Shown one piece after another: positions 1 through 60,000 of a DNA stretch of 60,000 nucleotides. The position numbers were made by a program, and so were the translations under genes. The DNA is from Botryllus schlosseri. Taxonomy: Eukaryota. The stretch lies in contig CM119372.1 of NCBI GenBank assembly GCA_051294905.1, positions 19,842,001 to 19,902,000 on the forward strand, read 5' to 3'. The notes beneath the pieces are model-generated. The model was given only the letters and a program-made list of their open reading frames with translations, made no database searches and was not told where the DNA came from. How positions within the stretch are numbered: position 1 is the stretch's first letter; each line of letters begins with the position of its first letter.

Positions 1-795
1 AGGTGTGGAATTGGTCAAGGCTGCAACCGCGGGGGAAATTCAATATCATCAACTGTTGAAACTTACTATCAATCTGACGCTAAATTCTTCACTCGTGTGC
101 ACTAACGTTTCTCGATAGGTCATATCCTAAAGTTGGTATATGCAGTTATTTTGGTCGCAATGCTTCCCGTAACCTACGTATCCTCCTGGAGTAAGCTCGT
201 CGTTGCGGTACCATAGTGACATCTCAACATCGATGATGTCGACTCCAATTTCCATAACGGTAGAAACTTCCTTGTGGTACCAGAGCTTCCACGGTTACGC
301 AACACACTATTCAGCATTGCATTTGTTAGCTAAAATCGGTGAGGCGCAAGAGCTTGAAATGTATGTTGCAATGACGAATAGACGGATGTATAATAAATCA
401 CATACTGTCAAAGTTATATAGCAATCAATATCGATAGCAGTACATAGTTCGATTTGTGCACCTGATATAATCCATATATAGTAATGTATTAGATGTGTAG
501 TTAGTGTGGTGGGTGTTTGTAACTCAGAGAATACTTAGGTTTCTCAAAAGCCTTGCAGATTGGAGTAGGGATCCCCAGGTTATTAAAGGTTACGAGCCAC
601 TGCAGTAGGCATAAGTGCAACTCCCAAGTGGCCGAACATGTTGCTGTTGATGTACACTTCATTTTGTTCATCAGTAGGCCTAATCTATAGCACTGGTAAT
701 TTGTCAGATGTGCAATGTTGTAGAATTTTGTTTCTGTGACTCAAAAAATATCGGAGGTTCGCCGAAGGCTTGCAGATTAGCATAAGCATAACCAC

Positions 796-1411
796 TAGGG
801 CTGTACAAAAATAACTTTTTTTTCCCGATTCAAGCCGGTCACCTCTCAAATCGTCAGGTTGCAGTAGAAAACCTTGCTCACCAAATTTCACTCGATTCCA
901 ACCAGTAAAGGCCTCCGCAGATCCAATTAAAAATTTTAATTTATTATGGAAAATTAAAAAAAAAATTTCCAAATTTTTCTGCCAACCCCATGAAATTGTT
1001 GAGCTGTCTTCAAAGACGTTGCAAAACAAATTTGAGTCAATTCCGACCAGTAGAAGCGGGGTTATGTGAGTTTTTCGATGATATTTCTCGGATTATCCTT
1101 GATCGGTGGATAATCCGCGATTTATCAACGAAAAACTCACATAACTCCGCTTCTACTGGTCGGAATTGACTCAAATTTGTTTTGCAACGTCTTTGAAGAC
1201 AGCTCAACAATTTCATGGGGTTGGCAGAAAAATTTGGAAAATTTTTTTTTTAATTTTCCATAATAAATTAAAATTTTTAATTGGATCTGCGGAGGCCTTT
1301 ACTGGTTGGAATTGAGTGAAATTTGGTGAGCAAGGTTTTCTACTGCAACCTGACGATTTAAGAGGTGACCGGCTTGAATCGGGGAAAAAAAGTTATTTTT
1401 GAACAGCCTTA
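796..1411. mobile_element. Foldback MITE (hAT-type, TAGGGCTG ends), almost fully palindromic
   Basis: TAGGGCTGTACAAAAATAAC...GTTATTTTTGAACAGCCTTA; about 290-bp near-perfect inverted arms; TSD ATAACCAC/ATAACCAG. Confidence 0.9.
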
Positions 1412-1448
1412 ATAACCAGTGACCTAAATCAAATGTTTTTGCGCCTAG

Positions 1449-2053
1449 GTAAGTTTCAGATCACCGTGGAATACAATGGCAAGACTATGAACGTGCAGGA
1501 AATCGACATCAGAGACGACGCCGAATGCAGAATTCTTTACGACGAGACCATCGCGTATCAACAACCACCACCTAGTATCAACCACGTATACCTGCCGCCG
1601 GTGGATGCCCACAACGAACCGGGCCTGCACAAGATTCTAGAAAACATGAAAAGGGGAATACGCGTAACGTGCGACACCAGACGCATGCAGATCAACATCA
1701 GACGCGACTGCCTGGCTCACGCCTACTACTTCACCGTACAAGGCCCGTCGCCCGGCAGCTTACAGGCTATGAGGCGAAAACAAGAGTGCTCCGTGTTCTC
1801 GTTTGAGGTTCTAGCAAACTCGCTCTGCGAGGAACAGCTCGTGGAAGGCAGGCCTCTGCAAGCTTTAACCAGCAATATCGAGATAGTGGTCGGCGTGCAG
1901 CCGAAAGCGGATCAGTTCGGAAAGTCGGTGAAGGGCGTGAAGATAACCCTGCACTCTCTCGCAGTGGTGAAGATGCACAGCACGCCGCTGCAGTCGCACG
2001 AGGTGCTGATCAGCACACCCACGAACAGCGTGGAGCCGATGAGCTGCGAGTGA
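1449..2053 (+). CDS. IRF: Interferon regulatory factor, 3' terminal exon encoding the IRF association domain (IAD, SMAD/FHA-like); upstream exons with the DNA-binding domain not identified in the window
   Basis: Translation (G)KFQITVEYNGK..ECRILY..VYLPP..LHKILENMKRGIRV..INIRRDCLAHAYY..MRRKQECSVFSFE..IEIVVGVQP follows the IRF C-terminal pattern (LLxxLERGVLL, IYAKRLCxxRVYW, LEREQxxxVFDF). AG acceptor at 1447-1448 (alternative at 1458-1459); GC-rich coding-like composition; stop at 2051-2053. Subfamily not assignable. Confidence 0.8.
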
Positions 2054-3457
2054 TTGGTGCGACGCGCTGTGTCGCCGGCGTCGTTTGTGAGCTTGACACT
2101 TTTATTCGAATTCCCCGCGCTGCAACTTTTGTTTGCTTTGGTTACGATACCTATCGCTGCGCGCTGTCGTGTGCGGCCGGGTGTGTCGCGCTCGTCTCGA
2201 GAATTGTCGAGGAACTATTGCTCGAACTCACTGCGTGCAGATGTTAACCTTTGGCTATCTGCTCAGGAATGTCGTGGTTATGACATCGAACATTCAAATA
2301 TGTATCTCTCTTTTGGCCAGAAGAAAAATAATGCCAGCTTCACGACATGAAAAATAGTTTCCTGCTTCTTGGCTATGATGCTACTGATCGATCAATCCAT
2401 TAATACTTTACAGAAATGTCGTTTCCATGAATGTGTGTATGTGCTAATTCGAAAGTGGCACATTATTTCGTTATTCGAAAACAATGACTCTCCCTACACG
2501 GCTCGAATCGTTCTGCCCAACCCTAGTCGTGAAATGGGCGTTCTCTGCCGTGGGAGTCTGCCGTTCTGAAACCTTGGGACGCATCGACGAAAATGTCCAC
2601 GGACATGACCATAAGCTCGCAATTTAAGCCGAGATTTTGCTTCAGCCCAGAATATTGATTCAGCTATTAGCTTTGGTGGTTTCCTACTCGCTTTATAATT
2701 CCAATAGTGTTTGCCAATCAAGGTGAGAACAATCCTTATAATATATTTCTCCTGCGGGCGTAGCCCAGGGGCTCAAACTGCGTTCTTGCTCAATCGGTAT
2801 TTGTGATTTTGTACATTGTGATGCCACATAACCACGCTCGGATGTTGCAAATTTTTATCGTCTTAAATGTTTTTTCATGCTATGACACGACACCATCGTT
2901 TTCTTAAGCCGATCCAGTCACTATGCGGTACGCACAGGTATTTTCGTCAGATGATCTTCGATGTCCAGCTCTGTTTTGCAAATGTTACTTTTACATCTTC
3001 TGACTCTGAAATATTTCCGACGCATATAACTTTATCAGGACGTGTTCAGGTATTATTATTCTGTATTCAAGCGTTTGATCGGACAATCCTCTTGCAGTGC
3101 ACGACTACCTCAGACTCTGAACAAACTCAGGCGCCAGTTTTGTGACTGTAGAGAGCGTTATGTTTAGCCCTTGGTACGGGCGGATCATATTTATTTTGTT
3201 CGTAGCACGACCGACTTTCATACTCCGCCTTATGCATTTTATATCTGTCGAACTCAACTATGTAGAAGTCGGATATTCGCCTTTGAACTTTGCATTCTGC
3301 ATAATTTTCGGTTTGAGCTCGTTAAAAATAATATGAATGCCGCCATCGTTTTATGCGTGGGTCACGTGAATATTTGACTGCGTAAAATGATGTTTCCTGT
3401 CGTTGACTGTCCTTCAGGGTAGAACTATACGCAACTCTCGTGCACATATTTGTAAAC

Positions 3458-4102
3458 TAGGGCTGTCTAAAAAAAAGACTTTTTCTTCAGATTTCACTGG
3501 CTACTTGATAGAATTGTTAGGTTGGCTAAAAAAACGCTGCACGCCAACTTTTGCTCCATTCCAGCCAGTAGAAGCGAGATTCGTTGGGTAGAAAGTTTTG
3601 AATTTATCTTTAAAAACAAAAAAATAAAATTTCAAAGTTTTTCTGCCGACCCCATAAAATTGTTGGGCTGTCAGTAGAGATGATGCACACCAAATGTGGC
3701 TCAATTCCAACCACTAGAAGCGAAGTTATTGCAGTAGAAAAATTTTGATTTGAATAAAATAGTATTTACGGTGACTAACTCTTTGATTATTTATGATAAA
3801 ATCATGGAATCAGAAATTTTTCTACTGCAATAACTTCGCTTCTAGTCGTTGGAATTGAGCCATATTCGGTGTGCATCATCTCTACTGACAGCCCAACAAT
3901 TTTATGGGGTCGGCAGAAAAATTTTGAAATTTTATTTTTTTGTTTTTTTAATGATAAATCCAAAATATTCTACTGCAAGAATCTCGCTTCTACTGGTTGG
4001 AATAGAGCGAAAGTTGGTGTGCAGCGTTTTTTTAAACCAACCTATCAATTTTATCAAGTAGCCAGTGAAATCTGAAGGAAAAGTTTTTTTTGAACAGCCC
4101 TA
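3458..4102. mobile_element. Foldback MITE related to 796-1411
   Basis: TAGGGCTGT...ACAGCCCTA ends, about 290-bp inverted arms, exact 8-bp TSD TTGTAAAC (3450-3457 and 4103-4110). Confidence 0.92.
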
Positions 4103-5918
4103 TTGTAAACACATCCTTCAGATCAATTTCCCCATGTCCTTTCTCAATGATTTCCCCATTTCACTTCGCGTGTAATCAGAGCTGCATGTTTATCTTATTA
4201 CCTTAAGGAAGTTCACTCAATTTTCTGCTACTCTACAGGATTACATGAACTGTTGCGTTGCCTTTAACCTCAGCGGCATCATATTCAGTCATAACATGCC
4301 CGTCACGAATTCACACAAATTGAAGTGTCGAGATTCGTGTGGTTGCCATACGCTCAGCGGTGGTAGAATATATTGTGACGGTGATTCATATTAGATGTTA
4401 GTGAAAAAGTATTTTATTTGGATGAATTTCGTCGTGTTCAATTCTTTTCCGCCGTCGAAGTTTGAAAAGGGTTGTATATGATTGTTTTGCGTCAGGTGAT
4501 TAGCCTATATACCGGAAATGGTTAAGGTCTTCTGAAGGAGATTCTCAGCCTACCTCGAGTTGCTGAAATTTGAAGATAGTGAATCGGGCGTAGCCCTCCT
4601 TGAGGATTCATGCTAGCAAATGTATTTAAAACACATAAATTTGTACTTTTCATAAATTTGAGGCGTGTTCGCTAACCTCTGTACTACAACAATGATCCAG
4701 GTCGGTGCCTGGAGATGTCGGCGATTTTAACTCTATCATCAAGGCAGGAGACCTACTGTGCTCGTGTACCTGATGACATATTGCTCAACAGCTCTATCGC
4801 GACCAAGCTCATCCCATTAATTTCTCGCGATGCTCATCAGCCCAGAATAATTCGGTCTCACCGGGGGGGGGGGGGGGGGGCGGGAGAGGATTGAAAAGAA
4901 TAGGCTTCCGCTCGTCTCAGGCTACAGGCATTTAGATGTCGACGGTTGTACGAAGTTTTAAGATGTGTGTAATTGGTATGCATCAAATATTCGAAAATCT
5001 TTTTTAGGTACATTGCATCTACAATAATACAAAGGACAATCATTTTGGACCGGCTTTCCGTCTAAAACGAAACCAGTTTCGCGAGCCTACTATCCGTCAA
5101 TCATAGCAATAAGGAATATAAAAAAAATCACAGAAATCAATATTTACGGTCAACTAGTAGATAATGGATGTTATGTGCAGGTAAGATAATTAATAAAACC
5201 ATGACATTCTCTCGACTAAATTATATCTTATAAGATAGGAAAAATGGAGACTAATGTGTTGTGAATATCTCTATCTAAAATTGAAAATACCTTATGGGTG
5301 CTGATCTAAATTGGTGGTAACCTAACAACTTTAGCATCGGCAGAATATCGCAAGTTCACGACTGTTGTGTTAATAGTTTTAAATCTAGAATAAAAATACA
5401 CGGGTGCACATCAATATGTCCCCGACTAGAATGTCAAATGAACAAACGGCAGAGTACAGGAAAAGCGAATGGTCACGTGATCAGCTAATGAAATAATGGA
5501 GTAGCGCTAGCGAGTTGAAGCAGGACGTGAAACGAGCACAAGCTAGTACGAAATAACTGAAAAAACATTTCAATACTCGCGAATACGCTACAAATGCTAC
5601 GAACTGGTACCATGAACGAATATAAACTACTTATTACCTGAAGATGGATCACAGAGAAGATTACCTACATAAGAATAAGTACGTAGAGTTAGTAAGCACA
5701 ATCTTCTTGCGAGGCGCGCGCCATCAGGAAAGAACGTAAGATACAAAAGAATCGTTAAGTGCATTTTCAACGAAAGTTCTCACAGCGCAGAATTTCCGCT
5801 GGTACGATGTACTCCGAGGATGTCAACGTCGCGAGTTACGTGCATATATAATCCAAATTGTGGTATATCTACAGGATTCTCATATTGTATCTCGCGTACA
5901 GAAAAAGAGATTTCCTAT

Positions 5919-8900
5919 CTAAGCTACTGCTTGCACCAATCTTGTGGATTGCGGGGTCATTCCTCGCCCGGAGCTCGGCCGCCTTTGGGTTGCCGCTCCC
6001 GACTGGTTCCATCTGTGGTATTGTTCTTTGAGCCAGTCTGGTGTCGGATACCGTTCCACCATTTCCATTGATTGAGGAATGTATTCGGTGCGGTATATGG
6101 TGTTTCCTTGCAGAGGCGCGTCGCTCATGAAAGCTCTGTTGTCAGGCTTGCACGACCGGGCGGGTTGCGCGGAGTGTCGGACGTAGTGCAGGCGCGTGGT
6201 GGATTGGCCTTCGAACTTTCCTAAATAAGTGTAACGAAGTTATAAGCATTCAATGAAAGGTTTGAAAATTACCACAGTAAGCATTGTAAAAGTAGATCTG
6301 GCCGGGGTGACGCTCACCTTTAGTAGTAAATCGGAGGGGGTCATTTTGAAGTGTTAAGATGTAATTACTTTTACAAAATACGCTCAAGCGTTTACCCGGC
6401 GGAAAAGCACCAACTCTTGAGGCAATACAGACTTGTACAAATTTAAAAATATTTTAGTAACCGAGACTTGGTGAACTATTTGCCAGAAAACTCGACGCCA
6501 CCTAGTCTCAGTATTCACCAGAATATGTTTGTATGTTCCAAATACCAATTATATCGACAATTGGACACGGTGCCGACGCGGCCCAAGGTAAGAACGAGAC
6601 CCACATCCGTGACATAAGCTAAATATCGCCACCCTATTGATTGGGAGACTATTGCATCGTTGGTTTTCAAGTTCGCCAACGGAGTACTCGGGAAGGTTTT
6701 GCCTCAACTTTCACTTTGCTTCCACAAAACTACCAATCTTTGACACTTGGTATGATACTTGGTGAAGTAGAGAACATTTTTACGATTTGTTCGCATCGCT
6801 CTTATGGGGGATTAGTCGTGACAACCGGCCGAAACAACGCGTATTTGCAGTTAGTCGCGAAGATGCGCCTCGCAATTTCGAAACCAGATGCTAATAGTAC
6901 GCCGCAAAAAACGTCATGAAGGACAAAAATGCATATAACGTCCTCTCATTTCCTTTCCCTGTCCATATCGATTCAGTAGTCTACAAATTGCGGAAAAAAA
7001 TTGCGTCAAAATTTTAATGAAGGATTTAGGCCAGGGGTTCTCAAAGGGTGGGCCATGGCCCACTGGTGGGCCACAGAGCATTCTGAGGTGGGCCACAGAG
7101 CTATTTAGAAAATTTCAGAATTAATGTAAGTTTAGTTATATTTCTTATGTTATTCGCTAAAAATATATTCGTATTATCTAATTATACGTAGGCTACATAA
7201 AGCTTTTCATCCGACTCTGATTAGACGTAGTGGCACGTATGAAGTCAGCATTTGCAAATCGAAAACGTTACGGAGAAACGGTGGCTTTTCTACTGGCTAC
7301 GGAGAAACGGTGGCTTTTTTCTACTGGCTATGACAACCTACGGCTAACAACAAATAAAATAATTTCAAGCGTATAATAACTGGAAGATAATGCTGAAGTA
7401 ACCAAGTATTCCGGCAGGGTCATATGTCGTAGGCCGTTGAAAGGGGTATGCAATGAACTCGCAATGAAGTGCAATTGATGTACAGATTTTCTGTACTTCG
7501 GCAGGCCGTATTATTGCAAGCTAAATAGCCATAATTGCAAATTATTAGCAACTTCTGGGGGAGGTATACTGCACCACCGCAGCGAATCTTAATGGATTGA
7601 GGATTTATCGGAGCGCATTCATCTTTGAAGTCAGTTTAAAATGTCCGGCCTGGAAATCATTGTACGTAATGAAAGAGTCACAGGAATTGATTGTATCATT
7701 GGATTGAATATTCTGACATCGCAACTTCAGTTGTTTTGGTACAAGACATACAAAGTACATCATGCATATTGAAAAATCCTTCTCCACTTCTCTGTAGTAC
7801 CCCATTCACCAACGAATTGTTCGATGCTGGCCCAGAATGATTATAATATTCCCCACAATAGTATCACTAAAGCCCCAATCACATAGTGCGGGGATCTGAT
7901 CATTGTGCTTCGCGACGCGAATGGAGCAGCGTACGAAAATAATCTATACTTAAGAGTTTTTAGCTTATGATCTACCAGGGCCGTAACTGCCGCACCCAAA
8001 CCCCCAATTGGGGGAGCTCGAAGGGGCCCAAGTTTATTTCGTTGGTCGTTTGTTAGAGGATGTTTATTCAACGTGAAAAAATTTTTCGCGCTTCGCGCGA
8101 TTTCATAGCCCTGGAGATCGAGATTTAAATATCATCATCATCAGTTAGAGAAAAATGCGCATATTTTAGAGAAATAGGCATATCGGCGCTGTCCATGACC
8201 AAGCAAAACAGGATTAGGTCACTAGTATATCAGGTGGGCCACAGCACATTTTTAAACCGGAAAATGGGCCATGGCCAAGAAAGGGCTGAGAACTAGGGAT
8301 GGTGTGAACTTGAGGTTCACGTTCGCGTTCTGTGTGTGAACCTCGGAAATTTAGAGGTTCGCGTTCACAACAGAACCTTGGTAGGTTCTGCACTGTGAAC
8401 CTTTTTCATATATTACAATTATAACATTATAACATCTTTGGTTCAAATTTATTGCATTTCAACTGCGGGCCACTCTATGCATGGCGCTGGCAGCATTAAA
8501 AATCAACACTAAACGAGCATGCACCTTGACAATCTCAAAAGTTTTACTTGCTTTGTTACAAAAGTTTGCTCGAAATATCCAGCTTTCCGTTTGTGAATAT
8601 TTAGTGACTCTCGGCTGTGAGCTTGACCCGCAATCACAAAACATCACGAGCGAAATACGTAGTCAGCAAATGATGCTTATTCAACCAATCAATAAGATTG
8701 ATATCGTTTTCTGATGTAAAAATTCGAGAATGCGTACGGGGTCAATCATGACTCAATATCTTTACTACATCATTAAAACCAAATCCTTGCGATTGAGGGG
8801 TTGACTACTGCTGTATAACTTCTTAATGGGGTGATATCGATAGCAAGTATAGAAGCCCATTATACACTCTGCTCAATATCAATGCAGCAATACCCAGACG

Positions 8901-11900
8901 CCGAATACATTGTCTGGTCTGGCCTAGACCGTTAAGGGGTAAGTGTATATTCCCTGATAAGTCCTTGTCGAAATTGTTGACAAAGCGATGGAAGATATTG
9001 ATTTTATGGGAATATTATATACTTTGATTGCCTCAGTTGATACATTTAGCGACGTTTAAAACGCATCATCATTGTTGCATTATGTGACCCGAGTCGTCGC
9101 TAGGTATCCTGTACAACTGTACATTAATATAGGCTATCACTTCATTGAAAGACAGGGTTGGAATTAGCAATATGATGTCACGTGACGTCATGAGGTTCAC
9201 GTTCGCGTTCACACAGAACCTTTCAAAAAGGTTCACGTTCACACGAACCTGAACCTTTCAGAGGTTCACACCATCCCTAAATGAGAACCCCTGATTTAGG
9301 CTAATGCAAGGTTGCTGAATCCGATTCCGTGCTCGGAATTTCTCTCTCACGTCAGACTTTTTCCGAATGAATTTTTCTCATTTTCATAAATTAATCAAAT
9401 TTCGGCTTCCGTTAGTGACATCACGGTAAGCATACACCAGCAAAATATCAAACATTGTTATTCAAATCACTCATTCGAATGGGTGAGTTTTAGGTAAGAT
9501 TAAACCCAGTGATTCTCTATCTTTGTTCAATAAGAAGCTCTTTTCGACCCATAAAATTACACTGGTCTACAAATTTAAAAACAAACGGCCCAAAAATTTT
9601 AGTGATCGATTTAGGCTAATATTACGCTGCTGAATCCGATTCTGTGCTCGGAATTTCTCTCTCACGTCAGACTTTTTCGGTATGTATTTTTCTCATTTTC
9701 ATAAATTAATCAAATTTCTGCTTTCGTTAGTGACATTACGGATCAAACATCAAATATTGATATTGAAATCATCTATAATAATGAAACCTGGGTGGTTGTA
9801 GAACAGCATACCTGAGTTTTCGGTGAACTTGAATCCAGGGGTTCTCTATCTTCTTTCGGTCAGGACCTCTTTTTGACCCATAAATTTATATGTGGATGCA
9901 ACTATTTTTAGTCGGTAGCAGTTATCATCTTTATATACCACTCTTCGTTTAGAGATTATGATTAGTAGCTCCGTACCTAATTTAGTTCCCTATGTTATCT
10001 ATGTTTATACATCTGTCCTGCAGACGTTATCGGTCAATGCATTTAATGACAGCATTCTGCTGTTTCGTAAAACGTAAAAGTTTGCAAACAAATAAACATT
10101 GTATTGGTGGTATATTATGTAGAAAAGAATTGTTCACTCCGGTATAGGACCCAAATATGGGGCTTGTTTTGAAACAGTAAAAGAAACAGGATGTCTACTT
10201 TTCAAAAGAAAAAGGTGCTTATCATGATAACTTGAAAGAATTTATCATCAATAATTTCCACCTTTACTTATCATGCTATCTTCTTCCCCAGTTTCCATAT
10301 ACTGATACATTTTATCCGAATCGAGGAAAGCAGTTTCTGAACTATTTTTCTTTTGGTTTATTGCAGAGATGAGCATGGATTAGGATTGGGATGAGGAAAA
10401 AACGGATTTGTGCAATTTTGTCGGGTTTGGATCGCATTAGGATTTCAGATTTTTTTGTAATGGATTAGGATTGGATTTACCGATTTTCGGGGAGATTGAT
10501 GTTCTGTGACGAATGGCGACGAGGTTTTTCGTCCTACCAAAGTTACTTCATGTACTTTGGCACTCATTATGCGTTTTATTTCTTTTTACATAATTTTAGG
10601 CATACGATGAAGGCTTTTTACGAGGCATTCCAAGTTTATATCGGATTAGGATCAGGCATGGCCTACTAAATACAGTAAGTACTGCAAGTAGCTAAAATCT
10701 ACTCGAGTACCTCGAAAAAGTAGAAATTTTCAACATTATAATATTTCAAAAACGTGATGTGACAGAGCAAAAATAACGTCGGATTCGTATTCAGCGCCCC
10801 CAAATTAGGCATACTTGACCCAAAGAAGTCCTGGCGCAAAAATCGCGTAGACCAGTGATTATTTGAAATATTCAGGTTTTCCTAGTAAGACGAATTGAAT
10901 AAACGACCCATCTATCTTTTTCGAGAACTGAAGTAGGTTTTGTCTATGCTTGTGCTACTTACACAAGTGGTTATATCTTTCGACTACTTCCGCCTCTACT
11001 TCACGTTATCCAAGGCAAATCTAATTACTTTCTACACTTTGTATTTTGTAAAGTAGAGAGTTGTGTTTCCTGAAACTAATAACGTGGATACGGACATTTG
11101 TGGCGTTGCTGATGCGTTTACTGAGTACCAACGCTGAATACCTTGACCCCCTCTGCGTATCTCATACCTGACGGGTGCAGCGATTGATCACGCGGCTTCG
11201 GCTGCTCCCGGGCCGTGTTCCACTTCTTGAAATCCGTCCTGTAATTCGTGGTGCCCGAGAACGGCTTCGACTGCGCCATTCTGACTTGCGGCTTTTTCGA
11301 CTCGGCCGGACGGCAGCGCACATGCCGGAACTCCAGCTGACTGGTCGTCTGAAGGTCTATATCTCCTGTCGGCTTCCGGTACTTGTCCATCTCGTGGCGG
11401 TACGGACGCTCCACGGGCCACGCCACGAAGCTGTCGCGGAACTCAGAAGAAGACGCGATAGGCTCATTGGACATATACTGCGTCTGCGGTGGTTTTGCGC
11501 TTTCCGCGGGCAGCGCCCTGGTGCCTTGGTACGCGTCTCGGAATGTGGTTTTCGTGTCCATGGATACCGAGGGAGCCGCGTATCGCTTGGGCTCGCGTGG
11601 AGGCCTCGGCTCGAGATTGTGTGGAACGAAATTGAGCTTGTGGATGGTCTCGCTTTGTAAAGGCACCGCGGATTGAAACGCCACATTTGGGGGTTTCGCC
11701 GATTCCCTGGGCGGTTGTATGTAGCCCACGTAGTCCTGTCGAAAGAAATGGGGAGTTAGGCGTTGACCACGGCGCGCGCCGATCGGTGTTACGTTACCCT
11801 TCTGAAAGTGGAAATGTTTTCCATTTTTTGCTCCGGCAGTTTGTACTCTCTGTTGTCCTTATAGCTTTCTCTCGGCGGCAGAGCCCATTTTTTGTAATCG

Positions 11901-14900
11901 GCTGGAATGATAAGGGGGAATTTCACGAGTTTTCGTGTAGACTGTTGGTCTTGTTGTTTATAAGACAAAAACGATGTGCTTATCACCTGTTGGTCCTCTG
12001 CACTACAGTCAATAATGGCGTACAGAAAATGACATTACATGAAATAATATTTCAGCACAATACCAAAATAAAAGCAATACTCAAAATCGTAATTGACGAT
12101 TTCAGGACAATCCAAATTCAGTGGCGCAGGGGTACCATTTTGGTCATTAAGGAGGATCGTCAGACAGAATTAGAAATTCAATTAGGCTTATTTTGCAATG
12201 AGGAATCTTAGTGGAGATCGCGTGATTTAAAGATCCGGTGCTCCTACAGGTATACAGTGATTAAGCATGCGTAAGTGTTGAGTATATTTTACGCAGAACT
12301 AGGAATGTAGATCTTGAAATGTATTCAGGGATTGGATATTGTAGATGAGGTGGCACGTCCCTGCCAATTTTTCAAATTACAAATTCGTTAAGCATCTTCT
12401 TTGCGAACACGAACACGTCACAGTGCTATAAAGTAGCACGACTTCATCGACATTTTCCATTATCACGAAGCATAGCCTTGAAGACCGTTGGTTTTGATAA
12501 CTTTCATATTTATCCTGACATAAAGCTATTCGGCGTCCAATATTAAATTAAAACCATGAAAACGTTAATTAGTATTTGCTTTCGCGTTCACGAAACACTG
12601 GATAAGTGAGTGAAAAAACGTTTTTACGCGTAATAAAATGAATTCCAGGTCTCTGCTTTTTAGAAACCAGGTCTAGACACGGAGTGAGCTGGTAGCGTAG
12701 CCAAGGGCGAAAGGCGACCCAGTCCCTTTCAAATTTTACATTGTCATTGTCACGTCATATATTTTCACTATGCCACAATGCATCTATGACGTCACATGAC
12801 GGTTAGAAAGTGTCCCACTTTCCATCCTCGAAATTATTGTCTTGGGTACGCCAATCAACCGATCATTGTCCTGCCAGTCCATAACCATATGAGATGCACT
12901 TACTTGAGTAGGTGGGTACCGCGCTGAACTTGACATTAGGAATGCTCCTCGTCTCCTGTCTGCGTGCTAACTGTGGCCTTTCTCCTTTCAAGTACGGATA
13001 GTCCTGTTGGTATACACTGACTCCCTCCATCGATTTCGAAGGGGGCTTATACGTTTCGGCAGGTCTGTAGGTCTTTTCAGGCATCGGGTATGCAACGTAG
13101 TCGTTCCTGAAAAGAAACACCACCATTTCAATTTCAATATCCAATCGCAAAAATATTTCAAACCGTGACTCACATGAATGTCGTTTGTCCTGCCATGGCG
13201 GCTTCCGATTTTCTTACATCATTGGCAGGCTTGCACGATTCCGTCCCGACCATAGGGTGTCTCGGATACTTGTCGACGTATTCCGTGATACGCGTCGGCT
13301 GTTCTCCATAGTTTAAAAACCCGGCCGGCCTCGGTCTGTACCACCTGCGTTCATAGGGCATTGGATATTCGTTTCAAGATTTATAGCTCGAGTGACTTAA
13401 CTCCATGCGCAATGATGCATGCACTGCACAACATTAGGGATACATACATTATCCTAATGGCTTCTGTACACTGCACTCTTAGCAAAAAGAGTGTGTATTC
13501 ACACCCGAAGGGCCGAAAAGGGTGGTACACGAAAACAGCACCTAACTGAGAATTATATCACGCTCATAAGTCCTACTTGCCTACGTTCATACCTTCGTAC
13601 GTTTAGTGTATGCATGATGCATAATTTGGTATAAAATGTTGTTCTCGATTTAAACGGCGGTATAAATCTGCGGTAGGTTCTGGTTTCGTGTGCCATGGGT
13701 GTATATTCACACCCGTATATCAGGGGTGGCACGCGGGTGGAAATGCACACTCTTTGCGGTAAGAGTGTGCACACAAAAACCATGCATTTCGCCGGTTTAC
13801 GCCATCCGTAGGGTGACAATCAGCCTGAGATATATATGTATATTAGTATAACCATACGGATTGGTGTATTTGATCGTATGTACCCTAGGGTTATGACTAG
13901 AAAAAAAATTACCTGTAGCAGGAATTAATGAACATTTTGGTATAAATTAATAAAATTATAATCGTTTTGTTCAAATCGAAAAAAAATGTCCCGCACAAAT
14001 TAACTTCAATTTTTGACAGTGGTCCAAATATAGAAAAAATTTACAATTCAAAGGTGTTCTTTGCTACAAATTATCTTCATATATATGTCCTTTTGCACTC
14101 CTGGTACAGTTCATCCATCAATTTGACTTCCCTTTCTGTGATTATGTTAGTGCCAGGGACATCTACAACTGACATATCCGACTTGCAATGGGATTTTTAG
14201 GCACTTTATAGCTGCAGGACATTCGAGCGCAAAGAGAGCAGCAAATAAACTTTGGTATACTCTAGAGCCCGACCGATATTGAATTTCTTGGTCGATACCG
14301 ATATCTCACACCTTGGCCGAGAACCCCAATACATTCAGCCGATATTCAAAAGAAGCTGGATATACATAAGCACATTTTCAAAGCTTCAGAGCATTTATTT
14401 GAACATCTTTGCAGCCATTGGTATACTTGAACATGAAATAAACGAGAAAGGCTACATCTGGACACCAGTTAAGTGTTAGCTATGTGACATACATCAATAT
14501 TCTCAGTTCATCGGTCAAAGATGATAGTTTTATGACTTCCTACCGCAATGTTGTGACGTCACGAAAATTGCCGATGATTTTTTAGCTTCAATGGCCGATA
14601 CTGATAATTCTTTCAAAGTGTGATATCGTCCTGATATTATCGGCGAACCGATAATAGGTCGCGCTCCAGTATATTCCATCTATGGTCATATGGTTATAAT
14701 ACCAGGCTTCCTGACACGCATTTACGATGAATAAGCATGATATCTCAAGAGTTACTCTCCATCTGGGGACTTGGAAGTACGGAATTATACCCTTAAGCTC
14801 CATCTCGCATTGCGTAGAGATGGAAGTTTATGCTATCTGATTAGTGGTAATCTACTATTTTATCTGAAAGAGCGGCACGCTCTGCACAGCACATAGATAA

Positions 14901-17710
14901 ACTTAAAATTATCACTCCATCCTCGGTTTTCTAATATTTTCATTTGAAATTATGGCTTGGTGGATTGTACGAAGTTTTCGTGGTGTTTTACCGTATCATC
15001 TCCAAATTCGTAGCTGAGAGTTAGATTTGTTGAGGATGTTGGATTGAAAAACTCTGACATATGCTTTAAGAATCGATATTATTATGTTGGCAACCAATGT
15101 AGTGTGATTTATAAAAACCCTTGCTCATCATTGCAATTTGCAGTTATACAGCGACATTCCGCCGCCCAGTATCAGTATCAGTGGCATTTTCAAATTTTCA
15201 TCATATTCCTCGAATCGGTTTTCTAGAGCGCTGAAAATAGCTTGAGTTGTTCTACTTTCGCCTTTTCGAACAGTCAGTTGGATTTGTGTCAGACAAATTG
15301 AAATTATACGATATATATAGTCTACATCTAAAATCGAAATTAATAATTATTTAATAATTATTTAATTCTGTATGTAAGCAAGAAAACGATCGGATAAATT
15401 CAATCTGGGCCATCACAATTTACCAATATACTATTTTAAATCTTCGCAATTGGAATTGTGTCAGTTAAATTCAAATAAGTCGGGATATATATTATATAGT
15501 CTGTATCTACAAAAATTGCCTATCCTTCATACAGTGAAAACTGGAAAATTTTTGTGCGGGAGGTTTCTGTTTAACCAGTCTTGACTTTTGTTAATTTTGA
15601 AATCAGGATACAAAAGTTCATCGTTTGTGACTACAGGAGACACAAAATTTTGAATTTTTTTTCTAGTCATAACCCTAATGTACCCACTGGAGGGGTGTGG
15701 TGTGAAAGTAAAAAAATTGTTTCGCACAGTACGCGATGATAGAAATGTAATGCACCTATTTCCATCCATACGGTTTCCATACGGTGTATGCCACCCGATC
15801 GATAACTCTGAGCTAAGGGCGTAATCCGGATGGGCGAAAAGCAACTTTGCCCCTTTCAATTTATTCCACACATACCAGACCTTCCCGTCTTCGCGGATAT
15901 ATGTTTTTATATGCCCGTAGACCCGAGGTCGGAGGAATAATACGGTGTTACACACAGAGTTCGTCAAAGCATACTCATATCTGATACTCAAGTAGAAGTA
16001 GAAGTAACGAATTAAATTTCTACTCAAGTACGAGTACAAGTAGCGATTTGCAAGTACGGTAAAAGCTAAGTATTCAATGCCTAGTTTTGCTCGAGAATTG
16101 GTAAGTAGAAGTGGAAGTTGCCTAAAACATAACTACTTGACTAGGTAGTGAAAGTAGGTAAAACGTACTTTAGTACTCTGATAAACTAGTTCAAGTACTT
16201 TGTTACAGAAGATCTCTGGTTACACAACAATGGCAGAAAACGACCAGAACAAATGAGCATTAGCAACATAATATCGTTCAATTATTGTTTTACCAATTCA
16301 TAGAAGCAACCCACTCGTGATACGAATGTAGATTCACTCCGAACGCCGAGATTGTTCCGATGTTCTGTTTGTGCTAATAAAGAATTCGTGCCACCCGAAT
16401 ATCACAAAACAGAACGATGACGGCTTCGTCAAGTCGAAACAAAGCTATTGGACAAGTCAAATATTTGGCAACCTCGTTGTATTATGATATCGAACTTCTG
16501 GTGGATACTTGACAACGATCAGACTATACACTAAAGTTCGACAACGCCCCTTCAAATCCTTTTATCACCGTAATTTGCGCTATATAATGCTCGATTGCGG
16601 TCGCACGATCCCGTCTACAGAGTAGCGAATCTTATTTGTCAACTGAATTTGTAGGTTTAACGCCGGGGTCTTCATGAATAAATAAGGTTTATTACGCGTA
16701 CTCGACAGCTTTATAGATTGTTGAAGTTACCATGGGTGATAAATTTATCAATCGAGCCGATAGCCGAATCCATATATAACTCGAATCAGCTGTGGATATC
16801 GATACAGTTTTTACAGCACACGATGTCGATATCACAATAGATAAACGGTATGGACCAATAAAAACAGTCGCAACAATCATTATACACGCCAGACTTCATG
16901 TAAGCAAGGAAGCACATAGTAATGCATACCATATCCACATATCTAACATATTAATGTTCGATAGCTATTCCGTTCGCCATGTAATGGAGGGAATAGTTTC
17001 TGAGGAAGCATTTACGGAGGCATCGTTTGATAGTCATTCCACGTTACTAAGATATCAAGTCAAACCATACCGCTGCAATCAAGGTAGCTACGTTCCTACC
17101 GAAATAGTTTACGCACAGTATTCACTACCATTACGCATTCTGCATTGTAAGTAGATGTACATAAGCATCGAGCTATGAACACAAAGACAAATGTACGATA
17201 CGACAATGCCTCCCTCACCAACCATAGTACGATTGTTAAATTCCATTGACAAGAACAAAGCCCAGAAGGTATTTAATGATTTCAGGCTATACTTCGAGTA
17301 TATATAGGGTCATTATTCGTCGGCGTCTTGTACTGTTTCGGTAAAACTTTGGAAATACATGTCTTGGATTGTTCAATAATATTTAAATGATATTCGCAAT
17401 CTATTAGGCAACATTTCGAACCAAAAGGGAAAAAAATTCTCGACATTTTCCAACTTCGGAGTCCGAAATATTAATTATTGGAACGGTGTCAGCGTTGCAA
17501 GATGCTAACTGTATTGGCAATAACGCACGAGGTATCGCACTGGGAGACAATTGGACATGGACAGTCAACTCTGAAATCGTGGTAGTGCTCACGCTCATGT
17601 ATGTTGCAAATAGATCGCATTATGAATAAATAATCCCTAATATCGGCTACGAAGTAGCAAAAAATCGATACGACATATGAGATTCCAACTTACCACTTTT
17701 GAACCTTCAT
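5919..17710 (-). CDS. SAXO: SAXO/FAM154-family stabilizer of axonemal microtubules, 6 coding exons, 454 aa predicted
   Basis: Exons 17710-17694, 13344-13174, 13106-12904, 11901-11798, 11735-11168, 6220-5919 join in frame through GT-AG introns (1365 nt). The protein is built of Mn/STOP-like repeats (TTFMNDY, SVYQQDY, PTYSTDYKKW, STFRRDY, TTFRDAY, SEFRDSFVAW, TNYRTDFKKW, TIYRTEY) with ESCKP/ESAKP linkers. The 17-nt first exon is the least certain part. Confidence 0.9.
7032..9293. mobile_element. Non-autonomous hAT element (CAGGGGTTCTCA TIR, GTGGGCCA subterminal repeats) carrying a nested insertion
   Basis: CAGGGGTTCTCA...TGAGAACCCCTG; exact TSD ATTTAGGC (7024-7031, 9294-9301). Confidence 0.88.
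8294..9279. mobile_element. MITE with TAGGGATGGTGTGAAC TIR, nested in the right end of 7032-9293
   Basis: TAGGGATGGTGTGAAC...GTTCACACCATCCCTA; TGAGAAC duplicated on both sides; homologous over its length to 25626-26644. Confidence 0.9.
9560..10857. mobile_element. Non-autonomous DNA element with CACTGGTCTAC TIR and 4-bp TSD (Sola-like)
   Basis: CACTGGTCTAC at 9560 and GTAGACCAGTG ending 10857; ATTA on both flanks; its 5' part repeats 9294-9555. The superfamily call is an inference from TSD length. Confidence 0.6.
13474..13767. mobile_element. Small MITE with CACTCTTA ends and 2-bp TG TSD (CACTA/EnSpm-like)
   Basis: CACTCTTAGCAAAAAGAGTGTG...CACACTCTTTGCGGTAAGAGTG, flanked by TG on both sides. 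Confidence 0.6.
13886..15677. mobile_element. hAT-type non-autonomous element in SAXO intron 1
   Basis: TIR TAGGGTTATGACTAGAAAAAAA / TTTTTTTCTAGTCATAACCCTA; exact TSD ATGTACCC. Confidence 0.88.
14263..14668. mobile_element. MITE (TAGAGCCCGACCGATA end, CCGATA repeats) nested in 13886-15677
   Basis: TAGAGCCCGACC...GGTCGCGCTCCA; TSD GTATACTC/GTATATTC. Confidence 0.75.
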
Positions 17711-19164
17711 CTCGACGGTATGAAGCTGAAGCAGGCGTCTCTGTAACTACAGTGATTTTGTGACTTCAAGCGATATCTTAGGTACTATATCTGAAATCAG
17801 GTATACAACCATCACAATTCAACCTTTCTTCCTGTATTACTTTTGCAATTGCCTTGGCATCAAACGGATCGGACGCTGCAAGAACTGTCTCGTCAATTAT
17901 ACTAAAATAGTACTCTCACATATCCCAGTTTTGGGATACTTCAATGAAATATCTAAAGGTTAAATCTGCACAATCTCTAGCCAGTAAAAGCTTCTGTACT
18001 GTTCGCGATCCCGGTTGTACGCGCCGGCGCAGTGATGCGAAACCGTCGCTATGAAGCCAGCGTGGTAACCATGCGCTATCGAGCCTCTCCAAATAGTATG
18101 ACGATTCTCTCGTCGCCCTTAGCCTTTTCCGCCAAACAATAGTGGCACTAAGCCAACTTTCACGCAGGTTTAATTTACGATCAAGTGCGTTCAATAAATA
18201 GACCGTTTGTCTTCGTCCTCATTCTTTCGTGCAACGTTTATTGTAACTCGACGAACGAGCAAATCACGTTCCCGGATAGGCAGAGGGTAAGATATATACA
18301 TATTTCATAGGGATCAATAAGAAAGACACATGTTGATTTGCGCTAGGTAAAGCTATGACATACGCCGCGTAAAGCTCTAGCTCGTCACCATGTAAATGAC
18401 TTTCGAAATCCACAGATCGACTACGTATAGAAACGTTTAAATGTGGATGTATTTATTGTATTAGGGATGAGTTGATTGAATTAGAGGAAATGAATGGATG
18501 GTTATGCTCTTAGCGTTGGCATCAGCCATCATTAAAAATACGACGATGCTCTCCGACTTAATCTGTTCAAATATTACACAACATACGTAATTCGCGACAT
18601 ATCTCATGTATAAACATCATTCGTTCGTATATTTAGAAATTTCGTCATTTCCAAACACACCATGCACAAGATTGCGATAAAAAGGAAAGATGGGACGCTG
18701 TCGAAACAACTTGGATCGAGTATTTTTTTAAATCAGACACTCACCCTCCCTGTTCTGGAACAAGAAAATAAGAGACATACACATCAAATGAAAATGAATG
18801 CAAGATGACATAGAAGGACAAACGACGATGTGGCGTGTGTCGGTAGGCGAAGTCAATGTCAGATCGTGGCCCGGTAATTTAGATAGCTGTCTGGTATCTA
18901 CTCAACAGGAACAGCTTATATTCCGTCTTAAAAGTGGTCAACTGGACAATGGATATGCCCGGCGATTGTTGGTTAGCCGCAGGGTTGTAATGACTCGAGT
19001 CAGACTCGAGTCGCGATTTTTTAAGGACTCGACTTGACTCGAGTCATTTTCTTAAAAATGAAAAATGACTCGACTCGAGTCAATTTACGTATTGACTCGA
19101 CTTGTACTCGAGTCATTGCGCCTGACTCGGACCAAGTCATATGACTCGAGATTGGTCTACTAAG

Positions 19165-20444
19165 CAGGGCTTTGGAGCAGCCGTAAATTTTAACTGCTCC
19201 AGCTCCGGCTCCGGAGCTTTCTTCTATCATACATTAGCTCCGGCTCCTGCTCCGGAGTCGCATTATTACCACTGCTCCGGCTCCAGCTCCGGCTCCGGCT
19301 CTGAAAATTATCGAATGGGTCTGTCTATATCAGGGGTGGCGAACCCGCGGAGAGGGTTTTGAGTGGCCCGCGCAGTCATTTCTTATTATAATTATCGAAA
19401 TCCTGTTATATTATCGAAAATGAATTGCTGAGATTGCGAACTTGCAAGGCCAACCAAAAATTTCTAGTCTGGCTGCGACACTTGGGATGTTGATGACTAA
19501 AATATCAGTTCCGACGCATTGGCAGATCCATGGTCCAGTCACATTTTTAGTAAATCGTGGTACATTACAATAAACTAAAATAGTAGTGAAATTTTTCTTC
19601 ATGCTTCGCGTGTGTAATTGTGACACGATTTCTTGCTTGGTAGCCTACCCCCTCCTGAAAATGAAAAAAACGCCTAATTTACCCGATTGAGTCTAACTGT
19701 ATTCGCAATTACGGGAGAAAGAATTTCGCGTTTGCACTCGCAGAAAGATCGTCGACGATGAAATGTAAGCACAAAATGATTGTCGCATATTACCGGAAAC
19801 CTTCGATATCGATGTGTCCAGACGCCGAATAGTCGTGTCCTTGCAAACTGAGTCCAGTGGGCGGTACAGTGGACCCGCAATATACCCAAATAATAATATT
19901 ATTGACCTAGTTCATTTAAGAACTTCGAAAAGTTTACACGCTTGACGCGGCTAGTGGACCGCGCACTCGTTCGTCAATTGCATGTGCCCCTTTGGCCGAA
20001 AAGGTTGGCCATCCCTGGTCTATATAGATTAGATACTAGTCTGCCCATAGGTTAGTTGTCTATAATAATCTAGATTCTAGAGTCTGTCAGCCGTCAGTAA
20101 CATCGGATGCCGCAACGAAGACATAGGTGCCGCCGTGCCTCCTTGTGACGTCATAATGAAAACTTGTATATTGTCGATAACATCGTAGTTGCACTAGAAC
20201 GCATTTTACTCCATGCCATTGCTGTGCACAACATTCAAATTCAGGCCTGCTGGTAAATTATGTGAAATCAGCAGATATGGTTGTTGCATATATAACAGCA
20301 TCTTGTGAAATACGTCGGAGCCGGAGCTACTCCTCAAATAACGGGCTCCGGCTCCGGCTCCAGCTCCGGTTGAATTTTATGTATAGCTCCGGCTCCAGCT
20401 CCGGTGAAAATGCACGGCTCCGGGGCTCCGGCTCCAAAGCCCTG
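19165..20444. mobile_element. GGCTCC-rich hAT-type MITE, middle layer of the triple nest
   Basis: TIR CAGGGCTTTGGAGC / GCTCCAAAGCCCTG; exact TSD CTACTAAG; (GGCTCC)n arrays. Confidence 0.92.
19331..20017. mobile_element. hAT/Charlie-like MITE, inner layer of the triple nest
   Basis: CAGGGGTGGCGAACC...GGTTGGCCATCCCTG; exact TSD GTCTATAT. Confidence 0.9.
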
Positions 20445-21205
20445 CTACTAAGACCGGCATTTCATTGTTATTTCGAAGTATAATAAAGTTATCACACTAT
20501 TATTATTTCGTCTATCAGTACTGGTACTTGAAAATGCTACCAAAAACTGTTCAAGTGAAGAAAATTAGTATAATACGAATGCGATGCATTCGATATCACC
20601 GAGCAGAGTGGTAAAAAGTGGGTTTCACATGACATTAACTTGGAACTGCTGAACAGTCAACATAACGACTTGGACTCGGACTCGAGTCAAAACACTATGA
20701 CTCGGACTCGACACTGTACTCCGTGACTTGGACTCAGACTTGACTCGGTGGTGAAATAAAAATGACTCGACTTGAATCGAGTAAAAACTATGAAAGTGAG
20801 ATTGACTTGTAACTCGGAACCTTGTGATTCGGTTACGCTCCTGGTCAGCCGTCCAAACACTGTTCCGCAGTTGAGGTCCTGCATACATATAGAAAAATAT
20901 ATTGATTGATACGACCTACGAAGACCATGGTGTAACTACAGACTGCAAACGAAATCGGCCATGGTTTATCGGCTTGCAGATTAAATGCTAATTCAACTAG
21001 CCTATAGTGTTTAAAATAAGCTCGCATACATTTATCGAGCTTACCGGTGTCTGATTCGCACGCTTCACTACACATACTCTGTACTAAAGCAAAGCATTCT
21101 ACGCGTAGATCGATACGTTATTGAGGTGCCCCTCCGTAAAACGACATATCTCGATCATTACACGATGTATGCATGTGCATGTGCAGTACAATGTACATAA
21201 GCAAC

Positions 21206-22389
21206 CAGAGGTGGTCAGTAACGAAGTACTTCTACTCTTTTGAAGTACTCAAGTAGTTTTGCGCTACTTGGGTACTTATTCAAGTAGATCTGATTTCCCG
21301 CTACTTCTACTTCTACTTAATAATATTTTGTGATCTACTTACTTACTTTTCGCTATTTTCAGTTTGTCAAGTAGAAGTAGTTTTATCCTACAAGCAGCAA
21401 GATAGCCTGAGGTATTTCAGGGCTGTTTTCAAGGAGTATCAACATTTAATTTTCATAAAAGTTGAGAAAAGTCCAAAATTCTCGTTGCGCACCGCATTGT
21501 CGCCTATATGAAATATTTCATCACAGTAAATAATATTGGCCCGTCAGTCCGTTTGAAACTGATGTTTCGCAATCTAGCATTTACTTATCACATCGTAATC
21601 TAGCATCCATGGCGTGTCCTAATCTGGAAAAGTGGACTCTGACTTATTTTTAGCTTTAGACCTGTTTTAGCATACCACCTTGGTACCTTTCCGGACTACA
21701 GACATCACATACATTTCCGCTATTAGAAGTAGTCTTTATATTCACTTTCAATTCCCGGTATCATACTTTGAGTTCTAAGTAGTATCAGTTCTTTTTTCTG
21801 GAGAACATACATGTTGAAGTATAAAAGCAAGTGTAGTAATGCCTTTAACTTCTGGCAATAAAGCTACACAATGTGGTATTTTACGATCGACCATATTTTT
21901 TTATTAACGTTTACTAATTGCGCAAAGTGTTTACACCGTATCCGATACAACTTCTCCGTATTGCTCTTCGACCAAACTACGGACCTTATAATATGGGGGC
22001 GGGCGCCATACCATGCTATTTTCTAAAACGTGCTGTTCGAGTAAAAAGAGGATTAGTATCGTATTTCCATGTCAATACTGTCATTTTCATCCCATGATGC
22101 GGACGTATGCTTATGCTGTCGAAAATGGGATACCTCCTTGTATGCATCAATATGAATCAAGCTCTGCACCTCTCACATAGCTGAATCTGCAGCCATGCGA
22201 AAGAATTACGACCGTTTTCACAACTACTTACTTACTTGAGTAGATTTAAAGTCAGTCAATTCTACTTCTACTTCAAGTAGTTTTAGGTTGCTTATGGAAG
22301 AAGTACTTCTACTCGTACTTGAGTATATTTTTTTGTCGCTACTTCTACTTCTACTTGAGTAACTTTCTTGACTACTTTGACCACCTCTG
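21206..22389. mobile_element. CTACTT-rich hAT-type MITE (CAGAGGTGGTCA TIR)
   Basis: CAGAGGTGGTCA...TGACCACCTCTG; TSD TAAGCAAC/TAAGAAAC; homologous to 36581-38171. Confidence 0.9.
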
Positions 22390-24656
22390 TAAGAAACTAA
22401 TGAATAATGTGAGTTAGGGAGTAATTTTTGTTTCTTCCGAGTTTGTTTTGTGATACTGATACTGCCAGTTGCTGACATCCACCTCCTGCTTGGCGATAAA
22501 GCGATAATATGAAAATATTCATTGTCAATCCGGTAGGGCTACACGGAATGCCTATGGATTAAACATGGATTCATAATGTGAAAACGTACATCGAACCGTT
22601 CGGTTTAGTAGCAATGAAGTGTCAGAGGACATTATTATTTATGTAGATGGGCCGACCAATCTCATAATACTCAGCGACGTCACTCGTGGTGAGTTGGGTT
22701 ACTGATAGACTGGCTCGTTCATCGATCTAATTATTATCATCCGTCTGATGGCGCTGCGAAATCGCAGATATCAAGAAAACTGGCGAGAACTGAAAAGAAA
22801 CAGACCGACTGATGTACTAGTGCAGCTGGCAACGGAATAAGTTATTGCAGAATTGCCGTTTCCCCATTTCCCGATTTGGGGATGCTATTTTACCATTCTT
22901 TTGACTCTCGAAATATGCACCTTATTATTTATCAATTTATTTGTTTAAGATCTCAGTATTCTGACGTTCATATCGCAGTATCGGGATCTGAAACAATAGG
23001 TCTACCGTCTGCGGTTCCATTATGCGTGTTATTTATGAAATATAAGCGAAATACATAAAGTTTCACCAGTGAGATGCCCGCTCAGGGTTCGTTGTGACGT
23101 GATTGATAAAGAGTCGAACAGCCGTATTTTAAACGGTATTATCGTAAAGAGCTACGCCTTAATATTGGCACACAAAACAACCCCTCATCTTTCCACATAC
23201 ACTAACGCCGCTGATTTGAACAGATTAACTGAAAATGTTACTAAGACAGCAGCCAGAACAGCAATTTAATAAGATTGGCAGTTGCAGATTTGAAATCACG
23301 GAAAAAAATCATCACTATTGTAACGTCGAGGCTCCATTATCGTGTAATTAATGTGTGACGTCACAGTGACCTGGAATGAGTCAAACTAGTCAGCGTCACG
23401 ACTCAATTAGAAATACCGCCATAAATTTGTTCTCATTTATATACATATACAATACATGTATACATGTACTTCGACTTAAGTAGAAAATTGAATGACTGAA
23501 AAGTAATTAAGTAAGCAGTTTCGAGAGGTATAGATTTGGTCGAGGGCTCGCCTTCTTTTACGTTCCAATAGATGAATAGCATGAATGAAATCGGTTTTGA
23601 CTGACTACAAATATGGTTCCATTGCCTACAGTACGCCTATTAATAGTAACTAATGACCTATCTGCTGAAAATCATTTTACCGGGTAAAGGTATTGCTGGT
23701 ATGCCGATATGCTATATATCCGTAATATCAGCGAATTTTTAATTTGGATTGACTACCGCACAGCGCCGTATGCATGGCACCAACGCAGTATGGATACACT
23801 CTGCTAATTTAGCAAACTACATATGGATATGTGCATGGAGTTTATGAATATATTAGCAGCGAACATAACTGGGTAATGGGTATATATGTCGTCGAGAGAC
23901 ATAAATACGAAAATCAAAACTCCGACGCCAAGGGCCGCACGAAGCTAAGAAAACAGCTGCAAGCGGGGGTTGTCCAGGTCGTTTCTGGGACTCTAGTCAA
24001 CAACGAATTCAAGATATATTATATATTCAAATTCTAAGAATACGATTGATCCGGTATTACACTATTATGCCATATCTATATATGGTGTACTCATTATGAA
24101 GTTACTCGTATTACCCGGTAATTTTCAACTTTTTTTCTCCTTTTGTCCGCGCAACGTACTTTTGTTTACTTGAATTAGATTGGGGAGTTGCTCTAAAAAT
24201 AGTGATTTTGAACGAAATTAAAATTAAATGCGAACATTATATAGCGAAATATGTGGCCACCGCAGAACACCATTTGTTTTAATGCCATTGTGGCCACGCA
24301 TATGAGGAACTTATATTGTTTTATGGAGACGACCTTTTCAGGTACCATTAATATTTGATCGCGACGTATGCATTATACATTGATGCTTAGGATGTTGACA
24401 GCATGCTCAGAACAATTTGTTTTGTGACCAGGACTCTCGTGCAGTCATATTGCATCAACTCTTCGTACTGCCAGGTCGTTCGTTTCGGGTAAGGAAGCGG
24501 CAAATATGTTAAATTTGACCTCATGTTGAAACCCAGAAATGATAGTTTTGCTTTTTATTCATATTCACAGAAGGTGTGAGCTACATACTGAAATATAGTT
24601 AATTATCTGTTTCAGCTGTACTAGCATTGAAGCTACATGTGATATCCAGAATCAGA

Positions 24657-27600
24657 ATGGGATCGAGTGCTAGCAAAGGTCGGTCAAGCCTATCAATGCT
24701 GGGTTGTGTTTTTGTATTCTTGCTCAAGCCAACCGATGGTATCGCAATAATCAGAGATATGATTCGAATGAAGCATTTTTATTCTGACTCAAAACAAAAC
24801 ATAACTGCGATTAACGCGTTCTGTATAACTGTAAGTAGGATCACATATTGCGTTGTTGTGTTAACATATTATCGTTACTTCTAACTCTCGTTTGAAATCA
24901 GTTTGGTAAACCGTTCTTGACATCGGTACATCGCGATTAGAATAATACACGGAGCAAGGTCGCTATTGAACCGATCCGAGACTTCCGAATCCCTTCCTAT
25001 ATGGTTGGAGCTCTATCTAGACTCCTCATCGCCAACCGTGGCGCATAAGCGGTATCTTACAAAAGCCCATAGCCATGGTGGGCCGTGCTATAAGTATAGT
25101 GTTCGGGATTCATAATGAAGAATACCGGCCAAGTTTAAAATGACCACAGATGACGGAATACCATAAGCACTAAAACAACAACATCAGTCAACCTTGTATC
25201 TACGTTATTATTGCAGTACTTTCCGGCGGATCATCGTTGAGAACGGAATGGCGACAAATGTCCTGGGATGAACAGTAAGAAAACTTCTAATGTACCTCAG
25301 GAAATTTCTCACAGTATACGTGCCACCTATTTCTTACAGCTATAGACTGATAAAAGTCCGAGCAGACTGAGATCGCGGTATTATTTTGCGGTTGCTAAGA
25401 AATCTTTAATTATATTCAGTCTAACGTTGTCTGTATAATTGCAGCCTATTCGACGGCAGATGCGATATAGGGGTTGTAATCGTCGAAAGTTAGATTGAAA
25501 GAGGTGTAAAAATCGCTCTCTGTTTTGCAATGTAGCTCCCGCATTGTGTGAATAACCAACTGGAAATGCAAACACATTAGAAGCGTCTGTAGCGTTGCTT
25601 ATAGATTCAAATAGTGTATAGGTTCTAAGTATGGCGTGAACGTGAGGTTCGCGTGCGCGTTCTGTGTGTGAACCTAGAAAATTTAGAGGTCCACGTTCAC
25701 AAACGAACCTTGGTAGGTTCTGCACTGTGAACCTTTTTCATATATTACAATTTTCGCGTCATTATAACATCTTTGGTTAAAATTTATTGCATTTCGACTG
25801 CCTGCCACTCTATGCATGGCGTTGGCAGCATAAAAATCAACACTAAACGAGCATGCACCTTGACAATCTCAAAAATTTTACCTGCTTTGGTACAAAAGTT
25901 TGCTCAAAATATCCTGCTTTCAGTTTGTGAATATTTAGTGACCCTCCGCTGTGAGCTTGACCCGCAATCACTCAACATCAAGAGCAAAATGCGCTATACA
26001 TGTAGGTAGTCAGCGAATGATGCTTATTCAACCAATCGAAGAAATTGATATCGTTTTCAGATGTAAAAAAATATAGCAAGCGTACGGGGTCCCATCTCGA
26101 TTTCGTGTGTTTATTGTATCATAAAAAACAGATCCGTTCGATTGGGGTATTGGCTATACTGCTGTATAACTTAATTGTTAATGGGGTGGAACTCGTTTTA
26201 CACTCTGCTCAATATCAACGTTGCAAAACTCAGTCGCCGAATACATCGTCTGGTCTGGCCTAGACCGTTAGGGCGTATGCCTATATTCCCTCCCTTGCAA
26301 GTCCTCTTCGAAATTGTTGGGAAAGCGACGAAAGATATTCATTTTACGGGATTAATATATCATTTCATTGCTCCAGTTAAATACATTTGGCGACGTTTAA
26401 AAATACATTTGGCGACATTTAAAAAATCGGTATGTACTGTAGCATTGTGGCATTCTGTGCACGAGTCGTCGCTAGGTATCGTGTACATAAATACCTAACA
26501 CTTCACTGAAATGTTGGGTTGAAATTAGCAATATGACGTCACGTGACGTCATGAGGTTCACGTTCGTGTTCACTTCACACAGAACCTTTCAAAAAGGTTC
26601 GCGTTCACACGACCTGAACCTTTCCGAGGTTCACACCATCCCTAATAGGTTCGATAAAAATTAAAGTCAATTCAACCAGACGGAACGCACATGCACATTG
26701 CACAATACATATCCTAATCATCGTCAAGTGACATGACCTCACGAATGCCTGGTGTGACGTAGTGGATGAATGGCGTCATAATCGACAGGGCAAAATGTTG
26801 GAGGGGCAGTCCCGTCTTTCACTGCTCTGGCAACACCACTGTGCAATGTGCTATGTCTTCAAATATCAGCTGTCCCTTTGATTAATTGCAGTCTTCATCA
26901 TTCTTAGAACTAGATCCTCGTTGCTAGACGCAATCAAAGAATACCAGCCGTTATCGCAAGTTTGCGTTTCTGAGGCCCGCATTCTATTGCTGGGGCCTGT
27001 AAACGTTGGGAAATCTTCATTTTTCAACACCATCAATTCGATATTCCGTAACCACGTGACTGCACAAGCGCCGGTAGGAAGTCCGTTGGACCAGGCCTCG
27101 ATCACTACCAGGGTAAGGCTTCCACATGCATTATAACCGTGATGCCCTGTCTAAAGGGCGTTTTATTATAATATAACTATATGTATTTGTATCATTACCA
27201 ACTAATATATCGACTTTTCAGGGAAGCCCTGCGACGAAAACAAAGTATTCCCCTGTTGAACGTGACATTTGCCGTTAATAACGACATTAGGTTTCACAGC
27301 ATAGGTGGTCTGGATCATGTCCAATTACGCTCCGGTAATCCGAAAATAGAACGCTCCATTCATTGATGTTTTATATTGTTTATGTTGTGCTGGCGACCGG
27401 ACAGATTTGTTTTATTTTGTACGCAGCTTAGAGCATACCAGATTCGGAATGGTCGCCAGGGTAAAGTGCTGAATTTCAAGATCGTCGACACCATGGGCTT
27501 GGAAGAAGAGCGAAAACAAGGCTTTGACCCCAGCGAACTCTCGTACGTGCTCGACGGACACGTGCCTGAAAACCACCAGGTATACAACATAAATGAAATG

Positions 27601-29889
27601 GAATTATGTAAGGCGCGAAAGCGTCAACACTCTTTCCGGTCTTTCTAATAATGGCTCGAGATATCATCTGCTGGGAAATTCTAAACTCCGTCAAAGCATC
27701 GGCGACGCGGTCGGTCTATGAATAATGCAGCGATTAAACGATTAACGATTGGGCAGGAAATTAATTATTGGGCCACGCTGTAAACATAATTTGTGTGATA
27801 GGCGTCCAAGAAACACATTCAGGTCTACCGTGCACTGTGTTGTCAAGTAGTGAACTAGACGTAAACATTATACCTACTCTACAAACGATAGGGACTCCAC
27901 GCCGTGGCTATAGTTTTGCGCAGTTGTTAAATGTGAACATAATGTAATGTAATGTAATATTGCATTCGGCTAAAAGAAACACAGTTAGCGCACTGGTACA
28001 GGAAGTTAGTGAATGTTGGACGTACGACCTCCCGATGAATAGGAATAGCACGTTGTGTATTTTAGTCATTAATGTTTTTGCGGCATATACACCGACCCAT
28101 GATATACATGCCGACACAGCCGTTGTGATGGTGTCGCGACCGTTCGGTGGTTTCCTCCCGTCGTTTTCTCGCTGTATGTACGATTCTGAACGATTTGTTT
28201 ATATGTATTGCATATACAGTTGCATTTAAAACAAACATTGTTTTAAAATCACTTTGTTTCAAACATGTTTTAAACGGTGTTTTAAACAAATGCCTTTTTT
28301 ACATTGTGTTTTTTTCGAACGTTGTCTAATTATGCCGTAATTGTGTAAATACCTTCGAAAACCATGTAGTATGAGCCTACAGACGATTTGCACCCAATAT
28401 AGTCGAGGTATACGATGTGGAGTGGCTGGAACCCTCGAAATCATCGTCGATTCAGCAGTTATAGCATGTAGATATAGATGATTGGAACGGAATGGGTGTT
28501 CTGATGATGGATGAAGACCGCCGACCGTAAAAATGCTGCATGATGATGTAGTCCTGGTTAAAGATATTTTTAGTGTGTTTACGACTGCGGCCGGAAACCC
28601 TTTTCGTCGAAGGTTCCATCTATGTGCCCTTATTTTCAATTGTCAATGTCGGTACATTGTGACGTCACAATCGAAGATTAGTGACGCCGTGGCTAAAAAA
28701 ACACAATAAAGAACATGTTTTAAACCAGGGCCATGTTTTAAATATGTTTCTTTTAAATGCAACCCTAATTGGATATGTTTTGTATATCCCCAAATTAGCT
28801 GTATGAGGTGCTGGTGCTGGCAAAAATATTTGCTATAAGGGAAATCGACCAATGTTATGCTAAAAACTTCATTCGAGAATGGCGGATAAACGGTACTACG
28901 ATAACAAGTGTATTGCAATTGCATTGTCTTAACCTTGGTTGCTTCGAACGACAGCTCCATAAGTCACCATCAACTGTTGAGGTTAATGAGCATACTTGCA
29001 TTATTGATAAGAGACATTTGAGTTTTGTACCTACTCCGCAACGTTCTCTTATGGATATTTTATAAATTTATATAGGTATTAATATACATAATTCATACAA
29101 CTTAACTGAAGGTAATAAATTTTCAACGAATGGCTTCTCATGTATTATGAATATTGAATAGTCACGCTAACTCGGCGTGGAAGGAATTAACATTGTAAGT
29201 AGATATGAGGAATGGCGATAACCAGTGAAGTGCTCAGGTTCGTGCGAAATCGAACTGGTGAAAGTTCGTCGTGAGAGCGAGCTCGAACCTATGATTCCAC
29301 ATTACGAATTAGCTGGACTCGGCAAAGCGATTCCAGTATACTCGAATACTAATCCAGTAGTGCGATTCGATTTTTTATATATTTCGAGCACCCACATAAA
29401 GTGACTCAGCATTTAAGAATGATTTAATCTTAGAGAATTTTCGTTTCGATACTTTCTTCTCGGCCTGGTAGCAAAAGGCAACGTATTTCGCGGAAATGCC
29501 ATTTCTCCGAACTAATTGACCCACAGTATTGTCACAAAGGGACGTATCATTGTTTTTGGTTGATGCGAGAAACGAAACTATTTTTGAAGATCAAAGGCAT
29601 TACTGTTTTTGTGCAAAGCCAAACAATATGCTTTTATCTCTATCCACCGCTTAATTGTATTTGCAATGGTATTATTTTATTTATTTATTTTTTAATTCTT
29701 CCATGATGCTGTTTGTTGATGTTCCTAAGTTACTTTTTAATAATTTTTATTAGTTAGATGATGTGATAAATTGCTCCCGGCCGGGACTCGACTTTGAATA
29801 CTTTGTCATATCGAGCCTCCCGTCTACCTTGCATGTCTTAATATCGCCTTTCACCGAATTGCATTTTTGTTGTGTGGGATTTTGATTTT

Positions 29890-29936
<47 letters not shown>

Positions 29937-31570
29937 ATTTTCATGTTTCGTTGGTCTTGCATGTCAAATGTTATATGTTACTCGATCCGACTCGAAGCTG
30001 AATACTAGCTTCGCAAACGAATCGGTAAGGTACTCAGTACTATAGTCCTAAGTTTCTCATGTCCTCAACGTACATTGACATAGTAGACCACACCCGCCAC
30101 TGTATACCTGTTCTATACGCATGATAGTGATATATTCATGCTGGCGTGGCTAGCATGATCGTGAAAGCACTTGGATTCGCAAATACACAGCCGTGTCTAG
30201 CAGTATATTTTACATCTCCATCTCTTTATTATGTTACTATGCAGCAAAGTGTGCTAGAGTAGATTTGTTTCGTTCTGGTGATGGACTGCTCCCTTGCCGT
30301 CGACAAAATAATAGCGATCAATGAGAAGTTGAACTGTCAAGAAATTTGACCAAAGACAGGGCGCAAATTCTGCAAAGTTTTGCTGTTTTTATCCCAGAAA
30401 AGTGGCAACCTATAGTAAGGCGCTTTTGCAAACGCCAACCTCCCAATCACTACTAGCAAATATCTGCGTTTGTGGTATCACATTTGTAGATAAACAAACA
30501 GTTACGTCTAATACAAGAACTTATGCAGTCCAAAATCAGTGGAGATCGGTAACGAAGTATATACTATCATCAATGACTGAAACTGCAAAGTACCAGCAAT
30601 GTCGGATTCTTTACTATATGCCTCTCCCATGTAGCAACGTGCACGAAACATCCTAATTTGATTCCGACAAGCGTCCGCTGGCTTTGATATCATGCGTCAT
30701 TTTCTCTCCAGTTCGACAGCAAAGGGAATGTGTCGCAAGAAATGCCAGGATACATTAAACTGCCGAAGCTGTCCAATAAAATCCACTGCTGCGTGATCGT
30801 ACTGGATGCAAACAGTATCGCCTCGATGGGGGATGGCATTCAGACGAAGCTGGCTGATATAAGAGGGAAAATTACGTCGCGGGGTATGGTACTATAGCAC
30901 GGTGATAGCGAGTTAATTCAAGTTCGACGTTCGCAATCTACATGCAGGTATTCCGCTGATCGTTCTCCTTACGAAGATCGACAAAGCTTGCCCGGCGACT
31001 GCCGGCAATGTGTCGCTTGTTTACAGAAGTGCCGCCATTCAAAGCCTTGTTGCGCAAGTATGGTGTGATTATTGTTTCGATAACCATGCAGCCTAGGCTA
31101 TGTCTCGAACTGATATTAGGCACCGCACTTGATAGGCAATGAACTGATAGCCATGCTGTGGAATATAACGCAAGGTGACTGATGTAGTATATATTTTCTG
31201 CGTATCTAGAATTGAAACGTTAAACCCAGCAAAATTGAATTTGGCAGGTCACGAACATGAAGGTGGTCGCCGTTTATAGCTGGCTTTACGGACCGCGATA
31301 ATTATGTGACCTATATAGCCCGGTCTGGATGAACCCTCCAGTTTATGTATTCCTATGACCACCTTTTCGGGCTCTTCTGTAACGTTTATGTTTCAGGCCA
31401 GTATTAAGATCGGCGTGCCCGTGAGCTACATCCTGCCGGTCAAAAACTATACCCACGAAATCGAGCTTGATCCGTGGGTCGATGTTCTGGCTCTGAGCGC
31501 CGTTCAACAAATGCTGAGATTCACGGACAACTACTTCGACGAATGTTTGTCGAATACGGATACTGGGTGA
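24657..31570 (+). CDS. IFI44: Interferon-induced protein 44-like P-loop GTPase, 7 coding exons, 297 aa predicted
   Basis: Exons 24657-24678, 25217-25274, 26908-27112, 27427-27579, 30712-30883, 30948-31057, 31397-31570 join in frame (894 nt). Motifs: EWRQMSW, RILLLGPVNVGKSSFFNTINSIF (G1), DTMGLE (G3), LDGHVPENHQF, KIHCCVIVLDA, LLTKID (G4), ILPVKNYTHEIELD..DVLAL, all typical of the IFI44/IFI44L C-terminal domain. Confidence 0.92.
24950..25185 (+). mobile_element. Degenerate SINE copy (same family as 56587-56866) in an IFI44-like intron; boundaries approximate
   Basis: Shares GTTGGAG..TATCT..CTCC, GCATAAGCGGTATCTTACAAAA, GCCGTGCTA.AAGT, AAATGACCACA and an AAACAACAAC tail with the 56.6-kb SINE. 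Confidence 0.7.
25626..26644. mobile_element. Second copy of the TAGGGATGGTGTGAAC MITE, in an IFI44-like intron
   Basis: Colinear with 8294-9279; exact TSD ATAGGTTC; left TIR degenerate. Confidence 0.9.
28215..28767. mobile_element. MITE (GTTGCATTTAAAA TIR core, TGTTTTAAA repeats)
   Basis: TACAGTTGCATTTAAAA...TTTTAAATGCAACCCTA; TSD ATTGCATA/ATTGGATA; diverged partial copy at about 42443-42920. Confidence 0.78.
29893..29933. repeat. (CT)n microsatellite
   Basis: About 20 uninterrupted CT units. Confidence 0.95.
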
Positions 31571-32741
31571 GGAATGTAACGGTATAATATACTATCTACC
31601 CGCTATAAACGGACGCTATTCAGGTAAATGTAAATCTAAAAATAGCAATTTATTCGCAAGCGGAAACAGGAGTAGAAATTTTCGAAGATTTCAAATAAAT
31701 TTCGTCAAGTTAGGGAACAACGAAAGATATAAAATGAACTAGCATTGTTGATCAACCAACGAGCTTTTTTTTAACTATATATTCATCGTGATTAATAATG
31801 TAAACCACGTGCTGCTTTACAGGTATACATCTATTTTCGAAAATAAATTATGTGATGTTTGTACAACGTCTGTGTTGCCCGATGCTTACGACGATTTCAC
31901 TAAATAGATGATGCAAACCTAGTATATAACTATGGACTCGCCAAATGTCATCACATTTTCCCCGCTCTCCACAGATCTGACATATAGTATTTCAATTGGG
32001 CATTGTGACTTGTGGCATCATTTCGGCACCCGGGTTCGCGTGATTTTGATACATTCTCTCATAAATTTAACACGAACTCGAACATCTCGTTAAGTAATAC
32101 CGCCCCCATATCTGTACACCGACATTTTAGCAAGCCCTTTTGCCGCCAAAACTGTTGTACATAAAGCTACATGCGAATGTAGCAGTTTCCAAGTCACTCA
32201 TTTTCTGCGTTTATATATGAATTAGTTTTCGTCATCATTTGGAACGGGTTACTTGTCAACTTCAGTAAAATATTTGTCGAAAACCACTGTCTAATTCATC
32301 AAACATTACTATACTATCCAAAAGACATGCAGTTGCCTAACCAGTGAGCATGCTGCATGTATAATTGTATATATCTCAATCTATATTTGCAAATAATAAA
32401 AGGTCACTACAAAATGAATATTTGATGGTACAAAAATTCCACGCCTTTTAGATGGTGACAACCAAGCATCATCAACATCAATCGTTCTTGTGTAAACCGC
32501 AGCTATGAGTATACTAACACTGTATCCGTGTCGCGATGTAGATTCCCGCAATGTATACAATATACATTTGGGGCAATCCAGGATATTTTAGAGAATTGGG
32601 AATTCGCTGATATTACGTGAGAAATACCGTGAGAAATAACTTTGATTACACCATCAATACCTTCCTCGCCTGCAATGCTACGTCATAGTACGCGAGACAA
32701 CTGATCTTGAATATAGCACCGGCTCACATCATGACATACAC

Positions 32742-33128
32742 CTGTGGTTCCCAACCTTTTTCGACTCATCGCCCCCTTTTCAAGCTCAACGCCGATCATC
32801 GCCCCCCAGATTTTGTGAACCGAAAAATCGGTATTCAATCTGTCATCATCGGCGGGTGACTAAAAAATAAATAAAGGTCAACTTTTCGGCTCGTTGTCGA
32901 ATTTTACACTTTTGCAACTAAATTTCCGTGGGTTGACTAAAAAAAGGCTATTTTAACGACTTGACTCCAATTTAGCCGTTTTAACGCGTCATCGCCCCCT
33001 TCGCTATTTTCGCCCCCTGTCGCCCCCTTTGTCCATTTTCGCCCCCTATCGTCCCCTTCGTCATTTTCGCCCCCCTATGCCGCCAAATCGCCCCCTGGGG
33101 GCGATATCGCCCACGTTGGGAACCACTG
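32742..33128. mobile_element. hAT-type MITE with TCGCCCCC subterminal repeats
   Basis: CTGTGGTTCCCAAC...GTTGGGAACCACTG; exact TSD ACATACAC. Confidence 0.9.
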
Positions 33129-33141
33129 ACATACACTAAGA

Positions 33142-34850
33142 CAGAGGTCTCAAACTCAAATGTGCTCGCGGGCCAATTTCCTGCTTTTTGATCGCGCCGC
33201 GGGCCGCAGCAACAGTAATAGGGGGATTCAATGTATTTCCAAGTAGGCCTTATTTGACGGGATCTTGCAGACTGACATTCCACACGCATCGTAAAAATGT
33301 GATTCACTATTGTGAATTCACGCATGGCACAAAAAAAATCACATTTCAAAATATTTGAATAAAATTGCGGCTTTACTTGGCATAGTAGTTGTATATATAG
33401 TTGTAGACACCCTGCGACAAATGTTTCAGGACATCGTAAAAGCTGTCGCGTTAAAACTCTGCCGCTAGCGGACATTTGACGTGACACAATAGAATTTTAA
33501 AAAGATTGATCTAATATCAGATCATTGGGGCAGTACAACCAAATCCGGGGTTTCGGTCATACTGATAATTAGGCTATTAATCATGTCATTACTAGGGCAA
33601 GTTTTTGCAACTTTTGCAACTTTTTGCACAGCTTTTGGCAGCTTCCTAAATACCCGGAAGATATGTAGAATGCTGTTTTAAGCTGTTTGAAGGAATCTTA
33701 TAGTGCAACTTTTTGCAACTTTTTGTCTATTTTTGTTCATGCAACTTTTTGCAACATTTTGCAACTTTTTCGATTGTTCATGAAAGTATTTTCCATTTTG
33801 GCGAAATACACGGCCAAGTTCGACTGAGATGCCGTAAATCAGCACTGAAGTAGCGCTCTTACGGGTATTTCGGGAACTGAGCCGGAAAGTTGACCTTTTT
33901 TTTTAATCAACCGAGCAAAAGGTGGTCTTTTAGTGCAACTTTTGTGAAAAAATAAATGCAACTTTTTACTGCAACATTTTTCAAAAATAAATGCAACTTT
34001 CCACGGATTTAACTGCAACAAAAACTTGCCCTAGTCATTACCAAAGCCAAATAAAATCGGCGTTGGATTTACCTTCGAATATTGGAACAGATCTATAGCA
34101 ACTTGAATATAATGATTACTGTGCCATAGCAATAGAAATGCCCAATCGCCGAAGAATCCATTGGTGTTGCAGCTGTGAAGCGTATGCTACGACTACTTTA
34201 TACTCGCCACATTTAATTGGCGATAATAACAAGGATAAAGATACCCAAGATGATATAGGATGTAACTAACTATATACATCAAGAGGGTAACGCAATCCCA
34301 ATGGTTGCCATACCGACCTGATTAGATATCTAAATAAGCTACGCAGCACAAGAAGCACAAGACCTTTTTATATATGACCATTCCCCATACCAGTTCGAAT
34401 GGTAGCTTTGTCCATGGTTGTAGCAAGTCACGGCGTTCCTAGTCACAATAAGTCCTTTTCTGATTGTAACGTTCGACGTGACTCAACTAGAGTCATTTTC
34501 ATTTTATCTCATATTGAGTCCGAGTTCGCGTAATTCTACAAAAGGTCGCGCCCAAGTCCAAATCACAATTTTCAGTCACGAATCATCAACGGGTCATGTT
34601 TTACCATCATAAACAAGTAATGTGACGTATTAGTTTATCTTCCACTGCGTGGTAACTTGTGAAAGTGATGTAATAGTGAGGTTGCATGAGTAGTTTCATG
34701 CATCTGGAGTAGTTTTAGAGGAGCGAATTTCCAGTTCTCAAATTTAAAAAAAAGGTACTTGGCAGTTAAATATTGTCGAATATTCGAAATCCAAAATGCC
34801 ATCGCGGGCCGCACAAAATCGTCTCGCGGGCCGCGTGTTTGAGACCTCTG
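33142..34850. mobile_element. hAT/Charlie-like non-autonomous element (GCGGGCC repeats) carrying a nested MITE
   Basis: TIR CAGAGGTCTCAAAC / GTTTGAGACCTCTG; exact TSD CACTAAGA. Confidence 0.92.
33593..34033. mobile_element. TGCAAC-rich MITE nested in 33142-34850
   Basis: TIR TAGGGCAAGTTTTT / AAAAACTTGCCCTA; exact TSD GTCATTAC. Confidence 0.92.
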
Positions 34851-36580
34851 CACTAAGACCTACGAGGCAAGACTTGCTAACGGCGTCCGCCCTCTTGATT
34901 GACTTTTGCGACTGTCGATTCAATGTATGCGGGACTATGTGCCTTGCGTCGTTCCATTGTAGCCAAATGCTAGCAATATTTTCAATTTTAAAGCCCATGC
35001 GCATTGTGAGCATCATGGTTGCCGCAAGTCGCAAATGATAGCTGGGTTACGACTCTGTTGAGACACAGACGTACTTTGGATGCACGCGTACTAAAATGAT
35101 AATGATGACTTGGAAAGTTAATGTTTGTATCTTTTTGAGGCTATAAGCAGCGGCGTGTTATATACCGGGTTTATTGTTCGGGAGCACCTGGAAGATCGAG
35201 TTGGAGTTGGTCGAGGTGGAGTTGTATCAGAGTTGTCGCAAGATGACAGTAAAGACCAAACCGCTGCAAATAGAAACCAGTATAATCATAAGCGATTTGG
35301 CGCGACGTTTCGATTTTTAATTTCTTGTTTTGTAAACTGTGGACTAATTTGCTTGACGTCTCGCTAACATTGTGCGAGTATAGTCCGCCAACGCTTATCA
35401 CTCCGGAATAGGTTGATACGAGTACAAGCTGTTTTGCGTCTGGTACCCCAAATTTCATGTGAATTACCACAAGGCAGTTATAGTGATGAGACAAACGTGA
35501 TTTTCGCCCAGTTTCGTGATGTTTGCTGACTCTAGCGTTGATGAGAACATAAGAATTCCATATATGGGGAGAGCTTACTCGTGACTTCTCCGCTAATTGC
35601 TCACGGTTTACAAATATATCATAACCGAAGAATTTGATACAATGATCTAGTTTCGGAGACCCGTGTCGTGACACGAAATATAAATGTTTTTGAACTCAGA
35701 CGATATACCGCTGAAATATTAACAAATTCACTTAAAAATATAAATATTATTACCACATGACAATTATCAATGCTACCATGTTAAACTAACACATGTAATC
35801 CTAGGATAGCAACGGTTTTGCAGAGTTTCAAAGTCGGAACATGCCTCCGATTCAGATCAATTACTCCATCGTATAACATCATAAGGAAATTATTTTTGCT
35901 GTATGATCTCACATCACACTTTCATTAGGGCATCTGTGTCGCGACCCTAAGTATAATTGCATCATTGTTTTGTGACTTCTGGTTTATGACTGACTAACTC
36001 AGTGACTAATTGCGTTAAGCACAATAGTTACAGTATCGATTAGGCTTGATTCAGATATCGACAAGCTTAAACGAGAGTACAACGATCCTATTGTTCCAGA
36101 TTTGTTTCGCAATGAATGGACATTGGACGAATGATGAAATATATATATCTTTAACAAATGCGTTAGGAGGGGCGAATTGCAGCACATGCGGTTACTTCCA
36201 AATCTATCTTACAATTTGAGCGTCCAAGCTCCTATAAGGCAGTGAAATTGATTACACATGTCTCACATTCATAGGGAAGCGGATCGCTTCCATGATTGCA
36301 TTTTATTGGATGTAATCCATGTTCGAGATTGCGCATTGCACAATCCCAAACGAATTTCTGATGCTACTCAAGCAGAAGCGTTTCCTCAACTATCGTCTCA
36401 AGTAAAAGCATCGACTTGCGAGCTATGAAAACCGTGATCCCGGAGTAGTCGTAAAATATGAAGGTTTTTTAAAGAGTGTTCAAGGAATTCATTTGATAAA
36501 AAGCAAGGCTATAAATCTGTTGAATTGGAAGCATGGATTCACAGTTGGGAGGTTTAAGGTTCTGTTTAGTAAGTCACCAC

Positions 36581-38171
36581 CAGAGGTGGTCAGTAACGTA
36601 GTACTTCTACTTTTTCGAAGTACTCAAGTAGTTTTCCTCTACTTCTGGTACTTACTCAAGTAGATCTGATTTTCGCTACTTCTACTTCTACTTCGTAATA
36701 TTTGGTGATCTACTTACTTACTTTTCGCTATTTTCAGTTTGTCAAGTAGAAGTAGTTCAATCTTTTAATCAGGGAGATAGCCTGAGAAATTTCGGGGCTG
36801 TTTTCACGGAGTATCAACATTTAAATTTCATAAAAGTTGAGTAAAGCGAAGAATTTTCGTCGCGCTTGGCGCGCAGTGGATACGGAGTGACCAGTATGAT
36901 TTCACGAAAGTATCGGTGAATATAATTTAGGTCTCGGGTAGGCGTGGTTCCGTTTACACCACATTGTCGTCCTTCGCCCATATGAAATAATTTATCACAG
37001 TATATATGGCTCACTATGAAGTTTGAAACTGATGTTTCGCAATCTAGCATTTACTTGTCATATCGTAATCTAGCATGTCCATGGCGTGTCCTAATCTGGA
37101 AAAGTGGACTCTGACTTTTTTTAGTTTTAGAGCTGCTTTAGCATATCACCTTTGAAACTATCTGGACTAAAGGCAGGGTTGTAACCCAGTCACAAGGTTC
37201 CGAGTCAGAAGTTAATCTCACTTTAATAGTTTTGACTCGAATCAAGTCGAGTCGTGTTCAATTCAGTACCGAGTCAAGTCCGAGTTCAAGTCACGGAGTA
37301 GAGTGTCGAGTCCGAGTCACAGTGTTGACTGCTCTGTTTCCAGTTAAAGTCTTGTTAAACCTACTTTCTATTACTCTGTCTGGTGATATCGAATGGTTCG
37401 CATTTATAAGATGCTAATTTTCCTCACTTATAACAGTTTCTGGTAGCATTTTCAAGTGTTAGTACTGATAGACAAATAATTATAGTGTAATAACTTTACT
37501 ATTCTTCGAAATTACAATGAAATGCCTGTCTTGGTAGACCCAGTCTAGAGTCATATGACTTGGTCCGAGACTCGGACTCCGACTCATGCGCAATGACTCG
37601 AGTACAAGTCGAGTCAATACACAAATTGACTCGAATCGAGTCATTTTTCATTTTTAAGTCGAGTCACCAAAAAATCATGACTCGAGTCGAGTCATGACTC
37701 GAGTCATTACAACGCTGACTAAAGGCATGAAATACATGTTCCACTTTTAGAAGAAGTATTTGCATTTTACTTTTCATTCCCAGTATCATATACTTTGAGT
37801 TATAATTAATATCAGTTCTTTTTTCTGGATAACATACATGTTGAAGTATAAAAGCAAGTGTAGTAATGCCTTTAATTTCCAAAAATATATCAAAAACTGG
37901 ATACCTATTGGTTTGTATCAATATGAATCAAGCTTGTCACCTTTCGCATAGCTCAAATTGCACCTTTTTACAATCCATGTGAACGAATTAGGATCGTTTT
38001 CACAACTACTTACTTACTTGAGTACTTTTAAAGTCAGTGAATTCTACTTCTACTTCAAGTAGTTTTAGGTTGCTTATGGAAGAAGTACTTCTACTCGTAC
38101 TTGAGTAGATTTTTTCGTCGCTACTTCTACTTCTACTTGAGTAGCTTTCTTGACTACTTTGACCACCTCTG
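36581..38171. mobile_element. CTACTT-rich hAT-type MITE (second copy) carrying a nested insertion
   Basis: CAGAGGTGGTCA...TGACCACCTCTG; exact TSD GTCACCAC; homologous to 21206-22389. Confidence 0.92.
37174..37717. mobile_element. GAGTC-rich MITE nested in 36581-38171
   Basis: CAGGGTTGTAA...TTACAACGCTG; exact TSD ACTAAAGG. Confidence 0.9.
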
Positions 38172-38191
38172 GTCACCACACGTTATTTCAG

Positions 38192-38512
38192 TTACATTCA
38201 ACCGGAGAAAACGGCTGGAGATCTATGGACGAAAAAATCGTCCCTGCCCGAGCAGCCGCCCGCCGATACAAACCGATCACTGTTCTCGCCGAACGGCAAC
38301 ATGACTGGATTGACGAGATTCGATACCGCACCGAAATCCATATCCTCGCCGCCTCCGCGTTTCCCGGGGTCAAGTCAAGAAGACCCAATAGACAAGCAAG
38401 TGGCCGAGTTACTGAGCGACGAAGACGAGAGCACGGCGGCGAGAGAAAAAAGAATCGCGGACGTACCGCCAATTCCAGGCGCCGTACCGCAGGAAGCTGC
38501 ATGATGACTTGA
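38192..38512 (+). CDS. Probable terminal coding exon of an unidentified gene; reading frame unresolved
   Basis: Clean acceptor (cgttatttcag, AG 38190-38191) followed by a GC-rich island. Frames stay open to 38304, 38504 and 38512; the 38504 frame (YIQPEKTAGDLW..DPIDKQVAELLSDEDES..QEAA*) looks most protein-like. Upstream exons not established. Confidence 0.45.
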   Translation, partial: LHSTGENGWRSMDEKIVPARAAARRYKPITVLAERQHDWIDEIRYRTEIHILAASAFPGVKSRRPNRQASGRVTERRRREHGGERKKNRGRTANSRRRTAGSCMMT

Positions 38513-40048
38513 TTAGTCCACGTCACAAAGAGATTTCTTGTGCGAGAGAATTCGTGTAACAGTAATAACGACGCCAAACCACCGCCTACATCTCCACGTT
38601 ATATTTGTAAATAGGATGAATCGCCATTGTGTTCGCGGCGAATTTGTTTAAAATCTGCGCTATTCCTGGAACGTCACATTGCAGGAATATCAAATTGTGC
38701 TGCGGTCTACGCTTTAAACAAGGTGACACAAACTAGGTTACGAATCTTATTGATGAGGTTCTCGCACGGAACGGCCGGCGTATTACTTCGTTAGTTACCG
38801 GATCGCGTGCCGTCGCTAATTGACATGAAGGGTGATCTCGCGGGATTTTTGGTATATTTGTCAACGCGGCCGTGACTTTTCTCAATCTAATCTGCTTGTA
38901 TCGAATATTAAACTCTCGCGCTAAATATCAAGTAGGATCACGCGAAAATCTTCGATAGTATCGCACTGACAATGTTGTAAGCCCTGTTATCTGTTCGCAT
39001 GCGACATCCTTCGGTCTAACGAGTGTTGTTGCGACAGGACACTGGTTGCTGGTCGCATGACAACAAGATTTCAGGGCTATAAATCTTGTCCATTCGATCG
39101 TGCGGTGTTTTGCTAAGATTTCGCGCGATTACTGATGGTTGCTTAGCGTAATACCTAGTAAAATCACCACAATTTATTCAACATATTTGGATTCTTTTTC
39201 CAACCCGATCCTGAATGACACTGATAGAAATTATCTACAAGTAGTAATATATGACATTTAATCACCCTCTTTTTAAGGAATTACAGGGTATTCTGCTGTT
39301 CATTTTTTGCATTTAAAGCTTTCTGCTATATAGTTTCTTAGTTACAATGATGTCCGATATCAAATCACCTGAATGCAAACTAATGGATCGATGTGATGTG
39401 TTTGTCAATTGAAATGTATATGTATAATGTAAATACAAAATATATGTGTAAATCCTTCGTTCATCAATGGTTTAGATTCCATATATAGGCTGTGAGTTTG
39501 AACGTTTATATCCGAAGAAGCTTCACACCAGCTCGTATATGCCTAACCTACATGTAAATATCATCAGCTTCCCGAAACATTGTGTAGTCGATTCCGAAAT
39601 TACAGCGCAGAACGAAAGCAGCGAAAAAACAAACACCAAATTGATAACATTTTGGCGTGACTCTGGATTAAAGCACCCTAGGCAGATTGAGATGCCGATC
39701 AGATGTCTTGCCACAAAACTACACACTGGTAGCTAAGTAAAATAAACAGTACAATGCCGCGTCTTGTGGGATTGGGCCTAGTTGACACAAAGTCCAAATG
39801 AGTACCGGGCAGCGAAATGCCAACTATACGTCGCCAACGCCTCGATGTGCGGGCATGGAACACGAAAAGATTGCAGCAAAATACAATGTCAATGAAATGT
39901 CCTTTTAAGCATCAGCATTCCATAGTCCATGTATAAGCGCTCTGGAGGTATAGATTTGAATAAGGTTACTCATAGTTTCCACGGGTTGTGTATCGGATGT
40001 AAATGTTTCATTGCATTGTAAAAATACAGTATACAAGTTTAAATAAAG

Positions 40049-40357
40049 TAGGCTTACTATAGTTTGGAAATCTAAAAAGAGGACAATTTTTCAGAAATTT
40101 GAGACTTGCAAAACCGGAGAAGAATTCTCAAAGTTCGGTGAACTTTTCCCACTTTGTGATTGGTTGACTAAAAAAAAAAAAAAAAAAGGTAAACTTTTAC
40201 GGCATATCACTCGCATCTTGCTCTAAATATGACCTAAATTTTCAAAAAAGAGGACAAAATCTCAAAAAAGAGGACAAAAGGGCGTCCTCCGTGGACACTT
40301 TCAAAAAAGTCAAAAAAGAGAACAAATCATCTTAAAAGAGGACGTATGGTAACCCTA
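40049..40357. mobile_element. Small hAT-type MITE with AAAAGAGGACA repeats
   Basis: TAGGCTTACTATA...TATGGTAACCCTA; exact TSD AAATAAAG. Confidence 0.8.
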
Positions 40358-40766
40358 AAATAAAGCATCACGCTCATGTGGATCGTCATCACTTAAAACA
40401 ATTATAAATTTATGTGGGGGTTCATAGACTTCATTTGATAACTAGGTATCGTACTACTTTCCATTGACTAACAGTTTGATCCTCGCCACTTGCCAGTCAT
40501 AGGCAGAGGAAGGTAGAGTGTGAGAGCTACTTTCCGAGACAACTATGCCCGGTTCGGACCTATACTTCTATGCGTCGGAGGTTTATCTGGGCTCCTCATC
40601 GTGGACTTCTCTGCATATGCAGTGTCGTACGAAAAGTCCAGATGAAGTAAGTAAAGTCGAGCTTACGAAAATCGGCTGCAACTGACTCTGACGAGGACGC
40701 GTGCGAGAGAGAGTGAAAGACGTGGATGAGAGAGTGACTGGAAGTCGTCCGCGGAAATCGTTTTGT

Positions 40767-41226
40767 TTGAAATCTGGGCATTGCCGATTAAACGCCCATT
40801 TGTTTAAAAATGGAATAGTTGAATCTTTTTGTTGTAGTTACTGCCGCTATCCCGAAACCGTCGAACACTTTATAATCTGTTGTCCAAAAGATGCTTTTCA
40901 TCGGAAATTTCTTATAAATAAATGTGCTCAATTGAAAGTGAATTATTTTTGTATTGCCGATTTACTCCTTGATCCTCAAATAACTCCTTATGTCGTTGAA
41001 TTTGTGTTAACGTGCAACCGCAATTTGTAACCTGAGTTTATCATTCTATTCTGATATTTGATTTGTGTTTTGTGTAACCGTCTTACCATCATGTTGTTGT
41101 GACCTCAGAATATCCACTTTATTCCGTTATTTCGTCATTATTCGGGTACAATGTTATTGACCTTGGCGCAAAAGGCCGTCAGGCGATAAGCTCCATTATT
41201 TTTGTTTAAAAAACAACAACAACAAC
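40767..41226 (+). mobile_element. 5'-truncated non-LTR retrotransposon (I/Nimb-group-like) 3' end
   Basis: LKSGHCRLNAHLFKNGIVESFCCSYCRYPETVEHFIICCPK matches the ORF2 C-terminal zinc-knuckle pattern (GHxxLNxHL..CxxC..ETVEHFLxxCP); stop at 41030; (AAC)n tail at about 41212-41226. Confidence 0.8.
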
Positions 41227-44200
41227 CTGTTGCACAATTCGATCATGATGCGTAACGAGTATCATGTAAAAGGGATATGAAACAGCTGACTAATTAGTAC
41301 GAAGAAACAATCTCCGTTTAAATATTTACAGCATGCATTGTAATGATGCCAGCGAATGATGCCAGACTGGAATTGTTGTGTGTCAAGCGGTTTATTCGGA
41401 TTACCTGATGAAAAGTCGTCCGAATGTTGCCCGTGATATTTTAGCAACGCAAAAGTCATGCTGCGGCAATGTAACATTCGCGAAAATTGCACCGTGAACT
41501 ATGCATCGCTGTAAAGCGACCAGATAAAATGTAAGCTGCAATACCTTACAACAATAATACATTTCGCGGCTGACGGTACCAGCCGACGTTCACAGTGAAA
41601 ACAATACATTTGTTACATGGACAATGATTCGTGATTTGAGCACGTTGAACAAGAATATTTATTGTACTGATCACGTTCTTACCATAAATTGAACGCTACA
41701 GCGGTTGCATGAGGAGAATGCTTCTTTCGGAACTTGGGAATCAATTCAGTATTGAGAATTGCATATGAAAAAATATTAACACTTCAAAAATCGATCCGAA
41801 TTACGGAGTTTATCTGTTGTGAAACGGCTCCTTCATCAACGTGTCAGCAAAACCTCTGCGTACCAGATCTTCACCACGAAATTAAGATAGTGTTCTCGAT
41901 TGTCAACATACTTCCCAGTATAGTCTATCGGTTACTTTGGTATGTCCTTCTCGGAATGGATTAGGACACATATGATTTGAAGGCGATACAATGGACATTG
42001 GACAAATAATACATCATTGTACGATGTGATTTGGAGTATCAAACTAGGATAAATTCATAGGGTTCAATTGTCATATATGCTACTGAGCTCCCAGGAGAAT
42101 CATGTATGTATAACACCATGTTGTGCGTAAACGACATTGTTTCACAACATCATGTATACATTGAGCAGGCCTACGAAGAGTTCCAATGCACGCTCATTTG
42201 GAAGAGACAGTAAGTATACATATTTACATAACCAAAGATAATAATTATAGGACCAAGGCTCGATAGCATTCCACATGTAAAAAAAACGTAAAAAATGTTC
42301 AATCAAATGTGCTCACTATATATACTCAAACTCAACCTAAAAATCGTAACCAGTTTGGTAGTGCGAATCAGCGTGTTACTATCTGCGCATGCATTTCGAC
42401 TATATCAAAGTGGAATCTGCTGAGTACCAATAGTTCTAGCCATAGTTGCATATATAACAAACTGTGTTTTAAACAAATGCCTTTATGAACAAATCAAAAT
42501 TCTGTTTTTTACTCAAACGTTGTACTATTCTGCCAGAATTGTTTAAATGCTTTCGAAAAACATGTAGTATGAGCCCAGGAACAATTAGCACCCAATATTG
42601 TCGGTATATACGATATGGAGTGGCTGGAACCCACGAAACATGGTTGGCTCGACAGTTATAGAAAGTAGATATAGATAACTGGTACGGAATGGATGTTTTA
42701 GTGATGACGACCGCCCACCGAAAAAATTCTGCATAATGATACAGTCCTGGTTAAAGATACTTTTGGTATGTTCATGACAGTGGTCGAAAGCCATTTTCGT
42801 CGCTGGAGCCATATTTACCCTATATTTTCAATTGTCAATGCGCATTCCTTTTGACATGACAATTAAAGATTTAAGGCTAGAAAAAAAAACATGTTTTAAA
42901 CAAGGGTCATGTTTTAAACACTACGATTAGTTAAATCAGCCTGTGGAACCGGTCTTATAATGTGATCCGAGTTGAATAAGAAGCATGAGAAACGGGAGAG
43001 ATTGGAAGAAGACAAACGGAAAACCTTTAAACGCATAAAAATAACTAGTAATTTGTTCGATAGAAATAGTGTGGATTTTCAGTTACGTCTCTAAGAATTC
43101 AAATGCATGCGATGAAAACGCGATGTGCGATATAAATCTTCCACAGTCACTCAAACACTTTAAGCGGACACTCTGATCAAAATGCCGACTTTTAATATTC
43201 ACTTGAAATATAAAATGGCGGTCTATGATAAATCAGCTGTATGTGATCACGATCAGTCTATTTTTTCTCTCGCTGCTGCTTTATTTAGTTACTTTTATTC
43301 ATCTTTATCAGAAGTATTACTGATTATGCGGTGTCTATGGCGTTACATTTTCCTGTTGGAATTTTTAATCAGCAACTGAAGGTGGAAATGTTTTCAGTTA
43401 TGCAATATTGGCTACATACCTAATTTTCTCTCCAAACGGACCATATTCCTCATAAGAGACTGCGCGACTAAGCCTAATTTTGCGTTGTTGACTTATACGG
43501 TTGGATAACCTGTAAGATATTCTTCTTTGTCATCCGATTTTTGCCGTGTAAGGGTTGCCGTGGCAGTTGTGATACGCATTATAGTTAAGCTGCTTCTTTT
43601 TCGTACGTACCTTCCCTGCCGCAACCCTACCTATATTGCTTCGGGCTTGGGACCTGCACTGGAATAGTTTGTATACTTGCTCCCCAGTTTTAGTGTGGCT
43701 GCGGCCAATGGAATTTGATCCCGAGCCTGCAGATTGTGTTCCTGAAAAGTTGCGGTCAGCAAAGATAAATACGACAACCTCATACGGAGAATAGTAGTGC
43801 TGGATATTCGAAATTGTGATAGATCTCCGAAGTTTCTCTAAGGGATCTTTTTCGCCCCTGGGATCGTCATTGCTAACATTGAAAACGGAGATGAAATATA
43901 TAGCATTTGCGCAGCTGGTTAAATACAGTCCTCTATGAATGTTACCTATAGTGTACTGGCTGACACTTACAAATCAAATCATGACATAAGATGATTTGTA
44001 AGTGGTGAACATTCGGGATAATGCTGAAAGTGAAGCAATTGTTCCCTATGCAGCACAGCACAGTTTTCCTCGCATAGACGCCTGTAATACAGATGTTATC
44101 AAGAGCACGTTCATACAAATGAACCACATATTGCAAAATTAGATGTTTTATTTCATATATAGGTTGCCTCAATAATAAAATACATGTATTAAACAAGGGG

Positions 44201-46406
44201 CTTTGTGTTTTAAATGTATTTTCATGTTAAACACAACCCACCAGTATCCTCACCAACGAAGTACATCCAAGCGACGAACGAATCACAAGTAACACTTGTG
44301 AATCCTATACGTCACGACGACGCGCCTATACCTTACACATCGCAGAAAACACGTGCTTGTAGCTTACACGCATATATCATCACTAATCGCCGCAGAATCA
44401 CTTTACGCCGCAAAAGTTAACGAGCATGCACTGTAAATGACAAATAACTTGCATGTGTGACTAATCAACAGAACGATTACGGTAATACGTGAATGTAGTT
44501 GTAGTCATGAAGGTTATTGCTGCCGCCACGATGCGATTGTCTTTCATGTATATGTAAACCAAAATGAGTACCACGGCCATTGATGCCGATGTATATATAT
44601 ATGTGACATTATTACCCAAATAGCATATCTTTTATGTTCGCAAAGTATATTTAGTTGAATCACTTATACTTGACTTATCTGATCTTACGGTATGTTTCGT
44701 TTTCTCTCTCTATATATATATATTACAGATAACAACTTGATAATTCTCGAGGAACGTGATCATCGTACAACTGGTGGTTCTAATGAAAAATATGGTTGCT
44801 TTGTCGTGAGGTAAATAGTTTTTTCTCATTACCTATTATTCAGGTTGTCTTATCGCCAATGATGTCATAACAATACAAACTGGGTCAAGGGATTATGTAA
44901 GATGTATTGGTGAGATGCAAGGCCTTTGCGCACATCGCAGTTATATGTCATAGAGGAGGAAGTCTTCTTGTAAAGTAGGCTGTATTATTGCTTTCATGTC
45001 CGAATCTTCGGAATTAATGAGATTTGTTTTGCGTGAGTTCTAGCTACAATGCATTTTTTCAAGTGGGTCTATATTGAAAGCAAGAATAAGAAACACGTAA
45101 ACATGTAATTTCCAACCTATACCGGATAGATTCAATTTTCGTCATTATGGCAGCCTGCACTTGACTGCTAAGTGGTAAGGTTTGAAGTGTTTGTGACACA
45201 AGTAACGGAAAAAGAGCTTCAGACTGCTTCCACAGGCGACGCCTTGCTTCATAGTCGACATTCGCATTTCCGACCCATATTGTTACATTTGGAATCTTTG
45301 GAAGAATTTGGGATCAATTATTCCTATAAATCGATGACGTGGTTTCACGAAAATGACAAGGGGTTGCAACTAGAGCCCGCAATTGATATCAGACTTTAAG
45401 ACAGACACCGATAACACCGATTATTGCCCATAAACCGATATATTCTGCCGACATCAAAATGTGAAATATTACTGGTACAGAACTACTAATTTATCAGGAA
45501 TATCTCTATGTCTCTGCTACTGAAATACAAATTGAATGACATATATCGCAACAATGTTTTGGGTCACGACTGTACCGGAACTGTGCGACCAGAAGCGGCA
45601 CAAGTCATACGTTGATATCAACTAAAACGTTTAGTACCGTCTTTTTTGTTTTCGCGATAAATTCCCGCAGCTGAGGTAATTAATAGTCATAAGTTGATAT
45701 ATAGTCGGAATGGTGAAGAATAGTGTGAAGTCCAGTACGGAAACTCCCAACTGACACTTTCCATCAGTAACGGTAACAGTCACGGTTACTTGAAAAAATA
45801 CACCACATATCCGCTTCATTTATTTATATTAAAACTGCAGTAGAAAATAAAAACATCATTTCCATCCCAAATGGAAATCTTAGTATTTTTGTCTTACTGT
45901 ATAGTTGAGGAAACACAACTTTTCGGCATTCTCACCAATGATTGAACTCCTATATATAGTGTTCGTAGGTCATCTATACCCGACTAACAACAGAGAATAA
46001 CTCCCATACCTTACTTTTACCCAACAGCCTCGATAAAAAGCACCAACATTTCCTGTAACCGTTCAAACATCAGGGAAGCATGTTTTGACCTACTAGAAGT
46101 TCCGCTCTGGTATTAGCCTTTAACCAGTTTCCACAATTACTCTGTACTGATCTGACAGTACCGTCGTCTATTGCTTCAATCCACATTTTATAGTAGTAAC
46201 AATTGTTGGCGACGCAATGCTTAGAGAGCAGGAAACATGGGAAAATCGTAACGGGTAATGACCACAGTGCACGGTAAATGAAGGGATGGCCTGATAAGAC
46301 AGATAGATAAATATCAGCCGGAGGTCGACGATACCGATAATGAAGAAGACGGATATTGGCAAGTCTTATATCGGTCAGGCTTGGGTCAAACCCTCGGCGT
46401 ATCCAG

Positions 46407-47309
46407 CAGTGTTGGGATGACTCGAGTCAACTTTTTCGTATGACCTGACTTGACTCGAGTCACTTTGGAAAAATGACTTGACTTGACTTGACTCGAAGTT
46501 TCAAAAATGTGCATTGACTCGTGACTCGGAGCAAAATTTACGAGTCAATTTCAAGTCATTAAGTAAGCGGTGTCGAATAAATCACTGCATCTTGTGTATG
46601 TTCGGATTGTTCGAGATACGCCGGTGTCACTTGTGAGAACAACCAGTCATTCAATGATTGTATGTTACAAGATTCCTCAATTGTTAGATCACAAATAAAT
46701 TCACCGCAAAATAGAAAATTAATCTAAATAGCAATGTGTCTCTGATTCTTAGACGGCTCAATGCTTACATTGCCCAGTACTCACATTTACCAATCCACTT
46801 GTATGATTTAAATCGAACGAATATATTGTGTGCGTTTATATTCTCACGGAGGTGTATAGATGGGTAGTGTAGGCTATTTATTGTACCATATCAAATTGTT
46901 TCAACTTCTCGAAGCTTCGTATTAGGTCCTATATTTTGACTGATCAGAACTGACTGTAGTTTGTAGCTGTACAGTTACTTAAGTACTTTATTAGCAGTTC
47001 TACGTGTGCGTGAGGGATACACCTTCTTTTTGCATGTATAATAACTAGATATTCGTCATTTGATTAAGATAAATGATTAATTAATTTGTCGTTCATACAG
47101 CTAGCAAATGTAATGACTTTGAATCATCACTCATACTTCGAAAATTCTATTTGACTTGAATTGTGACTTGACTCGTGACTTGACTTGACTTGACTTAACT
47201 CGAGTCACCTTTGAAAATCGATTGACTTGACTTGACTTGACTCGAGTCAAAATCTGCAATGACTCGAGATGACTCGTGACTCGAAGGGGGTGACTTGATC
47301 CCAACACTG
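46407..47309. mobile_element. GACTT/GACTC-rich hAT-type MITE
   Basis: TIR CAGTGTTGGGAT / ATCCCAACACTG; TSD GTATCCAG/GTAGCCAG; (GACTT)n arrays at both ends. Confidence 0.9.
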
Positions 47310-48753
47310 GTAGCCAGTGGGGAGAAAGGTGCTCTTGATGTTCTACTCCCAAAGTTAGATTTAGTAGCTTGTGATGCCGTCATTTTGTATCGACTCTTTG
47401 TAATTAGTCATGCCGAGATGTTCTCCTCTCAACATTTTCGTTTCGGTTACGTCCATGCCTCTATTGTGATGACTTTACCTAATTGCAAATATATACCACT
47501 TGAAACGCTACCCAAAGCGCCAGCGTGCTCTCGTATGCAGCAGGTCTATTTTTATGTCAGTGAGCTTCGCGCTGATTCTGGTTGAAATTCGCTCCGAGAA
47601 CATATATCTCCTCTAGAAAGAAAAGTTACGATTGAAAAAAGAGAATGAATAGCTACATAGTGAATGTATCAATATTGCGTTTATCGATTTGGGTTGAGTT
47701 TACAGCATGCACTCAATCTATCCAGCAGAGATTGCAAAATCAATAATAAGTTCCAATATATATATAAGTAGGCATATCGAAAGATGTAAGCAAGTCTGGA
47801 TCACTGATTGTATCTTTCCAAAAATTACAAAATGCCGCTATTATTACTACAAAGAGGTACGGTTCCGAATTAATTACTGTACACCAATGTGGTTTCGAGG
47901 TCCATTACTCTTTAGAATTCTGAATGCTGCATTCATAAGTCGTGAAAATATACTGAATTGATGTACGCAGAGAGCATCTCGTTCGAAAATGAGCAAGCAC
48001 TCGATGGGAGCTTAAAATCAGCAAGTAGGCATTGATCTCAGGCTCAGACCGACTCACGTGTCTACAACCCGTGAAAAACCCATCAATTTCGTCGAGAATC
48101 AACATATAAATACCAAGCTTCGCTAGTATGCATTGTATTAAATATAATGCTATTGACAATTGCTCATACTCATAAGCAAATGTAAAGACACGAAACGGTG
48201 CCTTTTTACCCTGCCATCGGTTAAGCAATAAAGTTCAATGAGTTTGAAACGGGATTGATATGCCAAATTGGGAAACTGTGGCGAATTTCAACAATTTAAA
48301 GCAAGATTCGAGTAGCTGTCTCCTACTCTGATTATCGAGTCGGCGTTCGAAAATATTTCTAGAATCCAAAATAAAAATCGCCGAGAAATGATATCACCGC
48401 ACTACATAAATGTAGGACAGTCTCATTAGTCGCTAATATCAGAGATACGATATGATATGAAATATTAACCCAATGGCGTCTAGAAAATAACGAGTGCATG
48501 ACCGCGTTTCACTGTTCTCAACCGCAGAGCGGAGACGGAGTAAATTTTTTTCCCTTTTCTAAAAGATGAATGTGAACAAGAATATATAAGCTGATGTATA
48601 CGAAGGCAACACTACAAAGGACGAAAACCCAGTTGTAGAAATGCATGATATTCGTCTGAGTGAGGTTATGAAATACGATTTGGTTGGATCGTCACAGATT
48701 CCTTTTACATTTTCAATTTACCTTTTCAGATATATGTATCTGTAAATCCTGTG

Positions 48754-51052
48754 ATGCTTTTAAAACCAATGATGAATTCTCGTTCGATATTATTCATGCA
48801 CCACTTTTCAACAATACTATTTTTTAAGGTAAGAAACGACTATATTCTTCGAAAGGGTGTCGCTTTTTGTTGTTGTTGTTGTTGTTGTTGTAGGTTATAT
48901 TTGCTGATCAAACAATCAAAAGCCTCAATTAATTTCTCGTTAGGATCATTACCGCTACTAGATATCGGGTTGAGATGTGACCATATCAAAACTACGGGTC
49001 AGCTAATCAGCCACAAAGACGGCTAATTGCCAGTCGTTTGTATATTATTACTAAGCGGCCAGGATATCTGTTCGTGTGATGATCGGTGGTCGTTTCTACT
49101 TTCAAACTGTGATGTGATAGGATCGATTATCGTGAGGCATGCTCGTGTTAAAGACGAAGGAATTGAGTCGCAAAATTGCTTGTCACTTGTTCAATAAAGC
49201 GGTAGAAAGATATTGGGAATATTAGGTAATCCGTTCACAAAGGTGTTAGGGAAACACGTCCTTATTACTAGAATTGATACAACTGATTTTAACCGTTGAG
49301 AATTCTTGCTTTACAGACAATAACACTTGTGATATCAGCGCCGCTACAGACGCAACACAGCCGAGAAGTAAATTCCGTAACTACCTGGAACGAAGTTCAT
49401 AGCTTTGTCGCAAATCGCGTACATAAATCCGACGAATATGTATTAACATTCGAAGGATACGTTTCTGACCTGCTGGCGGCACACCCGCATCTTTCTTCAC
49501 GAGGTAAGAAAAAGTCTTGCGCAGCATGAGCCTACACACCGGCCGATGCCGTCTGTGTCATGACCACGATGATTTGGAGTAGGGATATTAGGTTGATATA
49601 TCGGTATAGCGTAATTTGTAGCTTAAATACAAACGTCTTTCTGATCACATTATAAAAACGCGCGCTAGGTTGTATCTAAAATTAAAAAATCGTTATTACG
49701 ACGATGTTTTCTATGGTGATTAGTATATACCGGTTATTATCGAAGGTTGGTTGTATAACGTAGCAGATCACGACAAGTGTATGCGTAGAGATTACAAATT
49801 TATTGTTTCTATGTTAAATGTGTCATATTTTTAGAAATTTTTCGCCGATCAAAAGAGCGATTTCCCACTCACGACGAGGACACACGAAGGACACATCACC
49901 ACGCAAGACGGGCAGTGCCAATCAGGTATAACAGCTGATTGTTACTTAGCTACATCAGATATATGTTTGCTGTCGCACATGAAATACTAAATTAGCGTCA
50001 TATCGGTTTATGAACTAGTACATGCCGACAATGTCATTACAAGTAAGCAGGTATTAAAATATCATCGCTAATTAACAAGTACTAATTATTGACTAACATA
50101 ATCTAGCATTATTTCTCATAGTTCATGATCAACAGGCCGCGCAGGCTTCAGTATAGAATGTCACGAGCGTATGATTGTCCGTGCGGAGTCCGCAGTCCAT
50201 GTAAGCACGCTATTTTAGACTGTGTTTTCATTCGGTACATAATAAAATGGCGTAGGTATACATGGCATTAGTAGTCCTTGCACCACAACAAACACGGACC
50301 GTTTACAAATATATCTTCGACACATGACTAAGCCATTAACTGATTTCATGGTAGCTGTTTTATACGAATATCGCTTTCGTAGCTTGCAATCTAGTCTCAG
50401 ATGGTATGTCGCACGAAACTATGTCTCTGACGGTAGCCGTTTGGACATGTTCAAACTCTAGAAGGATTCTTCCGCGACACATTGATAATAAACAAGACAA
50501 GAGTATGCCATAAAAGTTCGATAACATCTTTCGCAAAGTGACTATAGTGCTCGAAACATTGATATCCCATGCTAGGTGTCCCGAAGTACCTCTTTAATTG
50601 TGCAATATCTCCTGATCTGATTTCATCTACATACATATTCTATACTTCAAGGAGAGACAAAATAACGGAATTATTCACGACCGATGACTAATAACAAGTG
50701 GGCCAATCGTTTTTATGAATGACCGGATAATTTAGGTACAATACCAATGTACGTAGTATGCATGGAGTGGAGAGTATCCCATACCTCGCGGACTATTTTG
50801 TGACATTTCACAGAAACCTCTGGAAATGTTATAAAAGTAAAAGGAAAGTATCAGTTTATAATCGTGCGTCTTTATTTCAGACATGGGGACAGATATCGAT
50901 GCTGGACGAACAAAGTAACGGGTCGCATGAGGTGCGAAGTCAGGCACCGACCGTTAGACACGATCTCCATACCCAGATCGAAATCCTTCCGCCGGCCACC
51001 GCGCGGAAAACGCTCGCTTCGTAGGCAAAATTCACTCGATCCGATGTCCTAG
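48754..51052 (+). CDS. Secreted peptide precursor B (osteocrin/natriuretic-motif-like, predicted C-terminal amidation), 4 exons, about 169-174 aa
   Basis: Exons 48754-48828, 49317-49503, 49835-49925, 50881-51052 join in frame through GT-AG introns (phases 0,1,2). Hydrophobic N-terminus (..SILFMHHFSTILFFKTITLVISA/PL), dibasic site ARR, then AVPIRHGDRYRCWTNKVTGRMRCEVRHRPLDTISIPRSKSFRRPPR-GKR. Start ATG could be 48754, 48769 or 48772. Confidence 0.75.
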
Positions 51053-53565
51053 AACACTTTCCCGGCCATTTTCCGCGATGCAAAATTTGGATCACACTCA
51101 CGAGCCTCAAATTTACGCGGAACGGATTCCCCTACCCCACACGCCACTGTTATTATGTTAAAATTTGTTCGCAGTGTTGACACCAAAATATACGAGTATA
51201 TAACACTGCACACGTCGGTCGTGAATAGCTTTTCTATTATATTGATGTATTTCCTCTTTTTCGGCATCTTCATGGATTTTTGCTTGCTTGAATATTTATT
51301 GCTGAAATATAATGTCAAGAAATACTTTGTGAAATTCGTGATGACCAATGGCTCGACTCGACGCCTTTATCCACGAATGAAGGAATTTCCACACACATCG
51401 GTTTTGTGAATCAAGACAGGGAGTGCAATCCTCGACTGCTCACAGCGTCTGCCTCTCCAATCCTGGGCTCTTCCACATTTTACTCATTTTCCAATTTAAG
51501 AGATTGGGCTTTAATCTGAATGACATGCCATTAGGGCTTCTCCAGGAACAACATTAGCTGCTGGGCTGACAAGCAGGAATCTGGTCAGATCCAGAATAGC
51601 TTTAGTCAGGGGCTATGTTCGGTAGATTGTTCAGCATTTCGGTTTACCAATTGTTGTCGCAGTGGTGGGGGTAGTATATAGTGTACCTTCCACATCTCAA
51701 ACGTTATTTGCGAGGCAGGCATAGGTTGACTCAAGAATTTCCACTTAATTGTTGGAAGTTCATCTGGGCTCCTTCTCGTCATCTGATACGCCTAAGCGGG
51801 TCGTGCTGAAAGTCGGCAGGTCAGGAATCATGAAGAACAATCGATCAGGTGCAAAATTACCAGTGCAGTCAAAACACCATGACTGCAATAACAACAACAG
51901 CAACACCAGTTTAATAATTAAGCTTTATGATGTGTTTATAAGAAGCCGTAAATTTTAACCCTTATATAAGCAAGGCGTGAAAACACGCAGCATTCTGACA
52001 ATCATCTGGGCACATTTTTAGTTCGCTTTTCTGTCATCTCTTCCACGCTACAGTCGAACCATTTTACGTAAGAAAACTGATGATTTCTTGCTTTTTATCA
52101 GCTATGCTTGTTTTTGAGTATTTGGGGAAGATTTGTGTGTTGATTTTGCCTATCCACAATTTATCAATTTATATTAAAATGAATACTATTTATTTCCATC
52201 CATGGCAGGAATTTGATCAATTTGTTTTCTAAACTTCAAATTTACATGGGCACCAATTATTTTAGTAAACTTGTTAGTAGAACTTCGTTTTTGGTTTATT
52301 TAGTTTTACTCGGTTCAGTCGACATTTAACATGTCTTTAATCGCGACTATATATGAAATCAAAATCATGTTTTGCGGCCGTGATTTAGGTGTCACGTTAC
52401 AGGATAGATAATGGTAAACTAACCTGCACTCATCAAAATATTTACGTTTGTTCGGTATGTTTATGCCAACGAGAAGTGGAATTTATAAGATACTTTGATG
52501 AGAAGAAACACCAAGTCACGTTTAAAATAAATTCTGGGTTTTCTTAACATGGAACTAGATTTGTGATTGCAGTGTAATACCGATATAGCTTAGGCGCTTA
52601 TTCGGGGTTTTGACGTATGGTTAGATAAAGACATTTCTGACATTTACTACGATTAGGTATAAGAGAATATTCTGGATTCTACCGAATGAAACGACAATTT
52701 CACATCACCCTCGCGTAATTACGACGTCAAATCAAATAAGAGACAACGAACGTATTGTGAATCATCGTTGAAATTGCCTCGGAACCCTGGAAATTGGGCA
52801 GCATTTTTATAAATGAATTAATGTTATTGCGCAAAAATCCGCGATTGGGATCTTGCACAGTGCTAATATTAGAATGCGGTTAGCGGCGATACTCTGCTCC
52901 TCCGGGCCATATTTGATAGCACCTTTATGGCATTAGGAGAAAAGAGTCGAGATTCTTAACCAGTCACTCCTATAGTCTGGTTTTCCAGCGGTTATACACT
53001 CTAACCTTTCGATCTTGACACAGTAAGTCCGACACGGTTGATCTTTATTATATATAATAATAAATCCATTAAAGACATATATATTATATAAATATACAGT
53101 GCTACTTTGAAGAAAAGTTACGCAAGAATGTTTATGGAGAATGCCACTTCTTAGATACTATCTGTCCCCTTACGAAGTGGGTCCCTCTTGGTAGCCATGC
53201 GACGCGATATTAAGGTGTCGATTATGACCAGGAAATAAATATCGATGTTTTGTTGGTCAGCGGAAAAGAAAAGTACAGTGTAATGGCAACCGGGAACACA
53301 AACATCTATTCGGCTATACGATGAGCCTAACCAAGCGTGTATGACGAGGGTATGTTTTGCTTATAGCTTGTTGAGCATGGCATGCGATCTGTACCACCGC
53401 ACTAATGAGGGTCATCTATATGCTACTCGCATTGCTCATAGTGCATGTGTTGTGCAAATGTATCTGCCTTTATGTAAAAAGTAATGTTCCAACAGCGTTC
53501 ACAGTAACGGAAGACGACGGACAAGTATACGATGAAAAGTTCGCAGATTTCCACGTTTTCCCAGG

Positions 53566-54230
53566 TTAAATTCGTTGATAGCGATGGTTTCGTCTGTTAG
53601 GTCTACATCCGAAAAATTTGTTGTTCGAGATAAAGTCCAGAGGAGCTCCGAAGCCGCACTTTGCGATGCAAACCGCTCGCTTATTATACGCGCATATATA
53701 CCGATGTCCGTTGGCCTGTCTCTTGCGCTTGTGAAGTCGCGGCAATAAGGACGCTGAACGGAAGATATAGGGAATTACTAGACCGATCCAACTTGGCGAC
53801 GCGACATTTCAACGCCCCTTATCAGTTTCATTTTACACTCACCCGCTGAGCCTACGTAGTACCAGTCGTAATTTTGGAAGCTACTGATTGGCGTCGGCGG
53901 TACGTCTTCGTAATCGGGTAATAGCACCTTTGATTTCATAATCGTGGGGTAGTTTTCGACGATTCTTCTCAGCAGCGTAGGCACTTGCGATGATCGGCCC
54001 GGATTCTGCAAAGCGCGATGTCAATCATTAACATCTATTCCTTTCATGGTGGTATTAGACTGTGAACTACTGTAAATTATCTCCTTTTGTTCGCAACGAA
54101 AGTTTCGCTATTTATAGTTTGTGGATCTATATTTACATGCAGCAATACTTACATGGAAATCATTACGCTTGGCAGAAGCGCAAACGATGAGCTGCACCAG
54201 TACGATCCAAATCAGAGATTTCGCGTTCAT
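53566..54230 (-). CDS. Secreted peptide precursor A, natriuretic peptide/osteocrin-like, 3 exons, 142 aa
   Basis: Exons 54230-54153, 54005-53843, 53753-53566 join in frame (donors gtaagt and gtgagt; acceptors ttgcag and ttcag). Protein: MNAKSLIWIVLVQLIVCASA-KRNDFHNPGRSSQVPTLLRRIVENYPTIMKSKVLLPDYEDVPPTPISSFQNYDWYYVGSAASLLPRLH-KRKR-QANGHRYICAYNKRAVCIAKCGFGAPLDFISNNKFFGCRPNRRNHRYQRI*. It has a signal peptide, a furin-type site and a Cys-ringed FGxxLDxI motif. Confidence 0.85.
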
Positions 54231-54932
54231 CGCGTGCTTGCCGCTCGATTCTGACAGTGATTAATGAGTTTTTAACGACCTTTTCGCATTCAATGTCGAG
54301 CACTTGCGGGTCGGAAATGCCTGATAGCCGGCCGAACACTGTCTCTTCTTTCGAGCTTTCTTCTTTTTCCAATCGGCGTGTATATCCCAAGAGAGATTCT
54401 TTGCAGATCTTCCAGTCGTCAGATACAAGTTCCTCCGAGTGATATTTCCCAGTATGTGCCGCGGTGGGAGGTGTCTAATACAAAACTGACGCCTATCCCG
54501 TTCGATTTCAAGTGTCTATTTCCTCTAACGATAGTCGCAGATCCTATTGAAAATCTGCCGGCTCGCGCTTTTATACTGACCGGCACTCTCCGAAAAACCA
54601 CATCATGCACTTCTTCTTCCGACCGATTCAAGTTCTCCATTTTGAATTGTCGGCCGCTGCACGTAGGCGAGTTGGTAGCACTGATGGGGCATTGTCACGA
54701 GTTTGATGGCTGTCGCGAATGACAGTAATTTTATAATACGCGTTAAAGTTATTTCTGACGCATTATGATGATTTTCTCCCAGTTCGTTTGTCGAAGAACC
54801 GAAACATAAACTGGCCGTAATCACCATTCCGCGAGAATAAACTGATTTTGGGAATTTTCATGCTCACACTTGATGAGTTTCCTGCGTTGTTTGCTTCACG
54901 AGTTGCAGATTCTTGAATCATATGCTATACAG

Positions 54933-56407
54933 CAGGGGCGGGCAACTTCTCCAGTCGGCGGGCCGGATATAGGAAAATTAGGTACTTGGCGGGCCGGATT
55001 GCTGAATCGATACATTATGTACATATACAAGGAATAAATCGTATTTAATGAATGTATTTAAACGACAGCAATGTCACTTCAAAGCCGTTTCTCGTCGATA
55101 ATGACGAAGGCAATGTGGATTTGAGAACAGCATATTGTCGTACAGGCGCCTCCATGTCTGCTTCTTTTTGATCAATTAGCACACGGTGCAATCCTTGATT
55201 AAGATTTCTATGCGTTCGATAAACCCGGTACCCCAAATTTACCAAGATATCAATTCATGAGGGTTGAGTACAACGCAAATGTCGATAATGCAAGTCTTCT
55301 CGCATCGACGAACTTACGCGTGCGCTCCACTATCGTACGCTGCACACATACATATATAATAACATACAGTAACAGCACTTCGTCAGCCCCTCCCGAAAAC
55401 GTTGATATTGCCCCCCCCCCTAAACGCTAAACGAGCGAAGCGCGCAGAAATTTCTATAATTCATAATTGAATCGGTCAATATGATCGGAAATTACATATA
55501 TTGCTATCATTTTTTTATCCTCTCTCTGTTCACGTAATCATATTTACCGGTAATAGAGCTGAGTGAGGTGTCTTCGCAAAATGTAGGGCCCCTAAATAAT
55601 AATTAAGCACCTTCGGGTGGACCCGTTGGTATAATGACTTCGTTAAATGATGCTATTTCGTGACGTCATATCTGCTATGTCAAAAGATATTGAAATCGCC
55701 CAAACGCACACGATTTTAAATTTATATTTCTTTACTGGCTAATATAATTGTTCCCTGCTTTATGGCAGTTGTCTTGTGGGGTTCAGACCGCCAAGACAGG
55801 AACATTCGGCGCCAGCCAATTAGGCGCCAATGGACATTTAAACATATATTTTATAGTGGTATATATATATGAAAGTTTTCGGTCAGCACAAGGGCAGTCC
55901 TTTTCGGCCAAGGTCTTATCGCTGCTGATCGGTCTGGCACACTTCTAGGAGTCCCGTGTTGCAGCATGGCCTATAACTTCATGTGTATTGGTGCTTCGTG
56001 GCGCGGTAACGGTCAACGCCAAAGTCTATATTTCTATAAATCATGCGTATTTTTGTATGGGGAAGGGTACCCAATAATGAAGGTAATTGTCAACATTAAA
56101 TCGTGCGCAGCACCTAAAATTTTTGTAAAGTTTGCGTAAATTTGTAAAGAAATACTTCATAATTCATTTAAATTCGCGAAATAATTTTGGCCCCTTCGAG
56201 CTCGGCTCCCTTAAATTCGGGGGTTTGGGGTGCGGCAGTTACGGTCTTGCATACAGTCACTAAAATTTGACGTTTAAGCAAGTGGGGAATCTCGGCAGAC
56301 AGGGGCCGCGGGCCACATTATCATGTAAGACGGAAACTGGCCGCGGGCCGGACAAAATCCTGTCGTGGGCCGGATCCGGCCCGCGGGCCGTATGTTGCCC
56401 ACCCCTG
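54933..56407. mobile_element. hAT/Charlie-like non-autonomous element upstream of precursor gene A
   Basis: CAGGGGCGGGCAAC...GTTGCCCACCCCTG; exact TSD CTATACAG; GCGGGCCG subterminal repeats. Confidence 0.9.
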
Positions 56408-56586
56408 CTATACAGGCAACGACACGTCGGATATATTTGTGCATGGGTGAAAACCGATATGAATTAGAAACAAACGGTTGTTCTCGCCGAGTTTCAACAA
56501 TATTCTGATATTTTGCATCAGTCTTTAATTATTATCTCCGCATACAAAAAATCCTGCGCGCCATGTTGGCTATATATATATCTTTT

Positions 56587-56866
56587 GTGGCGAGATAGCG
56601 TAGTGGTATAATCCACAGCTACAACATCAAGGGGTTGGGGGTTCGAGTCCGACCGTGGTCGACTTCGGAATTCCTACTCAAGTGTTGGAGGTTTATCTGG
56701 GCTCCACTTTGCCATCTCGTCCGCGTAAGCGGTGTCTTACAAAAAGTCTAGAAGTGCGCCGTGCTACAAGTCGTCAGATACGGAAACGAAAATAAGAAAT
56801 ATCGGCCTGGTGTAAATGACCACAATATAGTCGACAAACACCATGAATACCACAAACAACAACAAC
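56587..56866 (+). mobile_element. tRNA-derived SINE, apparently full length
   Basis: Pol III A box TAGCGTAGTGG (56596-56606), B box GGTTCGAGTCC (56640-56650), (AAC)n tail, 13-bp TSD ATATATATCTTTT. Confidence 0.88.
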
Positions 56867-59800
56867 ATATATATCTTTTAGGATACGGGTCGGGAAATGA
56901 CTAGGATTAGATTGGTATATAATTCACAAAGTGTATCGTGTATTGTGCAGAGATAATAGCATATATAAAACACAAAAACAGAAAAATCTAAATTTTCACT
57001 TGTCTCCCAACAGAAAGCTGTGATAAAAATTATTGGTAGTCGTGTGATACCTATATTCTAACACCATTTAAAGATTTATCAAGTTTCCTGTCGGTCTGTC
57101 GATTTCTCAAATCGACCTGGACATCAGTTTAATGATTTCTATTGATATTAAAGTATTACTGTTGAATTACGCATCGTATTGCATTCTACCTTACGACAAA
57201 TGAAACTGAAATTCAGCGTTCAAAATAAACACAACGGTGTATGCAAATATCTATTTCCTCCATGTGTACTGGGTGTATAGAGGATATTGGTGAAATCACA
57301 AGTTGATTTTCGATGTATATTGTACGTCATCCTTACAGTCTCACATTCACATGAATATTATTCAGACGTAGTTTGATTTCAACAGTGAAAATACTCTGAT
57401 AATATAGTGGCTCACATTTTGTCTAATGAAGAAACTTGATCAGGTGTTTTCGGGAAATTTCAAAGTTTCATATCATATTTTACAAACCAAGATGGGAATA
57501 CATATAAATCATACGCATATTGCTGCGACGCATACATGCGTGATGTGAAATATGATTCAAGATTACAGAACTCTTTCCCGACTTCATTAGAAATATAGCC
57601 TGCCAATATTTCAAGAATATTGTCTATGTGCCATAGAAGAATATTGCATTAATGTCTCTTATAATACATTAGCTAAGTGCAGAATTGGTGTTTTTGTTCT
57701 GTTTTTTGTTCCCGAAAGTTTCCAATTCTCATCATACCAATGTGCGGACCACTGGTTTATGCTCTAATTGTTCTAATCCTGTATATCTGATTACGGGATT
57801 TGGCAATCCGCAATGCATATTCAAAATAGCGCACTATAGCAAGCTCATATCTCTTGAGAATAACTGGGCTTCCATTTAGTTTATGTGAAACTTTACGGGT
57901 CATTTCAAATGTCAGATGTCAGATCGGAAGGGATTGCTCCGTCAAAATATATACCAAAATTAAACCCCACAATTATTATATCAGGAGGGCAGGTATAGGG
58001 TCCCCTGGCACCCCGGATACGCCACTTATGTGTTCATGGAACAAAACGCACTTATGTATGTATGGAGCATGTGAATGCATACTAGTTTGAAGAAAAATAA
58101 GCTGAGGATTACTATCGAATATCACTTGAAGTAGATAAGGTTGACGAAACGATAGGATTAGCACGTATAGGTTGTTGACACCGGGTAACGCCTTTCGCTT
58201 ATTTATCAACAAGCAATAAGTATACCGCGCGTATGCGGGGTCATTCGTTGTGTGGTGCAGAGACTTGTCGTCAAAGCAGTGATGACGTTGGTAGCAATAC
58301 GAGTATCTAAACGTGGACCTGTGGCGCGACAATTGGCGAATTATTTTCTGCTATCTTAAAACTCTATATCTCACATCAAAAATATTCTTATTATTTCATC
58401 ATACATGTAATTATAACAATTTCTATGTATTCATTCTCGCAGTGATAGATATTGCAAAATGCAATGGTTCACTTTACTCGGGTGGTTTCAACGAACGCGA
58501 CTCGAAACTTCTGAACAAGCGTGACAGACAGTTTGTTAGAGCCACTGATGAAATATTTTCATTGATGGATATTTTATTGAATTGTTGCAATTGCTGAATA
58601 TTGTAAATGTTCGAATAAGCGCATGAGTAATTGAGATGATAAATATAAGCAGAAATTGAAGCCTGAAATGGCCAACAATGTTTTCGTTTCGGTATTGCCC
58701 AATAACAGTCGAAAATGCATTCAAACATTGTCACGAAGTATGATGCTGCCGAGAATTCAAGTTTCCGGTAAAATTTGGTTTGGTGTTATGGTACGAGTGG
58801 CTGCTTCTGATTTCGTTAATGGCGGTAATGTACCCCGTGAAATTTTTAATTCACGTATTCTACACTGACACCAACTCCACTAAGTGTCTGTCTTCGAGTT
58901 ACTATCAACAGCTTAGCTTTTAGCACGTATAACCCATCAAAAAGATCTCAATTTTATAGATAAGGAATATATATTGTTTGCAACTTGTGTGTTCTTAAGC
59001 AAATACCCATGAAAAACTCGAAAACAAGAATAAATGACACAGTGTTTAGTGGAATTTCGCTATCTATTGTACTATTGTTATTCCCAGCACGAGAGACAGT
59101 GTTAGTTCAGTAGAACTGGTGAAACTAAATGGTGTTTTATCAGGCTTTTAGGTCACAAAAAATTGATGATGAGGAGAAACCTTCGGATCGTGCAGATCAC
59201 ATTTTTCGGTGGTTGAATTTCGCTTGTCGCAACCGCTCGAACGTGTTAGAAATTTGTTTATCTGGTAGCGTGCTCTAAATGCCTTTACCATCATCCAATC
59301 GCTTTGAACCAGTTTACTCCATACAAGGTTTTGACACATTGTATATATTTGGTGTTTTTAAGATTCTATTTATAGAATCACTAGCATAGATCATCTGATT
59401 GGGATGGAGGGACTATCTCGACAAGCGCAGATACCATCTTTGACATATGACTTGCCTATATAGCGAAATGGAATCACATTAATACCGAGCATAAGCCAAT
59501 CATAAAACGTGTTAACGCCGCCAATATATTCTTAACTAGAAGCGTCCCTTGATTTATTTCGATTATACGGTGATGACAACTTCAAACAGACGAGTTTTAG
59601 ATCTATTTTCTACACACATATTAGAAGTACATCATTTTTCCATCAGCTACCGGATACACAGTCCGCGTTAGGCTTTGACACCCCGTCCCGGAGTTACAAA
59701 GTGATTGTTACGGTGTTTGTTATGAGTCATCCCTCCTTACGTCGCAATTACTGACTTTGAGAATTTCAGGTACAAATCGCCACACCGGGTCGTGTGTTGA

Positions 59801-60000
59801 TAATATCGAGGTAGGCTTCGTGAGACTTCATTTTTCCGGTTAATAATCAGACACTTTACAGTGATTTGAATATAAGGTAGGCCGACGAACACCAGAAGTT
59901 TTATTTTCGTTACTCTTGCGAAATATCACTGAGCAGTGAGCAATCATTTCCTTTCGAATGGACTCGCAAGAACCAATGTTGGCTTCATTCTCACCATACT

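Follow-up and report, generated by a model that had tools for sequence, protein, structure and literature searches.

An undescribed pair of convergent peptide genes in the ascidian Botryllus schlosseri, one encoding a candidate natriuretic-like loop

We present two small genes, A and B, that form a real and hitherto undescribed pair of peptide genes in Botryllus schlosseri. They lie in a 60,000-nucleotide stretch of contig CM119372.1 (here called the window, to which all positions refer), with gene A on the plus strand (48754–51052) and gene B on the minus strand (54230–53566). Gene B encodes a strongly conserved precursor whose C-terminal loop resembles that of natriuretic peptides. The reading of the pair as a two-ligand natriuretic system is a good, testable hypothesis and not a finding.

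The original prediction placed the two genes tail to tail with stop codons about 2.5 kb apart, and the measured gap is 2,513 bases. Transcript contigs confirm both introns of gene B and two of the three introns of gene A; each gene is a real transcription unit that undergoes splicing. Translated in all six frames, the whole window contains two matches to a relaxed motif, P[LMI]D.[ILV][SG]. Each reads exactly PLDxIS, one in the last exon of A and the other in that of B. The neighbors of the pair in the window are of IRF type and SAXO type, and neither gene is known to lie next to natriuretic peptide genes in vertebrates.

Gene B has three exons and a product of 142 amino acids. Exon 1 (54153–54230, minus strand) contributes 26 codons, beginning with the ATG, before a phase-0 donor (GTAAGT), encoding a predicted signal peptide, MNAKSLIWIVLVQLIVCASA (read by eye), and six further residues. 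Exon 2 (53843–54005, minus strand) is a 163-nt pro-region that ends in phase 1. Exon 3 (53566–53753, minus strand; translation P0001) encodes a linker with KRKR, a four-cysteine domain, and a basic tail ending in QRI, closed by a TAA stop (53566–53568). Spliced contigs from runs X1 and X3 join 54153 to 54005 and 53843 to 53753. Contigs also extend the transcript into a 3′ untranslated region reaching at least to 53079 (53079–53565; X2 contig 53079–53551, with X1 and X3 contigs) and a 5′ untranslated region reaching at least to 54540 (54231–54540; X2 contig 54163–54540, with X1 and X3 contigs). On a divergent haplotype (run X3), gene B carries six synonymous and two non-synonymous differences.

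The order of elements in gene B, a hydrophobic N-terminus, a pro-region, the tetrabasic KRKR, and a cysteine domain running up to the stop, is that of the natriuretic family, in which a secreted prepropeptide carries the mature peptide at its C-terminus, with basic release sites; for B, secretion and cleavage are predicted. KRKR (53719–53730, minus strand) is a putative furin/prohormone-convertase site ahead of the mature peptide, and the R-Q that follows it is invariant in all three orthologues. Removal of the signal peptide and a cut after KRKR would release a cationic peptide with four cysteines. Its disulfides would probably join C1 to C2 and C3 to C4, a pairing suggested because gene A keeps the first cysteine pair of B and lacks both members of the second. 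The second pair would then close a C-x16-C loop, CGFGAPLDFISNNKFFGC (53605–53658, minus strand), the natriuretic-like “ring”.

Gene B is a conserved prepropeptide-like gene. A search of 1.84 billion representative proteins returned three that scored E ≤ 0.001, two of which are true relatives: P0004, an uncharacterized Styela clava protein (XP_039267199.1) with 68% identity to B over the last exon, and P0005, known from one transcript contig, with 58% identity. The N-terminus of B is kept in P0005, and exon 2 is conserved in both relatives (1.8e-19 against the B-orthologue profile). In the last exon, 26 of 61 positions are invariant in all three sequences, including all four cysteines, GFGAPLD, IS, FG-C, and the terminal QRI. 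The three share a near-invariant domain, C-x7-C-x3-C-GFGAPLDxIS-x5-FG-C, together with the QRI end, and we define them on this basis as an ascidian LOC120342433-like peptide family; gene A has only 8 of the shared columns. The family was seen in three species only and was not found in other annotated tunicates.

In all three species, the predicted mature B peptide carries a strong positive charge (about +7 to +9, counting K, R, and D). With its four cysteines, this charge could mark a disulfide-stabilized host-defense peptide rather than a hormone, and ascidians are known, in the portions of the literature available, for antimicrobial peptides. We regard this reading as improbable. The uncharged core (GFGAPLD-IS, FG-C) and the last three residues are near-invariant despite 57–58% overall identity, which has the look of a receptor-recognition surface. 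Moreover, gene B is single-copy in the genome, unlike many expanded families of defense peptides, and the DNA pattern encoding CGFGxPLD is unique in the 495-Mb assembly.

Natriuretic peptides carry a 17-residue ring (C-X15-C) with conserved Phe2, Ile6, Asp7, Arg8, Ile9, Gly10, Ser13, Gly14, and Leu15, according to the available part of PMC12343078. B, P0004, and P0005 all have C-x16-C instead, and gene A has no ring around its motif. With one extra Gly set aside, the B loop keeps Phe2, Leu6, Asp7, Ile9, and the Gly before the closing Cys at matching spacing. The full set of ring residues is not present: position 8 is F, T, or Q and never Arg, position 10 is Ser, and positions 13–15 are not Ser-Gly-Leu.

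Formal searches for membership of the natriuretic peptide family were negative. The Pfam ANP profile (PF00212) matched none of P0001, P0002 (the last exon of A), P0004, and P0005 at E ≤ 10, in scans where HMMER filters may drop weak matches. When the same profile was run against a six-frame translation of the genome, 2 places of 26 candidates reached E ≤ 10, neither of them gene B; the best match (20.7 bits, below the 27-bit cut-off) lay in an off-frame stretch of a retroelement. Seven PDB sequences matched at E ≤ 10, with no natriuretic peptide chain among them, and a protein atlas search gave no match. The osteocrin profile Musclin (PF11037) matched neither A nor B in hmmscan at E ≤ 10; its genome search gave no first-look candidates, and the control matched nowhere either.

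These negative tests, and the differences in loop length and key residues, favor a reading in which B is a lineage-restricted ascidian signaling peptide with another type of receptor, for example a G-protein-coupled one, and its natriuretic or osteocrin likeness is chance or convergence. Similarities this weak are easily come by: each unit of an unrelated 1,902-aa tandem-repeat protein is identical to B at 16–17 of 49 aligned positions, with none of the cysteines. A published motif search in non-vertebrates likewise found 10 natriuretic-like stretches that were judged incidental, as far as the accessible part of that source extends (PMC6878697). We nevertheless consider this reading unlikely, if a serious competitor. 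The residues of B that match natriuretic peptides are exactly those invariant in all three orthologues, and the loop that holds them is close to the natriuretic size and lies at the precursor's processed C-terminal end. The host is also a member of the vertebrate sister group, and it has natriuretic-type receptors that lack a known ligand.

Candidates for both classes of receptor named in the original prediction are present in the genome. The NPR-A/B-like receptor is a guanylyl cyclase gene on contig C16. On comparison with a fish NPR1-like protein, its kinase-homology exons show 51–60% and one cyclase exon 73% identity. Its juxtamembrane exon matches NPR1 at 7e-7, with WPxGxPPPDxPKCGF; one other ectodomain exon had no PDB match at E ≤ 1. 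The NPR-C-like receptor is an ectodomain gene on contig C5 that is closest to the natriuretic clearance receptor (first exon, 2.4e-10; receptor A, 6.4e-8). No kinase or cyclase exon was found for it: downstream of the ectodomain, none of 123 open reading frames had any Pfam match, and a Sec7/PH gene follows. Both genes thus belong to the natriuretic-type receptors, defined by an NPR-A/C-related ectodomain with or without kinase-homology and cyclase domains.

We propose, tentatively and at somewhat less than even probability, that the B loop is a natriuretic/osteocrin-like ligand of these receptors. Natriuretic peptides activate the guanylyl cyclase receptors A and B and are also bound by the clearance receptor. 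Binding of the B loop to a natriuretic-type receptor would then lead to cGMP signaling. Gene A as a modulator is rated lower than B as a receptor ligand; its product might act as a linear ligand that occupies the cyclase-less receptor, and this is the weakest step of the scheme.

Gene A has four exons, three introns with GT..AG borders, and a product of 174 amino acids. Its proposed exon 1 (48754–48828, plus strand) has an ATG and 25 codons, is hydrophobic, and ends at a phase-0 donor (GTAAGA); an upstream exon is required because exons 2–4 have no usable in-frame ATG. Exon 2 (49317–49503, plus strand) is a 187-nt pro-region ending in phase 1, covered from 49345 to 49501 by an X6 contig and joined from 49503 to 49835 in X1. 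Exon 3 (49835–49925, plus strand) is a 91-nt basic linker ending in phase 2, with joints seen on both sides (X1 and X6). Exon 4 (50881–51052, plus strand), whose translation is P0002, is joined to it in X6 (49925 to 50881) and encodes a C-x10-C pair, PLDTIS, GKR, and a tail up to the TAG stop (51050–51052). A direct join of exons 2 and 4 was rejected, as it runs into a dead end of 12 codons; the PLD frame is reachable only through the 91-nt exon. Within exon 4, the core CWTNKVTGRMRC is followed by EVRHR-PLDTIS (50900–50968, plus strand), with no enclosing cysteine pair. GKR (51005–51013, plus strand) is a predicted cleavage and amidation signal under general prohormone rules. A second, weaker motif, SLDPMS, stands at the C-terminus. 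The description of gene A as ring-less is therefore apt in that no loop surrounds PLDTIS, but it is not cysteine-free, as the C-x10-C pair lies just upstream.

The two genes have several features in common. As first described, each has a phase-0 intron after codon 25 (A) or 26 (B) and a pro-region exon that ends in phase 1, and the Cys/PLD peptide is in the last exon of both. A needs, in addition, the 91-nt exon, which the original prediction left out. The genes also share G-x-RY-x-C, a second Cys, and PLDxIS. From the intron and exon features an old inverted duplication had been suggested, for which profile, shuffle, and DNA tests give no statistical backing. The B-orthologue profile scored 2.9 bits against A's exon (E = 19, about 42nd of 3,017 background open reading frames), with only PLDTIS aligned. 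In Smith-Waterman alignment of A with B, 92 of 5,000 shuffles reached the observed score; against the tails of two B orthologues, 448 and 204 of 2,000 did so, and six of 3,017 unrelated open reading frames outscored A in the pairwise test. No inverted repeat was found between A and B at the DNA level. Thus, the similarity of A and B falls in the chance range by alignment and profile tests.

These results argue for gene A being no paralogue of B, and instead an unrelated small gene or a spliced non-coding transcript with a coincidental frame and PLDTIS. In the same direction, A has one intron more than B and pro-regions with no similarity to those of B, and no orthologue was detected among proteins of 99–2,000 aa. 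Neither exon 1 nor its junction is covered by any transcript contig, and non-synonymous differences in X3 and X6 outnumber synonymous ones (six versus two, some in one thin contig only). We give this reading a little under an even chance. Against it, the exact PLDxIS motif that the B family holds invariant is found again in the last exon of the adjacent gene but at no other place in the 60 kb; as in B, a cysteine pair and G-x-RY-x-C precede it, and dibasic sites lie upstream. A rough estimate from residue frequencies puts the chance of an exact PLDxIS in a 174-residue protein at about 1.5e-4. The frame of A is also open across three spliced exons with two confirmed junctions. It is thus plausible that gene A is a diverged neighboring paralogue of B that has kept the first cysteine pair and PLDxIS and has lost the loop.

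According to the available part of PMC6878697, natriuretic peptides are known from vertebrates alone, with receptors that are far older, so that tunicate receptors have no known ligands. The present locus provides a concrete ligand candidate: a single-copy gene that is conserved and transcribed and encodes a peptide with a natriuretic-like loop, in a genome that carries both cyclase-coupled and apparently cyclase-less natriuretic-type receptors. No living group is more closely related to vertebrates than the tunicates. It is rather doubtful, though conceivable, that B represents the first hormone gene of the natriuretic/osteocrin type outside vertebrates, with a loop-less sister gene next to it. 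If so, the common ancestor of tunicates and vertebrates would already have had ringed as well as linear ligands for cyclase-coupled and cyclase-less natriuretic receptors, or such ligands would have arisen twice, and the view of the peptides as vertebrate-only and younger than their receptors would be overturned. If B is no natriuretic ligand, it still represents an undescribed, strongly conserved ascidian peptide family in need of a receptor.

Among known sequences, the orthologue of B in Styela clava (LOC120342433, XP_039267199.1), which has no recorded function, shares its precursor layout, four-cysteine domain, and QRI end. Its signal peptide and linker are unlike those of B, and a dibasic site directly precedes its first Cys, which is not the case in B.

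Endothelins have C-x7-C-x3-C closely followed by L-D-I-I, and in B the same cysteine spacing precedes GFGAP-LD-F-I. Unlike endothelins, B neither starts with C-x-C nor ends in Trp, and its fourth Cys is placed downstream; no Pfam profile of any kind matched. We judge the resemblance a coincidence of short motifs.

Osteocrin carries natriuretic-like motifs whose F-G-x-P-[LM]-D-R-[LI] core lies between basic sites, and the clearance receptor is the only receptor that it is known to bind. Two such regions, NM1 and NM2, are named in the accessible part of PMC10220261. The core is resembled by GFGAPLDxIS in B and by RPLDTIS in A. B differs from osteocrin in being looped. A, like osteocrin, has no loop around its motif; it differs from a linear, cysteine-free peptide with two natriuretic-like motifs in its C-x10-C pair and its single PLDTIS without F-G or Arg.

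Compared with ANP, BNP, and CNP, the B loop has 18 residues rather than 17 and is missing the Arg after Asp and the Ser-Gly-Leu, and B has, in addition, a C-x7-C loop on the N-terminal side and a long, basic tail that finishes with QRI. Like them, B has a predicted disulfide loop that follows basic sites and lies in the C-terminal end region of a prepropeptide predicted to be secreted. The loop opens with F-G, has L-D-x-I at its center, and closes with G-C, and the spacing of these elements matches.

We find two converging spliced genes in this window, one of which (gene B) belongs to a conserved family with an invariant loop, and the same genome carries receptors of matching types. The window is intron-bearing animal DNA (~40% G+C) and part of contig C2 of a genome of 495.5 Mb in 219 contigs. 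For gene A, on the plus strand, a continuous open frame with a predicted product of 174 aa can be assembled from four exons: 48754–48828 (ATG at 48754), 49317–49503, 49835–49925 (91 nt), and 50881–51052 (stop TAG, 51050–51052). Every intron of A is GT..AG. Gene B, on the minus strand, encodes 142 aa in three exons: 54230–54153 (ATG at 54230), 54005–53843, and 53753–53566 (stop TAA, 53566–53568). The two stops face each other, 2,513 bases apart, and the intron phases are 0, 1, and 2 in A and 0 and 1 in B. The gene pair is thus largely as the original prediction described it, except that the PLD frame of A is reached only through the 91-nt third exon.

Splicing is seen in contigs from public sequencing runs that bear the same organism label. 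The type of these runs is a guess; the removal of introns, not the run label, demonstrates RNA origin. Both B introns are missing exactly at the predicted boundaries (runs X1 and X3), A intron 2 is spliced out in X1 contigs, and A intron 3 is spliced out in X6 contigs. No contig in the runs compared covers A exon 1 or the first junction, and runs X4 and X5 have no match to 48400–51500; the start and signal peptide of A are therefore predictions from the genomic sequence. The raw RNA run X14 has zero reads on 48300–54700 and so is uninformative here. Some of the sequence separating A from B (52332–52793) is also covered by contigs of X3. Since X3 covers introns of A as well, this coverage may be DNA or unspliced RNA carry-over rather than a third transcript.

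Gene B is single-copy in the genome, and its family is conserved and lineage-restricted. A phmmer search with its last exon against 1.84 billion representative proteins returned three proteins at E ≤ 0.001. Two are relatives: a 139-aa protein of Styela clava (XP_039267199.1, “uncharacterized protein LOC120342433”; 68% identity) and a 144-aa protein from a single assembled contig of 1,290 bases (58% identity). The top match, a tandem-repeat protein of 1,902 aa, was discarded because its score is a sum of weak unit matches (~23 bits) that keep none of the cysteines. Both relatives share the layout of B, namely a signal peptide, a pro-region, basic sites, and, at the C-terminus, a domain with four cysteines that closes with QRI; in addition, the two relatives carry a dibasic site directly before the first Cys. 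These matches make a styelid-like ascidian the very probable host. The B last exon has 61 residues, of which 26 are invariant in all three sequences, including C20, C28, C32, C49, GFGAPLD, IS, FG-C, and QRI. Screening 5.8 billion clustered proteins with a profile gave 251 candidates, and the only relatives among them were the two already known.

A divergent haplotype in X3 differs in B by six synonymous and two non-synonymous changes, small numbers that are compatible with purifying selection. The B precursor would be secreted and then cleaved after KRKR. An AlphaFold2 model of the last exon (three-row alignment; mean pLDDT 54, pTM 0.34) is of poor quality and thus unfit for reading disulfides or for a fold search. 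B could alternatively be a cationic defence peptide, which we regard as quite improbable.

The terminal exons of A and B have G-x-RY-x-C, a second cysteine, and PLDxIS in common (12 of 29 identities; pairwise BLASTP E 0.006), and when A is aligned with the three B sequences, eight columns are invariant. A six-frame translation of the window contains a PLDxIS-type motif only twice, both times in these terminal exons. Furthermore, A retains the first cysteine pair of B and has neither cysteine of the second pair, a pattern that would be expected after loss of one disulfide from a C1–C2, C3–C4 peptide. Under a B-domain HMM, the A exon scores 2.9 bits (E = 19), with an alignment that covers PLDTIS only, and ranks ~42nd of 3,017 stop-to-stop ORFs from 146 kb of the same genome. 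The Smith-Waterman score of A against B (35) is equalled or exceeded by 92 of 5,000 shuffles, and the scores of A against the tails of the two B orthologues by 448 of 2,000 and 204 of 2,000 shuffles, respectively; six unrelated ORFs outscore A in the Smith-Waterman control. The old inverted duplication proposed in the original prediction thus finds no statistical backing in the HMM and shuffle controls, and a search for an inverted DNA repeat between A and B detected microsatellite-like pairs only. The sole “inverted repeat” between the genes consists of (GTT)n/(AAC)n-like microsatellites at 48868–48893 (A intron 1) and 51883–51908 (intergenic).

A word-based search for A relatives among proteins of 99–2,000 aa gave eight candidates, none at E ≤ 1, and a protein search found no A relatives in the genome. 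In X3 and X6, A shows six non-synonymous versus two synonymous differences, of which three rest on a single thin contig; none falls in the C..C..PLDTIS core. We consider paralogy of A and B to be roughly an even call. On an axis separate from the rival readings of B, A might be unrelated to B or non-coding, to which we give somewhat less than an even chance.

The window was also scanned for synteny with vertebrate natriuretic loci. It has 146 ORFs of at least 72 aa, and the scan took in 127, the other 19 being frames that overlap exons of the IRF, SAXO, A, and B genes. The sole matches were to IRF-3, to SAXO (in two ORFs), and, below threshold, to a GTPase P-loop. An interferon-regulatory-factor-like gene sits at the left edge of the window, with a long IRF-3-type association domain exon at 1403–2053 on the plus strand (PF10401, 1e-10). 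SAXO1/2-type (stabilizer of axonemal microtubules) exons occupy 5922–13213 on the minus strand (PF05217: 11121–11858, 1.3e-19; 5922–6239, 1.3e-4). A plus-strand open frame of 112 aa at 40692–41030 has no Pfam match at E ≤ 0.001; its cysteine/histidine-rich end, judged by eye, is like the C-terminus of ORF2 proteins from non-LTR retrotransposons.

A two-ligand natriuretic system of the kind originally predicted would draw on NPR-A/B-like and NPR-C-like receptors, and both types are present in the genome, the latter cyclase-less by its probable architecture. Among 26 cyclase exon matches and 15 ANF_receptor exon matches, two loci are of natriuretic-receptor type, on contigs C5 and C16, both read exon by exon and not as one intact sequence. 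Exon-level matches identify a clearance-receptor-like ectodomain gene at C5:15710001–15726000 (minus strand). Its first exon matches the clearance receptor (2.4e-10) and receptor A (6.4e-8), and shows 25% identity to an NPR1-like protein of fish. When a tunicate receptor protein was sought, the only proteins retrieved were two NPR1-like models from fish, whose ectodomain seems to lack a segment. More ectodomain-like exons follow at C5, then a Sec7/PH (cytohesin-like) gene, named by eye; a small Ras-like GTPase gene, also identified by eye, lies upstream. No kinase or cyclase exon was found at C5, where none of 123 ORFs of at least 38 aa has a Pfam match and the genome-wide cyclase and kinase-homology matches are absent, which argues for a clearance-receptor-like, cyclase-less architecture.

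Exon identities and a juxtamembrane motif identify a receptor-A/B-like guanylyl cyclase at C16:2488317–2511000 (minus strand). Identity to the fish protein is 51–60% for its kinase-homology exons and 73% for a cyclase exon. Its juxtamembrane exon contains WPxGxPPPDxPKCGF and matches NPR1 at 7e-7; another ectodomain exon has no PDB match. A further receptor guanylyl cyclase, at C9:17859089–17872230 (plus strand), has an ANF_receptor exon 11 kb upstream of its cyclase exons. The first exon of its ectodomain is large, with an open frame of 299 aa, and has a weak ANF_receptor match (2.4e-5) and no match among solved structures (PDB) at E ≤ 0.01. Contig C9 holds two more receptor-cyclase loci, at 21.10 and 21.14 Mb.

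We tentatively suggest, at a little under even likelihood, that B with two disulfides acts on the C16 cyclase receptor, the C5 receptor, or both. Gene A would encode a sister peptide that lacks the loop, may be amidated at GKR, and could occupy the receptor without a cyclase. The full agonist-plus-modulator scheme, with A in this role, is doubtful and would be a distinctly improbable outcome.

Formal tests of natriuretic membership were negative. Pfam reported no family at E ≤ 10 for the last exons of A and B or for the two B relatives, and the seven PDB sequences matched at E ≤ 10 include no natriuretic chain. A six-frame search of the genome with an ANP profile reported two places, B not among them; the Musclin profile gave zero candidates in the genome, in a search whose controls also matched nowhere; and a protein atlas search gave no usable match. 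Thus, B is not a demonstrable natriuretic family member. A full-text literature search found no description of a tunicate natriuretic- or osteocrin-like gene, nor of LOC120342433.

The best ANP-profile place, C6:26705757–26705816 (minus strand; 20.7 bits against a cut-off of 27), was rejected: it is off-frame, beside RNase H-like retroelement sequence, and without a closing cysteine. This match illustrates how easily the core motif originates by chance. One publication dismisses 10 natriuretic motif matches in non-vertebrates as incidental (PMC6878697). That B signals via another receptor, its natriuretic likeness being fortuitous, is a reading that we hold to be rather unlikely. Context adds weight to the motif likeness: the residues that match are those that are invariant, the loop that holds them is close to the right size and sits at the processed end of a precursor, and the animal is a tunicate.

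The likeness of B to natriuretic peptides appears to be at motif level only. PMC12343078 defines the natriuretic family by a 17-residue C-X15-C loop, with Phe2, Ile6, Asp7, Arg8, Ile9, Gly10, Ser13, Gly14, and Leu15 as conserved positions. The loop of B, CGFGAPLDFISNNKFFGC, is one residue longer. With the extra Gly set aside, B is like natriuretic peptides at Phe2, Leu6, Asp7, Ile9, the penultimate Gly, and both Cys; it is unlike them at Arg8 (F, T, or Q across the three species), Gly10, and Ser13-Gly14-Leu15. The natriuretic-like motifs of osteocrin have a common F-G-x-P-[LM]-D core, to which the GFGAPLD of B would be closer still than to the natriuretic loop.

Follow-up and report, generated by a model that had tools for sequence, protein, structure and literature searches.

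A probable secreted-peptide precursor of Botryllus schlosseri and its likely origin as a duplicate of a neighbouring natriuretic/osteocrin-like gene

The window analysed here, a stretch of 60,000 nucleotides of Botryllus schlosseri DNA, holds two small convergent genes. Gene B lies on the forward strand and gene A, 2.5 kb downstream of it, has three coding exons and encodes 142 amino acids. In the window DNA, four exons of gene B join into a coding frame of 525 nt (174 amino acids and a stop codon). Exon 1 (48754..48828, +) supplies the first 25 codons, which form a putative signal peptide, and ends in a phase-0 donor. Exon 2 (49317..49503, +) completes the putative signal peptide before entering the pro-region and has a phase-1 donor, and exon 3 (49835..49925, +, phase-2 donor) carries pro-region with three RR sites and the start of the predicted mature peptide. 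Exon 4 (50881..51052, +) encodes the C-x10-C cysteine pair of a predicted beta-hairpin (50900..50935, +), the PLDTIS motif common to the A family (50951..50968, +), an Arg/Pro-rich tail, a GKR signal, and a short C-terminal piece that ends at the stop codon. A 3' UTR follows (51053..51350, +), its extent given as far as reads show.

The in-frame splicing of four exons, proposed for this DNA by an earlier, sequence-only reading, is borne out at the DNA level: the exons have AG/GT flanks, the introns are all GT-AG with phases 0, 1, and 2, and the frame is open over 174 amino acids. The acceptor at 50880 is strong, and exon 4 read in its other two frames yields 47 or 11 residues from which the motifs are absent. 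The same reading held that RYxCxxNK and PLDxIS are common to A and B, and a six-frame reading of the 60 kb window indeed finds each motif in frame only in these two genes. Genome-wide, the two-motif pattern has four matches, namely A, B, and two in which PLD is out of frame. B is almost certainly a real coding gene, and the four-exon model as given is very likely correct.

Twenty-four bases 5' of the gene B ATG, a strong polypyrimidine tract ends in an AG (48700-48729). After it comes a three-codon upstream frame with no in-frame stop between the AG and the ATG; judged by its letters, the tract could mark either a trans-splice acceptor or an untranslated exon farther upstream. Elsewhere in the window, an exon at 1403-2053 (+) encodes the IRF-3 (SMAD/IAD) domain of an interferon regulatory factor (Pfam E 1e-10), exons at 11118-13213 (-) encode a SAXO1/2 microtubule stabiliser (Pfam E 1.3e-19, one exon tested), and exons at 26882-31570 (+) encode a P-loop GTPase that resembles MMR_HSR1 below the cut-off and that we take to be like IFI44/IFI44L. 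Between 10 and 40 kb beyond the window end (L012-L014, -), reading by eye finds a multi-exon extracellular protein with a vWA domain and many thrombospondin-1-like and sushi-like exons. An intron-containing cellulose synthase, which marks the genome as that of a tunicate, is located at 15.03 Mb of C9 (L004). A Lys/Arg-rich frame recurs at several loci, among them 40238-40360 (+) and L035:4936-5280; as a gene, the frame at 40238-40360 was rejected, being part of an interspersed repeat.

Gene B is transcribed and at least partly spliced. RNA evidence comes from the reads of 4 of the 24 listed runs, which were placed on the window (X1, X2, X17, and X21). A 200-nt contig of X1, a run of RNA-type contigs whose RNA status is our guess, joins exons 2 and 3 across a 331-nt GT..AG gap (49501-49833) at a depth of 2.4. 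Among the raw RNA reads of X17, 69 fall on the whole window, with a depth of about 2 on gene B: the bins of exons 1-4 and of the 3' UTR are covered, and wholly intronic bins are at zero depth. Four reads lie over 48817 in exon 1, and the depth in the next bin is 0.12 over 211 bases, a fall that is as expected if the four reads stop at the donor. The X17 reads on exon 4 run from 50932 onward, leaving its first 51 nt uncovered, and no splice joint was seen for intron 1 or intron 3 in the four runs examined. Of the three introns for which RNA support had been called for, intron 2 is therefore observed as spliced, and introns 1 and 3 have no observed joint. With the joint of exons 3 and 4 unseen and the start of exon 4 uncovered, the connection of the precursor exons with the mature exon is one that we infer. 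The X2 reads fall on gene A only, with none on gene B, and no X21 read falls on the window at all. Three coding variants are listed in gene B, two of them synonymous and one altering the pro-region, and five allelic differences lie at 51061-51167 in its 3' UTR.

The B precursor has RR at residues 91, 105, and 112 and RGKR at 159. Its predicted mature part starts after ARR and ends before GKR, as previously claimed and now found in the spliced frame; it comprises residues 114-159 (46 amino acids) and has a net charge of +10 (K+R minus D+E). The putative signal peptide is weak, with a best 12-residue Kyte-Doolittle mean of 2.07 versus 2.97 for A, a Lys within the hydrophobic stretch, and two His ahead of it; from the sequence, the cut is likely near VIS/AP. 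Cleavage at dibasic sites, trimming, and amidation are the standard chemistry of convertases, carboxypeptidases, and amidating enzymes. The B precursor would be secreted, a prohormone convertase would cut it at RGKR and at one of the three RR sites, and the product would be trimmed and then amidated to give a PPR-amide end. That B is secreted and processed is, in our judgement, probable.

A single-sequence model of the exon-4 peptide has strands at residues 4-9 and 16-21, with a pLDDT of 73-82 over residues 1-20. We read the predicted strand register as setting Cys7 opposite Cys18, which would allow a cross-strand pair, and the modelled hairpin as having one Arg-rich and one apolar face. PLDTIS sits outside the C-x10-C pair, in a low-confidence, unstructured tail of the model. 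The description of B as ring-less therefore stands in the sense that no Cys pair surrounds PLDTIS and no Cys follows it. The peptide is not linear, given the predicted C-x10-C hairpin. The absence of FG from B is confirmed, GFG, which is invariant in A, being missing. The mature product would be a cationic beta-hairpin with one disulfide and a flexible tail carrying PLDTIS. Fold searches with B gave no significant match, and no family emerged for A or B from the Pfam, PDB sequence, Atlas, or fold searches.

A peptide of this kind could serve host defence. B would then be a secreted cationic peptide with a hairpin and a Pro/Arg-rich amidated tail, perhaps derived from an A-like gene, and PLDTIS would be a leftover. 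The charge of +10 in 46 residues and the predicted hairpin with its Arg-rich and apolar faces are what such a peptide would have, and the absence of a B ortholog fits fast evolution. Haemocyte peptides are usually abundant, whereas the read depth of B is very low (about 2) in the one informative raw run. The accessible text of PMC10608444 describes disulfide hairpins and amidation as common in marine antimicrobial peptides, with the ascidian clavanins and styelins amidated, a precedent in favour of this function; the ascidian peptides described in that text are helical, however, and not hairpins. PLDxIS has also been kept in B while flanking residues changed, and no fold match ties B to such peptides. 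Taken together, we regard a host-defence role as unlikely.

Gene A lies on the reverse strand. Its first coding exon (54153..54230, -) encodes a strong signal peptide, and the transcript reaches upstream to about 54540. Exon 2 (53843..54005, -) encodes the pro-region, is homologous to a Styela protein, and has both of its flanking joints seen in RNA; both gene A introns are thus observed as spliced in the RNA runs. Exon 3 (53566..53753, -) encodes a KRKR site and then a mature peptide with the cysteine frame C-x7-C-x3-C-x16-C and GFGAPLDxIS. Nine coding variants occur in gene A, and the three in the mature peptide are all synonymous. The nearest named relative is Styela clava XP_039267199.1 (uncharacterized LOC120342433). 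A profile of A and B searched against 1.84 billion representative proteins has three matches: this Styela protein; P0003, a Logan protein from one other transcriptome; and a bacterial protein of repetitive sequence, set aside as chance. The third match of a search with a five-row alignment, P0005, is a fragment that reads into an intron and is almost the same as A, and it was rejected as a B homolog. Orthologs of A were found in two other sources only, Styela clava and P0003.

All three A-family proteins share the four Cys, GFGAPLDxIS, FGC, and a terminal QRI as invariant features, and a PxLLxR in the pro-region is conserved. P0003 carries PLDTIS exactly as B does, and the position of the natriuretic Arg is variable in the family (F, Q, or T). 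A and the Styela protein are identical at 32 of 49 positions in the mature peptide and at 29 of 84 in the pre-pro part, so the mature peptide is the better conserved. By sequence, the C-x16-C segment of A resembles natriuretic and osteocrin motifs. The structure model of A (mean pLDDT 53) is too weak to assign its disulfides, and the natriuretic-type ring between C3 and C4, on which the osteocrin analogy leans, is an assumption. Neither A nor its ring matches any solved natriuretic peptide, and they have no profile support; the Atlas gives a generic neuropeptide-precursor likeness only (top 0.84). The Pfam ANP profile PF00212 matches none of B exons 2 and 4, A exons 2 and 3, P0001, and P0003, and two weak genome matches to it, one on C6 and one on C5, were discarded as unconvincing once their frames had been read. 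The Musclin profile PF11037 does not match B exons 2 and 4, and a genome search with it gave no match, with the positive control likewise silent. On balance, we lean slightly towards a true relationship between the A family and natriuretic peptides or osteocrin, for which gene A is a stronger candidate than B.

Several comparisons bear on whether B is a paralog of A. When the mature regions are compared without gaps they share 14 identities, a count reached by none of 20,000 shuffles in a test that was picked after the alignment had been seen. Among 8,914 frame pieces in 260 kb, the last exon of B is the best non-self ungapped match to the A mature peptide, with 15 identities against 13 for the next. 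The ungapped counts of B against the Styela protein and P0003 are both weak, being reached by 1,654 and 179 of 20,000 shuffles, respectively. In global alignments of B with A, Styela, and P0003, 21, 1, and 13 of 5,000 full shuffles score as high, and 76, 11, and 241 of 5,000 do so when the signal, pro, and mature parts are shuffled separately; the whole-length alignment with the Styela A protein is collinear. The pre-pro parts alone have little likeness to B, with 2,681 (A), 216 (Styela), and 1,832 (P0003) of 5,000 shuffles scoring as high. Gapped local BLOSUM scores of A and B are reached by 345 and 337 of 20,000 shuffles (p about 0.02), and several unrelated window pieces score as high as or above them. 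Under an HMM built from the mature peptides of the three A-family proteins, B scores 3.5 bits, a value that 93 of 5,000 shuffles reach, and it ranks outside the top 12 of the 8,914 pieces.

At the level of gene structure, the first two intron phases of A and B are the same, while the intron positions are unaligned. No likeness between A and B was found at the DNA level, the second Cys of B aligns exactly with neither C2 nor C3 of A, and no further paralog was found in the genome. No B ortholog was found among longer proteins, among the 1.84 billion representative proteins searched with the A+B profile, with the five-row alignment, or in metagenome contigs. In the 3' UTR of gene A, in antisense, a 38-residue piece (53228-53341, +) has YRC and C-x10-C and scores 39 against the last exon of B, versus 35 for A. 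We treated this piece as a chance match, as it has neither the PLD motif nor a good acceptor.

Compared with the styelid A family, B has the PLDxIS core, the first Cys, and a collinear precursor; the RYxCxxNK start is common to A and B, and PLDxIS is equally far from NK in both. B has two Cys rather than four and does not have the C-x7-C-x3-C-x16-C frame, GFGA, FGC, or the QRI end, and relative to gene A it has one extra intron and an added GKR amidation signal. Residue matches, adjacency, and the common layout make paralogy likely, though the residues are few and the tests of unequal strength, and B is in our view a probable paralog, or diverged duplicate, of A. The claim that B is a relative of A thus holds up on the best ungapped match and less well on the marginal gapped scores, the weak HMM result, and the absence of an ortholog. 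A very unlikely alternative is that B is unrelated to A or mis-modelled, with exon 4 belonging to another transcript or B being a decaying, lineage-restricted copy, and with the common residues due to chance. The unseen joint of exons 3 and 4, the 5' end of exon 4 bare of reads, the marginal gapped scores, the antisense piece that beats A against B, and the missing ortholog are compatible with it. The frame that stays open through three introns, the strong acceptor at 50880, the GKR signal, the synonymous variants, and the top ungapped rank argue against it.

The genome encodes candidate receptors for such ligands, with 15 ANF-receptor matches in a profile search. The best of them lies at 15.72 Mb of C5, and its top match among solved structures is NPR-C (E 1.2e-10), with NPR-A weaker (3.5e-8). 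This NPR-C-like receptor gene (C5 15.718-15.726 Mb, L035:1104-8563, -) is cyclase-less, with an ectodomain split over exons, one transmembrane helix, and a short tail: its downstream exons encode the transmembrane helix, then about 55 residues of tail up to a stop, and none of the 38 cyclase matches in the genome is within 1.2 Mb. A receptor guanylyl cyclase on C9 (17.858-17.875 Mb, L039-L040, +) has an ANF ectodomain and kinase-like and cyclase exons. The likeness of both receptors to NPR types is a matter of sequence matches. As far as sequence likeness goes, the presence of an NPR-C-like receptor in the same genome gives the osteocrin analogy real support.

The most likely job of B would be that of a second ligand in the receptor system of A. 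Its PLDTIS tail would bind an ectodomain of the natriuretic-receptor type without the ring needed to turn on the cyclase, most plausibly that of the cyclase-less, NPR-C-like receptor. B would compete there with A for clearance, so that the A signal would be prolonged or shaped, as by osteocrin in vertebrates, and the basic hairpin might hold the peptide on matrix sugars near its source. Given that the Arg position varies in the A family, the absence of this Arg from B need not matter in ascidians, while the loss of the invariant GFG may. The proposal that B is an A-derived duplicate, secreted as an amidated hairpin-plus-tail that acts in the A receptor system in an osteocrin-like way, is tentative, and its narrower form by analogy, in which B is a decoy at the NPR-C-like receptor specifically, is doubtful. 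A further step, that ascidians hold a whole natriuretic module of ringed agonist A, receptor cyclase, cyclase-less clearance receptor, and ring-free decoy B, seems rather improbable.

Alternatively, B and possibly also A could be an ascidian-specific signal whose receptor is a different receptor cyclase or a GPCR, with PLDxIS resembling natriuretic peptides by convergence. The putative ring of A is C-x16-C, has no Arg, and comes with two extra Cys, and it may not be the natriuretic one, its disulfide pairing resting on a low-confidence model. Profile support is absent and the Atlas likeness generic. MTHFR, which is a neighbour of vertebrate NPPA, is on C11, a different contig from A and B; a genome search for Dishevelled was blank, with its control likewise not working. 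Against convergence, F, D, I, and G-C are all present in the invariant part of A, at natriuretic spacing save one extra residue, and natriuretic-type receptors are present in the genome. We consider the ascidian-specific signal somewhat unlikely.

We found no paper on A or B, nor on any natriuretic or osteocrin-like precursor of tunicates, in a literature coverage that excludes subscription journals, which are rich in ascidian peptidomics. In the available part of PMC6878697, a C-x(12-18)-C candidate is described from a single-exon gene of Ciona, and orthology of candidates of this kind is regarded as improbable; the Ciona candidate is unlikely to be an A ortholog. A natriuretic peptide in a Ciona single-cell paper is not borne out in the main text of PMC6169837 as far as accessible, and the accessible main text of PMC13364575 does not mention natriuretic peptides, osteocrin, or Styela. 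The accessible portions of PMC4992253, PMC6838683, PMC9014859, and PMC9219612 provide background, and no motif sequence was found in them. B is a real, undescribed ascidian peptide-precursor gene and probably a duplicate of a conserved natriuretic/osteocrin-like precursor. If the osteocrin-like reading is true, either the natriuretic/osteocrin split is older than vertebrates, or the osteocrin trick has two separate origins through duplication and ring loss. In that case A, whose GFGxPLD has osteocrin-like spacing and sits within a disulfide ring, would be similar to the common ancestor. Two expressed precursors in the sister group of vertebrates, together with two candidate receptors, make the origin of natriuretic peptides and osteocrin directly testable. 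Gene A carries most of this weight, and what B contributes is the question of whether a decoy ligand arose early or twice.

Among known systems, the beta-hairpin antimicrobial peptides of the tachyplesin and arenicin class are cationic hairpins with a cross-strand Cys pair, which B resembles by prediction, and predicted amidation is a likeness to ascidian clavanin and styelin. B differs from the hairpin peptides in having no sequence or fold match, a long pro-region of 81 amino acids, and a conserved hormone-like motif. With ANP, BNP, and CNP, B has in common the Asp-x-Ile core and a prepro-hormone layout in which the mature peptide is C-terminal. Natriuretic peptides have a 17-residue disulfide ring, C-x15-C, with a conserved Phe2 and Asp7-Arg8-Ile9, according to the accessible text of PMC12343078. 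B has no such ring and no Phe2, has Thr in place of Arg8, is predicted to be amidated, and gave no PDB match to natriuretic peptides; A differs in that its ring is C-x16-C. Osteocrin, in the portion of PMC11291853 available, has two natriuretic-like motifs and binds NPR-C, not NPR-A/B, via motifs like the ring interior, slowing clearance. Like osteocrin/musclin (OSTN), B has its natriuretic-like motif, PLDTIS, outside any disulfide enclosure, and its precursor, with RR and RGKR sites and a weak putative signal peptide, may likewise be secreted and cut at basic sites. The osteocrin motif, which we take to be FGxPLDRL, is close to FGAPLDxI of A and partly like PLDTI of B. The analogy with osteocrin drawn by the sequence-only reading is strengthened by the NPR-C-like receptor and by PLDxIS being invariant in three of three A proteins; it is weakened by the single PLDxIS in place of two motifs, the lack of Phe-Gly and Arg, the absence of a Pfam match or an ortholog, and the added disulfide hairpin, which makes the peptide not linear. 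As defined by the ring, the two motifs, and Pfam, B falls outside both the natriuretic and the osteocrin families, yet it may work like osteocrin.

Follow-up and report, generated by a model that had tools for sequence, protein, structure and literature searches.

Natriuretic peptides have been described as known only from vertebrates, while orthologs of their receptors occur across animals and the ligands of the non-vertebrate receptors are, according to the same survey, mostly unknown (PMC6878697). Nppc and the ANP domain are correspondingly found in a published list of vertebrate-origin novelties (PMC1868935). Natriuretic-like Cys-ring peptides have been proposed outside the vertebrates on the basis of motifs, specifically from transcripts in venom tissues of jellyfish, leech and centipede (PMC12343078) and as ten candidates recovered with a loose motif and judged to be non-orthologous, among them sequences from Ciona and Oikopleura (PMC6878697). 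The stated hallmark of the natriuretic family is a C-x15-C arrangement forming a 17-residue ring (PMC12343078). Osteocrin, also referred to as musclin, contains two natriuretic-like motifs and is reported to bind NPR-C and not NPR-A or NPR-B (PMC11291853).

Analysis of a 60,000-nucleotide stretch of Botryllus schlosseri DNA, from now on referred to as the window, identified an expressed, single-copy and conserved tunicate gene on the minus strand (54230-53566) that is spliced as predicted. Its product is probably a secreted signalling peptide released from a peptide-hormone-type precursor. The original prediction had interpreted the locus as an invertebrate member of the natriuretic peptide and osteocrin family. 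The description as a secreted Cys-ring peptide with predicted dibasic processing in an invertebrate holds, but the assignment to the family is not supported, given that HMM and PDB searches gave no match to it and that the ring is of the C-x16-C type. The host was correctly recognized as an invertebrate, with the nearest named relative of the gene stemming from the tunicate Styela clava. In addition, the genome contains two frames encoding a GH6 domain, which among animals is characteristic of the cellulose synthase of tunicates.

The precursor is encoded by three coding exons that, when joined by coordinate, result in a 142-aa frame with a single terminal TAA (CDS of 429 nt), and both the exact exon coordinates originally proposed and the consensus splice sites flanking them could be confirmed. 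All features are located on the minus strand. A TATA-like box, TATAAAAG (54568-54575), is found about 30 nt upstream of the RNA contig starts and may serve as the promoter element. It is followed by a 5' UTR of about 310 nt (54231-54540), delineated by RNA contigs from runs X2, X4 and X5 and containing an upstream ORF of 5 codons (54289-54272). An in-frame TAA is located 11 codons 5' of the start codon, and no other in-frame ATG intervenes before the one at 54230. Coding exon 1 (54153-54230) contributes 26 codons, encoding the signal peptide and the first 6 residues of the pro-region, and its product starts with MNAKSLIWIVLVQLIVCASA. The predicted signal peptide comprises residues 1-20 (54230-54171), with A-S-A preceding a putative cleavage site that was placed by inspection. 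Intron 1 (54006-54152, 147 nt, GTAAGT..TTGCAG, phase 0) separates exon 1 from coding exon 2 (53843-54005), which encodes 54 residues of the pro-region plus one base and includes the conserved motifs LL[RK]R, P[DE]Y and NY[DE]W. Intron 2 (53754-53842, 89 nt, GTGAGT..GTTCAG, phase 1) is followed by coding exon 3 (53566-53753), where the split codon is completed and 61 further residues encode the end of the pro-region, the KRKR processing site and the mature peptide. KRKR corresponds to residues 89-92 (53719-53730), where cleavage is predicted, and the predicted mature peptide consists of 50 aa starting at Gln93 (53569-53718). The 18-residue ring C113..C130, CGFGAPLDFISNNKFFGC, is encoded by codons 113-130 (53605-53658), exactly where it had been placed before, and would be closed by a C113-C130 disulfide. 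The stop codon TAA (53568-53566) is followed by a 3' UTR (53044-53565) that ends in an AATAAA (53049-53044) and a putative poly(A) site.

RNA evidence comes from four of 24 runs listed for one organism (X2, X4, X5 and X23, of which only X23 is on record as RNA) that were compared with positions 53000-54800. Both of the originally predicted splice junctions are borne out. The junction 54005/54153 is spanned by contigs of X4 and X5 (two of the four runs), in which intron 1 is absent, while intron 2 is absent from one X4 contig and four raw RNA-seq reads of X23, with four distinct starts, that span the junction 53843/53753. The X23 junction reads differ from the genome base at 53753, resulting in a change of Ala81 to Glu. 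Run X2 contains UTR parts only (53079-53551 and 54163-54540), with one X2 contig diverging from the genome at 53551. At the 5' end, contigs extend over 54153-54477 (X4) and 54153-54426 (X5), with the 5' limit of 54540 set by X2, and at the 3' end they reach down to 53079 (X2), 53228 (X5) and 53285 (X4). Based on contigs spanning 54540 to 53079 and ending just before the AATAAA, the mRNA has a length of about 1.3 kb, in agreement with the 1290-nt contig that encodes the relative P0006 described below. Exon 3 is present as a single copy in the 495.5-Mb genome, and single-protein searches of this genome did not yield a paralog, the next-best matches having E-values of 0.79 and 1.9 and containing internal stops. 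Within the species, 15 variant sites could be identified in the CDS, 8 of them synonymous and 7 altering 6 codons (K52M, A81E, L87H, N95I, Y103T and A107G). Three replaced codons fall into the 20 residues preceding the ring; the 18 ring codons themselves carry only two changes, both synonymous.

Relatives were searched for with phmmer, using exon 3 as the query against 1.84 billion representative proteins. Three proteins were found at E<=1e-3, two of which are true relatives. P0005 (139 aa, E 4.3e-11) is annotated as 'uncharacterized protein LOC120342433' of the ascidian Styela clava, so that the gene is indeed already annotated in a related species, as had been considered possible, though only under this name. 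P0006 (144 aa, E 2.7e-10) is the product of the 1290-nt transcript contig, and when compared with the Botryllus genome it matches all three exons (18.8, 74.8 and 53.4 bits). The best phmmer match, P0004 (1902 aa, E 3.7e-28), was rejected as a relative. It represents an array of 75-aa repeats in which a single repeat scores only about 23 bits (33-35% identity) and the four Cys are retained in no repeat, and its E-value is explained by one weak match being summed over the repeat copies. Searches for further members were carried out in two ways: three word-search candidates did not score at E<=10, and among the 251 candidates of a profile search of the protein database, the two that reached E<=1 were already known. 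In our reading of these searches, the gene family appears to be restricted to tunicates, with three sequences found. The motif strings of the family and the Styela gene symbol appear in none of the main texts searched.

The three members share a common precursor organization, consisting of a hydrophobic leader, a pro-region containing LL[RK]R, P[DE]Y and NY[DE]W, a cleavage site at which [KR]R is followed by Gln, and the sequence AKCGFGAPLDxISxNxxFGC, together with a Pro two residues past the ring and a C-terminal QRI. In the alignment of the three sequences, 26 columns are invariant, among them the four Cys and 13 of the 18 ring positions. The Botryllus ring is identical to that of each relative at 15 of 18 positions, while identity across exon 2 amounts to 38-61% (61% with residues 17-77 of P0006). 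Conservation of the two ring Cys and of FGxxLDxI, which the original prediction had singled out as what orthologs should retain, is seen in both relatives in the form of FGAPLDxI. The four Cys of the Botryllus mature peptide (residues 101, 109, 113 and 130) are invariant in all three members with a family spacing of C-x8-C-x3-C-x16-C, revealing a second conserved Cys pair that had previously been missed.

The predicted leader shows a maximum Kyte-Doolittle hydrophobicity of 3.0 over 11 residues, with values of 2.8-3.0 in both relatives, and together with the conserved [KR]R-Gln site this agrees with the proposed succession of signal peptide, pro-region, KRKR and a mature part beginning with Gln. 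The predicted mature peptide has a mass of 5.85 kDa, a pI of 10.3 and a net charge of about +9. An AlphaFold2 model of exon 3 based on the 3-sequence alignment (mean pLDDT 57.9, pTM 0.36) does not suffice to map the disulfides or to search by fold. The general features of secreted prohormones and neuropeptide precursors are thus present, namely leader, dibasic site, short conserved core and transcription, with leader and processing being predicted. Language-model searches with P0005 point in the same direction, with neuropeptide or peptide-hormone precursors making up 7 of the 10 clusters listed (scores 0.80-0.84, to be taken as leads only) and ANP not being represented among the clusters listed. 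Bacterial MobA clusters, obtained when the mature peptide alone was used, were discarded as noise at a score of 0.76. A better match to another family, for instance pedal peptide/orcokinin, which the original prediction had named as speaking against it, did not emerge from the Pfam and language-model searches.

We hypothesize that the predicted leader is removed after residue 20, that KRKR is recognized by a prohormone convertase, which cleaves behind it, and that the newly generated N-terminal Gln may cyclise to pyroglutamate. Two disulfides would form, including the one that closes the ring of 18 residues. The product, a strongly basic peptide of 50 aa, would act extracellularly as a ligand, with the invariant and uncharged ring representing the putative receptor-binding face.

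In vertebrate natriuretic peptides (ANP, BNP and CNP), the ring carries F-G after the first Cys, a conserved D-R-I, the Arg of which contacts the receptor, and (L)-G-C at its closing end. Similarly, the Botryllus ring opens with F-G, contains L-D-x-I mid-ring and closes with G-C, all in one register with the CNP ring, and its FGxPLD-type motif resembles that of osteocrin, with both comparators taken as quoted in the original prediction. The identity counts given there (8 residues shared with the CNP ring and 7 of 10 with osteocrin) are numerically correct for the strings quoted. F-G and F-G-C are found in all three members, with an extra Gly between the first Cys and F-G; it should be noted that this match was made by eye and scores below database noise. 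The arrangement of leader, pro-region, basic cleavage site and C-terminal ring peptide is likewise that of vertebrate natriuretic peptides, with processing in Botryllus being predicted. In contrast, the Botryllus ring consists of 18 rather than 17 residues due to the displacement of the first Cys by one place, a second conserved Cys pair is located upstream of the ring, and the peptide ends in a 12-residue basic tail terminating in QRI. We know of no second Cys pair in the natriuretic peptide family. The claim of an 18-residue ring thus holds for all three members (C-x16-C), whereas the accompanying change of DRI to DFI does not describe the family: between an invariant D and an invariant I, the position occupied by Arg in natriuretic peptides is F, Q or T. 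Osteocrin is described as having two linear motifs and no Cys ring, in contrast to the single motif inside a ring found in Botryllus (PMC11291853).

Profile searches were carried out with the two Pfam models that the original prediction had named, ANP (PF00212, cut-off 27 bits) and Musclin (PF11037), and turned out negative. Using hmmscan at E<=10, none of five queries (exon 3, exon 2, mature peptide, P0005 and P0006) gave a match to these or any other Pfam families, with the proviso that matches weaker than about E 0.1 may be removed by the HMMER filters. When the ANP model was run over the whole genome, 26 candidates were scored, of which two reached E<=10 (on C6 and C5); both are below the cut-off, neither corresponds to this gene, and 3 of 14 prokaryote genomes scanned as controls likewise gave matches. 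The C6 site (C6:26705757-26705816, 20.7 bits, E 0.39) is located in an open frame of 36 aa that lacks a second Cys and was dismissed as a chance match, as was the C5 site, which has no closed ring. The frame adjoining the C6 site resembles, by eye, a retroelement RNase H. The Musclin model gave no match across the whole genome, a scan with little power given that no control genome yielded a match either. PDB sequence searches at E<=10 did not return a natriuretic peptide chain among the 9 matches of the family profile or the 13 matches of the mature peptide, and chance matches in these searches, e.g. ARNT2 and PsaC, score 12-15 bits. At the level of sequence, statistical tests give no support for membership in the natriuretic or osteocrin families, and what remains is a short pattern. 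Common ancestry with vertebrate natriuretic peptides or osteocrin is, in our estimation, doubtful.

Genes of the MTHFR and CLCN6 type, which we take to be neighbours of vertebrate NPPA/NPPB, were used to assess linkage. In Botryllus, MTHFR is located on C11 and CLC genes are found on C11, C8, C16, C12 and C10, with none of them on C2, where the gene described here resides. Generally, tunicate gene order is heavily rearranged, making this a weak test. The rest of the window contains an IRF-type exon, a SAXO-type gene and a weak P-loop match and is uninformative for synteny.

Exon-level domain searches of the same genome identified 26 cyclase and 8 ANF_receptor matches. An ORF on C5 (L006:2784-3563, at 15.72 Mb) yielded 8 PDB matches at E<=0.01, all of which are natriuretic peptide receptors, with NPR-C being the best (2.4e-10). 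The same ORF gave 6 database matches at E<=1e-5, every one of them containing ANF_receptor, kinase and cyclase domains and 5 of the 6 being teleost proteins named either guanylate cyclase or ANP receptor 1-like. The 20 kb downstream of this NPR-type ectodomain contain neither a kinase nor a cyclase exon, based on which the C5 gene may be NPR-C-like; however, the ectodomain itself continues downstream and a longer intron is possible. Further, a receptor guanylyl cyclase encoded at C16:2487644-2493486 shares 52-76% identity with a fish NPR1-like protein across its kinase-homology and cyclase exons. Weak ectodomain matches are found upstream of the receptor cyclases at C16:2.49 Mb and at C9:21.10 and 21.14 Mb, and another cyclase at C9:17.86 Mb is associated with a divergent ANF_receptor ectodomain. 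Taken together, the NPR-type ectodomain and the NPR1-like cyclases show that receptors of the right kind exist in Botryllus, placing a ring peptide and the matching receptor type in one genome as is the case for vertebrate natriuretic peptides. Osteocrin is reported to bind NPR-C (PMC11291853), and the best-matching Botryllus receptor ectodomain is likewise NPR-C-like. The natriuretic-receptor type would be the most specific receptor candidate, based on the F-G..L-D-x-I..G-C and FGxPLD patterns of the ring and on the presence of the NPR-type ectodomain and NPR1-like cyclases in the genome. That the peptide actually is a ligand of an NPR-type receptor can be proposed only tentatively and appears rather unlikely overall. 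A complex prediction of the mature peptide with two copies of a fish NPR1-like ectodomain (P0008, residues 45-472), serving as a stand-in for the tunicate ectodomain with its sequence split over exons, resulted in a score of 0.03 and a mark of 0.34, was run without controls and speaks neither for nor against binding.

Several explanations for the natriuretic likeness can be considered. The one that survives best is a lineage-specific hormone or neuropeptide that resembles natriuretic peptides by chance or convergence and acts through another receptor class, e.g. a GPCR, which we regard as a serious contender with slightly less than an even chance of being correct. The likeness rests on about 7-8 residues that were picked post hoc and score below database noise, the language-model neighbours listed are assorted neuropeptide precursors with none of them being ANP, and the searches recovered the family from three tunicate sequences only. 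Coincidence, however, does not readily fit with the positions common to natriuretic peptides being exactly those that are invariant in the three tunicate sequences, nor with the presence of an orphan NPR-type ectodomain in the same genome.

Alternatively, the gene may be a true family member that shares a chordate ancestor with CNP-type natriuretic peptides and osteocrin and signals through NPR-type receptors. Tunicates are the sister group of vertebrates, the ring positions F, G, L-D, I and G-C are shared in one register (with the comparator as quoted in the original prediction) and are invariant in the tunicate family, the precursor follows the natriuretic layout, and NPR-type receptors are encoded in the genome. 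We nevertheless consider this explanation unlikely. The first ring Cys would have to be shifted by one, the Arg lost and a second disulfide gained; ring size and Arg position fail the hallmarks of the family, an extra Cys pair is present, neither the Pfam models nor the PDB searches returned a natriuretic match, and synteny with the two tested neighbours, MTHFR and CLC, is lacking. The published survey mentioned above deemed the non-vertebrate natriuretic-like motifs it recovered to be probably convergent (PMC6878697).

The Botryllus family can nonetheless be set apart from these earlier candidates, which it resembles in being a Cys-ring peptide proposed from motifs. According to their description (PMC12343078), the venom candidates have a C-x15-C ring and were found by family HMMs, whereas the Botryllus family escapes the Pfam ANP model. 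The Ciona and Oikopleura candidates, here compared by description only, originate from a looser search for two Cys located 12-18 residues apart (PMC6878697). In contrast to these non-vertebrate candidates, the Botryllus family does not come from venom, is conserved across species and has RNA support.

Finally, a host-defence peptide, i.e. a cationic, disulfide-stabilised molecule released in blood cells, would fit the basic character of all three mature peptides (net charge of about +9 to +11, pI 10.3-11.5) and the fact that tunicate blood cells are sources of cationic peptides, but is quite improbable given that the conserved core is an uncharged ring motif rather than a charge pattern, that ring polymorphism is synonymous only, that the pro-region is not anionic (pI 9.2), and that the gene is single-copy and without paralogs, while defence peptides tend toward fast-evolving gene families.

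A secreted signalling peptide released from a peptide-hormone-type precursor thus remains the preferred reading of the product. If kinship with natriuretic peptides or osteocrin were true, the Botryllus peptide would be the first non-vertebrate ligand of the family to be both conserved between species and supported by RNA. A ring peptide for NPR-type receptors would then predate the tunicate-vertebrate split, in a form that unites the natriuretic Cys ring with the FGxPLD motif of osteocrin. The co-occurrence of the ring peptide, whose sequence includes the core of the motif for receptor binding, with an NPR-C-like ectodomain and NPR1-like cyclases in one genome makes the ligand question directly testable. 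Should the peptide bind an NPR-type receptor, this ligand-receptor pair would be dated to before the vertebrates and the ancestral features of the ring would be revealed. Should it not bind, the three sequences would still represent a new family of tunicate peptide hormones whose sole annotation to date is 'uncharacterized'.

The region around the three-exon, minus-strand peptide gene is marked by very high polymorphism. Across the four sequencing runs compared with window 53000-54800, variation was counted at 36 positions in about 1.5 kb, together with a single 1-base deletion, and most aligned contigs were 95-99% identical to the window. One of these runs, X2, yielded a 498-nt contig that tracks the 3' UTR between 53079 and 53551, beyond which its remaining 25 letters differ from the genome; no X2 contig lay over exons 2 and 3 in the same comparison. 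This pattern may reflect an allele too divergent to align, an alternative form of the transcript, or chimerism in the contig. Further, the 5' UTR holds a 5-codon upstream ORF (ATG..TAA) at window 54272-54289 (-).

Genome-wide, the top match to the Pfam ANP model (natriuretic peptide family) in the B. schlosseri assembly scored 20.7 bits and is located at C6:26705757-26705816 (-; locus L002, 1462-1572). This open frame of 36 aa includes a CFG..RIG-like string, lacks a second Cys and adjoins a retroelement-like RNase H frame; it was taken as a chance match. P0004, the database protein matching exon 3 with the best E-value, lies outside the window, is 1902 aa long and is built from a 75-aa unit repeated about 25 times. 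Over 49 residues, every repeat shows 33-35% identity to the full-length mature peptide, but none retains its four Cys. P0004 could be a translated satellite, perhaps one derived from a copy of exon 3.

Elsewhere in the window, a 216-aa open frame at 1403-2050 (+) matches the IRF-3 domain (interferon regulatory factor association, PF10401, E 1e-10) and probably belongs to a gene of the IRF family as one of its exons. Exons of a SAXO1/2-type gene (stabilizer of axonemal microtubules, PF05217, E 1.3e-19 and 1.3e-4) are found at 5922-6239 and 11121-11858 (-). On chromosome C9, GH6 domains occur in two open frames, 545 and 531 aa long (15025585-15025875 and 15068570-15068854, both -) and separated by 43 kb, as would fit a tandem pair of cellulose synthase genes of the tunicate type.

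The genome also encodes four membrane receptor guanylyl cyclases. Three are located on C9, specifically, a tandem pair at 21103757-21111639 and 21143071-21147300 (-) and a single gene at 17859089-17872230 (+). The fourth, at C16:2487644-2493486 (-), has kinase-homology and cyclase exons that are 52-76% identical to fish NPR1-like protein. In addition, a gene with a natriuretic-peptide-receptor-type ectodomain lies at C5:15724847-15725335 (-; locus L006, 2784-3563, extending into L009), and all eight of its PDB matches are to NPR-C or NPR-A. Because no kinase or cyclase exon was found within 20 kb downstream, this C5 gene possibly encodes an NPR-C-like receptor.
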